This document shows positions 1 to 64,000 of a DNA stretch of 64,000 nucleotides, in pieces. Position 1 is the stretch's first letter. Every line of letters starts with the position of its first letter. The notes beneath the pieces are model-generated. The model was not told the DNA's origin and searched no databases. It worked only from the letters and a program-made list of their open reading frames with translations. This DNA comes from Octopus vulgaris (taxonomy: Eukaryota): the NCBI GenBank assembly GCA_951406725.2, contig OX597825.1:29202001-29266000 (forward strand). Reading direction: 5' to 3'. The translations under genes and the position numbers were made by a program.

Positions 1-458
1 ATATATATATATATGCGTATATATATATGTGTATATATATATGTGTATATATATATGTATATGTGTATATATATGTATATATATACATATAAATTTATAC
101 ACATTTTTATATAAAATAGACTATTCTGATTGGTATATACTGGAAATAGCTGCGAATATATGCATAAATACACTTTTATACGAATACAGATAATAACAGA
201 TACACACACACACATAAATGTGCACACACACATACACATGCACTCGCACACATGCATACACATACAAATACACACATGTGCACACACATGCCTCACACAC
301 ATATAGCAAGATTTACAAGTTTCATTATAGTACTTGTGGGAATACTTGCAAATATGCGTACATACTACCATATAAAAACAAACACAATATCACCCAGAGG
401 CACACCAATGTATTTATACATACATAAATATTATACATATATACATACATACCCACAC

Positions 459-549
<91 letters not shown>

Positions 550-782
550 TATATATGTATGTGTGTGTATATATATATGTAAATATACATGCATGCATAT
601 ATATATCTATTTATATATGTATATATGTGGGTGTTTGTATATACATGTGCATGTATGTCTATATATATATGTATATACATACGTATATATATGTATATAT
701 ATATAAGTATGTATACATATATATATGTGTGTTTGCATACGTATATATATATGTATATGTGTATATATATAAATATATATGT

Positions 783-835
<53 letters not shown>

Positions 836-866
836 GTACATAGATGTATGTATATACGTGTATACA
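1..866. repeat. Compound (TA)n/(CA)n/(TATG)n microsatellite field
   Basis: Near-continuous dinucleotide and tetranucleotide repeats. These explain all the Y/I/H/T-rich ORFs in the track here. Confidence 0.95.
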
Positions 867-1799
867 TAACAGATAAACAACAGTCTGGTAACTAGGATGG
901 TTGCAAGAGCTGCAAATATATCAACACAGAAACATTACTTTTGCCAAAATCAACAAATGGTGGGAAAGGAAAAGAAAAAAACACAAAGGAAGAATAAAAA
1001 CATCAACAACAACAACAATCGCAAGTAAAAAGCAATTTTCTAAAGGTGAGGGCAGACATTTACAGCAAGTTTAGTTAGTTATTTGATTTATATTCATTTT
1101 ATTTGTTGTATATTAATCAATGTGAAATTAAAGTACTAGAGATTGGTAGAATAATAGTGATGGAGTAGTGACTATGGTGGGTACATTTTTTTCTGTTTGC
1201 TACGTTTAAAACAAACATAAAGAGCTATGATACAGAAAGAGTGACTGATGCGGACAAAAATAAAATAAAATAAAAGATGCTATTGTGGTTATAATATTCA
1301 TGGTGCAAACAGTCCAATTCTATGCAAAGTGAGTTTGTTTTGAGACCCTGGTTCAATTCAAAGTAGTCTTTATTTCACTTGCTACACTAAACAAGAACAA
1401 ATTTACATCTCCTATTCTGAAGTGACTTTATGCAGACCACCCATAGTTGGAAGGGATATCTAACTGCTTTTATTGCACTGGTGGATATATTAATAAAATA
1501 TTTCATTTATTTTTTTAAATATTATCTAAATATTTGACTTATTCCCATTTGGCATGTGTAAAGTTAAACTATTGTTGAGATGTTCTTTTGAGAATACAAT
1601 GAGGCCCTTGTTAAATGGTCCCACCTCTTGCTGAAAGGGGTTTCCAGTATATCAGAAATAATAACAATAATAATAATCCTTTCTACTGGTCTTAAAAAAA
1701 TCATCTGAGGGCTCGTCAATGGAGAGATTGCTCTGTGTGATGGGGTGTGATGTGTGTGTTGTTGGGACAGCTATCATCTGTCAAGATAAAGCAATCATC

Positions 1800-1833
<34 letters not shown>

Positions 1834-1976
1834 ATGTATATACATATATATGTATGTATGTATGTTTGTATGTATACACACACGTGTTTATATATACATA
1901 AGTATGTATATATACACACACATGTGTATATGTATGTATGTATGTATGTATATATATATATATCTATATATATCAA

Positions 1977-2151
1977 GGTGCAGGCATAGGTAGGTGGTAA
2001 GAAGTTTGTTTCTCAACCACATTATTCCAGGTTCAGTTCCTCTGTGTGGCACCGTTTGTAAGTGTCTCCTATAGTCCGAAGACAGCCAAAGCCTTGTGAG
2101 TACATCTGTTAGCCAGATACTTAAAGCCCATTGTGTGTGCGTGTGTGTGTG

Positions 2152-2182
<31 letters not shown>

Positions 2183-2474
2183 ATATATATGGAGAGAGAG
2201 AGAGAGAGAGCAAGAGAGAGAGAGAGAGAGAGCAAGAGAGAGAGAGAGAAATATGTGTGTGCATGTGTGTTTGTGTGTTTGTCTCTACCCCTAATGACTG
2301 CTTGACATCTGGTATGTTAGGCTTATGTCCTCATAACTTGGCAGTTTGATAAAAAGAGACCAATAGAATAAATAGGAGACATAATCTCAATACTAGGGTC
2401 GGTTTGCTGAACTAAACCTTTCAATGCAGTGCTATAGTATGGCTGCAGTCCAATGACTGAAACAAGTAAAAGTT

Positions 2475-2478
<4 letters not shown>
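1977..2478 (+). mobile_element. SINE family A, diverged near-full-length copy
   Basis: tRNA-like head (GGTTCAGTTCC B box), internal (TG)/(TA)/(GA) microsatellite and 3' tail ...tgactgaaacaagtaaaag. Homologous to the copies at 8735 and 15128. Confidence 0.85.
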
Positions 2479-2542
<64 letters not shown>

Positions 2543-2545
<3 letters not shown>

Positions 2546-3085
2546 AATCCAAACATGAACAAGCAAGAAAAAACAACTCAAGGACGTGGAACATGGAATA
2601 AGTACAGTGTTATGTGAAGGCGCATGGCTCAGTGGTTAGAGCGTCGAGCTTACGATCGTGAGGTTGTGAGCTCGAATCCCGGACCGGGCTGCGTGTTTTG
2701 TTCTTGAGCAAGTCACTTTATTTCACGTTGCTCCAGTTCACTCAGCTGTAGAAATGAGTTGCGACGTCACAGGTGCCAAGCTGTATCGGCATTTGGCTTT
2801 CCCTTGGCTAACAATGGTGGCGTGGAGAGGGGAGGCTGGTATGCATGGGCGACTGCTGGTCTTCCATAAACAACCTTGCCCGGACTTGTGTCTAGGAGGG
2901 TAACTTTCTAGGTGCAATCGCATGGTCATTCATGACCGAAGGGGGTCTTTATTGGACACTCAGGAAAGGAAAGAAAAGAAAGAGAATTTCATGTTACGAG
3001 CAGAGCTCTTCTTCAGAAATATAGAAAAAGTCCAAACAAGGGAAGACAGAGAAAAAAAATCGCCAATGATACACACATGGTCACA
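2543..3085 (-). mobile_element. Putative Penelope-like non-autonomous repeat end, split by the family D SINE
   Basis: Minus strand at about 2985-3017 reads CTGAAGA-a-gagc-tct-gctc-GTAAC, a decayed hammerhead-like core with a short stem II. Flanked by (TA)n. Confidence 0.4.
2613..2950 (+). mobile_element. SINE family D (tRNA-derived head plus CORE-like central domain), young-looking copy
   Basis: A box TGGCTCAGTGG, B-box-like GCTCGAATCC, then tgcgtgttttgttcttgagcaagtcactttatttcac...ctccagttcactcagctg (CORE-like). Many CpGs retained. Interrupts a host repeat at agtacagtgttat|tggacactcagg. Confidence 0.85.
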
Positions 3086-3126
3086 TAGTGAAAAGTCAGT
3101 TGAACAAATATATGTATATATATATA

Positions 3127-3557
3127 GGTGCAGGTGTGGCTGTGTGGTAAGAAGTTTGCTTCCCAACCACATGGTTCTGGGTTGAGTCCCACTGCATGGC
3201 ACCTTGGCCAAACATTCTACTATAGCCTTGGGCCGACCAAAACTTTGTGAGTGAATGTGATAGATGGAAACTGAAAGAAGCTCATTGGATATATATATAT
3301 ATACACACACATATATATACATGTATATATTTGTGTGTGTATTTTTGTACCCCCACCATTGCTTGACAACTAATGTTGGTGTGTTTATGCCCCCCCCCCC
3401 CAGCAACTGTGGCTTAGCAGTTCAATAGAAGACCAATAAAATAAGTACTTGGTCTACAAATAATAAGTCCCGGGGTCAATTTCCTTAACTAAAGGCAATA
3501 CTCCAGCATGGCCTCAGTCAAATGGCTGAAATAAGTAAAAGAATGAAAGTAAAGAAT
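3127..3557 (+). mobile_element. SINE family A, full-length diverged copy
   Basis: ggtgcaggtgtggctgtgtggtaag head, internal (TA)/(TG) tract, ...aataagtaaaagaat tail. Confidence 0.9.
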
Positions 3558-3633
3558 GACATATATACACATATATATATATGCCCCAGCATGGCTGCAG
3601 CCTTCGGGCTAAAACATTTTTAAGGATTTAAGG

Positions 3634-3697
<64 letters not shown>

Positions 3698-3935
3698 CAC
3701 ACATTTACATTAGCCCTTGTTTGGGAATGTATATCATATATGGTGCATGGATGCCAGGGAAATTTGTCCTGTGTGCTATATATGACACTGAGACTAGGCA
3801 GAGGGTTAAATAAGGTAGAATTTAAGCATATTTTTAATCTGTTGACCCAGTGAGAGAGATACACACTAATAGTTGTAACCTGCTATCTTCAATTATATTC
3901 TCTAGTGATACTATGTGCTCGATTTCCACCTTCAG

Positions 3936-3976
3936 CTGCTGTCATCAACAGGCTAGGGAATAATAAAGTTCTGTAG
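3936..3976 (+). CDS. Candidate short terminal coding exon (xAVINRLGNNKVL*) of an upstream gene outside the window
   Basis: Preceded by pyrimidine-rich gatttccaccttcAG. One frame is open to TAG and is followed by about 1.6 kb of transposon-free T-rich sequence that resembles a 3' UTR. Peptide not recognised. Confidence 0.25.
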
Positions 3977-5560
3977 TTAGTTCTATCATATTTCTTCATG
4001 ATATTTACCAAAATATTTTTTGGGATTTCCTTTTTTGTTTTTTTTTCTGTTTTCATTGTTAAACCTTTGTATCTAGCTGCAAAAGTTTTTTTAGATACTT
4101 TACCATTTGTATTTCATTTTATGGAGACGACCAAAACATTATATATCACAGGTCACTTGGAAAGTTGACATTTTGAAATATCAACTGCAAACATTAAATG
4201 TCGGTAGTCAAAGAGTGGAAAGAAAAAAAATATTCTCTACTTAAAATACTAATAATGCAGTTTTTTTTTTTTTAGTTATTTATTCTTGTTTTCCATACAG
4301 ACTTGTATACTCGAATACATTTACTTTTTTGTTTTTTTTTTCTTTTTTGTTTTTGTTTATCAATCAATGTTTGTTTTTGTTTTTTTGTTTTTCGTTTCAC
4401 TACCTCACTTGTTTGTTTAGTTTTTTTTTTTTTATTTGTACTGTTACCATTTATTCCTATCATGCGCAGTTTTGTAAAGTATAAGAATTTTTAAACCAAT
4501 ACACAATCCAACAACCACTAATGAATAAATATATAAATAGACAAATAAATAAATAAATAAATAAATAAACAAATAAATAAATAAATTAATAAAACTGAGG
4601 CTTGCAGAAGAGACCGAAATATGAAACAGGACCTTAATTCTGATTTTAACCTGTGCACTAACCTGATCAAATATACATATTTAAATGTCAGAAAGCTAAA
4701 TTGTGATTAAAACTATAAAAATTGTAATTTATTTATATACATATTTATTGCATTTATTTGTATCTATATTTATTATATTTATTTATATGTATTTATGTGT
4801 GTGTCTGTGTATGCATGTATTTATTTACATGTATGTATTTTTTTTTTTTTTTTTACCATTGAACTGAAATTATCTCAAAGTTAATACCTTTGCTTGTTTG
4901 CATGTATTTTTGTGTTTTGTTATAAACTTTTAATTTGTTATATTTCTTCCATATTTTTCGTTTTTTTTTATTAAAATTTTTCCTCGTATCTGCCACATGC
5001 TATTTCTATAAATGAACAAACAAGAGAGAGAAATAGAAAATAGAGCAATAATGAGAGAGAAAGGAGAGAGGGGGAGCAAAAGATGGAGGGAGAGGAAACA
5101 AGGAAGGTATTTTAAAAAATGATTTTATGGATAGAAAACAAAAAGGAAGCTAGTTTTGGTTGTTAAAATTTCAAATGAGAATATATTATTATTAACTAGA
5201 TTTATACCTGAAACATTTTCATAGATTTTTTTTTTTCTAATTATTCCCAACATCCAAGGTTTAACTATTGGGTGGACCTGACATTTTTGGGGTTTATTAT
5301 GTTCTTCTTCTTCTTCTTTGGGAATTTATATTTTTGTGGTGTTGTTCCAATTAATTTCCTTTTTTTTTTTGTATATATATATTTTTTTGTTTGTTATTAT
5401 TACTTTGCATCTGTTAAAAAACAAACAAGTAAAACCAAACAAACAAACAAACAAAAAATGAATATTCATCATCCAATATTAAATATTTTCTATTAAACTG
5501 ATGTTATTACTGCAATATTGATAAAAATAATATTCAGTCAAACATTATATATTTATATGT
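3977..5560 (+). other. Putative 3' UTR-like region
   Basis: No SINEs, long U-rich tracts, multiple AATAAA (e.g. about 4525-4590) and ATTAAA signals. Based on composition only. Confidence 0.3.
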
Positions 5561-5652
5561 GTGTATGTGCGCGGGGGTGGGTGGGGGGTGAGTGGTTGCG
5601 CCTGCAATTATATGATATGCGTTCAAACATAATTAGTGTTTTTTCTTTTAAC

Positions 5653-5691
<39 letters not shown>

Positions 5692-5733
5692 CCTCATCAT
5701 CATCATCATCATTATTATTGTTGTTATTATTAA

Positions 5734-5770
<37 letters not shown>

Positions 5771-6099
5771 GTAATTCATAATGTAAATTGAACTAGATTT
5801 TTATTTTAAGTAGGGCTTGCATGAGGAGTTAAAACCAAGTTTAGCAACAGAATCAAACAATGAGAACAATAAGCAAATTTTAAGCACAAGACTGCTTTTT
5901 TTCTTCTTTGGCAATCTATAGATTAAAAACATGTATACATACATAAACATACATCTACACACACTCACACACATAAATATGCATGCTATACACATATACA
6001 TATATACACATATATACATAATATATAAATATATATACATATACATGCATATATATATATATATATATATAATAAATATATGTACATATACACATGCAT

Positions 6100-6145
<46 letters not shown>

Positions 6146-6224
6146 GAGGATAAATATATGTATCGTATAATATAATAATGGAATAGAAAAAGGGAAATGT
6201 GAACTGCCTTCTTCTTTTCAGGCA

Positions 6225-6592
6225 TTCAGCGTAAGAGAGGTGAAGGCTGGAAAATGGTGTTTATTGGTTTTATTGAGCGAACGTCTGACGCCAACTCTTA
6301 GTTTTGCTCACAGACTCCCATGGCAAACAGGTCAGCAAACCCTGTGTGTGGAACATTTTTTTTTGTTATCGATCAATTTCTCGATTAAAATTGGCAGACT
6401 TCATTGATATTCCATCGATATTTTTCTCTCAATCTGACTGATTGGAAGCAAAATTAATCATTACAGCGGCTGACAGATTTAATTTTATCTGATGAAAATC
6501 AAATGCAAATTAGTTTGGTTATTTACATAATAAGTTATTAAATCGTATTGATATTAGTTTAGATCTATTAAACCGAAAGCCTCATTATCAGC
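6225..6592. promoter_or_regulatory. Candidate enhancer or conserved non-coding element
   Basis: Unique, repeat-free block with clustered ATCGAT sites, TGATTGG (inverted CCAAT), TAATCATTA, TGACAG and the octamer ATGCAAAT (about 6503). Confidence 0.35.
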
Positions 6593-6593
6593 T

Positions 6594-6631
<38 letters not shown>

Positions 6632-7149
6632 ATCACATATACACTCAATCACACACATACATACATGCATGCACATATACATACACACATTCACGTACGT
6701 TATAATGCGTTTACACCCATATATGTTTACATATATTTCATAATATCAGATATCTTTTAATTTTTCCGTAAATGAAAAAATGAAGAATAAATTAATAGAA
6801 TTCCTGTTAAATAATAAATGGTACCCTGCTAAGGGTAAATTCTGAAGAGTACATTTATCTGTAAAATCTTGAGATATTTGCAGACACGTATCTTGTTTAC
6901 AATGTTTAAATATTCAGCAGTAGGCACATGAATCAGAGAAATAATGAGTTTATATGATATCAGACTCCAGCCCTGGGGTCAGAATTTAACATCATGGAAT
7001 CACAGCTACTGTTATGTCTAGAAAACACATTGATCTTGATGGCTCATTACACCTCATAGTAACAAGTACAATGAAAGTGTACAGTTGACTGCAAACCATG
7101 GTAGCATTGATTGTTATGTATGTCACTATTCAGGCTAAGAGCTTTATGT

Positions 7150-7345
7150 ATTGATTTCAAATTTTAGCAAAAGACAAGTAGTCTTAAAGGAAAGGATAAG
7201 TAAGTTACATCAACCCTAGTGTGTAACCGGCACTTAATTTATTAACTCCAGAAGAATGAAAGGCAAAATCGACAGCAACAGAATTTGAACTCAGAACATA
7301 AAGACAGGCAAAATGCCACTGAACATTTTGTCTGAAGTGTTAACA
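7150..7345 (-). mobile_element. SINE family B, old diverged copy
   Basis: gaatgaaaggcaaaatcgacagcaacagaatttgaactcagaacataaagacaggcaaaatgcc matches family B (compare 29837-30071). Confidence 0.75.
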
Positions 7346-7855
7346 ATTCTGACAACTTGCTGCCATGAGAGTTTTATATATTGCTAGTTATCTTGTAGTA
7401 GCTATAATGTAATTAGAAAATTAGATTTATAGCTGAAAGATTGGCATTTTCTATACCAGAGTAGATGTCTATGACAGAAAGACATTTATCTTTGAATGGC
7501 TCCCATTATATAGCTATAAATTGGTGCCATAAGGTGATACTGGCTCAGTATAAGGAATGCCAGAAGTGTTGTAAAATATACACCAAAATATACACTGAGT
7601 CACCATGATTGATCGCTAAATCCACAAGTTATTTTATTCTCTCTCTGTTAATTTCCTCATGTTCCTTTCTGTTGAAGAGCATAAGCACGAAACAAAAGAC
7701 TTTCTCACTTTCCCAAGCATCAAACTAATACACCTGTTTCTTGTTCATGCACCTGTTTTTGTCTTTTGTTTTTCTGTAAATTTCACCAACACATGTGTGA
7801 GTGTGTGTATGGATGCATGTATGTATATATTATTAGTATAATTAATTGATTGGTT

Positions 7856-8400
7856 GATCAAGAGAATAATGCATACTATCAAAGTGACATTCTGGTACAA
7901 ATATACAAAGACCAATATACCCATTATGACTACTCGTCTGCTTAGGGTACACCAGGCACATGCATCACAACCATAAGTGCGTGACATAGTGATCTCATAT
8001 TTACATAGACAATGCATGACCTTGCAGGTGGGGCCCAGTTAGGATTTTCTTCAATTATCTGAGTAGCCCATCTTATTCAAAAGATCCCTGAGTAAGGTTT
8101 GTTTTAGAATGATGAATGGAACACCCATGTTTCCAGACATGAATTATCCAAACACCAAAGAATTCCTCTCAACACATGGCTATGATGCTCCCCCACTGCT
8201 CATGATCAGAGATGCACATATTGTCAGCCACTAAAGAACATGCTCAACTGGTTATGGTCAAACAACTGCCAAGCAAATCTGTGGTATTGAGCAGAATATT
8301 TGCTGCAGCCCATCTTTTATACCAGGACAAAACATGTACATGATAACATTTCATGTCATTTAGGATGAGAAGCCATGAGAGCCACTGTCAGGTACTCGGA
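7856..8400. repeat. Probable interspersed repeat of unknown class
   Basis: Higher-GC segment of about 550 bp that I recall as an abundant octopus repeat (cagagatgcacatattgtcagccactaa...). There is no second copy in this window to confirm it. Confidence 0.4.
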
Positions 8401-8454
8401 TCCATGCAACTAAAAGTTTTGTTGACTTCTAACAGAGACTTAGCTTGTTTTGAC

Positions 8455-8600
8455 TATTAGGTAACAATCTTGCTTCCCAGTCACATGGTCTTGGGTTAAG
8501 TTCCACTGCATGGCTTGACGAATGTTATCTACTGTAGCCTCAGGCTGGCCTAAGCCTTGTGAGTGAATTTGGCAGACAGAAACTGAAAGAATCCTGTCGT
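8455..8600 (+). mobile_element. SINE family A, 5' half
   Basis: cacatggtcttgggttaagttccactgcatggc...aagccttgtgagtgaatttggcagacagaaactgaaagaa. Confidence 0.8.
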
Positions 8601-8734
8601 ATATGTATATATGTATGCATGCATGTATGTATATATATATATATATATGTATAATTTTCATATTTTTCATCAATTACAAACTTAGTGAATGTAAAAATGG
8701 TTATAAAGTTAAATTATTAGATGAATATTTGATA

Positions 8735-9141
8735 GGCGCAGGAGTGGCTGTGTGGTAAGTAGCTTGCTTACCAACCACATGGTTTTAGGTTTAGTCCCAC
8801 TGCATGGTACCTTGGGCAAGTGTCTTCTAATATAGCCTCAGGCCGACCAAAGCCTTGTGAATGGATCTGGTAGACAGAAACTGAAAGAAGCCCGTCATAT
8901 TATATATATGTGTGTGTGTGTGTGCGTGCGTGAGTGTGTGTGTGTGTGTTTGTGTGTCTGTGTTTGTCCCCTCAACATCGCTTGACATCCGAAGCCAGCA
9001 TGTATACGTCCCCGTAACTTAGCGGTTCGGCTACGCTTACAAAGAATAAGTCCTGGGGTCGATTTGCTCGACTAAAGGCGGTGCTCCAGCATGGCCGCAG
9101 TCAAATGACTCAAACAAGTAAAAGAGTAAAAGAGTAAGAGT
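8735..9141 (+). mobile_element. SINE family A, near-full-length copy
   Basis: ggcgcaggagTGGCTGTGTGGtaag (A-box-like), GGTTTAGTCCC (B-box-like), internal (TG)n and (GAGTAAAA)n tail. Confidence 0.92.
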
Positions 9142-10060
9142 AATGATTAAATTTCCTTTTTTTTCTTCCACGAAGGGATTATCATATTTTGAAAGGCTTA
9201 AAGTTGTATTCCTTAGATGAGGTTTTTAAAGAGTAAACATCTCTTGTATAGTTAAGTAGGCTTACGTTTTGCTGCTTTGTACTATTTTAAAACTTGGCAT
9301 ATACAATCTGTATTTAATGCTACATTACTTAACATTAACAGTCAGTAAGCTGGTAGCTATTTTGATGTTAGCTATGTTGAATAAATTAAGATAACCGTTC
9401 CAAAGTATGTTGTTTAGTGTTAAATAAACTTATTGAGATTTTTACAAGTTTTCTCTGTAATTTTTCCTATCTTCTTTCTCATATGATTTACTTGGAAACT
9501 ATGCACCCAAATGGTTTTTCAATCTGATGGATAGCATAAACAAGGATAAAGGAATGGATTAGCATTGAGATTTAAAACGTTATTTTAATTTAAGAATATT
9601 TAGTGAATCAATCAATAAATTGGCATTAGAAGCATATTTTGCTGACCTAAGCAAAATAAGAGAGAGGGAGAAAGACAGAGATGGAAACAAAGAGAGCGAG
9701 AGTGAGAAAGAGAGAGAGAGAGAAGAGAGAATGAAAGAACTTCAAATCTCATCTTTATAATGCACCTAAATCTGGAACTTAGTTCTGGCTCTGTTAGCAC
9801 CCTCCGACTCATAGAGACATTAATCATGTGATTATTAATTGTCAATTAATTTGAAATATTTCAAAATCTCGGAAGGATGTTCATAATGCCAAATGTTCAT
9901 TTATGAGTATTTTATGTGTGTGTGTATGTGTGCATGTGGTGAGAGTGGTGTGTGTGTGTATTTAAATATATGTGTGTATATATGCACACACACACACAAA
10001 TATATACATATATATATATATACATACACACATATATATATGTATATATATCTGTATATA

Positions 10061-10116
<56 letters not shown>

Positions 10117-10175
10117 TACATGCAATAAGAAATTAAAATGACAAGAGAATCAGAAATTGTTTCAAGAACTTCATT

Positions 10176-10258
10176 AGCTTACACCAGTTTCTGCAATAAG
10201 ATGTGATGCACTCATTGTCGAATGCTTGTACATAACACTCTATAACCTCATCAGAGCT
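10176..10258 (-). ncRNA. Minimal type I hammerhead-ribozyme-like motif (Penelope-type), partly decayed
   Basis: Minus strand: agct-CTGATGA-[long imperfect stem II with gcattc/gagtgc hairpin]-GAAAC-tggt-GTA-agct. Stem I is 4 bp and stem III is 2 bp. Confidence 0.5.
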
Positions 10259-10489
10259 TCAAAAATATTTTATCATTTTCATATATCTTCATCTGGTAGC
10301 CTTTATCTTTCATCTAAAGTTTCCCTGTGTGTCAGAGAATAGTGAGCAAAAGATTAAATTTACCCTGAAAGATAGCCACAGTCAGGTTTGAAAATGGAAA
10401 GTTAAGAGTCAGATGAACTACCATATGACATCCCCACCGAATACTTTAATATTTCTGCCAGTCTCTCATGCTAGACATGTATTTTATTT

Positions 10490-10925
10490 ATGAGCACCAG
10501 ACAGATGAAAGACAAAGAAGGCCTTAGTGAGATTTGAACTCACAATGTAAGGTACCAGAATAATGCCACAAGGTGTTTTATCCAATGTTCTAATGACTCT
10601 GTTAATTTGCTGCTAATTGCATTTTATGAAAAAGAAACAGTTGATTATAATAATTCTTTCAGAACGTAAAGACAGATGAAATACAGCTAAGTATTACACC
10701 TGGTGTACTAACATTTTTGCCAGCTCACTGCCTGTTTGGCAGATGGTAATGGTGAACCTTTGCTAACTCTTTCGCCACACCTTTCCCACACTCTTTCCTC
10801 CTGCATCTGGCAGCTCACTCGTGACAGACCGACATCCCATCCAGGTGGGGAACCTATACGCCAATGAAACCAAGATACCAGCCCTTATGAACCAGGCATG
10901 ACTCAAGAAGGAACAAGCAACAAAT
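10490..10925. mobile_element. Cluster of family B fragments (minus strand) and the 3' half of a family E SINE (plus strand)
   Basis: gatttgaactcacaatgtaag and tcagaacgtaaagacagatgaaatac...gccagctcactgcc (family B), then gacagaccgacatcccatccaggtggggaacctatacgcc...ggaacaagcaacaa (family E tail, compare 52020-52110). Confidence 0.75.
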
Positions 10926-12509
10926 CGCAACATAAATAGATTAGCATTGATCTTCTAGGTCTATGAGGATCCTTGAGTAGCCATCCAGTATCCTGCCTTA
11001 AGACAGTGTTGCATGTCATATTTTCTTTATATAGAGATTGCTATATATAGAGATTGCTATACTTTATATCCCTTATCAGCTGAGAGTTAAGAATAAAAAA
11101 TAATGTTTTGTGTTGGCTGCAAAAAAAACGATAATTATATAGAAAAAGAGAAGGAAGAATTTCAGAAAGCTAAAATGAGGACAGTGAAATTTTTTTTTGT
11201 TAAAAATGTCAAACTACTTACAATATGCATTTAGAATAGAATATCTTGTTTGGTATAAAACCAGTTTCAAACAGCAAGTATTAGTGGTTGGAATTTTTAT
11301 AACCTTCTAATTTTGTTTTCACTTTCGAATCTTCTAATTTTCTTTTTTTCCTTTTCCTCATTCCACCCCACCTTTTTTTTGTTGCTTTGCTTTCTTTCTG
11401 TGTCTGCATGTGTAGGAGGGTTGCCAATTCCATAGAGATTACCATATTGGAAATAAGCAATAATTTCCCTTGAGGCAACATATCTACTCTTGAATTTTAT
11501 CATTATTCCTTTTATATATATATATACACACATATATATCCATATTTTCGTATGCTTCTTTTTTTTTTTCAATCTGCTGTCTTGATACATTTTACTCTGG
11601 CATTTCCTTTTTTTTTACTCTTATTATTTTGTTTCTCCTGAGCAAATAAGATCAATTAATGTTACTTGTAAAAGACGGGTGGTTTGAAAGCGTAAAGATA
11701 TGTAATGTTGGTGGCAGCGATGGTGGATGGTGGGGTGGGGGGGAGGTACAGAATGCTTATCTGTTAGAAGCAGGAGTCATTTAATAAGAAAATAATCACT
11801 GATAGCTACAGAGTTCGATTTAGCAAAGAAACTGGACTTGCTGAAATAATTCAATACATCCAATATTAGGCCAAGTTATATATAAAAAATTTTAAATAAA
11901 TTTATCGTTTAAAAATTTTTTTTTAATTATGTGATGTGGTGGGAGAACTTAATGAGCATTAACCATTGAAAATTCTCCCTTTGTCATTAATTTCAAAATC
12001 ATAAATACAACAGAATCTATAAAGGATATAACATTCCTGGATGAAACAGCAGCAAATTGAATTCTCTCATACTAGAGAAGGAATTTCAACCATGCTTCGT
12101 GGTCTGCTACCACAACAGCTCCTTTGTAGGATCCAGTTATCTCAAGACATCCTCAGGAGGAACCATGTCCAGTTTCGGCCCCTACTCCTCTACCATTTTG
12201 ACGTGGCAGGTCCCCCCCCCCTTTCGGAAGTGTCTTCAGCTCTGGTGCTGGGTGCATGTCTTCTTTCTTCTTCAGACTTTCAAAATAGTTGCTATTTTTC
12301 TGGGTGAAGCAGTTGAAAACTGAATTCTCTCATTCTGGATAGAATATGAGTGCATTTTCACTTAACATTCCCCAAGACAAATATGGAATAATTAATCACA
12401 TGCAGTTATTGTTTCAAATACAAAAATTGGATACAATGTGAATGAGTGAAGAAAATGTAGAGTTGAGAGGAATCTTACTCTTTCCTTATTGAGGACATGA
12501 CAACCTCTC

Positions 12510-12815
12510 AAATGCTGATGCCAAGGTAAGTTGTATTCAGTATAGGGGTTGGTGTTAGGAAGGGCATCCAGCCCTTGAAAACATGGTGAGATAAAATGTA
12601 TGATCAGGGTATGATTTCCTATCCCATCTAGGAGAAAAATAGCTCTGAATGGGGAGCATACCAAAATTTTGTTGGTCCATCCAACCCTTGCCAGCATAAA
12701 CAACAGCCTTTAAACATTTGCAGCCATCTGGTTTGCCAGTCCCCAGTCAAATCGTCCAACCCATGCTTGCCTGGAAAGCGGACGTTAAACGATGATGATG
12801 ATGATGATGATGAGG
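12510..12815 (+). mobile_element. Family C retroposon fragments with (GAT)n tail
   Basis: ggttggtgttaggaagggcatccagcc and cagtcaaatcgtccaacccatgc...ggaaagcggacgttaaacgatgatgat. Confidence 0.75.
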
Positions 12816-12870
12816 ATGAATGTTAAGGATGAAAATGATGAGAGGGACAATGACAATGACAATGAAACAG

Positions 12871-12908
<38 letters not shown>

Positions 12909-13786
12909 GCAATGATGAGATGATGACAACAATGATGAAGATGATGTGAAGGATGATGCTTAATGATATATACTCTGGCATTTAAATTAAATACAGTCAT
13001 AGTAAGCAGACTTTCAAAATAGTTGCTTTTTTTCAGTCACTTTTTACCTAAAATCTTTGAAAAATGGTTGGCATTTCATTTTATAAGTTGAATAAACGTC
13101 AGCCAAATTTCAGAATTCTCCACCCCAATTGAGGATAAAAATCACTCAACTACTTTATAATAGAGAAATTACCAAAGCTAATGAGGGACAGTGATTGCTG
13201 GTGTGGAATGGTGGAATGCTTTTCATTTGTGAGTTCTTGAAAAGACAAGTGTCAACACTGAGCCTAAGTATTTTTCTTTCCTATTATTCTGTAGAGCACA
13301 CAAATGATCAACATGTTACCACAGTCACGAACTGCTCTGGAGTGATCTGTGCACCAGAAAACACTTGTATTGAGTACCTGTGAAATGGTCAGCACACTGA
13401 GAGAACAAATGGCTCTTTAACCTATGAATACAAAGAAACCATGTGAGCGAGCCAAGTCAGCCTTCTTACCTGTGCATTGTACATAGTTTTATAAAATAGA
13501 TGCTTCAAGTTTAAACGATAATGAGTATTTATAAATATATGTTTTAGCTGACAATTTTGAGGGAACAGATTAGTCAATTACCTCTGTATTTGTGTTTTTA
13601 CCCCAAACTTTAGAGGTACTGGGTGGCAAACTTCTTCCATCAGGTTTGGTCAGCTGCTACCCTTGCACATCTATTCCACAAAATGATGACTGTCCTTAGG
13701 TAATCTTGAAATGTATTGTATTGCACATTCGATGTATGATATAATGGGATAATAATAATGTCCTCACAAATCGTTCTACTCAAGAT

Positions 13787-14007
13787 GCCTATTTCTTTAC
13801 TACCCACGGAGAGGACAAACAAGGACAGACAAACGGATTAAATCGATTACATCGACACCAGTGCATAACTGGTACTTAATTTATCAACCCCAAAAGGATG
13901 AAAGGCAAAGTTGACCTTGGCGGAATTTGAACTCAGAACATAGCAGCATACGAAATACCGCTAAGCATTTCACCCGGCGTGCTAAAGTTTCTGCCAGCTC
14001 ACCACCA
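13787..14007 (-). mobile_element. SINE family B, full length with 13-bp TSD
   Basis: Flanked by ttctactcaagat at 13774-13786 and 14008-14020. The minus strand carries a tRNA-like head (GAGTTCAAATTCC B box). Confidence 0.92.
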
Positions 14008-14358
14008 TTCTACTCAAGATACTGGTAATAACCCTCAACAACATGCAAATCTCAGCTTTATTCTCTGCCAAGGCTCTTTGTGTATGTCCATTTATATTGT
14101 GGCACAGTCTATTAGGAGCCAACCAATAGGGGCATTCTACTTCCACACAACAAAATGTCTGCAGTCCAGAGATCTTTGTCCAATCCCTTTTATACCTTTG
14201 AACAGGTGGTACACATATCATGGCTATTTCTGAGTACCATTGATTGGTTAGACCAGTGGTTCTCAACCAGGCTCCATTTGGCCTCTGAGGGGTCATGTAA
14301 GATTTTTTGAGGTCCATGCAGCAAAATAGTATATTGGAGATCCACAAAAATATTTTAA

Positions 14359-14578
14359 CCCTTTCGTTACTGTATATATTTTGAGATGCTAAGTGTTTCT
14401 TTCAATTACTTTAAATATAACAAAGAATTTAGTAAAATAATTTAGTTATCATTCAGCTAGTGTTAGGAACATAAATTGTGACTAAGGATTGGTGGAAGGT
14501 TTTAATTCAAAACTTATGAAAACAAGACATTTGTACTCAGAGCCAGAGGCAGTTTCAGCCAGTTTGGTAATGAAAGGG
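14359..14578. mobile_element. piggyBac-type MITE, copy 1
   Basis: TTAA|CCCTTTCGTTAC ... GTAATGAAAGGG|TTAA, i.e. TTAA TSD with CCC/GGG termini. Confidence 0.9.
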
Positions 14579-14609
14579 TTAAGGATTGTTTCTCTATTAT
14601 ATATTTTAA

Positions 14610-14829
14610 CCCTTTCATTACTGTATGTATTTTGAGATGCTCAGTGTTTCTTTCAATTACTTTAAATATAACAAAGAATTTAGTAAAATAACTTAGTTAT
14701 CATTAAGCTAGTGTTAGGAACATAAATTGTGACTAAGGATTGGTGGAAGATTTTAATTCAAAACTTATGTAAACAAGACATTTGTGCTCAGAGCCAGAGC
14801 CAGTTTCAGCTGGGTTGGTAAAGAAAGGG
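14610..14829. mobile_element. piggyBac-type MITE, copy 2
   Basis: TTAA|CCCTTTCATTAC ... GTAAAGAAAGGG|TTAA. Highly similar to copy 1 but not identical. Confidence 0.9.
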
Positions 14830-15127
14830 TTAAGGGCCCCTGAAAAAATTTCCCTTTAGATGTATGTATTGGTATGTATTGCAAGAAACAGCAAAGTTTC
14901 TTTCTTGAAAAACAAAATAGGAATTTTAAAAGAAGTTTTTATAAAACTAGTTTTTAAACATTGAATGTCTATGAGGGTCCACCAGAATAAAATAGTAATA
15001 AAAGGGGTCCATAGATAAAAAAAAAAAAAAGGTTGAGAAACTCTGTTCTACTCAGAGAATGGCTCTGCCAAGAGGGATCAGCAATCTGCTAAAATCTTTT
15101 GACTATTATTTTTTTATTACCTACATA

Positions 15128-15532
15128 GGTCGCAGGAGTGGCTGTGTGGTAAGTAGCTTGTTTACCAACCACATGGTTCTGGGTTCAGTCCCACTGCATG
15201 GCACCTCGGGCAAGTGTCTTCTACTATAGCCTCGGGCCAACCAAAGCCTTGTGAGTGGATTTGGTAGACAGAAACTGAAGGAAGCCCGTCGTATATATGT
15301 ATATATATATATATATATGCGTGTGTGTGTCTGTGTTTGTCCCCCTAGCATTGCTTGACAACCGATGCTGGTGTGTTTATGTCCCTGTTACTTAGCGGTT
15401 CGGCAAAAGAGACCGATCGAATAAGTACTGGGCTTACAAAAGAATAAGTCCCGGGGTCAAGTTGCTCGATTAAAGGCGGTGCTCCAGCATGGCCACAGTC
15501 AAATGACTGAAACAAGTAAAAGAATAAAGAGT
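15128..15532 (+). mobile_element. SINE family A, full-length young copy
   Basis: Complete head, internal (TA)/(TG), body ending cagcatggccacagtcaaatgactgaaacaagtaaaagaataaagag. Confidence 0.93.
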
Positions 15533-16179
15533 ATAGGGAAGATAGGCAAAGTTGATGTCTATGGATTCAAATTCAAAATGGAAAGACTTGGGGAAAGAAG
15601 GCATTTTATTCAATACTCTAGTAACTCTACTAAACCATCAGATTTTGCCAATCAGTGCAAATATGAAATCAAATTGAACTCAACATTTTATCTGACTGAG
15701 ATGAAATTTATCCATCATCCACTTAACACTCTGGAAGAACGAGTTATGTACTAAATGGAAGAATTCTTGTGATTTTGGAAAGTATTAGATTTAGCTTTCA
15801 GAGTGTCTACTTACAAGTAATTGACATCTGCTGCTGAAAGTTAAGTACTTTGTTGGTAATGGACACAACATAGCTACCAGTGGTCGCAATATATATAATT
15901 TCATGTGTGTGTGTGTGTGTGTGTTGTATGTGAATGCATGTGTGTATATGTGTGTGTGTGTGTTTGTGTATGCGTTTGTGTGTGTGCATGTGGTAAGAAG
16001 TTTACTTGTGAACCACGTGGTTCCAAATTCAGTTTCATTGTGTGTTCTCTTGGACAAGTTTCTTCTGACATAGCTCTAATCTTACCAAAGAAGTGCAAGT
16101 GGATTTAGTACAGAAGAAGTACAAAAAAAGTACAAAGGGGATCACAGGATGAGGCACAACTGTAATACAAAAGTATAGC

Positions 16180-16382
16180 CTTGTCTTCTTCTTGTCTTGA
16201 GACAGCATTCACCCAGGGTGCGATGAGCTGGCTTCATACATTCTCAATGCTGCATCTCTCACAAACGCCGACCATGCCTGGCGATTTGAGGCCACCGATC
16301 GCGTGATCCCCAACCACTCCCTATACCAGCAGCAGACGCCATAGACATGGGGGCCTTTGTTGGGTTCCAGATCAGCCTTGAC
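16180..16382 (-). mobile_element. 5'-truncated RTE-clade LINE, 3' end (lineage 1)
   Basis: Minus strand 16382-16209 translates VKADLEPNKGPHVYGVCCWYREWLGITRSVASNRQAWSAFVRDAALRMYEASSSHPG*. This resembles RTE ORF2 C-termini (K.DLE...GP.V.G...W...W......A.DR.AW....RD) and is followed by a (caaga)-type short-repeat tail. Confidence 0.8.
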
Positions 16383-16859
16383 TTGTAATACATTGTAGTA
16401 ATATCGCCTTGTAATACACTGTCATTGTAATTCTGCTCGAAAATTGCATTAAGAGTACACATCTCTGTGAAGAAAGATTTCTTTCTATTAAAAATTATAA
16501 ATTATAGAAATAAAATCTTATAAAATCAGAATGATACAAATCTTCAGGAAGAAAATTTTGTATTGTTTAAGTGCTTTCGCTGTTTACAGCTTCTCAGACA
16601 CATATACCTTAAAGAGGACAACAATTATATATCCGCTGCATCGGAAATCTGCAATGGTTCCTTAACTACTGCCTCAGCTATAACCTTGGAGCCCCAGTAA
16701 TCCATTACAGCACTTACCTCATGTGCCTAATCATTTAGATCACCTGCGAACTAAGCCCCATACATTGTATATATATATGTGTGTGTGTGTGTGTGTATAC
16801 CCCCTCACATACACACACACAAACACACACACACATACATAGTCACATATGAACACTTG

Positions 16860-17180
16860 CAACTGTTGGCTAGAGATAAGATACAGCGATGCACAACAGA
16901 TTCCAGTTAAGCCACCAAAGGACAATACAAAATTCCTGGAGGACCCCTTTCGAGAAATGGCTTATGCATCATTACTAATCTCTTTTCATAAGCCTTCCAA
17001 GTAGATTAACCAAGATTATCTAATAGTGGCGCAAATGGGTATAAGCTCTTTTCTGTGACATTCTCCACCTGTGTGAATCTAGCAACTGAAGCTGGAATTG
17101 TCTTTGACTCCCATACTATGGTCAAGTTCATATTGGTGCTTTGCAAAATGATTTAACTTGGCAAGGAAATTAGAGTTTCT
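16860..17180 (-). mobile_element. Possible highly decayed CR1/L2-like LINE ORF2 fragment
   Basis: Minus strand has remnants such as accatagtatgg (TIVW) and gtggagaatgtcacagaaaagagc, reminiscent of the VW.P...LE.VQ.RA motif. Multiple frameshifts and stops. Confidence 0.3.
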
Positions 17181-17267
17181 TTTCAGACATAAAGTATACT
17201 GACAGCAATTAGTAAAGAAAGCATTAATTATTGATTATATTTTCATTTTGCGTATTTGTGTGCTTAA

Positions 17268-17349
17268 TATAATAATAATAATAATAATAACAATAATAAT
17301 AATAATAATAATGATGATAATGATAATAATAATAATAATGATAATAATG

Positions 17350-17433
<84 letters not shown>

Positions 17434-17541
17434 GTAATAATAATAATAATAAAAATGATAATGATGATGATGATAATGATAATAATAATAATGATAATAA
17501 TAATAATAATAATGATGATGATAATGATAATAATAATGATA

Positions 17542-17582
<41 letters not shown>

Positions 17583-17586
17583 AATG

Positions 17587-17617
<31 letters not shown>

Positions 17618-17660
17618 GAAGAAGAAGGAGAAGAAGAATGATAATAATGATAATAATATA
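17268..17660. repeat. Long (ATA)n/(ATG)n trinucleotide microsatellite
   Basis: About 390 bp of ata/atg triplets. Source of the poly-I/M/Y/H ORFs. Confidence 0.97.
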
Positions 17661-17724
17661 TGCGAACATATATATGCAGGTGCATGTGTGTCTACTTATG
17701 TTTATGCACATACAAATATCTATA

Positions 17725-17762
<38 letters not shown>

Positions 17763-18517
17763 ATACATATACATCTATATATATGTATGTTTGTGTGTGT
17801 ATGTATGTATATATAAATATATATATAAATGCATATATATATATATATATATGCGAATGAAATTGCATGTGTGTGTGTATATGTGTGTGCATATGTGTGT
17901 GTGTGTGTGTATGTATGTATGCACATGACACACACATTTACACACAAAGAAAAAAATTGCATGCATGTGTATGAGTGTATGTGTGTGTGTTGGTATATTG
18001 TTTTTCCTCTCTTTATTCATCCAAAAGATGAGTTAATTATGATGTGTCACAATCAGAATATGTAGCTGTCATCTGTATTTAGATTACATGGAATGTGTTG
18101 TAAGGTTGTTAATCTTTTTTTAATTGCCTCAGCTAATTTATCGGAGAAAAAGGGTTGCTTCCTTTTGCATCAAATGTGTAAATCTGGGATTCATTAGCTG
18201 AGCCCATTAACAGCAGCAGAAAACATGTGATATTATTTTCTATGTCAGATATCTATGGAAGTGTGTATGTGTGTGATGTATATCCATCCCCACCACACAC
18301 ACACACAAACACACACACGCACACACACACACACATTCACACACATGCATGTATATACATATATATAATATGTATGTATTTACATATATATGTATATACA
18401 TTTCCAGAGAGAGAGAGAGAGTTAGTGAAAGAATGTATGACATTTGTCTACATATATATCTACACATGTATCCATACTCATGCAAATGCACATGTACATA
18501 TATGTATGTATATATAT

Positions 18518-18583
18518 TATATGATATAGCTATGAATGCACATTCATATGTATGTGCATATATCTATATTTCTCTCTCTCTCT

Positions 18584-18636
<53 letters not shown>

Positions 18637-18774
18637 ATGTGTGTGTATATATATATATACACACACACACGTACATATATATGTGTGTGTGTGTGTGTGT
18701 ATTGTATGATATAGCTATGAATGCGCATTCATATGTATGTGTATATATCTATATTTCTCTCTCTCTCTCTCTCT

Positions 18775-18818
<44 letters not shown>

Positions 18819-18860
18819 CACATATATATATATACATATATATGTATGTATATATGTGTG

Positions 18861-18911
<51 letters not shown>

Positions 18912-18912
18912 G
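18518..18912. repeat. Tandem duplication of an about 185-bp microsatellite-rich unit
   Basis: tatgatatagctatgaatgc(a/g)cattcatatgtatgtg...tttctctctctctcttacatat occurs at about 18520 and about 18705. Confidence 0.85.
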
Positions 18913-19598
18913 ACTAGACTTTAAGTTTAGTGGTTTAATACTTTTACTGCTCTATTCTTTAGTGTGTGCTTCTTATTCAGATATCACACACACACGCACA
19001 CATATGTATGCATACACATACATGTTTGAGTGTTTTGTGTATTTGTATGCATTAGCATATATATCTACACATTATACACTGTATAAGTCCAGGTGTGAAT
19101 GTGCACACATGCAATGCAACTACGAGTAAACATTATTCACCATGTGCATGCAATCTAACATTAATGTGCACAAATGCATCACAGCTACATTTGAACATGA
19201 TTACAGCTATCTGCGTATTTGTGCATGTCGTATAACTACCATGTGTGCATTGTGGGGAAGCATGTATATTTGTCAATGAAGTAAGCTGTGCAATGACTAG
19301 TCTCTAATACAATATTGATTTCTTAATTAGGCTCAACACCAAGAGAAAGTGAATGATAGATGAAATCAGGTGTAGTGTATTATTAGTACTTATCTTATCA
19401 AACCACATAGGAATGGAAGTTTAGAGTCAGCCCTGCCAGGACTAGAATTCAGAAATTCCAGAGGAAAAAAGGAAAGGAATTCTTTAATGTGTTTCTTCTG
19501 ATACCGATTTTAGCGTTTTAGCCATTTTCCTGTTTTCTCATGCCTTATATCAACCCTGGTGTACAAATATCATTGGAATAGCCAAAAAAGACCGCGTA

Positions 19599-19677
<79 letters not shown>

Positions 19678-19738
19678 TTATCTATCTATATATATATATA
19701 AATGTATGTATGTATATGTATATATATATATGTATATA

Positions 19739-19892
19739 GGCGTGGCTGTGTGGTCACAAGCTTGCTTCCCAGCCACTTGGTTTGGGTTTCAGTCCCACTG
19801 TCTTCTACTGCTGCCTTGGGTTGACCAAAGACCAAAGCCTTGTCAGTGGATTTGGTAGAAAGAAACTGAAAGAAGCATATTGTATATGTATT

Positions 19893-19971
<79 letters not shown>

Positions 19972-20184
19972 GTGTGTTTATGTCTGTGTTTCTCCCCCCA
20001 CCATTGCTTGACAGCTGATGTTGGTGTGTTTATGTCCAATAACTTAGCTGTTTGGTAAGATAGACCAATAGAATAAGTACCAGGCTTACAAAGAAGAAGT
20101 CCAGGAGTCAATTTCTTTGATTAAAAGGTGGTGCTCCAATATGGCCACAGTTGAAATGGCTGAAACATGTAAAAGAATAAAAGA

Positions 20185-20185
<1 letters not shown>
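19739..20185 (+). mobile_element. SINE family A copy with expanded internal (TA)n
   Basis: ggcgtggctgtgtgg head through tgaaacatgtaaaagaataaaag tail. Confidence 0.88.
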
Positions 20186-20232
<47 letters not shown>

Positions 20233-20469
20233 CGAGAGAGAAATAGAGAGAAAGGGAGGGAAAGAGAGAGAAATGGAGAGAGTGAAAAAGAAAGAAAGAG
20301 AGACAGACAGACAGAGACAGAAAGCAGGGGGTAAGAGAAAGAAAGAGAGAGAGAAATGGAAAAGCACACACAAACATATATATATAGACACACACACAAA
20401 CAATCACATATAAATAAATACATACATGCATATGTGTGTGTATTTATTTTCAAGTATGAATTAAAAACA

Positions 20470-20600
20470 GTGGGATTGCAGTTTCGATTCCCAGACCTGG
20501 CGTTGTGAGAGTTTATCGACTGAAAACGCCTAAAGCTCTTCGAGGCTCCGCCAGAGGGTGGTGGCGAACTCTGCTGTACTCTTTCTCTTTCTCTCTTTTT
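20470..20600 (+). mobile_element. SINE family E, 5' fragment
   Basis: ggattgcagtttcgattcccagacctggcgttgtgagagtttatcgactgaaaacgcctaaagctcttcgaggctccgccagagggtggtggcg matches 23690-24000. Confidence 0.8.
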
Positions 20601-20924
20601 CTCTCTCTATTTTTCTCTTTCTTTCCCTATGTGTGTATATCTATCTATCTATCTATCTATTTATCTATCTATCTATATATATATATATATGTATATGTAT
20701 ACACATACACATACACTCACAGTAGTTGTTGTTTTATGCCTGCTATGAAAGTATATTTGTGCTTTGAGCTGTTCACTGTGCAAAAGATCCTGGAGAATAA
20801 ATACCTTTTACGTGAAAATAGATAAAGGTTAGCAACAGGTAGACCGTCTGGCAGTAGAATAATGCTTTAACAGATTTCATGGAGAAAAAGAATCAGGCTT
20901 AATAAATATGAAGGCTGCAATAAG

Positions 20925-21115
20925 AATGATGACAACAACAACGATAATGATGATGACGATGATGACGATGGTGATGATGATAATAATTATAATGATGCTG
21001 ATGATGATGATGATGATGATGATGACGATGACGATAGTGATGATGATGATGACAATGATGATGATGAAGATGATAATGAGAATGATGATAATTATAATGA
21101 TGCTGATGATGATGG
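20925..21115. repeat. (ATG/ACG/ATA)n trinucleotide microsatellite
   Basis: Degenerate gatgat array. Confidence 0.9.
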
Positions 21116-21721
21116 TGAATGAGATTGTAGGAGGGTTGTTTTCCATTAGTCATTAAAACGAAGGGCATTAACTCAGCACCCCCCCAAATTTTTTCTCTGT
21201 TCTTCTCACCAGTCACTCGTTCAATATTGTAATGTTTTCAATGACCATAATAATTTGGAATTAACAATATGCCTTCTATGCAGGAGTAATAAAAGCACCA
21301 TTACAATATTGTGTATTTAGATTTATATGCATGTGCGAATTTATCAGTGAATTTACATAGGTATGAGTGTGTATGTGTGTGTGAGTGTGTATGTGTTGGT
21401 TTAAGTGTAAATGTGTATGTAAAGGAATGTGAGATGGTGGATTGGTCTGCATGTGTATATATGCTAATGCTTATATCCGAGGTTTTGGGTGTTTGCGTTT
21501 GTGTGTATATAAATATATGTATAAGTGCCTGTTTATGTAAGTATATATATATATATATATATATACGTATATTTATATGTGTGTATTTATATATATGTAT
21601 GTGCATACATATATGTGTACATATATCTGAATGTATGCATGTGTAGATATATATACATATATATGTGTGTGTGTGTGTGTATATGTATAATATAACACAC
21701 ACACTCACACATGCATATCTT

Positions 21722-21769
<48 letters not shown>

Positions 21770-21801
21770 ATATATATACATATATATACATATATATATA
21801 T

Positions 21802-21847
<46 letters not shown>

Positions 21848-22395
21848 AATATACATATATTTATATATTTATATCTTACGCACTCACACATATATGCATA
21901 TGTATATACATGTGTGTAATGTGTGCTGTGCCTTAATGAGAATTTATACGAGATATATTTGCAAAGATTGTGTTTGTATATTTACTATTATAAAAGCACC
22001 ATAAATATGATTAATTGCTCCAATAAACAATGTATAACAAATGCTATTGCTGGGTACCATGTAAAGCATGCCAACACTAAGAGTGCCAAGCATAACATAT
22101 TAACGACTTTTAACACAATTGCTGTTTAACAAGTCTCTAACAACTTTTCACTCATTAGTTTGCACTGTAAGGTCCCTACGATAATTTCTCTATTGCTGTT
22201 TCGCTAAAGTGACTTGTGGTATTTATTGAATTACGTTGTTTTATTTTCTGTGGCTTCTACCAATAAAATTCCAAACTATTACAGCTTAATAGTTGAAATC
22301 TGAGAATCCAAAGTTCAAGAAATTTTGAATGTCTTCCCATTTTGCTAAGCTTCAGCTATTATTCCAGTAGGAATGAGGAATTTGGTGATTGTGTT

Positions 22396-22530
<135 letters not shown>

Positions 22531-22770
22531 AAAGCCATTTTATCAACCGTGGTGTCAATAGGGGAAATACTGGAAATTTTTGTTTTCACACAATCACAAG
22601 TGTGGTTATGAGGTTAAGAAGTTTACTTCGCAACCAAGTGGTTTGGGGGGTTCAATTCCACTGTATGGCATGACACTTTGGACGAATATCTTTTCCTCTA
22701 GTCTCAGGTCAGCCACCTCCTCGTGAGAAGAATTAGTAGAAGGAAACTGATGATGGTGGATTACTTATTT

Positions 22771-23153
22771 ACTCTTTACTCTTTACTCTTTTACTTGTTT
22801 CAGTCATTTGACTGTGGCCATGCTGGAGCACCGCCTTTAGCCGAGCAAATCAACCCCAGGACTTATTCTTTGTAAGCCTAGTACTTATTCTATCGGTCCT
22901 TTTTGCCGAACTGCTAAGTTACGGGGACATAAACACACCAACATCGGTTGTCAAGCGATATTGGAGGGACAAACACAGACACACAAACATATATACACAC
23001 ACACATACATATATATATATACATATATACAACAGGCTTCTTTCAGTTTCCGTCTACCAAATCCACTCACAAGGCTTTGGTCAGCCCGAGGCTATAGTAG
23101 AAGACACTTGCCTAAGGTACCACAAATTGGGACTGAACCCGGAACCATGTGGT
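22771..23153 (-). mobile_element. SINE family A copy (head clipped), convergent with an older plus-strand head at about 22600-22750
   Basis: (actctttt)n tail, family A body, ends at gggactgaacccggaaccatgtggtt. Confidence 0.9.
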
Positions 23154-23689
23154 TAATTGAATCTTTTATGATTGCATTAAATAAATAAAATTCTACTGAA
23201 ACTGCTGTCGTAAATTTTAAATGTCTTTTGTGTCTACATTTTATCCCTACACCATACCAAGAACCTATCCCTGAATCAGATCTGTGCTTTCAAATGGAGT
23301 TGGTACATGCATATCTAAAGTATCCTCCCAACACTCAATGTGCTTAATGTTGTTTATTTCACTATGAGCTCTACATCATTGGATTTAGCCATTTCAGGCA
23401 TCCTGTGAGTTGATGTGCTTTGATTCTTGATAATCCTCATAATAGAATTATATATGTATATGTGTTTAGGGAGAGAGAGAAAGTGAGTGGAAAAGAAAGA
23501 GAGCAAGGTTATGGAATTTTAGTCCTACATGAAAATTAAATATATTTTGTGAGAATGTTTCTTTTGCCAGCTTAAATCGAGAGGCTCTTAGTGAATTAAT
23601 GGGAGAATCATAATTTGCTTGCCATCTTTAATACCACCATTTATGCATGTGTGTATTTATGTATATATATATATATTATATGTATTCAT

Positions 23690-24000
23690 TTCCAGTTTCA
23701 CCCTTTTCAAGCCTAGCCAGGCTCATGGGCCCAGTTTCCCGTTTTCTGTGGCGTGTGTTCCCCTCCAGCTGGACGGGACACCAGTCCATCACAGTGTTAC
23801 TTAAGAAACAGGAAGAAAGAGTGAGAGAAAGTTGTGGTGAAAGAGCACAACAGTGGTCGCCACCACCCTCTGCCGGAGCCTCGTGGGACTTTAGGTGTTT
23901 TCGCTCAATAAACACACACAACGTGTGGCCTGGGAATCGAAACCGTGATCCTCCGAACGCGAGTCCACTGCCCTAACCATTGGGCAATTGCTCCTCCACA
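23690..24000 (-). mobile_element. SINE family E (tRNA-derived), full length
   Basis: Minus strand head tgtggaggagcaattgcccaatggttagggcagtggactcgcg...GGTTTCGATTCCC, later tgtgatggactggtgtcccgtccag (V-domain-like motif). Homologous to 51814-52110. Confidence 0.88.
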
Positions 24001-24023
24001 TATTATGTATATATATATATACA

Positions 24024-24168
24024 TGGCGCTAAGAAGGGCATCCAGCTGTAGAAGCTCTGCCAGATCAAGATTGGAGCCTGGTGCAGCCATCTGGTTCACC
24101 AGCCCTCAGTCAAACCGTCCAACCCATGCTAGCATGGAAAGCGGACGTTAAACGATGATGATGATGAT
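24024..24168 (+). mobile_element. Family C retroposon, 3' part
   Basis: aagggcatccagctgtagaa...ggaaagcggacgttaaacgatgatgatgat. Confidence 0.9.
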
Positions 24169-24192
24169 ACATATATATATATATATATATGT

Positions 24193-24447
24193 ATCATCAT
24201 CATCATCATCATCGTTTAACGTCCGTTTTCCGTGCTAGCACGAGCTGGACGGTTCGACTGGGGTCTGGGAAGCCTGGAGGCTGCACCAGGCTCCAGTCTG
24301 ATCTGGCAGTGTTTCTACAGCTGGATGCCCTTCCTAACTCCAACCACTCCGAGAATGTAGTGGGTGCTTTTTACGTGCCACCGGCACAGAAGCCAGTCAA
24401 GACGGTGCTGGCATCTGCCACGTTCGGATGGTGCTTTTTACGTGCCA
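24193..24447 (-). mobile_element. Family C retroposon, tail-to-tail with the previous copy
   Basis: Reverse complement of the family C consensus, beginning (atc)n-gtttaacgtccgttttcc. Confidence 0.9.
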
Positions 24448-25564
24448 TATATATATATATATGTATTCATATATATATATATACATTTACACATTTGATA
24501 GATAGACAATCAGTTGATTGAATATAATAGGAAGAAACGAAGTGATGAGACTATGAAGATTATTGTGAAGTAAAGATTGGATGATAATCACAGAGGCATT
24601 AGCTTTCAGGTCTGTGAGATATGTAAAATTTATTCTGTTGCAGGAATCTCTCATAGAGGCCAGTAAGCAGAAAGGTGTTTGAGTTCTTTAATAGAGGATA
24701 TGAAAATATTATTACTGAAAGAATGATAAAGTGTCTATTTATATAGAATTTATTTATTGATCTTTTTTTTTGTTTTTTTTTTGTTTTTGTTTTTACCTTG
24801 TGACATGATGATTGTATAAGCAAAGCTCAGATTATTGTTAGAAAGTTGCGAGAAATGAAATTGTGATAAAAATCACATGAGGGGAAAATAAAATATAGCC
24901 TGACAATTATCTTAGAATTATCTGGAAAATGGAGTCTGTTGATCAATTTCTCTTACATTTCACTATTTTACATCTGTTTTTCATCTTGGCATGAATTGGA
25001 TGAAATTGCAAAATTGAACATAAATTCATTGACAAGTTATCTTAGGCAATGTGCCCTTCTAATGCTAAACACTTCATCATCGAAAAATCAAATCAGATAC
25101 TCCTGCATTGTGTAATGCCTCAAGCAGTCAGTGCGGTTGATTGTTTTCGGTCTATATCAAATCACTGTATATTTTTCTATTGTCATCATCATCGTTTGTT
25201 TTATATCTACATTTTTCCGTGCTGGCGTAAGTTGGACAATACTTGTTGAAGCAGTATGCTCTGGTCTGGTGTCTTTCCTGGTTCCAACCCACTCTAGTTT
25301 TTCAAATAAGAGCCAGTATCAAGAACAAAGTAAAATTCTTTATTCGACCTCTCATGAACAGTTGTGCTGCCAAACTTTTGGTTTATGGGGACAGTAATAT
25401 TCTCACCGCCAGCTGAATGATGTCAATATTAAGACAACTAGATACAAACACACATACACAAGCAAATACACCACACACAAACACACACAAACACATATGC
25501 ACATAAGCATACACATATGCACATACATGTATTATATGTATGTGCGTCTGTATATATATATAAA

Positions 25565-25689
25565 TTGGCCTGCTCGCTTAGCCAGCAGGGTGGCATCATT
25601 TGAAGGCTAAAAAACAATGTGAAGCGCATTGTGACCAGCGATGTGTAGCAACATCTGATAGCTTGGTCGGTCACGGTGATCATGGTGAT
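25565..25689 (+). mobile_element. 3' end of a short retroposon sharing its tail with the RTE fragment at 35521-35687
   Basis: Ends tgtgaccagcgatgtgtagcaacatctgatagcttggtcggtcacggtgatcatggtgata and is embedded in (TA)n. Confidence 0.65.
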
Positions 25690-26002
25690 ATATATAAATA
25701 GGAAAAGTGGCACAACAAGCACCAATGTTTGCTTGAAATAGCAGTCGATAACTGTATAATGCTATGTAAAGCATCATTAAATGTATATAGGCAAAAATGT
25801 GTGTGGGTGATGAACATAACAAATTTTTGTCTTACCTTTTGGAAGAATGCTGGATAAATGGACAACTTAGAATGGATAACCTAACACCTGAGTCTTGGAC
25901 TTTCCAGAATACATTTGTTATCATAAATCAGGTTAGTCTTCATCAGCTGGGCTCACTGAAGACAAAATTTAAAATATCCACTACATTAATATAATATGTG
26001 TC

Positions 26003-26039
<37 letters not shown>

Positions 26040-26041
<2 letters not shown>

Positions 26042-26192
26042 TGTGATGTTTCTATCTACCAAATTTCACTTGTAAAGCATTGATCAACTCAAAGCTACAG
26101 TAGAAGACATTTGCCTGAGATGCCATACTGTGGGATTGAACTTGAAACCACATTATAGCAAAGTGAATTTTATCACATAACCATACCTGCAC
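26040..26192 (-). mobile_element. SINE family A head, old copy
   Basis: gtttctatctaccaaatttcacttgtaaagc...tagaagacatttgcc...gaacttgaaaccac. Confidence 0.7.
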
Positions 26193-26509
26193 CTATTTCC
26201 ATGCCAGCACCTATTGTGCCATTAAGAAAATGGAAGCCACTTAATTTTTGATGATCCTCTTTTTCATTGGTTATCTGCAGCTCAGTTGAGAGCTTTGACC
26301 ATAAGTCTTTTCCAAGGAGAGTTACAGCAAGCACAAATGCTGATTGTATAAGGTTTTCAACATTCAATGTTATTAGGGTATCCTACATATGTCCTTACTT
26401 CTTTACAAAGATTTTCTCTCTTGTACCTTGGGTCAGTATAAAATATTTAGTGTTGAAAACATCCAATCTGTCCTCTGGCTGGTTTTTATGTGACTGTTTT
26501 TATGTGACT

Positions 26510-26672
26510 CGCGGAGTGGTTGACGTTAGGAAGGGCATCCAGCTGTAGAAACACTGCCAGATCAGACTGGAGCCTGGTGCAGCCCTGGCTTCCCAGACCC
26601 CGGTCGAACCGTCCAACCCGTGCTAGCGCGGAAAACGGATGTTAAACGATGATGATGATAATGATGATGATG
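26510..26672 (+). mobile_element. Family C retroposon, 3' part
   Basis: ggagtggttgacgttaggaagggcatccagctgtagaaac...gttaaacgatgatgat. Confidence 0.9.
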
Positions 26673-28119
26673 TTTTAGAAGTAAATGAAGAGAATGTATT
26701 GGAAGGATTAAAATTGAATTTGTTTCTCAGGGATAATTTCCTCCTGTTCTGAATTTTCTTCAGCTGACTGAAGAATTTTGCATTTTTATTGATAGGAAAG
26801 AAGGGCTCATAATAGTTTAATTAGGAGACTGAAGTACAAGCTACACTGTATCACACTGAAATGTTAACGAGTTGAAATAAAATCTTAATGACATAGATTT
26901 TTGCACCTCTTCATTTTCAATTTAAAATTTTTCTATTTCATTGCATAGTTTGCCGAAAATATTTACTATTAAGTACTTCTACTTGTTTTGATTTTAGTAA
27001 GTTTTCATGTGCAAGTATAACAGAGAATGCATTAAAATTATTAAGGCTAGACTTGGTCCTCAAGGAGAATTTCTTGGTACTTAAACATTTTTTTTTTGTT
27101 TGTTTGAATACTGCAAGAAATTTGTTCTTCAATATATTTAAAGAATTTGAGTAATAATGTACCACAGACAATAGTACATTGTAATATTTGCAACAAGTTT
27201 TGAACCTAAAACTAACAAAGCAACAACTCAGAATGGTTATTATTGAACATCTCTTCTGCTTTTAATCAAGTAGTGTTCTTTTTATTCTTCCTCATTAACA
27301 TTCAGAATAGTAGAGTTGAGAAAATTTTGACAGGAATACTAATGGAAATGGATAAAATGTACTGGCAGCAGCAGTGAAACCAATATTAACAGTATAGTTT
27401 CTATTTGTATGCTATAAAAATCAGAATCTACATTTCGCTTTGGGAGAAAAGTGAAATCATTTTAAGAAACTATCAACAGATTTGGAGAAATGCACCATAG
27501 TTCCAAAGATTTGTTTTTACTAATACAACTACAAGCTTCTTATCTGCAACTCACGAGAAATCTGACCAGCCTTTCTACAGCCAATTTTAATAGAAAAAGT
27601 TTCTATTTTCAAAAATAAGCAAAAGTCCATAAATTGCTTTAGACAGGAAATTCTTTCTGTATATAAGAATGAGTGTGTGCGTGTATGGAGGGAGGAGGAT
27701 GGGTGGAGTCAATAAGATGGTAGATGTATTCTCAGCATTTGAAAATCCTCAATCGGATTATTGCTGATGACTAATCCAGTGAGAAACTTTTCTAAGCATA
27801 GCTATGGGTAACTCTTAGGATGTATATCATTCTATCTATGGCACAATGTTTACCATGTCAACGAAATTTGAAAATTATTTCAAACTTTACAGTCTAATTT
27901 TGTGTCAGCTTCTGTATCTGAAAGCTCTTCCCTTTTAAGATTTAAGAACTAATATTAAAATAGGTTTGATGTATATAACTTGTGGATAGACAAAATCCAT
28001 TTTATTGGCCACATCTACCCCTTTCACACTTAAAACGTAGCTTTACAAAAATATGATGGGTTTCCTCTGGTTAGTTTCTTGAGATGAAAACTGAATATGA
28101 AAGTGTTTATGAAAATATT

Positions 28120-28545
28120 GATTTCAAATTTTGGCCAAGGCCAGCATTTTACAGGGACTGGCTAAGTTAATTACGTTGACCCCCAGTGCTCAGCCAGTAG
28201 TTATTTTATTGACCCCAAAAGGATGAAAGGCAAGTTTGACCTTGGTAGCCAGCACTGCCTGACTGGCCCTCATGCTGGTGGCACGTAAAAGCACCCACTA
28301 CACTCTCGGAGTGTAGGAAGGGCATCCAGCTGTAGAAACTCAGCCAGATCAGATTGGAGTCTGGTGCAGCCATCTGGTTTGACAGTCCTCAGTCAAATCG
28401 TCCAACCCATGCTAGCATGGAGAGCAGATGTTAAACGATGATGATGATGATGTAACATTTGAACTCACACTGTGAGAACAGGCAAAATGCTGTCACTAAG
28501 CACTTTCCTTGGTGTGCTGATGATTCTGCCAGCTAACTGCCTTGT
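28120..28545 (-). mobile_element. Family B SINE split by a family C insertion (plus strand, about 28247-28452)
   Basis: Family B sequence breaks at caagtttgaccttggta and resumes at acatttgaactcac. The intervening sequence is family C with a (gat)n tail. Confidence 0.85.
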
Positions 28546-29654
28546 GTATATGAAAATATTGTGAACATAGCAGAATGATCTTTGGAAAGGTGGTCAAAAT
28601 TCGAGTTTGAACTACTGGATGCCCACATTAATTTGCCCCCAAAAATGGTAAAAATGACAAAGGGCAAGTGAACTGAAAAAAAAAATATTTGTCATGTTAC
28701 AGGTATTTGCTGGTTTCTGCAGAAGTAACAACTGCATCAGTTTTGAAAGGAACAAAAAAGTACACTTTTTTGTACTTGCTGTGCAAAAACAAGTACCTTG
28801 TTCTTACGGAAGAAAAAAGGCATGAGAAAAAGTTGTAAACTTGGTTCTCAGGATGTTTGGCTTGACAAATAGGATAAAGTCAGAATGGTGGTGGTGGTGG
28901 TGAGGGGCTTCTTTACTTCATTGAAGACCTGCTCAGTTTACTCCAGTATGGCAAAACTGATGTTAAAATAATGATGAAGCTTATGAGGATAATGAATACA
29001 TTTGCATACATTAATGCTAAATACGATTGTAAATACCCAAGATAATGAAAATCCCTGCATATGATGGGATTCTTTTTTCCTTTTTATTGCCAACACCAAA
29101 TAGTAGTAATTTGCAACAACAGAAAGAGAAATTCATAAATTGATAGGGAAGGATTCTACATTCTTATTCAATCTGCTAGAAATAGCAGCCAAGCCTCAAA
29201 TGGTACCCAACGATATCGGAAAAAAAAAACCGGATGTGATATGGCAGTTAGGAGTGCAATATTCTGTTTACTCAGAGCTGTCATGAAATTAAACAATAAC
29301 TGAATTTCACGGGTTATGATGTAAATGGTAGAGCTAATGAACATTTTATGAAAAGAAAAAGCATCTTTTTGTTGAGAGACTTCAACCATTGCTACAAGAG
29401 AAAACCCAGATAACATAGATAACCACACAAGCACTGAAAAACAACCAGTCAGTCCAGCAGCCAACATGGTAAATTGGTAGAGGCATTAGAGTGTCAGATA
29501 GAATACCTAACATCATTTATTCTGACTTTAATCAGCACTCTGTGTTCAAATCCTACAGTGATTGTCCTTGCATGTTCCTGGCACCCCTCTTCAGCTGAGC
29601 ATGTCCCCTGTATTCCTCTCCAACTCATCATTTCTAATTTTGTAGGCTCATTGG

Positions 29655-30145
29655 TGCTGGTGTCACATAGAAAACACTTGTACAGGTGCCACTAAATGTC
29701 CCAAGCCGATGCTGCATAAAAGCACACAGTACACTCTGTAAAGTGGTTGGCATTAGGAAGGGCAACTGGCCATAAAAACCATGTCAAAACAGAGATGGAG
29801 CCTGGACAGTGCTTCAGCTGACCAGCTCCTGTCAAATCTATTTCTTTATTACCCACAAGGGGCTAAACACAGAGGGGACAAACAAGGACAGACATAGGTA
29901 TTAAGTCGATTACATCGACCCCAGTGCGTAACTGGTACTTAATTTATCGACCCCGAAAGGATGAAAGGCAAAGTCGACCTCGGCGGAATTTGAACTCAGA
30001 ACGCAGCGGCAGACGAAATACCACAAAGCATTTCGCCCGGTGTGCTAACGATTCTGCCAGCTCGCCGCTGTTGACAGCTCCTGTCAAACCATCTAACTCA
30101 TGCCAGCATGGAAAACAGATGTTAAATGATGATGATGATGATGAT
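29655..30145 (+). mobile_element. Old family C element hosting a young family B insertion
   Basis: gtggttggcattaggaagggc... is interrupted and resumes at cagctcctgtcaaaccatctaactcatgccagcatggaaaacagatgttaaatgatgat. Confidence 0.8.
29837..30071 (-). mobile_element. SINE family B, young full-length copy with 14-bp TSD
   Basis: cagctcctgtcaaa at 29823-29836 and 30075-30088. Many CpGs retained. Confidence 0.93.
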
Positions 30146-31295
30146 TGGTTTCATCCTTTTAGTGAATGGGGGGAAGTGGAGGGAGGGCTTAATGAAAGAA
30201 AAAACCCAATCCAAGGTGAAATAATGGCAGAACTTTAAGAATACCAGAACTGACACCTTGTGGCATTTGTTCCAAGTCTTTGTGTCCTGAGTTTAACTCT
30301 TGCTGCAGCATAGCTGGGTGGCAGACACAATCTGTCAAACAACTTAACACCAGAACCTTGCTTCTTGTATAATTTTTCAATGGTACCATAATTCCTTCCA
30401 GACTTCTTTTAACATCATATTACATATTACTTCTATACTACATATTTCAGTTCCTTTGTAGATTAATCCCAAGGCCATTCTGAAGACTTATGCCTTTGGG
30501 CCACATTTGCATATAACCATTACTTAGGAATGGTATCTTAATTCCTTCCAGATTTTTCCTTATATAATATTTTATACTGGTAAAACAAAGTTTTTGTAGA
30601 ACATTGAAAATGGAGACAATTTAAATGCGAAAGTATGTTAACCAGATCATCTAACAACACAGTTTATCTCAATGGTTGAAATACATATTAATTTGTTCGG
30701 AAATATTACCCATGATAAGCAAATAATCTTCATATTGCAACTGACATTTGTCACTTATATGCTAATTATGACATGAAATTTACAGCAAAACATGATCCTC
30801 GTGAGCTTCTAGATGTCAGTGTATCAGAGGTCTGTAAATGTATGACGGAGACAGACAATTTGCTTCATTTGCATAAACAGCTTGCGAAAGTTGTATGGAT
30901 GTCGTAGTTTAAGTAGGATCAGTCAGAAAACGGCATTAAGGGCCAGCAGTTTGTTGATGGTAGCTAATTGCTGTGAGCAGAATGTTTGCACAACTTGGAA
31001 GATATGTACATCTAGATTGGACACTATTTCCTGACACCTGTAAGATGTTAATGCAGTTTCGTTGATCAATGAACTTTTAATTGCATTGAGTCACATTAAA
31101 GCTACAGCTGCACTTGTGTCGGCTTTAGGCTTTAACCTCAGTCATTATCAATGCTGTGTCACTGGATGTGAGTGTTTATAGTTAGATGTAAAGTAGGCAA
31201 TGTAGTTAATTATCTTTTAATTTCCTGTCAACACTAGAAAGGGATTTTGGAACAGCACAATTTCCTTTGTAATTCTGGATAATTTCTGCTACATG

Positions 31296-31720
<425 letters not shown>

Positions 31721-31728
31721 ATACATAT

Positions 31729-31893
31729 AGGCACAGGCATGGCTGTGTAGTAATTAGCTTGCTTACCAACCACATGGTTCCAGGTTCAGTTCCACTGCAT
31801 GGCACCTTGGCCAAGTGTCTTCTACTATAGCCTCAGGCTGACCAAAGCCTTGTGAGTGGATTTGGTAGACAGAAACTGAAAGAAGCCTGTCAT
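31729..31893 (+). mobile_element. SINE family A, 5' half
   Basis: ggcacaggcatggctgtgtagtaa...gaaactgaaagaagcctgtc. Confidence 0.88.
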
Positions 31894-33548
31894 ATATATG
31901 TGTGTGTGTGTGTGTGTGCGTGTGTGTGTGTGTATGTATGTATGTGTATATATCTATATATATCTGTATGTATATATATATATGTGTGTGTGTATGTATG
32001 TATATACATGTATGTATGAATCTATCTACTGTGTCTCTATATACACATACGCATGCACACACTCATACACAGACGCATACAAATACCCCTATGACTACAC
32101 ATAAATCTAGTTTAAATGCATGAACTGTGTATAAACACGCCAGTTGTGTTCATGAATAAAATTAGCACGTTTAATACATTAACATACCTTTCAGTCTTGT
32201 ACACAAAACATATACCATGCATGCCAACACACAAACAGTTGAACATGGGATAGTTTCTGTTTGTAAGCTTGTGTCAATGTATGCAAATAGTTCCGCTTAT
32301 ACTTCAATCTATAAATTAACGTAAATGCATGCACAAACGCCAGTTTGGAATACATGTATGTCCTTATTTACTAATGAAATGCTTTAACTAGCAGATTTTG
32401 CTGTAGCTGCTGTAATCGTGCATGTGCTATAATCTTGCACCATTTGGTACTATTATAGTTATATTTTGCTATTTCTGTAAATCTATAAATCCATTAACAA
32501 TAGGGAGCGAGAGAGAGTGAGTGAGAGAGATGGACAGACAGAGAGAAATAGAGACAGAAACAGGAAGAAACAGACAGACAGAGACAGAGAAAGAGGAAAA
32601 TAAAAATATATATAAAACTGAAATGGGTGGAAGTTTCTTTCACCCACTTTTGCTGTTTGAATATTCTTCTCATACATGTAAAATTTTATTTTATTTTATT
32701 TTATTTTACGTATAGTTTTTCATTTGTTTTCTAAAATATTCTCTTATTCCATTCCGTTTGAATTTCAACTCATAGATTTTCCTATTACACACATATATAT
32801 TATCCATTGAATACACCCTTTTCTCCTCTCTCTCTCTCTCTCACACACACATACATACACCCTTTCTTTCTCTCTTTCTCACGTTACCAGATATTTTTTT
32901 TTTTTGTTTTCTTCCTTTCTTGATGTCTTTGTGTATTTCAAATGAATTCTCAAATCAACAAGCCTATAATTGCCCATTTTTGTGGACCAATGATTAAAGT
33001 TAGAGAAACATTAAGACAAATGTAATACATTTTGTTTGTGTATGTGTGTGTATGTTTGCATATGTGTGTGTGTGTGCATATATGTGTACATGTGTATGTG
33101 TTTGTGCGCTTGTATGTGTCTCTATGTGTTGATATGGAAAAGTTACATTCTGATATTTCAGTTCTGACCTTAAATTATTGATCTCTTTCCCACGTTTTTT
33201 CCAGTCCTTTGCGAATACTGGTGTTGACTAGTCTTGGATGTTTTAGTTTTATTTATTTAGTTATTAACATTATTTATTTTTTTTATAACCTAAATGTTTG
33301 TCTTCATCTCCAACACTAAAATTGAGATTGACTTGTCATTTCGATAGCCTGCTGTCTTAACACAATGTTATACTAACATCCCTTAAGACTACAGACACAT
33401 CAATAAACAAGTATATTTTTAGAATATTGATCTATACATACATACATATATACATATATATGTGTGTCTCTGCATGTGTATATATGTATATATATATGTG
33501 TGTCTCTGCATGTGTATATATGTACGTATATATATATATGTGTGTGTG

Positions 33549-33615
<67 letters not shown>

Positions 33616-33997
33616 TATACATACATATATATATATATATATATACATACACACACAAACATATATATATATTGTTGATAAACATTCAAGCAAATTATCG
33701 CTATGTCTGTCAGTCGTCTCTCACAGTTTGTGTGTCTGGGTAAAAATTATTTATGGTACTCCAATTTTATTACGACCACTGTTGTATCATTAATGGTTCA
33801 GTCACTGGATTCAGCTGCACAAAATTTTTGGCAACAGAATCTCTTTACACCATTTCATTCCATTTCCATTCCATTTCTATTCCACACCTTCCTTTAATGG
33901 TGAAGGTATTGAAGAATAAAAACTTTTGTAAATCCCTGAATACGAATAGGACATTCACCATTTTGTTACCATTTATCTGTCAATATACACTGCCTTT

Positions 33998-34445
33998 AAG
34001 GTGGTGAGCTGGTAGGAATGTTAGCATGCCGGGCGAAATGCTTAGTGGTATTTTGTCTGTCTTTACGTTCTGAGTTCAAATTCCACTGAGGTCAGCTTTG
34101 CCTTTCATTCTTTCAGGGTCGATAAATTAAGTACCAGTTGTATACTTGGGTCGATCTAATTGACTGGCCCCACTCCCCCGAAATTTCAGGCCTTGTGCCT
34201 AGAGTAGAAAAGAATATACACTTCCTTTAAGGTGGCGAATCGGCAAGAACATTAGCATGCTGGGCGAAATGCTTAGTGGTATTTTGTCTGTCATTATGTT
34301 CTGAGTTCAAATTCCGCCACAGTCGACTTTGCCTTTCATGCTTTTGGGGTCAATAAATTAAGTACTAGTTGCGTACTGGGGTCAATTTAATCAACTAGTC
34401 CCTCCCCCAGAATTTCAGGCCTTGTGCCTAGAGTAGCAAAGAATA
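33998..34445 (+). mobile_element. Head-to-tail dimer of family B-variant SINEs
   Basis: Two units of about 215 bp (33998-34213 and 34229-34445), each aaggtgg..gagttcaaattcc..tttcaggccttgtgcctagagtag. Both are preceded by aatatacact(g/t)ccttt. Confidence 0.9.
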
Positions 34446-34548
34446 TTGCCCATGGTTATCAAATGCCTTGTGAGTGGATTTGGTATATGAAATGTGTGTG
34501 GAAGCCCATCATGTGAGTATATATATATATATATATATACGAGTAGTG

Positions 34549-34599
<51 letters not shown>

Positions 34600-34624
34600 A
34601 AGCAGTAGTAGTAGTAAGAGGACA

Positions 34625-34845
34625 TGTGTTGTAACAGTGCATTGCTGCATCTGTATATTTGTTGGTGACTCCCTCTTCTGGTAGATGACACTTTGCACCA
34701 TGGGTCTGTTCGGGTAATTGTTGCTGGTGAGGGCTTTATGAGGTTGGAGCACAAATCCTGCTTCATCCCCCTTTAGTCCCTTTTCGCAACACACAGAGGA
34801 AACGTCAGGTCTATCCTTTGACATACCAATCCCCAAATGGCACAA
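34625..34845 (-). mobile_element. Possible decayed R4/Dong-like (REL-endonuclease) LINE fragment
   Basis: Minus-strand frames give GLKGDEAGFVLQPHKALTSNNY and TDPWCK, reminiscent of the G.LK.ETE..I.AAQDQAL.T..Y...D.KCR.C zinc-knuckle region. Frameshifted. Confidence 0.35.
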
Positions 34846-35430
34846 AAGTAAGATACTTAATCAAATATAAGCTAATTTGAGAAATATAGTGACACTAATT
34901 AGCTGTCAAAGTGGATAAATCATTAGAGCACTCATGAAACATGTGGGTTTCCTGCATGATACTGCCATCACACATTAAATTATAATTCACATGTTGGGAG
35001 AATAGATCACCTGGTTAAAACTCACTGTGTTGATTAGAGGGTGGAAAATGGACCTGGCATAGAAACCACTGCTGAGATCTAATTAATCCAGTGTTTTTAA
35101 TTAAGTAGAGCTAAATTTATCTACTAATTAATTACATTACATTGCATTACTTAGCACCAATCAGAACAAAGTGTTTATGAGAATATTCCAACTTTAGTAA
35201 ACTAAACTAATTTTTGATATTGATATCTGAATATTTCATGATCTCATCCATGTGTGTTTGTGTAATTAGCAATTAAATGGCTGAGTGGATATGAAATTAA
35301 TGTACCAACTCTTGATTCTTGATTCAAACCTATTATGGGTGTTTTAGTTTGATGTACATACTTCAATTGATTTATACATAAATACATACACACATATATA
35401 CATATATATGTGTATCTGTTTATCTGTCTG

Positions 35431-35507
<77 letters not shown>

Positions 35508-35520
35508 ATATATATATATA

Positions 35521-35687
35521 TATCACTTTGATCACCTTGACTGACCAGTTCGTCGGGCGTCCATTTGACACTGCTGGTCACAGCACGCTGTCCACTCCTC
35601 TCTGGATCACACCTTCCTCATTCACATGGTCCCAATCGTCCTCCAAAATCGTAACTTCACCATCGTGGAGGTCTTCTGTGTGGTTGT
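35521..35687 (-). mobile_element. 5'-truncated RTE-clade LINE, 3' end (lineage 2)
   Basis: Minus strand gives QPHRRPPRW, then after a frameshift RTIGTM*MRKV*SREEWTACCDQQCQMDARRTGQSR*. This matches the GRPP.RW...W...AR.R.EW pattern of RTE C-termini. (gtgatca)-type tail. Confidence 0.65.
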
Positions 35688-35710
35688 ACATACATGTATA
35701 TGTGCATGTG

Positions 35711-35750
<40 letters not shown>

Positions 35751-36204
35751 TATATGTGTGTGTGTGTGTGTGTGTATGTATATGTATGTATATATGTACA
35801 TATACTTACATATATATATATATATATTTATACATACAAAAAGAGACAGAGAGAGAATGAGACGAGTACAAATGACTGATTTGAAATCATTGCCTCTTCT
35901 ATCTTTCAACCTGTGTTGCCATGTATATGGCTGGGAAATTTAAGTTTCAACCATTCCAAACAATCAAATTTTAAGGGAATACCACAAACAGGAATTGTTC
36001 TCTTATATAGAAAGCAGCACTGTAAAATTAACAAAAGCATTGCAGCCTGCATTGCAGAGTTCAATTTCAGGTTTGGCTAGCAGGGTAGATTTGATGAGCC
36101 TCAAAAGTCAATAGTACCCAACTCTTCCTGCAAATTACTGATGATAACAGTACCATTGTGACCATTTACGAATGGCATCATTTGTTTCCAGCATTCCTTT
36201 AAAA

Positions 36205-36541
36205 TCCCGAACACATAAGCATTATGGAGCTATGGCAAAGAACAAATGAAGTTTCGATTAGGGAGTAAATATTTAAGAAAAAGTGGAAGTGGATTGGTAG
36301 CACAATTAGAAAAGAAACACCAAATGTAGCAAAAAGTGCTTTACAGTGGAAACCAGATGGATATAGAAGGAGAGGTAGGCCTAAGAATTCGTGGCGTAGA
36401 TCAACACAAAAGGAACTAGAGAAAGGGGGACATTCATGGCAGAGTATAAATACAGAAGCCAAAAATTATGCGACATGGAATTCAACTATAAGTGGCCTAT
36501 ACTCCGCATTGGAGGGTTACAGGCATAAAGAAGAAAGAAGA
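36205..36541 (+). mobile_element. 5'-truncated RTE-clade LINE, 3' end (lineage 3) with 12-bp TSD
   Basis: Translates PEHISIMELWQRTNEVSIRE*IFKKKWKWIGSTIRKETPNVAKSALQWKPDGYRRRGRPKNSWRRSTQKELEKGGHSW..., the classic RTE W.WIG..LR...ALQW.P.G.R.RGRPK..WRR motif. TSD attcctttaaaa at 36193-36204 and 36542-36553. Confidence 0.9.
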
Positions 36542-37433
36542 ATTCCTTTAAAAACATGCCTGGACATGAGTAAATATTACCTTCTTTCGAAATAAGAGAT
36601 GGTTGGTAACAAGAAGGACAGCCAACCATAGAAAATCTGCCTCAACAAATTTCATCTGACCTATGCAAGGATGGAAAACTGAATGTTAAAATGATAATGA
36701 AGAGTAGAATCATGATAATTGCCTAAAACTATTTTGGTAAACATAAATGTCAGAAGTAAACACTGCATTTTCTCTCTCAGGAATAAACACTATATCTTCT
36801 TGCTGTTTGTTTTGTTTCTATGTTTTTAAAATGTTGATGAGATATTCCCTATCGTTTCCACTATTTGGCAAAACCTGAGCTAAGAATTCACCTTATGAAC
36901 CTCTGAATGAAAACTGAATGCTATAAACAGTTAAATAACTTGATTTAATCTCAAAAATCGATAGGGGCTGCATTAAGGGGCTGTTTTAGGTTCAGTCAGT
37001 TTCTCTTAGATGAATTGGGTAAGGAAGAAATCAGTATGAGAAAAAAAACGTCAGAGATAAGTTTTGGAAGTGAGTTTGGTGATTATCTCTCTACAATTTA
37101 GGAAATTAGGGTAACATGAGGTAAATATCTTATGTTGAAGTACAAAAAAAAAAAAAACTTCAAACACATACGAGGGAATTGAAGTCATGACCTATAAATT
37201 TGCATTCTAATACTTTGGGAATTCAGTCATTTCACTTCAATATATAGGTAAACGGTGGTGAGAGGTCACTCAGACATCTCACTTAGCAGTTAGCCCTTTA
37301 AAATACTTCAACATTATATTTAGGTAAGCCTACACACACATACACACACACAAACACACACACACCTAGGTGTCATATTCCTACAAACATACATAAATCA
37401 TGAATATGAATACATATATATGAGTTTATATAT

Positions 37434-37478
<45 letters not shown>

Positions 37479-37480
<2 letters not shown>

Positions 37481-37642
37481 CACAGGAGTGGCCGTGTGGT
37501 AAGTAGCTTGTTTACCAACCACATGGTTCCGGGTTCAGTCCCACTGCATGGCACCTTGGGCAAGTGTCTTCTACTATAACCTTGGGCCGACCAAAGCCTT
37601 GTGAGTGGATTTGGTCGACGGAAACTGAAAGAAGCCCGTTGT
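37479..37642 (+). mobile_element. SINE family A, 5' half
   Basis: ggcacaggagtggccgtgtggtaag...GGTTCAGTCCC...gaaagaagcccgttg. Confidence 0.9.
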
Positions 37643-37981
37643 ATATATGTATACATATATATATACATGCATATAGTTTTGTTCTATTTACATGCATCAA
37701 TCCTTGATCTGTTCATAAAAACATGCCAATTCCTTCTGAAGATACATGTCCGACAGAGAACTGATCGTTAATAATACTCTATTATTCATTATCTACAACA
37801 TATTAATTAATATTAGCGGCTGATGTAATATTTAATTATAATCTAATTTAATAACTAGTTCTAAACATTAAATGGGTTTGAATCTATAATTAATTTCGTT
37901 CTTTTGATTATCAGTGAGTTGTCAGTGTTTGTTAAGCCATGTATGTACATATCTGTGTTTGTATGAGTGTGTAGGTCTACA

Positions 37982-38028
<47 letters not shown>

Positions 38029-38380
38029 ATATCTATCTATCTATCTAACTGTATAACGAGGTAGAGAGTCAGACAAGGAAAGAGAAAGAGAGGAAGAGAG
38101 ATAGAGAGAGAGAGAGAGAAGAAGAAGAGAAAGAAAGGAAAAGAGAGAGAGAGAGGAAGAGAGGGGGGAGAGGAAAAGAGAGATTAGTATATATAAGTAT
38201 ATACATGCATCTATATCTATCTATGTATATACATGTGAGTATACATATATGTGTGTATATATATACACATACAGAAATTAATTTATATATGTATGTGTGT
38301 GTGTGTGTATATATATATATATACATGTAAGTAAATATGTGGGGAAAAGAGATAGAGAAAGTGAGGGAGAGAGAAAGCGA

Positions 38381-38416
<36 letters not shown>

Positions 38417-39039
38417 AAAGTTTGAAGCCTTTTGAATGTTGCGTTATTGGTCTTTAAATATCCAAGCCTTGTTTTACAAGTGTGAGTTAAATTCATTTAA
38501 CTGATGGCTGATTCTTCATTTTATTTCCTATTTCATTTCATTTAACGAAGCTTGCATTCCTTTTGTATCATGCTAATTTAGATGTAATTATATGCCACGT
38601 AGTATTAACTATTCATGTATTCTTAATTTATTCCTCTACATAATAATGGATGTGTAGTTACAGTGCTGGACTACTAAGCTACATGAATTTGGTTTCAAAA
38701 GCTCTTGGGTATGTTGATTGATTGCAGAAGCCACTTTCTGGTGCCTGGGTACAAGATACATAGGTTTGTTTGAGTCTGCAAGCTTCTATAGATAAACAGT
38801 TTCCAATTTGTCTTAATAGTGAGCAGTGAGCAGTGAGCAGTTAATTCTGGAAAAATAGAAAAATATGAAGTAGCAAAAATATTTGTATCAATAATATGTA
38901 AGTATTGGAATTTTCAAAAATGGTGATTGAAAATCAGGACTACTTCAGGGAAATATACAAATGCAACATTAACTGAACATAATTATACAGATATACACAT
39001 AAATGTACACATGCTCGGTGTTTTGTATGTGGTAACTGT

Positions 39040-39242
39040 GCTGATGGCATGTAAAAAGCACCCACTACACTCTTGGAGTGGTTGGCGTTAGGAAGGGCAT
39101 CTAGCTGTAGAAATCTTGCTAAATGAGATTAAAACCTGGGGTAGCTCCCCAGCTTTCCAGTTTTAAGTCAAACCTGTCATGCCAGCTTGGAAAATAGACA
39201 TCAAATGATAATGATGAGGAGGAGGGGGAGGAGGATGATGCT
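39040..39242 (+). mobile_element. Family C retroposon, diverged
   Basis: ggcatgtaaaaagcacccactacactcttggagtggttggcgttaggaagggcatctagctgtagaaa. Confidence 0.82.
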
Positions 39243-39338
39243 GATATATATATAATGATATTAGGGAGTATAACTCCAAACTTACAGGGAAAAATTCAAC
39301 TTAGTATTAAATCAAATTTCACAATATAAATATATAAT

Positions 39339-39678
39339 ATATATAAATTAGAGAAAAACCACTAATATGCAATTCAAACAATGATAGACATAAACCAAAA
39401 TCATAAAGAAAAAATAAAATATATTTTAAAACTTATAACTACATCACAAAAAGTACAAAAATAAATAAACAATATATAATAAGTAATAAGTAAACAATAT
39501 ATAAGTAATAAGTAACTTACTATTTACTTATTACTTATTATATATTGTTTATTTATTTTTGTACTTTTTGTGATGTAGTTATATGTTTTAAAATATATTT
39601 TTATTTTTTATTTATGATTTGGTTTATGTCTATCATTGTTTGAATTGCATAATAGTGGTTTTTCTCTAATTTATATAT
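39339..39678. repeat. Long near-perfect inverted repeat (arms about 155 bp, spacer about 28 bp)
   Basis: aaattagagaaaaaccactaatatgcaattcaaacaatgatagacataaacc... pairs with ...ggtttatgtctatcattgtttgaattgcataatagtggtttttctctaattt. Confidence 0.92.
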
Positions 39679-39697
39679 ATATATATATATATATATA

Positions 39698-39903
39698 AAT
39701 ATGTGACAATTATTTGGTTGCCATAATAAGACTCCGAGTTTCAGATATCGGGGTAGTAAATTGCTCCAGCATCTTGTCAGTTATCAAGGCAATCAAAAAA
39801 TTTTTTGAATGCCTCGATAACTGTTGAGATGTCACAGCAGTTTTCTGCACCAATATCAGAAACTTAGAGTCTTGTTATGGCAACCAAATAATTGTCACAT
39901 ATT
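39698..39903. mobile_element. Fully palindromic foldback element or MITE (about 205 bp) with TGT...ACA ends
   Basis: aatatgtgacaattatttggttgccataataagactc...gagtcttgttatggcaaccaaataattgtcacatatt, with pairing continuing imperfectly to a central aaaaaattttt. Confidence 0.8.
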
Positions 39904-39976
39904 ATATTGCAGATAAATTCCTCTATTTACATAATATCGAGGTTTCATTCATTCTTTTGTTGTCTTACCATTATGA

Positions 39977-40017
<41 letters not shown>

Positions 40018-40982
40018 GTATCATCATCATCATCATCATCGTTTAATGTCTGTTTCCCATGCTTGCATTATATGTTTCCCTTGGGGGTTTATATGCTCCG
40101 CTACTAGACTATTTTCTTTAGTCAATACACAGTGATCGCTTGTAAGCTTTAAGCTTATAACATATTATTGCTATTTACAGAATTGTCACTCATCACTGTT
40201 TTTAAATTTATTGCACACACACACACACACATATACACACACATGCACACACAATGAGTCCATAATTTACCTTTACAACTGAAAACTTCAGAATGAAAAT
40301 GTTAAATTAGGATAACTTGACATAGTTTATTGACATACAAATGTAGTGAATAATGAATGTAGGTGGAAACATGATCAGTGATAAATATGTTTAGGAGGGA
40401 AGGGGGAAGAAATACATGAAGTGTAGCTAGAAGGGCCTGATATATGTGTGTGTATGTGTACATGTGTTTGTATGTGTGTAATAGTGAAAAAGGTAAGATT
40501 TCACAATCACTTCATAATATCTTTCTAAACCCTACACCTGTTTCAATGGTAAACATACAAATGTTTTGATTCCTTCATATAAATAATTAATGAATAAAAA
40601 TGCATAGTTAGTTACTTTAGAGGTATTAGATAAAATATTTCATCAAGAGATAAATAGGCTGCTGTGGACATTTGCTTCAGTTAATTTACATATATGCAAA
40701 TTCATTCCACTTATGATTATTGCATGGTAAATTATATATTGGAGTTTAATACTATGTTAAAAAATTGGCTCTAAATTTCAGTGGACACTTTTTATAGTAA
40801 ACTCTAATTACACACACGCATGCATGCACATACACACATACACACACATGCACATGCACATGCATACACACACAAACATATATATATTTGATATAATTAA
40901 TTGTCTTATAAGCAATTTCTCATGTTTTATTACATTCTCTCTCTCACTTTCTCTCTCTCTCTCACTTTCTCTCTCTCTCCCC

Positions 40983-41013
<31 letters not shown>

Positions 41014-41801
41014 CATTAATATCAAACAATTAGAATGAGTGCTCAACACTGCATTGGTGAATGAAAATGCTTCATCTATGGCATAGGCTACAATCGGTTT
41101 CATGTTAAGAAATCCCTTAACAATTTTCAAGCCTGTTAGATAGAACATTCATTACTGTTTTCACCTTGGAATAAAATACATATCTATAAATAGGAACAGG
41201 CAGATCTAGGATATCCATGGCTACTTGCATATTTGTTGAAATTCCAACTGGTTGCTTTGCATTCTCAAAGACCAGTAGAATAAAAGAACTCATTATATGT
41301 AAAACAGTTAAGGACTGGTAAAAGGAAGGGCATCTGATTATTAAATATCGTTTCAAATAAATCCATGTTCGACCCATGCTAGCATGGCAAAACGAATGTT
41401 AAATAAACTGATGGAGAAACAACATACACAAACACACCCACACACATACACACATTCACACATACATTCATACTTAAAGGCATGCATACATACGCACATA
41501 CATATGTATGTATATATATATATATATATTATATATATATATATATATAAAGATATATATATATAGATATAAACTTTTAGGTTCAGCTAAAATTCCTTGA
41601 ACTGAAAATCTGCTCTTGGTAGAAATGTTAATTAGAATCGTTAATGCCCTGTATTTCCTGAATTTATTAATTCTATTCTCATAATTTCATTTTGACTTTG
41701 AATTTGCATTTCTCATAGTAATCTAAAACACAGCAACAACAGTGATGACAACAACAATCACGATGATAATAATAATAATAATAATAATAATATTAATAAT
41801 A

Positions 41802-41834
<33 letters not shown>

Positions 41835-42099
41835 GGAACCAAATCTTTTCAAAACTCTGTCAAAATAGATTAACTCGACGAAGCTTAAATATTAAGAATG
41901 GTGTGGAAACTGGAACAAAGGATATAAAGAAAGATAATATCCAAAGCACCAATTCGGCTAGAAATGCTTCCATATATTGCTTAATTTATCTTTGATTCGG
42001 AGACAGCAGGGGAGAACAGCCTAGGAAATCTGAGTAAAGTCTAGATAGACTATAAAGCAATGTGACAGACGATGACAGTTATGCTTACAATTATGATGG

Positions 42100-42134
<35 letters not shown>

Positions 42135-42431
42135 GTAGAATTAATCGTGACGAAGATGAGGATTATAGATGTGGATTTTTGTTTGGTTTTTCTCATTGCA
42201 TACCTATTGTTACAGTCGGATGAAAGGTGATCGCAACAATAAATCAAGATCATTATTATTCATTTTGCTGTTCTTCCATCACTTTCAGTGTTTGTTCGTT
42301 GCTGATTCATTCTCTTTGTCGAGGAACGAAACTTTCGAAAGCTCTTCGTTTCTCTTTCCTGCGTGTCATTGTAGAAAATGTCGAACTTACATTTATTTGT
42401 GTGTTCATTTAATTTAATTATGTATCTGTTA

Positions 42432-42640
42432 TCTTTTACTTGATTCCGTCATTAGACTGTGGCCATGCTGGGGCACCGCCTGGAAGGGTTTTAGTCGAAT
42501 GAATCAATCCCAGTACAAAATTTTTTAATCATCGTACTTATTCTATCGCTTGCTGAACCGCTAAGTTATGAGAATGTAAACAAACCAACAATGGTTATCA
42601 AGTGGTAACAGAAGATAAACACAATCACATAGACACACAC
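42432..42640 (-). mobile_element. SINE family A, 3' half
   Basis: cttttacttgattccgtcattagactgtggccatgctggggcaccgcc...gctgaaccgctaagtta. Confidence 0.8.
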
Positions 42641-42674
42641 ATACACACATGCACACAGATATATACATATCCAT

Positions 42675-42722
<48 letters not shown>

Positions 42723-42724
<2 letters not shown>

Positions 42725-43342
42725 GCAAAAATGCTAGTTCTGAAATCTCTCTAAGAGATCAACACAGTAGTTGTACAAACAAGTAATATTCGTAGCCACT
42801 TCCACATGGTTGTCCCTTTGAATGGACTCTGCTGCAAATTTTTAACCCTCAGAAGACATCTCCTCTAGACAGTTAACAATGCAGAGCTATATCTGATAAA
42901 TTGCAAGCAAGGGAGTAAGCCCCTACGACCTTCTGGCAACAGGACCAGCAGACCCGTCCCGAAGAGGCTACAAATATTACTTGTCAGTACAACTATTGTA
43001 CTGAACTCTTAGAGAGATTTTAGAACTACCATTTTTGTTTGTTGCAAAATCGGCGACTGTTTGTTCGCTTGAAATATATATACTGTGAGCAGAGGGCAGT
43101 TACTGTCATCTCTAGCAGACAAGGTGTCTAGTACTGGAGAGTGGCAGAAATAGCATGAAACCAGGACTGGTCTGTTGGTCTTGTCACTAGAAGGTGGTAT
43201 GGGTTTGCTCCCCTGGTCAAAATTTATTTGATGCAGCTCTGCTTCCCTAACCAGCTAGAGGAGATATCCTCTTGGGGTTAAAAAATTGCAGTAGAGTCTG
43301 TTTGAATGAACAGCCATGTTGAAGTGGCTATGAATACTACTT
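42723..43342. repeat. Overlapping double inverted-repeat structure
   Basis: 42723-42802 is inverted at 42961-43040, and 42781-42959 is inverted at 43164-43342. Both pairs are imperfect. Confidence 0.85.
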
Positions 43343-43356
43343 ATATATATACTATT

Positions 43357-43799
43357 ACTCCTTACTCTTTTACTTGTTTCAGTCATTTGACTGTGGCCAT
43401 GCTGGAGCATCACCTTTAGTCGAGCAAATTGACCCAAGGACTTATTCTTTGTAAACCTAGTACTTATTCTATCTGTCTCTTTTGCTGAGCCGCTAAATTA
43501 CGGGGATGTAAACACACCAGCGATGTCAAGCGATGTTGGGGGGACAAGCACAGACACAAGTTGTCAAGCGATGTTGGAGGGACAAGCACAGACACACAAA
43601 CACACACACACATATACATATATATACATATATACGACGGGCTTCTTTCAGTTTCCATCCACTACCAAATCCACTCACAAGGCTTTGGTCGGCCCAAGGC
43701 TATAGTAGAAGACACTTGCCCAAGGTGCCACGCAGTGGGACTGAACTGGAACCATGTGGTTAGTAAGCAAGCTACTTACCACACAGTTGCTCCTGCACC
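43357..43799 (-). mobile_element. SINE family A, full length, with an internal tandem duplication of about 38 bp
   Basis: gtcaagcgatgttgg(g/a)gggacaagcacagacaca occurs twice (about 43525 and about 43563). Confidence 0.92.
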
Positions 43800-43861
43800 T
43801 ATCTATTTACCACACAGCCATTCCTCCACCTAGCTACTTACCACACATGTATGTATACACA

Positions 43862-43898
<37 letters not shown>

Positions 43899-44081
43899 TG
43901 TTGTGTCTGTGGGAAGTCATTCTCTTTTAAAGCCTTATTAATTAACACACTCAATTATTCAATTTCCAATTACTTCTTTATTTAATTTTTTTTTCTAAAA
44001 TTTTCATTGCTTCTTGCCACCTCTTCAATAATTGTTGACTGTCTGTTATTGGAGCTGTGTTCTTTTTGTTTTATAAACACA

Positions 44082-44139
<58 letters not shown>

Positions 44140-44144
44140 ATAAG

Positions 44145-44290
44145 CTTGTTTCAATTCCAATGCACCAGATCCACTCACAAGACTTTGGTTGACCCAGGAC
44201 TATAGAAAAAGACACTTGCCCAAGGTGCTATATAGGGGACTGAACCTGCAACCATGTGGTTGGGAAGCAAATTTCTTACCATGCAACCTA
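44145..44290 (-). mobile_element. SINE family A, 5' half
   Basis: ccagatccactcacaagactttggttgacccagg...gggactgaacctgcaaccatgtggttgggaagc. Confidence 0.82.
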
Positions 44291-45104
44291 TATATTTTAT
44301 ACTTTCTTCCTCCAAGTGAAAATAGAATTTAATAAAATCAATTCTGGATGATGTCTTAGTGAATTATAACCCTTTAAGCATTGATACCAAACTAAAGCAG
44401 TAAGCCACAGAGATATCGACTTTGCTGTTTGTTCAAACTAATCTTTCAAAGGTAATTTTGTTAAAATATTGTCTTTGATAACAAGAAACCCAGCACGAAA
44501 TTACATCAGTTGTCATGGTATTCTAAACGTCAACATGTCACCTTTCCTTAATTTTTTTCTTCTTTGTCTGATGTGTATATATGAATACATCAACAGATTT
44601 CTTAGCAAGAGTGTTATAATTACTAAAAGATAAAATCTTAGACAAGACATTACTCTAGTTTATATCAATGCATTGGCATATCTAATGTCATTAGTATTAC
44701 AAATGAATAAAGCATTAATGTATATACCACTGATTGCAACTTTATATACATGTATGTATGTATATATATACATATACATATATATACATATACATATATA
44801 TATATATATATATATACACACATGTGTGCGTGTGTATACATGCTTATATATATGTTTTTATATATATAAATTTCAGGGTAGTAAAAACAAATTATTTAGA
44901 AATTTTTTAGAACATTTTTGTCTAGCGAGAAGAAAAAACTAGTCAATAGACTGTATATTATTCATATAAATACAGTGTACATTTAAACACATAAGAGATG
45001 GCCATAATAGGACATCTAACCCACTAGAAGGAGTAGTTAAAATCCAAACCACTATTAGGGGTAATTTCAAAAGCGAATGAAAAATGAAAAACATTTACCA
45101 TTTA

Positions 45105-45177
45105 TTTCCTGTACCATGATTTCAAGCTATCCTCAGCAAATAAAATAATTTGAGGCACAGCTATCATCAGCAGGAAA
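45105..45177 (-). ncRNA. Minimal type I hammerhead ribozyme (Penelope-like-element type)
   Basis: Minus strand: uuuccug-CUGAUGA-u-agcugu-g-ccuca-[loop]-ugagg-auagcu-u-GAAA-u-caug-g-UA-caggaaa. Perfect 7-bp stem I, about 11-bp stem II, 2-bp stem III with palindromic CAUG loop, GUA cleavage triplet. AATAAA lies just downstream. Confidence 0.72.
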
Positions 45178-45659
45178 GCCAAGATTAACATATAAATATG
45201 AGGTGATACAGAATATGCCTCGTGCTTACATGTTATAATTTTTCAAATCTACCGTGCAAGTGTGTTTTTTTGGGGGGGGTGGGCAGCAAATACAAAAGAT
45301 TCAGCATCTTTTGTATATGCTGCCGATTAAAGACCGTTTATATATTATATACATATCTTTCAGTCTATCTTTCTGTTTTGCGTTGACTATGAGAAGAAAG
45401 AGTACTCAATACCATAGTAGAACTTAATAATATTTATCTTTTGGTCAAGTGAGTCTCTTGCCAGCCTGGAGTTTAGTCTGTATGTCATTAAGCAAGATAT
45501 GAACTTTTCATAGCAAAACACTTACTCAGCAAATTTTATAAATGCACACACACATTTTCCCTAATATGATCTGCATTTATATTGTCTTCATGTAGAACAG
45601 TTAATTCAACAAATTGCATTATCTTGCATTCCTCACACCATATTGACATATCTGGTTTC

Positions 45660-46340
45660 TTTCTTGTTGGCATTGGAAAAAGACATTCACACCCTAAAAG
45701 ACCTACTATCACCTCCCAAACTCTATCTCAGTTCTTGTCATTCACAGCTTTCTCCTGATTGATTTGATGGACAAATGTGATAAACCATTTACTGCCATCC
45801 TTCTGCAGTTTCTTGTCCTGAAACTGGCAAGAAACTGCTTCTTAGCAGTAGTATAGAAAATTTTGCTACCTGCTTCTTAGCAGCAGTACAGAAAATTTTG
45901 TGAACCTCATTTTGTCTTCATGTCTATCTTCCCAAAGCCATTCAACACCTAGATAGAATTTCCTTTACCCTACCAACTTTCCTACATCTACATTTGTCCT
46001 CATTTGTTATTTTCCATTAGAATAGATTGCAGTGGAACAGCAGTACAACATAGCTAGCTCGAAGAAGAAATTGCAACCCTGATGTTCTCCACCTCCAGAT
46101 CTCATTCCAGTCCACTTTCCTTTCAGCAACCTCTTCATCCCATCTGGTCATCTTACCTTGCTGACGGCATTTAATGAAATGCAGTTATCTTTTCTCTGTT
46201 TCTATAACTTCAACATAAACTACTAACAGCAGCTCTGCACACTCTCTATCTCTCTGTCATCATCAAAAATGGTTTAAATGGATTATGAGCAATACATTTC
46301 CAGTCACTTCAAATTGCTCCCACGTATATTTCGAGGTACA
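45660..46340 (-). mobile_element. Possible ancient LINE ORF2 remnant
   Basis: Purine-rich minus strand with higher GC and scattered LINE-like remnants (e.g. caatttgaagtgactggaaat). No intact frame. Confidence 0.25.
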
Positions 46341-46542
46341 TACACTTTGATGTTGACTGATAGCATAATTGGTAGGGCAGTATTGTAGCATTTAGTTGCA
46401 TGCTGCCATGTCCTATGTTCAAATCCTGACTAAGTATTTGGTTTTTAGAGTTCTGGGATTAATGAAAATATTGGAAAGATACCACTAGTATACAACATGT
46501 CATTTGAATCTGCTACATTACAGCCCAATGTAAGAAATAATA

Positions 46543-46683
46543 TTAGGTTGTCCCAAAAGTTCGTAAACACTTGCGAAAATTGAATTTTTACTCGCCAAGT
46601 ACTAACAAAAACAACAAAAATTATTCCTCAAAATAAAGACCATTATTTTCCAAGACTTTCTACGAACTTTTGGGACAACCTTA
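46543..46683. mobile_element. Tc1/mariner-type MITE
   Basis: TA|ttaggttgtcccaaaagttcgta ... tacgaacttttgggacaacctta|TA. 23-bp TIRs with 1 mismatch and a TA TSD. Confidence 0.88.
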
Positions 46684-46973
46684 TAATATGTTTTCTTTAA
46701 TCCATTAACATTTAAATAATCCTTATTTGGCCACACTGTAAGTCAATGATGCTAGTTTAAACTAACTCTACTTTTTTATTAACACATTACTAAATTTTAA
46801 ACTGTTGCTTCAAATAAGTTTCTGTTCAAATTAAGCCGGCTAGCAAAATTGGATTGGAAACAAATGAACTAATCACAAACAGACACATGCATACACACAC
46901 ATACACAATGGGTACAGACACAGACAGACACATGCATATGCACTTAAATTCACTCACACACATGCATACACAT

Positions 46974-47006
<33 letters not shown>

Positions 47007-47544
47007 TTTAAAATGCAATATAATTCCCAGAATTTAAAACCTATTCTCTGTAGAAAATGTTAGCTTAAATAATTAATTATCTGCCAGAAAGATAAACAAA
47101 TGAAGACAAAATAGCTGAGAAGATAATGGAAAATGTAATTAAGAACCCAGCTGATAATTACTATAAGTGTTTGGTTGGGTTTCTCAACAGGACACTTAAT
47201 TCTAAATACCCCAGTGTAGCAAACTATTTAAGAATATGTATCAGATTTTCTGGGATATTATCTATAAATGCATGTGTATTATCTTCTTCATGGGGTCATT
47301 ATTAACATAACCTTCATTGCTGTCATTGTCATCATAATCATAATCATAATCAACATCATCGTCATTTCAACATCTGGGGAGATGTGAAATGAAGTGCTTT
47401 TCCCAACAACATTAACCACCACCTGGTCTAAGAATTGAACCTGTATTTTGACGAGCATGAACCCAATGCCTTAGCCAACAGTCCGTGTACGTTTACAAAT
47501 AAACAAACATAGTTTTCCATTTTCTCTTTTATTTTATTTTGGGT

Positions 47545-47862
47545 TAGGAGCACTCCGTCAGTTGCAATGATGAGGGTCCCAACTGATATGATCAACGAAA
47601 CAGCTTGCTTGTGAAATTAATGCACAAGTGGCTGTGCGCTCCACAAATATGTGTACCCTTAATATAGTTCTCAGGGAGATTCAGCGTGACAGAGAGTGTG
47701 ACAAGGCTGGCCCTTTGAAATACAGGTACAACTCATTTTTGCCAGCTGAGCAGACTGGAGCAATGTGAAGTAAAGTGTCTTGCTCAAGGACACAACACAG
47801 CGCCTGGAATTGAACTCATGACCATTCAATCATGAGCCGAATGTCCCTAACCACTGAACCAC
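47545..47862 (-). mobile_element. CORE-type SINE related to family D but with a different 3' half
   Basis: Minus-strand head gtggttcagtggttaggg...gagttcaattcc, then tgtgttgtgtccttgagcaagacactttacttcacattgctccagt (shared with 2690-2750), then a distinct tail. Confidence 0.82.
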
Positions 47863-48732
47863 ATTAAAACGTTTATGGCTAGATGTCCTTCCTACTGGAA
47901 AAATTCTTATTTTAATGTCTCACAAAATATTGTTTCATCATTTTGTCTGGAAATCAGTGGCAAGATCCAATAACTTTTACAAACCCTTCTGGATTTGAAG
48001 GTGGGAATAATTAAATAACTCCATGTTCATGTTCATAACGTAAGCAAAAAAATCCAGGAATATTTCTGAAAACAAAATAAATTTTGCGCAAGAATTCAAA
48101 TTTATGTCATTTATTTATTTGCTAAGAAATTAATTTCCATAGTGCAAAGCCAAGACTAGGGGGGAAAAAAAAGAAATATTGATTAAATGAAGTAATCACA
48201 ATTTTATTAATTTATTTCTACTAAAAAGAAATATATATATACATATATACATATTGAAAATATTGGAATATTCAAAAGATCATTTTCGTTTGCAACAATT
48301 TATATAATCACATTCTACTTTCAAATCAGCTTCTTTAGAAGCAAAGAAATATGGTTAGCAGTGAGAAATTGCTAAAATACTTTATTTGCTGATTTGAGAA
48401 ATGCTGCCAAATTTTGGAGCAGAAATTGGATTTTAACCATGATTTAGCTAACTTAGCTGCTGCATAAGGAACTATTTTTCACCTCAAATAAAAGACACTT
48501 CACATGCAACCCGAGAAAAGGAATGAATCTATTTGTATATCTATAGTGGTTCATCATCATTAAACTCAGAAAAAGAGAAAAAAAGTATCTTCATTATCTA
48601 CATACCTTCTTTCTGATCCCTTTCCATTTTTTAAAAATATTTTCCAAACTTACCCCACCATTTTAAAAATTATGTGGCTAAGAATTTGTATTTCTTTAAT
48701 AGAATTATATGTAATTCTGTTGACTAAGATTC

Positions 48733-48969
48733 ATATATATTTCTTTATTGCCCACAGGGGGCTAAACATAGAGGGGACAAAAAAGGACAGGGAAAGGAAT
48801 AAAGTTGATTACATCGACCCCAGTGCATGACAGGTACTTATTTAATCGACCCTGAAAGGATGAAAGGCAAAGTCGACCTCAGTGGCATTTGAACTCAGAA
48901 CGTAATGGCAGGCAAAATACTGCTAAGTATTTCACCCAGCGTACTAACAATTCTACCAGCTTGCCACCC
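48733..48969 (-). mobile_element. SINE family B, full length with 12-bp TSD
   Basis: tgactaagattc at 48721-48732 and 48970-48981. Confidence 0.92.
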
Positions 48970-49997
48970 TGACTAAGATTCCTATTAACCGAAATTACCA
49001 TGCAGAGCTAACATAAGAACAGTCGCACCAGTCACATTACAGAATTACTTTCCAGCTAAATTTTGGAAGACAAAGTCTTTGAGACCAAAAAGATTCTTCA
49101 ATTCCAAAGTTATAAATATTCAGATCACTTCCAGAAACTTTAGTATCCTTCATGTCTAAAGAATTTGTGAATTTCATGAATTTATATTTTGTTCTGTGCT
49201 GATTTTATTTGTTCTTGTGTCTTCCTACAAATAGTGCAAGACTGAATAAACTTAACTCTAGTTTCTGCAACACTCTGATGGAAATTTTTGACATAATTTA
49301 CTAATACTTTGGTAGTAGTTATTGTCTCAAAAGTTCTATCTAAAATTATACACATAATGCACATGTGTGAGTACACAGACACACACACATGCTCGCATTC
49401 CTGCACATGCACACTGAGTCATAAATTAGGAAGTTGGAAGAATTTTGTTATAAAATATATTACAAAACTCTACTTCCAGTATTAAATACTCTTTCTTCAT
49501 CTTGTTTAGACTTATGTGCTGTGTATATATAATCCCTGCCCCTATATATATATATATATATATAACTACCAAAATAAAATTACCAAAATAAAATTTGGGA
49601 TTCATGGAGGGTCAAAGTTGGGAGCAAAAACAGGACAACAGAGACATACAAGGAAACCAAACGAAAACGAACATGGAGGGCCATTAGACCTGCACAAGGG
49701 GAAAATAGTGAATGCTGAGAGAAATATTTTCTTTGAAAAGAGAAAAGATAGAAGACATCCAGTCCTTAGAACGTCTGGGCAGGAAAAGAAAGATGGTCAT
49801 GTGAGGAAAAGAAAGATGGACGATGGTCACGTGTGAGCATCCAGAGAGAGAAAAAGAGAAAGAGAGGGAGGGAGAGACAGATAGAAAACGGTGATAGGGA
49901 GAAAACAGTATAGAGTAGAATCACATCAAAAAGGTTAAAATATACTTTCTTGACAATGGATGCATGGCGTTCAATTAAATAATAATATAGATAATAC

Positions 49998-50069
<72 letters not shown>

Positions 50070-50245
50070 GCATATATGGGTACAGGATGTCATCAAAAGT
50101 AAACAACATGAAATATGAAAATAAATGAGTTAAATATGCAAACAATGAGAGAAAAAATGGAAAACAAGATAAGTAATACATAGAAGGACCCCTTATCAAA
50201 TGTCGGTTGTCTATCTACTCCTCATTTCGAGCAACTCACAGACAT

Positions 50246-50285
<40 letters not shown>

Positions 50286-50299
50286 GCATACATATATAT

Positions 50300-50450
50300 A
50301 AGAAAAATGAAGACTGGGAAGTTAATAATTGTTTATTATTGACAGCAAATTAATCATCTTCACTTACAGCTGTTTCAATTAATTCTCAAGAAATATTAAG
50401 TAAATATTAAATTTATTTTCATATGACGTGAGCATATCTTCAGCGGGGGG
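50300..50450 (-). mobile_element. Penelope-type terminal remnant with a decayed hammerhead core
   Basis: Minus strand CTGAAGA...GAAACAGCTGTA (palindromic ACAGCTGT) followed by AATAAA. Stem I no longer pairs. Confidence 0.45.
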
Positions 50451-50550
50451 AAAATATACTCTTGGATGTTTTAATGTGTTCATGGATTCATTATAACAGA
50501 CTGAATGAGGTTAACACAACTTCTAATTGAATTTAATGATATATATATAC

Positions 50551-50590
<40 letters not shown>

Positions 50591-51493
50591 TACCATATAT
50601 GTGAAAGGCAATTCAGCTATTTTTATTCATGTTTCATTAGCCTTATAATCACCTTATGTTCATAATTTCACAATAGTATTGAATAGTAGCGTCATAGTAT
50701 TGGTAAACAACTAAGAAACTAAATCTATGACAGAGGTTTCATTTCATTATAAAGCTGAGCTCTTTTATTCATTCATTATCATACGTAATTTCTGAAGCTA
50801 TTCAATCAACTTGAACTGAGATGGACTTTGCTATGATAACTCACTCTTGACACTTCACACAATGATGAAATGTTCGTTGGTCATCCAATAGCCCATTAAT
50901 AGCTACGGCAAATTTTTATTTCTTAATTAATGAGACGAGTATATTCAAATTTAATTTGCTTTATAGTGATTTGTTTACATTTTTATACGAGAATTTTATG
51001 TTGCACGGTTTGGAATATTAATTGTTCTAAATTCCTGGTGTCGTTGATGTTTTCGGTTCCCTGTGACCTTTTCTCAATGATGTATGTTCCAACGGCGTAG
51101 TGAGTAAAATCCTTTGAAAGTTATGGAAGATAATTATGGGATTGATTCATTGCATCTCCTGTGTTTCATTGAATGATTCCAGTTTTGAAATTCCTCACAA
51201 TTAGCATCAGATTATAGCTATTTGACAGTGAGAAGGACATGAAGGGATAGGCTTAGAGAATAGAACTATCCTCTCTGTTGTTTTGAACAGGTCAGCAGAA
51301 AAGCACATTTGCTGTTGTATGCAAATGAGCTGATCAATTATCTGATTCAAATTACCAAGCAGTTCATGGTACTGTAGGAATGATGATTTAATGTTCTTTA
51401 ATTTAATATCAGATACAGTAATGACAGAGTATTTGGTACTACCTATGTGAACTGGAATATGAATGCTTGAGGGGAAGCAGTGTTTTTGGTTAA

Positions 51494-51711
51494 CCCTTTT
51501 GTTTTACATTTCTGTTGAAGTACACCACTTTTGTTGCAATTAATTTTGAAAACAATGAATAATAAAGTGAAATAATTCCACCATTATTAAACCAATGTTT
51601 GGAACAAATTTACCTGAAATTTTGATAGAAGGTTTTAACATAGATCACTTTAAAACAAAAAGTTTGTCTCACAGAACCAGGGTGGTTCCAGGTGAGTTGA
51701 TATTGTAAAGG
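51494..51711. mobile_element. Old piggyBac-type MITE related to the 14.4-14.8 kb pair
   Basis: TTAA|ccctttt...aaagg|TTAA. Similar length, with internal similarity (gaaggttttaa, aaaacaa, cagaaccag). Confidence 0.7.
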
Positions 51712-51813
51712 TTAACACATCCAAACAGAAAGCAATACATATCGAGGAAAAACTTAGTTAGTTAACTGGTGCATATTACTCATCGGTGTCTCAGTGTCTG
51801 TTCATATATCTGC

Positions 51814-52110
51814 TGTGGAGGCAAATGGCCTAGTGGTTAGAGCAGTGGACTCGCAGTCGAGGGATCGTGGGTTCGAATCTGAGACCGGGCGATGTGTGTG
51901 TTTATGAGTGAAACACCTAAGCTCCACACGGCTCCAGCAGAAGGTAATGACAAACTTCTGCTGACTCTTTCACCACAACTTTCTCTTACTCTTTCCTCCT
52001 GCATCTTGCAGCTCACCTGTGACGGACCGGCATCTCATCCAGGTGGGGAACCTATACGCCAAGGAAACCGAGAAACTGGCCCTTATGAGCCAGGAACAAA
52101 CAAACAAACA
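51814..52110 (+). mobile_element. SINE family E, full length
   Basis: tgtggaggcaaaTGGCCTAGTGGttagagcagtggactcgc...GGTTCGAATC head and (aaac)n tail. Confidence 0.9.
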
Positions 52111-52658
52111 TACATTTGCTAGATTAGTGTTATTTAATTGGAAAATCAGATGGAACTATTGACAATGAAGTTATTAGATATGAGGAAGCTTGGAATGGAT
52201 ATCATTAACTATATGTGAGATAATTAAAAAAAAAAATTGCTGAGCATTATTTTCGTCATGCAATTTCCTACTGGTTTTATACATTGTGGTATTATTTTTT
52301 GTGAAGCTGTGGGAGTTATTATAATGTTATTATGTTACGAGGAAGCTGGGTAATGCTGTATGAAGGATAACTTGTGAGTATATACAGGTCCTGTTTCATA
52401 CTCATTCAACTTTCAGGAATCAATGGGGTTCATTCTGAATAATAATAATAGAGAATGGATTTCAGGTAAAAGTCAGAGGAAATCAGTTGTGTCTGAGGAC
52501 ATTGTTGCTGTTTATTTGAGAGGGATGGATGGTAGAAAGAGAAGGGAGTAGAGAGAGGGGAGAAAAAGATGTATGGCAGAGGGAGAGGAAAAGAGAGGAA
52601 GGGGGAAAAGAGAAAGAAAGTGAAAGAGATGAATGGTAGAAGGAGAGAGGGAAGGAGA

Positions 52659-52690
<32 letters not shown>

Positions 52691-52949
52691 TTAGACTCAG
52701 TATATTTCATATATTCATAGATGCTAACTCCCCTAATTGTGAAGTGGTTGCTTCTGGTTCCTGCTTATTATCCCTGATACAGGTAAATAGTTTTGGATTC
52801 AGTCCTATAGCATGACACTTTGGGTAAGAGTTTTTTTATTATAGACCTGAGCCAACCAATAGCTTATGAGTGAATTTTGCTTATGTGGGTGTCTGAGGGT
52901 GTGTGTATGTGCATAAGAGTGTTTGTGTGTGAGTGTATGTATATGTCTT

Positions 52950-53357
52950 TTAGTCTTTTACTTGTTTCAGTCATTTGATTGCGGCCATGCTGGAGCACCG
53001 CCTTTAATCGAGCAACTCGACCCCGGGACTTATTCTTTGTAAGCCCAGTAGTTATTCTATCGGTCTCTTTTTGCCAAACCGCTAAGTGACGGGGACATAA
53101 ACACACCAGCATCAGTTGTCAAGCAATGCTAAGGGGACGAACACAGACACACATACATACACGCACCCATATATACATATATATACATATATACAATGGG
53201 CTTCTTTCAGTTTCCGTCTACCAAATCCACTCACAAGGCTTTGGTCGGCCTGAGGCTATAGTAGAAGACACTTGCCCAAGGTGCCATGCAGTGGGAATGA
53301 ACCCGGAACCATGTGGTTGGTAAACAAGCTACTTACCACACAGCCACTCCTGCGCCT
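52950..53357 (-). mobile_element. Young family A SINE inserted in opposite orientation into an older family A copy (about 52740-52945 and 53400-53560)
   Basis: Complete minus-strand family A copy. A degenerate plus-strand head lies to its left and a degenerate tail to its right. Confidence 0.88.
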
Positions 53358-53897
53358 ATATGTATGTATGTAATGTATATATATATATACATATATATAT
53401 ACATTTGGATGTATGTGTATGTGTATCTTAGAGTTTGTGCTTGTCTCCCACTGCTTGTTTATTCTCATTGTTGTTTTTCTGTGTCCTTGTGACCTAGTAG
53501 TTCAGCAAAAAAGACTAATAGAATAAATTAAGTACTGGGGTTGGTTCATTCGACTAACCCAACCATATGAAAAGAGGCTATTGTTAAGGTTTAGTCCCAC
53601 AAGAGCTTTTATTGACAAGACCTATCATTAAAGACTATCCAGCCATGACTACTACATCTTTATTGCAGACAGCGTCTCTAACATTATGCTATCCAATGTG
53701 TGACTTCTATATGTTAGATGATCATGGTGTGTGATTTAAGGGAAATTTTGCTGCTATTTTTAGCAAGTTGGGGGACCAAGTAGAAGCCGTAAGCAGTGGT
53801 AGAGATATGGAATTAACGAAATTTACGATCAATTCAGTTCTTTGAGGAGAATTACCAGTGATTAATCAACATTAAGAGATTACTTTTACATCTGCAT

Positions 53898-53911
53898 GTT
53901 GCTATGGCAAC
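53898..53911. promoter_or_regulatory. RFX X-box-like motif
   Basis: GTTGCTATGGCAAC, a near-perfect palindromic match to the GTTNCCATGGNAAC consensus, in unique sequence. Confidence 0.3.
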
Positions 53912-54615
53912 AGAACATTAGCATTGGTCTTGTAGATATTTTGCTTTCAAAGACACAGTATGTAAAAGAATTTCTGAGAAAACTTTCATTGAATTTAGTT
54001 GTGATATTGCATAGATTTCTTAGATTGATTCCATTCAGTTGTGTTGTGGGGGGAAATTAAATTGATGCAGTTTCTGTGAAGAAATGACCTGCAGTTAATG
54101 CTTACTCCAAGAGGATTTGAACCTGGAACACAAAAGTAGTGACTTGAATATTCAGTTCAGTTGTACTCAGCTTTTAAAGATGATGACTTTTGCAATGCAA
54201 AACTTGAGTTCTAGCAAATGCATGAGGCCAGATATTTGTGCTGATAGGAACAGTTGAATATGTGACTGGCATTATATTTTCTTGAACCCAGAGGAATGAC
54301 AGACAAAATTGACCACAGCAGGATTTGAACTCAGAATGCAAAAGGCCCCAATATATACAAAAAAAAGCACTTTGTCCACCACTCTAAGGATTCTGCCAAC
54401 CTTGCTAAAGCTGATATACAGCCACACGGAATCTGCCTCTTATGTGAAAAGCATTTTATTGAAACCAATAAACAAAAAGACCAACATCACAATAATAAGT
54501 CTCTGTGTGTATATTTATGTGTGTTATTGTTATAAATTATATTCATTATTTGTGAATATTGTGTGTGTGTATGTGTGTGTGTGTATGTGTGTGTGTGTAT
54601 GTGTGTGTGTGTGTT

Positions 54616-54820
54616 AGGTGGTGAGCTGGTGAAATTGTTAGTGCACCAGACAAATTGTTTAGGGGTATTTCATTCACCTGTACATTCTGAGTTCAAATTC
54701 CACCAAGATCAACTTTGCCTTTCATTCTTTTGGGGTTGATAAAATAAGCAGCAATCGATGTAATTCAACTTCCACCTCTGCTTGAAAACTGCTGGTACTG
54801 TGCTAAAATTTGAAACCATT
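54616..54820 (+). mobile_element. Family B-variant SINE, diverged
   Basis: aggtggtgagctgg...ttctgagttcaaattccaccaagatcaactttgcctttcattc. Confidence 0.82.
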
Positions 54821-54825
54821 ATACA

Positions 54826-54990
54826 GGTGTAGTAGTGGTTATGTGGTAAGAAGTTTGCTTCTCAACCACATAGATCCGGGTTCAGTCCCATTGCGTGGCA
54901 CACTCAGCAAGTGTCCATTACTATAGCCTTGAGCCAACCAAAGTCTTGTGAGTGGACTTGGTAGACAGAAACTGAAAGAAGCCCATCTCA
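54826..54990 (+). mobile_element. SINE family A, 5' half
   Basis: gtggttatgtggtaagaagtttgc...GGTTCAGTCCC...gaaactgaaagaagccc. Confidence 0.85.
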
Positions 54991-55109
54991 TATATATATA
55001 TATATAAATATGTGTGTGTGTGTGGGTGGGTGGGTATATATATATACCCACAGTTCAATTTGAAAAATCCACCAGAATGAACGAAAGCGTTAATATATGA
55101 TATAAACTA

Positions 55110-55223
55110 TATGATGTATAAAAACATGTAATATACAAATAAATATCTGTAAATATAAAACCATCCGAATTTCTGAATACCTCATTTCTTCTAATATAAA
55201 ATACCTGTACATCATCTCCAAAC

Positions 55224-55279
<56 letters not shown>

Positions 55280-55381
55280 TATAAAACATGTAATATACAA
55301 ATAAATATCTGTAAATATAAAACCATCGAATTTCTGAATATATTTCTTCTAATATAAAATACCTGTACATCATCTCCAAAC

Positions 55382-55390
<9 letters not shown>
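55110..55390. repeat. Tandem duplication of an about 120-bp unit, each copy followed by (TA)n
   Basis: tatgatgtataaaacatgtaatatacaaataaatatctg...catcatctccaaactt at about 55110 and about 55273. Confidence 0.9.
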
Positions 55391-55436
<46 letters not shown>

Positions 55437-55495
55437 TTACACACACACACTGTGAGCAAATATGTAAGGTTTTTAATTTATCTATTGTACTATTA

Positions 55496-55534
<39 letters not shown>

Positions 55535-56008
55535 CTCTACTATTCAGATCTGCAATAATAAAAGCTTCAATGCTTAAACCCATTGATTCATTGCCATGTG
55601 TGTAAGAATTCTGAGAATTCAGCATATTATAGCATTAACACTGATTATTTTGATAGCTAAACTGTGAAATTCTTGATAAATGATATGTGAAGCATATTAA
55701 TATGTCCACAATTGAACTGACTTCATTTAAATGCTAATGATGTTTTGACATTTTTAGAATAAATAATATTTAAAAAAAGAACCGTTTTAAGAACCGTCTT
55801 AGAATATTCATGAATTGGAATTATTCGAATTATTCGTTTGTTTTTATACAATCAATCTTAATTTGGTCTTATTTTTACGATGCCATGATCAAATGCTTTT
55901 CACCAAATTTCAGATGTGCTTTAAAATTTCATTAATTTTTCTCTCCAAGTGCACTCCCTTATTAATTAGAAATACAATTTCACAGTAATTAGTTTAGAAT
56001 ATTTGCCC

Positions 56009-56058
<50 letters not shown>

Positions 56059-56326
56059 TGTGTGTATGTGCATATATATATATATTTATTCAGAAAAAGG
56101 ATGTAGTCAGAATTTTGGTAAGAGTGATAGATAAAATTAGATACATAGATATGTTTAGGTAAAATTTTTGTGAAATACATGGAAACCTCCTCTTGCAGAT
56201 TTGGCAAACAAACTACATAGTAATCCAATACAGTAGAGTATAATGCCAAGTTCCATACACTTGAAGTCTGGAAAACCTGGTCAACAAACTTATTTCATGA
56301 AAAGTATATAAACCATAACAGTCAGA

Positions 56327-56678
56327 AGGTATGAGAGGTGGATATATTTATTTAACCACTTTTCATCTACGAGATTATAGCCATTTCAAAACCTTCATCA
56401 TGTAATCATAATTTCAGTGTGGAATAGATTATGCCTAGATGTCTGCACTAATATGCATATTATGCATATTATACATTATACAATACAATTGTATATTCAC
56501 AAATCATTGCAGATAAATATACAATTGTATTGTATAATGCATACTATGCACATTGGTGCAGACATGTAAACATAATTTACTATACACTGAAATTATTTCT
56601 TATACGAAGAAGGCTACGAAACAGCTGTAACCCAAAGGATGACAAGTGGTTTAATAAATACATTCACCTCACATACCT
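56327..56678. repeat. Long imperfect inverted repeat (arms about 165 bp) with a decayed hammerhead-like core in each arm
   Basis: aggtatgagaggtg...tacaattgtatatt pairs with aatatacaattgta...cacctcacatacct. The right arm has cgaagaaggctacGAAACAGCTGTAa followed by AATAAA. Confidence 0.8.
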
Positions 56679-58020
56679 CACTGCCATGAGACTCAACCTC
56701 TTGAAATGAATAGAACCTTCCCTTCATGCTATAAGAGTTGAGGGTTCACAAATCCTAACAAAATTAGCCATCCTAACAAAATTAGACTTTAGTCTAATTA
56801 TTACGACTACTATTGTTGTTGTTGTTATTGACAGTGCTGTAGATGGTATTCTTAGAATAGCTATTATAGTTATGTTGTTCCAAATGGTAATTTTGTTATT
56901 GCTACCTCGCTGTTAAATGTCTGTAAATAACAATTTGATCGTGGTTTAAAAAAATATATATTGTAGTTTTGGCAAATTTAAACTATATTTCTGATCTAGC
57001 TTGGAGATGCAGAAAATATTTTATTTCTCCAATGCATGTATGTACAGATACATGTATATATAAGTGTGTAAGTGTGTATACATGTATGTATGTATGTATG
57101 TATGTATGTATGTATGTGTGTGTGTATGTATGTATGTATGTGTATGTTTATATATATATATATATACACATGTGTGTGCATATATATATATATACACACA
57201 CAGATACACACAGTGCACATATACACATATATGTCTTTATATTCTTGTGTATGTGTATATACATATGTAATTATGCATATGCACATCTATACATATATAT
57301 ATGTATACACACTCATACACACACACATATAAATACATATATATATGTATTTATATATACATATATATATGTATATATATATACATATATATATGTATAT
57401 ATATATACATATATTATGTACATATACACACATGTAGATAGACAGATAGATAGATATAGGTATATATATGTGTATATATTTATATCTATATATCAGTGCA
57501 CATTCGTACACTTCTCACAGACATACTTACACACACACACGTGTGTGTGCATGTGTAAATATGCATATATCTTTATACGTATGAGTCCGTGTGTTAAATA
57601 CCCTCCCACAAAAACAGGAACATTGCTGAAAATATTTGTTAGGTCTCAAGACCAGAGAATCTAGAAATCAACAGTTATTTACTGTTTGCTATTTCGGATA
57701 TTCAATTTACCAAAGATAGAATAACACAGCAGCTAGCTCACTAGCTTTTCTGTGTTGGAGAGATCGTGCAAACACGGTTCAGCTAGCTTTGTATTGCATT
57801 CTATGAGGGTAGGAAAGGAAAATAAAAACATTTCTGAAAGTTATGCAAAGAAAATAATAATTTAGAAAACCTCTTCCAGAACTAAGAGATATTCTGATTT
57901 TTATACCAGCTCTAAACTGTCTATAAATAAAATAATAAAAATAAAAATGATAAAAATATATATATGTGGGTATGTTGTATTTGCACAAAAATACAAAATG
58001 ATACATACAAACATATAAGC

Positions 58021-58074
<54 letters not shown>

Positions 58075-58075
58075 G

Positions 58076-58106
<31 letters not shown>

Positions 58107-58345
58107 CTGTGTGTTTATATATATATTTATAAATATGTATACACACACACACACATATTTATATATGTATATATATGTATGTATATGTATATGCATAAAG
58201 ACAAATACACATACACTTATACACAAACATATGCATGCGCATACACACACATATATAGATTCTTGGCATTTCTTATATGGAAGCCAAAATAGAAAAATAG
58301 ACAGAATACTTTTGTGTTAGTTTTTCCTCATTTTACCATTTATTT

Positions 58346-58402
<57 letters not shown>

Positions 58403-58460
58403 ATATATATATATATATATATATATATAAGATATATATAAATATAGATATGATATATAA

Positions 58461-58494
<34 letters not shown>

Positions 58495-58749
58495 AGGGAG
58501 AGAGAGAGAGAGGCAGAGAGACAGAGATATTCTATATATATGTATTTATGTATTCACTGGGTTGAGAAGGCACTGTATGAGACAAACTTTTGGTGTAAAA
58601 CAATATATTTTCATGATGCTAGTCATTATTTTATCAGAAAAAAACTTCCTGTAATATTTAATCTAAGCAAAATATGTGTACATATATACATACATATACA
58701 TATATATATATATATAAATATATATATGTATATATATATCTTATTGTTT

Positions 58750-59290
58750 ATCTTTTACTTGTTTCAATTATTACACTGCGTTCATGCTGGAGCACCATCT
58801 TGAAAAACTTTTATTCAAACAAAATGGGAGCCTGGTGCAGCCACCTGGTTCGCCAGCCCTCAGTCAAAATCGTCCAACACATGCTAGCATGGAAAGCGGA
58901 CGTTAAACGATGATGATGATGAATCTATCTCAGTACCCTTTTTTTAAAGGCTGTTTCTTATTCTATAAGTCTCCTTTGCCAACCTGCTAAGATATGGGGA
59001 AGAAACACTCTGGCACAAGTTGTCAAACAGTTGTAGGAGACAAATACAGACTCACATGCGTGCACACACACACACACACACATTCACACACACACATACA
59101 TGTACTCACACACTCACACACACCTATAAAACAGGCGACTTTCAGCCTCTATCTACGAAGTCCACTAGCAAGGCTTTGGTCACCATGAAGTTAAAGCAGA
59201 AGACACTCGCCCAAGATGTCACACGGTGGGACTGAACCCAGAACCATGTGGTTGGGAAACAAACTGCTTACCACAGAACCACAACCTGGA
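58750..59290 (-). mobile_element. Old family A SINE interrupted by a family C 3' fragment (plus strand, about 58826-58921)
   Basis: Family A tail tcttttacttgtttc, then the insert ggagcctggtgcagcc...gttaaacgatgatgatgat, then the family A body and head. Confidence 0.82.
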
Positions 59291-59585
59291 CCTATATAAT
59301 CTGAGAAGCTTACAGCACCAAGGTTTCCCTTACAGTCATTCATATAAGTACTAACTAGGCTCGACATTGCTGAACTTTGGTGATCAGACAAGAATCTGTA
59401 CAATATGTATGTATATAAATATGGCAAAAATAAGAAGACATATACCACTTGTGAATTTCTAAGAAATAATACAAATGCCAATAATATATTTATCAACTTT
59501 TGCCTCTGTTTCTGTTCTTATAACAATCAGTAGTGTTGTTGTTGTAAAATAATTACATTATTGTTTTCGAATCAAAACAGTTTGT

Positions 59586-59659
59586 TGATTTGCTCGACTA
59601 AAGGCGGTGCTCCAGCATGGCCACAGTCAAATGACTGAAACAAGTAAAAGAGTAAAGAG
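59586..59659 (+). mobile_element. SINE family A, 5'-truncated 3' end
   Basis: gatttgctcgactaaaggcggtgctccagcatggccacagtcaaatgactgaaacaagtaaaagagtaaagag. Confidence 0.88.
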
Positions 59660-60173
59660 TTCTTATCCCAACACACTCATTTTTTTTTCTTGCTTCATCA
59701 AGCTATCCCCACTAATAACACTGGTACACTACCATTCACATCAATTGCTCAAGCAGTAAAGAAGTATTTATGGAGAACATTTTTGTTACTGGTCTTTATT
59801 TCCGTATGTTTTACTTGAACAAAGCGTTAGACAAACCAAATGAAGAATTCCTCAGTAGCCAAATTTTCTTCGTTTCAAACTCAATTGCCTGGAAGAATTT
59901 AAGGACACATTGGATAACATCATAATCAATAAACTGCTTTTGAATCAAGAGTTGGAATGATCAAAGTGAAATGCATTTGATCGTGTATCTTCTTTATCAC
60001 AACTGACCTAGGGCTAAAAAAACATAGTCTTGCTCTCATGTCTTTATATGTATTTGTTGCATGCATATTTGCTCTTCTCTGTCTATGTATGTACTTATGT
60101 ATGTATGTATGTATGTATGTATGTATGTATGTATGTCCGTATGTATATATGTATCTATCCCCACCTCTTTCTC

Positions 60174-60227
<54 letters not shown>

Positions 60228-60482
60228 ATATATGAGAAAATTAAATGACAAAGGAATAAATCGATTATCTTCTGAACTTCATTAGCTTACAGCTAGCAGA
60301 GAAACAGCTGTACAGTAATGAAGATAATTGTTAATTCCTTTGTCATCTCATTTTCTTGTTACTCCTCTCATCAAACACTTCATTCTGAAGCATGCATATA
60401 TTGAGTTTAACACCAAGTTATTAGTCTCACACTGGGTTAAGAGGAATATATACATATATATATATATATATGTATATGTATT

Positions 60483-60710
60483 AAAATTGTATAATTATGA
60501 GTATAATTATAATTAGGGTTCAGCAAAATTTGCTTCACCACATACCGAAATTTAGAAATAGCAGTTAAACTACTGTTTTACTACCATAAGAAAATCTCCC
60601 AGATTATGGTAGTAAAATAGTAGTTTAACTGCTATTTCTAAATTTCGGCATGTGTTGAAGCAAATTTTGCTGAACCCTAATTATAATTATACTCATAATT
60701 ATAGAATTTT
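60483..60710. repeat. Near-perfect inverted repeat (arms about 107 bp, spacer about 14 bp)
   Basis: ataattatgagtataattataattagggttcagcaaaatttgcttca...ctaccataa pairs with ttatggtag...tgaagcaaattttgctgaaccctaattataattatactcataattat. Confidence 0.92.
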
Positions 60711-60843
60711 TGTATAAGTTTACCAATAATGGTTCTTTTAACATAGCAAACTATTTGGTAAAATTATTGATTATTAATTAATTAATTAATTAATTTTACC
60801 CTTTATTATTATATGTATATGTATATATATATGTGTGTGAGTG

Positions 60844-60875
<32 letters not shown>

Positions 60876-62006
60876 CACACATACACACACACATATATAC
60901 ACACACAAATGCACACACACATATATGTACACACACAGCAGTCCCTTGACTGTTGTTATGTTCCAAAACATTCTGCGATTGGTGAAAATCTGCAAAGTAG
61001 AAACAGTACTGTACTGTATATTTATTTTATTATTTTTATAATTTTTATATATTCATTTAATCATAAATGCAAAACAACAACACAGAGGAATCAACTTAAG
61101 CTGAAATAATGAAATAATAAACCGTGATAAGTGAACCACGATATGGTGAGGGATTACTGTATATATATGTATATATATAATATTTCTGTATTTTATATTA
61201 TATATATATATACATATAATACACATATATGTATTATATATTATATGTATATATGTATACATGTATACATACATACACTCACACACATGTATGTAAATAC
61301 TCACATATATACTTCATACATTGAGGTTTCATTTTGCTCTTCGCTATTACCATCTCTTTCAACTCCATCCCATACACCCCCACTCTCTCTCTCTTCTGTT
61401 ATGTGAATTAGCCATGTAGATCCTCTACAGAAAGAAACCTGTTCTAATCTGGACATGTCTCTTGTACATTAACCTGTCGTCTCCTAGCACCAGCTATCTC
61501 CTGCTCTTCTCCGGTCCCACCCACTCAGATAGGTTCTTAATTTTGCGAGCTGTATCAGACCCTCACTAGTGCAGGGGAATAAAAAAAAAAGTGCCTTGCA
61601 TATACTCTGAAGGAGGTGGAATTGGAAATGACAACCAGCTATTGAAACCATGGCAAAGCAGACATTAGATCCGTCAGAACCTGTTAAACTGTCTGATCAT
61701 GCAAGAATAGAATATGGATGCTAAATGTTCATGACCACGATGATGATGATAAAGATATATATGAATATACACATACGTATAAACTCACACACATGTACAC
61801 ATATACATATATACACATACAAAGATACATATCTAACATTTGGAGGAAGATTTTCTTAAATAAAAAATTATTATTTAAAAATAAAATCTATAAAAATAAT
61901 GTACTTGAAATGTTGAAAATAGCTAAAAGCACTTACACGAAAATTTCCTCCCATCAGGTCTGTGTTAATCTGCACACTCACACACACACATGCACATGCA
62001 TAAATA

Positions 62007-62095
<89 letters not shown>

Positions 62096-63052
62096 TAGAT
62101 AGATAGAAGATAGATAGATAGATACATACATATATACATACATACATACATACATATATATATACATACATATATATATACATGCATATACATATGACTC
62201 TCTGAAGGTGTCTGTATGAGGGTGTGGATGTTGATGTAAGCATGGTTCTGAGGTGAAGGAGTGCACATTGCAACTTCCATGATTTAGTTTTAGGTTTAGT
62301 CATACTGTGTAGTAGTACTTTGGCTTAGTCTCATGTACTATTGCCCTGGGCCTATTAATGCCTCATGAGCAAATTCAACAAATGCAAATAAAGCAAAAGG
62401 AAGCCCAGTGTGTGTGTACGTGTATGTGTATGTGCATCATATGTGTTAAATATATATGAATATTTATGTGTTGTATATTTATGTGTGTTGCTTTTCAGTT
62501 TAAACCTACATTATTTGCCTATGTAAATAGCTATAAGTGTTAGAGGCATTTTCGAATGCTGCGTATCTGTCTGAGTTTACACATATTTTCACATACACAA
62601 ATACTTGAATCCATAAGTAAATGTATTTGCGTGTGAAATTATACATAATTATGTATACATACATATATATACGAGTGTGCGTATGTTTGTGTAGGTGTGC
62701 CTGTGTGGGTGGATATGTCAGCATGTGTTGATTGCTTCTGCAATCTATAAAACTATGGAAATATTACAAAATAGAAATATTACATGACATTAAAATATTT
62801 AAAATTTCCTATCAATTAGGGAAATAGATTTAAAACACACTCATAAATATTTGAATTGCAGGAGATGGGGAGAAATAACAGATTTATATATATAATATAC
62901 ATGTTATATATACACACATATATATATATTTATTTATACACTTATGTGCACACATATATACACATTCTTTAAATATATATATATGTGTGTGAGTGCTTAT
63001 ATATAGATATAAATGTATATATATGTATATGTATATGTAAATGTATATGTAA

Positions 63053-63089
<37 letters not shown>

Positions 63090-63769
63090 CATAAGTATAT
63101 ATATATATATATATATATTATGTATGTATGTATATATATATATATATATATATATGTCTGTCTGCATATATATGTGTATGTATATGTGAATGTGCAAGTG
63201 TATAAATGTATATATATATATATATATATACACATATATATCAATTAATAAAAGCAAATATTTCAGAATAAAATAGGTGAAATGACTCGAATTCAAGCCT
63301 GCTGAGTTTAAGAATAGAGAAATCACATTTAGTTGTGAACATAATAGAATTTTGTGTCTGTGGCAATGTAATTCAGTAGTTTCGGCTTTTTTAATTTCCT
63401 TCTTCCTTTTCTTTTTTGTCATTGTATCGATTAAAATCATTTTCGCTTCTGTTTATTTTCCATGTTTCTGGACAAATTGGATATTATGACATTTGGGAAC
63501 AACATTAGAGTGTTTCACTTAGTTATTAAGAAAATAACCGTGAGTAAATCTGCTTCACAGCGTCTGGCAATCGAATATTTCAAAGTAAACAATATAGGTT
63601 TTCTCTGCGAGATATAAAGAGAGTATTCTTTCTTAACAGAGCTGATACCTGAACCTCGAAGGAATTCAAACTGTAATGTAGTCAGAGTGTGATCCAATTG
63701 GGGCAGTCTTTCAGCTTAGCCCACCAACCTACTGGGTATGATGGGTATGTCTATACAGGCTTGCACAGG

Positions 63770-64000
63770 AAGGCGGCGAGCTGGCAGAAACATTAGCACA
63801 CCGGGCAAAATGTGTAGCCGTATTTCGTCTGTCGTTACGTTCTGAGTTCAAATTCCGCCGAAGTTGACTTTGCCTTTCATCCTTTCAGGGTTGATAAATT
63901 AAGTACCAGCTACGCACTGGGGGTTGATGTAATTGACTTAATTCCTTTGTTTGTCCTTGTTTGTCCCCTCTATGTTTGGCCCCCTGTGGGTAGTAAAAAA
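63770..64000 (+). mobile_element. SINE family B, essentially full length
   Basis: aaggcggcgagctggcagaaac...GAGTTCAAATTCC...gtttggcccccctgtgggtagtaaa. Confidence 0.93.

What the first reader, a model, noticed from the sequence alone, without database searches (positions are those of the whole stretch)
45105..45177. Near-intact stand-alone hammerhead ribozyme on the minus strand
Seen in sequence: all core nucleotides (CUGAUGA, GAAA, GUA) occur in type I order. There is a perfect 7-bp stem I (uuuccug/caggaaa), an extended stem II (agcugu/auagcu plus ccuca/ugagg), a 2-bp stem III capped by palindromic CAUG, and AATAAA immediately after the predicted cut (between 45112 and 45111). Established: Penelope-like retroelements and derived non-autonomous elements carry minimal type I hammerheads whose short stem III with a palindromic loop is thought to work as a dimer. 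Inference: this is a relic or still-competent self-cleaving RNA with no adjacent ORF. Deviations from the canonical fold are U.U at 10.1/11.1 and U-G at 15.2/16.2.
Basis: partly seen in the sequence, partly recalled or inferred. Interest (0 to 1): 0.75.

Follow-up and report, generated by a model that had tools for sequence, protein, structure and literature searches.

The report
Decayed hammerhead in an old retrozyme
The self-cutting-RNA motif is real, but it is one aged copy of a protein-less jumping repeat with hundreds of relatives in this genome, likely pasted in by Penelope-type retrotransposon enzymes, and a mutation of its own is predicted to misfold it, so it is likely a fossil rather than a working ribozyme.

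Summary
The type I hammerhead at 45105-45177 (-) is real (only hit in the window; 0 in 100 shuffles) but not stand-alone. It lies in a 44866-45336 insertion of a 473-nt, ORF-less, head-to-tail repeat family (144 segments studied; roughly 400-500 estimated) that fits a non-LTR retrozyme. Copies end at two fixed sites about 95 nt apart, in (TA)n, often as back-to-back pairs using one end of each (28 of 29 classifiable pairs): the Penelope footprint, also seen in this genome's Neptune-like elements. The family consensus is predicted to fold as the dimeric hammerhead; this copy is predicted to trap its core (6 kcal/mol penalty) and is 6.8% decayed. 5' ends do not pile up significantly at the cut. 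Cleavage and circles are untested. The scan already reported younger sister families (360, 485, 490 nt) with this footprint; none for this family. Verdict: new member of a known kind, modest interest.

The parts
44866..45300 (-). Main arm of the insertion: 427 nt of the 473-nt retrozyme-like unit, from unit position -184 to +242 relative to the predicted cut, ending at the family's distal fixed 3' end ('B')
   Evidence: 88.0% to family consensus; 25 substitutions in 366 positions (6.8%) from its subfamily consensus
45105..45177 (-). Type I hammerhead: stem I 45177-45171/45111-45105, core CUGAUGA 45170-45164, U.U at 45163/45124, stem II AGCU 45162-45159/45128-45125, GAAA 45123-45120, stem III with CAUG loop 45120-45113, A17 45112; predicted cut 45112/45111
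   Evidence: sequence; descriptor and shuffles; two compensatory pairs in stem II between subfamilies
45119..45119 (-). C-to-U change at position 15.2; breaks the family's perfect 8-nt palindrome and creates a 5-bp pairing with the core
   Evidence: C in 59, U in 4 of 68 hammerhead-spanning segments; dimer fold penalty 6.2 kcal/mol
45101..45106 (-). AATAAA, arisen by G-to-A change; family has AATAGA; not a conserved poly(A) signal
   Evidence: AATAGA 45, AATAAA 5 of 68 segments
45300..45336 (+). Short inverted piece of the unit (about unit 283-319) joined back-to-back to the 5' end of the main arm; marks the other boundary of the insertion
   Evidence: self-hit 45282-45324; sequence comparison with the unit
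44950..44966 (-). Internal position of the family's proximal fixed 3' end ('A', unit 146-160); this copy runs through it
   Evidence: 68 of 144 segments end here, 49 at end B, 27 elsewhere
44743..44865 (.). (TA)n/(TG)n microsatellite target at the 3' boundary; a TA-rich stretch also lies at 45337-45355 on the other side
   Evidence: 104 of 117 A/B ends in the family have TATATA within -14..+20 of the end

Best explanation
This hammerhead is part of one solo, aged insertion (44866-45336) of an ORF-less 473-nt head-to-tail repeat family, a non-LTR retrozyme that was likely copied into TA microsatellites by the reverse transcriptase/GIY-YIG endonuclease of Neptune-type Penelope-like elements, and this copy is predicted to be catalytically crippled. 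Shown: the family, the unit length, the two fixed 3' ends, the back-to-back pairs, the (TA)n targets, the covarying stem II, neutral strand-symmetric decay. Inferred mechanism: multimeric transcripts of master arrays self-cleaved at GUH through dimeric hammerheads (8-bp intermolecular stem III from the palindrome at 15.1-16.1), giving 473-nt monomers that probably circularised; a PLE protein bound the RNA, nicked both strands of a TA repeat and primed cDNA from each nick at one of two internal sites about 95 nt apart; the two cDNAs were joined at their far ends, which gives the inverted pairs. Most cDNAs run through the cut site, as expected for a ligated circle or an uncleaved multimer. After insertion this copy decayed; its C15.2U change is predicted to lock core bases 6-10.1 into a wrong helix.
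For: Family: 59 matches, 2593 first-look candidates; 303 exact matches to a 19-nt motif shared with sister subfamilies, 0 for the reversed control; overlap of two exact-motif samples (3 of 36, 3 of 29) suggests 370-490 segments. Unit: 473 nt, wraps onto itself, segments up to 749 nt; sister subfamily at 69-81% with two hammerheads 450-475 nt apart; a relative at about 66% forms a 5.5-unit array with 99% identical units (L142). Ends: 68 A, 49 B, 27 other of 144; back-to-back pairs AB 28, AA 1, BB 0, 16 with an unclassified end, of 45; TATATA at 104 of 117 ends. Same two-end plus (TA)n pattern in autonomous PLEs with a CxxxxCxxC linker and GIY-YIG: 13 short, 12 long, 4 other of 29 loci. Two internal RT start sites and both-strand extension were shown in vitro for a PLE (PMC11167929); inverted copies, tails and (TA)n bias are PLE traits (10.1101/2021.04.23.441226). 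L003 joins a GIY-YIG fragment directly to the unit. Fold: consensus unit as a circle z -6.5; stem II 17-57 and 18-56 change on both sides in 8 of 22 rows, slid controls 19-42% paired against 87%; consensus dimer MFE equals the hammerhead-compatible fold (-47.2/-47.2) while this copy's does not (-50.0/-43.8); probability of an open core below all 39 core-intact relatives. Decay: CpG transitions about 15%, no strand asymmetry.
Against: No cleavage, circle or expression was measured. The mobilising PLE was not identified: none of 40 PLE-fragment loci has the unit as its own terminal repeat (two hold separate insertions), and the L003 junction is one case that could be a nested insertion. 5' ends are not significantly enriched at the cut (8 in 579 at-risk positions against 69 in 9304, p about 0.07; the strongest window is the stem II hairpin), so the genome gives no direct trace of cleavage. 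The stem II covariation is between two subfamilies and may be as few as two events; pair-type counts did not beat shuffles. No long tandem array of this exact subfamily was found (one search returned sister families). Nearest-neighbour folding ignores tertiary contacts and proteins; a PLE hammerhead was found to need its protein (PMC11167929), so the misfold could be rescued.
Confidence: 0.8

Rival explanations
1. It is the solo terminal repeat (pLTR) left by a 5'-truncated autonomous Penelope-like element, not a separate non-autonomous unit.
For: Most PLE hammerheads occur as single motifs from truncated elements (PMC4209133); the ends look like PLE ends; L003 has an endonuclease fragment directly upstream and L028 an RT fragment next to the unit.
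Against: Upstream of the hammerhead the sequence wraps into the unit's own 3' part with no ORF in many copies; the two same-strand hammerheads 3.1 kb apart on C13 flank no PLE ORF; tblastn hit 4 of 129 partly overlapping loci, two of them fetched for their PLE; the PLEs examined carry their own much smaller hammerhead-like motif.
Confidence: 0.1
2. This copy is still active and co-opted: it is transcribed with its flank and cuts a host RNA, with AATAAA serving 3'-end processing.
For: All 11 invariant core bases plus H17 are intact here, true of 40 of 68 segments; GUA is a natural, active triplet (PMC1636495); a U.U at the base of stem II still allowed 22% cleavage in one hour in axolotl (PMC7229834); contigs nearly identical to this copy and its flank occur in two runs guessed to be RNA.
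Against: Solo copy with no partner hammerhead in 64 kb; predicted core-trapping misfold, of the kind described as inactivating; decay level typical of its subfamily, 2.7-8.6%; AATAAA rare in the family and downstream of the cut, where it would lie on the 5'-OH fragment; the runs are contigs of one study at depth 3-5 and may be DNA.
Confidence: 0.06
3. It is a satellite or foldback DNA repeat spread by DNA-level mechanisms, with the hammerhead an inert passenger.
For: Many copies form inverted pairs; retrozyme arrays may also grow by unequal crossover (10.64898/2026.07.22.740005); no pile-up of ends at the cut.
Against: Fixed 3' ends with random 5' truncation, the A+B pairing rule and (TA)n targets match target-primed reverse transcription; core and stems are kept across families only 66-80% alike.
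Confidence: 0.04

Closest known systems
Metazoan non-LTR retrozymes (Cervera and de la Pena 2020, PMC7229834; mussel 350-390 nt, axolotl Rtz_353 with HHR_Amex2)
   Same: ORF-less, low-GC head-to-tail unit with one type I hammerhead; 2-bp stem III with tetraloop; highly self-paired predicted circle; U.U at the base of stem II as in HHR_Amex2; PLEs present in the same genome.
   Different: Unit of 473 nt, a little above the 150-450 nt quoted; mostly solo, partial or 1.x-mer insertions and old (median 90% to consensus); 7-bp stem I, long bulged stem II, GUA in most copies; circles and cleavage not tested here.
Penelope-like elements, Neptune type, and their pLTR hammerheads (PMC4209133; PMC11167929; 10.1101/2021.04.23.441226)
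   Same: Two fixed 3' ends (tail), inverted 5'-truncated partner, (TA)n targets, read-through of the hammerhead cut site in inserted copies.
   Different: No RT or endonuclease ORF; tail about 95 nt against 30-40 nt described; hammerhead not of the minimal type and lacking the conserved G10.1-C11.1 pair.
Non-LTR retrozymes as non-autonomous PLE derivatives (Li, Clavereau and Pollet 2026, 10.64898/2026.07.22.740005)
   Same: Co-occurrence with Neptune-type PLEs; monomers, dimers and multimers; most genomic copies expected to be inactive (1 of 9 dimers cleaved in that study).
   Different: There 24 of 57 families matched known elements, mostly PLE ends; here no parent pLTR was found, and the link rests on insertion anatomy.

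Membership tests
Type I hammerhead ribozyme | Core C3-U4-G5-A6-N7-G8-A9, G12-A13-A14-A15.1, U16.1-H17 in type I order | tested here: met
Type I hammerhead ribozyme | Three stems around the core, supported by covariation | tested here: met
   87% of cells paired, 6 pairs with double changes, slid controls 19-42%; stem III invariant, so uninformative; few independent events
Type I hammerhead ribozyme | G10.1-C11.1 pair closing stem II (highly conserved, not universal) | tested here: not met
   U.U here; G-U 40, U.U 16, G-C 3 of 68; A.A or A-U in sister families; U.U precedent in axolotl
Type I hammerhead ribozyme | Match to an Rfam hammerhead model | tested here: not met
   no hammerhead family reported
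Type I hammerhead ribozyme | Site-specific self-cleavage | not testable with these tools
   folding predicts the active fold for the consensus dimer but not for this copy
Non-LTR retrozyme | Short ORF-less unit with one type I hammerhead, head-to-tail | tested here: met
   473-nt unit; no PLE ORF in the window
Non-LTR retrozyme | Tandem dimers or multimers with a hammerhead in each unit | tested here: inconclusive
   one two-hammerhead copy in the family (L030); dimers in a 69-81% sister subfamily and a 5.5-mer in a 66% relative; the window copy is below one unit
Non-LTR retrozyme | Dispersed multicopy, no LTR/PBS/PPT | tested here: met
   copies on most large contigs; ends are PLE-like, no terminal direct repeats; PBS/PPT not searched separately
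Non-LTR retrozyme | Expressed as monomeric linear and circular RNA | not testable with these tools
   only contigs of runs guessed to be RNA; predicted circle z -6.5
Autonomous Penelope-like element | ORF with RT and GIY-YIG endonuclease between pLTRs | tested here: not met
PLE-mobilised insertion | Two alternative 3' ends (tail), inverted 5'-truncated partner, AT-rich or (TA)n target | tested here: met
   this copy has end B, a short inverted piece and TA flanks
PLE minimal hammerhead (min-HHR) | Stem I 4-5 bp, single unpaired base between A9 and G10.1, G10.1-C11.1 | tested here: not met
   7-bp stem I and a symmetric mismatch instead (against PMC4209133)

The most novel reading that the evidence does not exclude
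The 473-nt unit was a viroid-like RNA circle whose dimeric hammerhead works without the G10.1-C11.1 pair (U.U, G-U, A.A and A-U all occur across this genome's retrozyme lineage), and its fossils record a Penelope enzyme copying that circle from both strands of one DNA cut at two fixed start sites, at times jumping onto its own mRNA (L003).
Probability: 0.4. Interest if true: 0.55.

Novelty: new member of a known kind. Interest (0 to 1): 0.3.

Why it matters
For this copy alone, little: it is a decayed repeat. The family matters modestly. It extends animal retrozymes to an older lineage in this genome, adds anatomical support (two fixed RT starts, one used at each end, TA targets) for mobilisation by Penelope-like elements, a route the papers read propose but did not map this way, and gives a natural series of hammerheads with an open 10.1/11.1 position that can be assayed. 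It also shows that an intact-looking core is a poor guide to activity: one stem III transition is predicted to misfold it. I found no paper on cephalopod hammerheads or retrozymes (listings; a 2026 octopus repeat annotation has no 'ribozyme'), but the closest paper on small PLE hammerhead variants (PMC5785218) was not held and may already cover such variants.

Tried and rejected
Rfam scans gave no hammerhead. Two same-strand hammerheads 3.1 kb apart on C13 proved to be separate insertions, not a full PLE. Search for the parent PLE through the L003 fragment (protein: 150 scored of 12193 candidates, 29 other loci read; DNA: 40 scored of 1321, 11 other loci read) found none with this unit as its terminal repeat. 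Pile-up of 5' ends at the cut: not significant; 2 of 4 segments long enough to reach a second cut site stop 2-4 nt from it, too few to weigh. Constraint on core bases among copies: 34 changes against 44 expected, small and biased by how copies were sampled. Reading U10.1 as the PLE-type extra base fails because stem II then mispairs. Sequencing runs: no RNA holder listed; contigs of four runs guessed to be RNA show family-like pieces but cannot show strand, ends or level. No host exon was recognised among window ORFs (output cut, not searched against families). One duplicated C4 locus (2 segments) was dropped before the counts of 144. Look-ups of earlier notes by sequence and nearby gave nothing. 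Supplements were not read; the hammerhead alignments in PMC4209133 and PMC7229834 supplements may bear on the 10.1/11.1 variant.

Full report
Observation. The motifs are present as described on the minus strand: stem I 45177-45171/45111-45105, CUGAUGA 45170-45164, GAAA 45123-45120, CAUG loop, GUA with the predicted cut at 45112/45111. My type I descriptor finds only this site in the window and none in 100 shuffles. Rfam reports no hammerhead, at gathering score or at E<=10, probably because stem II is long (inference). The 73-mer folds better than shuffles (z -3.47), but its minimum-energy fold pairs the core with the stem III region.

It is a repeat copy. The genome is a 2.8-Gb animal assembly in 227 contigs; that it is a cephalopod is my inference and the wording of earlier notes, not verified. 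A 451-nt query gave 59 matches from 40 scored of 2593 candidates. Exact motifs gave 38, 41 and 303 matches with 0 for reversed controls; the overlap of the first two samples (3 of 36 and 3 of 29) suggests 370-490 segments, a rough figure. Aligning copies showed that the sequence upstream of the hammerhead runs into the element's own 3' part: a 473-nt head-to-tail unit without an ORF. The window copy covers unit -184 to +242 (44866-45300) plus a 37-nt inverted piece (45300-45336) and lies between TA-rich flanks. Family-like contigs were laid from four runs with four different organism labels, so the family is not private to this assembly; one run (X1) holds this exact copy across its boundary.

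What is inherited and what is this copy's own. Among 68 segments spanning the hammerhead: 10.1/11.1 is G-U in 40, U.U in 16, G-C in 3; U10.1 goes with a second change in 14 segments, defining a subfamily, so U.U is inherited. Position 15.2 is C in 59 and U in 4; H17 is A in 49 and C in 16; AATAGA follows the cut in 45 and AATAAA in 5. The copy differs from its subfamily consensus at 25 of 366 positions (6.8%; 13 relatives 2.7-8.6%), and family-wide changes are strand-symmetric with CpG transitions near 15%: neutral decay as DNA.

The fold is real at family level. A pattern for two hammerheads one unit apart returned 16 matches: 13 distinct loci counting L149/L150 once were not all the same thing, as L151 and L153 are an unrelated 360-nt array; the rest belong to sister subfamilies 69-81% like our unit. 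Their stem II reads GACU/AGUC where ours reads AGCU/AGCU: on an alignment of 22 chosen rows both pairs change on both sides in 8 rows, 87% of cells pair against 19-42% in slid controls, and 10.1/11.1 is unpaired in 15. These are few independent events. L142 holds a young 5.5-unit array (493 nt, 99% between units, about 66% to ours) with its own hammerhead, A-U at 10.1/11.1 and the same 3' end. The consensus unit folds as a circle with z -6.5 against 40 shuffles.

Predicted activity. For two consensus hammerheads the minimum-energy dimer is the hammerhead-compatible fold with an 8-bp intermolecular stem III; for this copy that fold costs 6.2 kcal/mol more than a misfold. As a monomer its probability of an open core is below that of all 39 core-intact relatives (median 0.009). 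Pairing of the CUGAU motif with the cleavage region is described as inactivating, and GUA as a natural active triplet (PMC1636495, passages). U.U at the base of stem II occurs in axolotl HHR_Amex2, which cleaved 22% in one hour as monomer and better as dimer (PMC7229834, parts 2-3 of 6). PLE minimal hammerheads were inactive as monomers and weak as dimers (PMC4209133, parts 1-2 of 4). No partner hammerhead lies in the window. These are predictions; protein assistance was reported for one PLE hammerhead.

How it moved. Of 144 segments, 68 end at unit 140-167, 49 at 233-260 and 27 elsewhere; 104 of those 117 ends carry TATATA (the unit is itself TA-rich at end A, which inflates this). Of 45 back-to-back pairs, 28 join one end of each class, 1 joins two A ends, none two B ends, 16 have an unclassified end. 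A PLE protein extends both target strands and starts reverse transcription at two internal sites that define the genomic tail, using mostly uncleaved RNA (PMC11167929, parts 1-2 of 4); inverted partners, tails and (TA)n bias linked to the CX2-5CxxC linker are PLE traits (10.1101/2021.04.23.441226, passages). This genome has many such elements (12193 first-look candidates; RT plus GIY-YIG ORFs with that linker; RT scores just under the Pfam cut-off), and 25 of 29 read end at one of two sites before (TA)n. Assignment to Neptune rests on the linker motif, which Nematis shares; no tree was built. L003 joins a GIY-YIG fragment to the unit with no remainder downstream in the locus, possibly a template switch. 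The parent element was not found.

Against my reading. 5' ends are not significantly enriched at the cut (8 in 579 against 69 in 9304, p about 0.07; 4 in 340 for the unbiased subset, p 0.21); the strongest window is the stem II hairpin. Most cDNAs therefore read through the site; a ligated circle and an uncleaved multimer both predict this, and segments of up to 749 nt (1.6 units) do not tell them apart. No long array of this exact subfamily was seen. Expression is not shown: contigs nearly identical to this copy and its flank occur at depth 3-5 in two runs of one study only guessed to be RNA.

Comparison and novelty. It works like, and on the features testable here belongs with, animal non-LTR retrozymes, proposed as non-autonomous PLE derivatives (10.64898/2026.07.22.740005, parts 1 and 3 of 5). 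Tandem arrangement is met only by relatives; circles and cleavage are untested. Searches for retrozyme or hammerhead with octopus listed no paper on the subject (listings only, passages). PMC5785218 was seen only as a title in a reference list and was not held. Earlier notes of this scan (read after my reading was written down) describe younger 360-, 485- and 490-nt families with the same footprint; they are not independent support. Verdict: a real hammerhead motif in a fossil copy of an older retrozyme family; new member of a known kind; interest 0.3.

Noticed in passing
L142:4038-6727 (G000:C2:202718537-202721226), minus strand: Young 5.5-unit tandem array, 493-nt unit, 99% between units, about 66% like the window's family; hammerhead with a longer palindromic stem III; ends in (TA)n next to a truncated PLE. 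Best candidate for a live relative.
   Followed up: partly
L151 and L153 (G000:C4:45745300-45748791; C5:111365058-111368530): Young 360-nt tandem plus inverted arrays, unrelated in sequence, whose hammerhead has a C at core position 4 and U.U at 10.1/11.1 but the same CCAUGG stem III.
   Followed up: no
L063-L091, about 480 nt past the endonuclease match: Neptune-like PLEs carry a tiny hammerhead-like motif with an A3/U8 core, 2-bp stem II and 3-bp stem I, and end at two sites about 60 nt apart; the tail holds a CCAC(G)TGG palindrome resembling one in the retrozyme tail.
   Followed up: partly
L145:5270-5320 and 5430-5800: PLE with a 762-codon open frame has a U3-A8 type minimal hammerhead in its 3' region, followed by a nested inverted-plus-direct insertion of another relative of the retrozyme (77% over 127 nt).
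   Followed up: no
window 45336 (run X7, record 32): A contig from another organism label, 3.8% diverged in the flank, stops aligning exactly at the insertion boundary with about 33 letters left over: a hint of an empty site. If so, the copy's 6.8% divergence is more than the split would allow; unexplained.
   Followed up: no
L146-L161: The sister subfamily mostly has U instead of C at core position 3, opposite G8, together with A.A or A-U at 10.1/11.1 and GUC at the cut.
   Followed up: partly
window 44934-45000: This part of the unit draws far more contigs than the rest in DNA runs, suggesting it is shared with a much more abundant repeat family.
   Followed up: no
window 14350-14835 and 55093-55432: Near-perfect two-copy tandem repeats of 251 nt and 157 nt; no hammerhead by my descriptor.
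   Followed up: no
window 43587-43896 and 44072-44281: Two inverted copies of an abundant SINE-like repeat, also present near many fetched loci.
   Followed up: no
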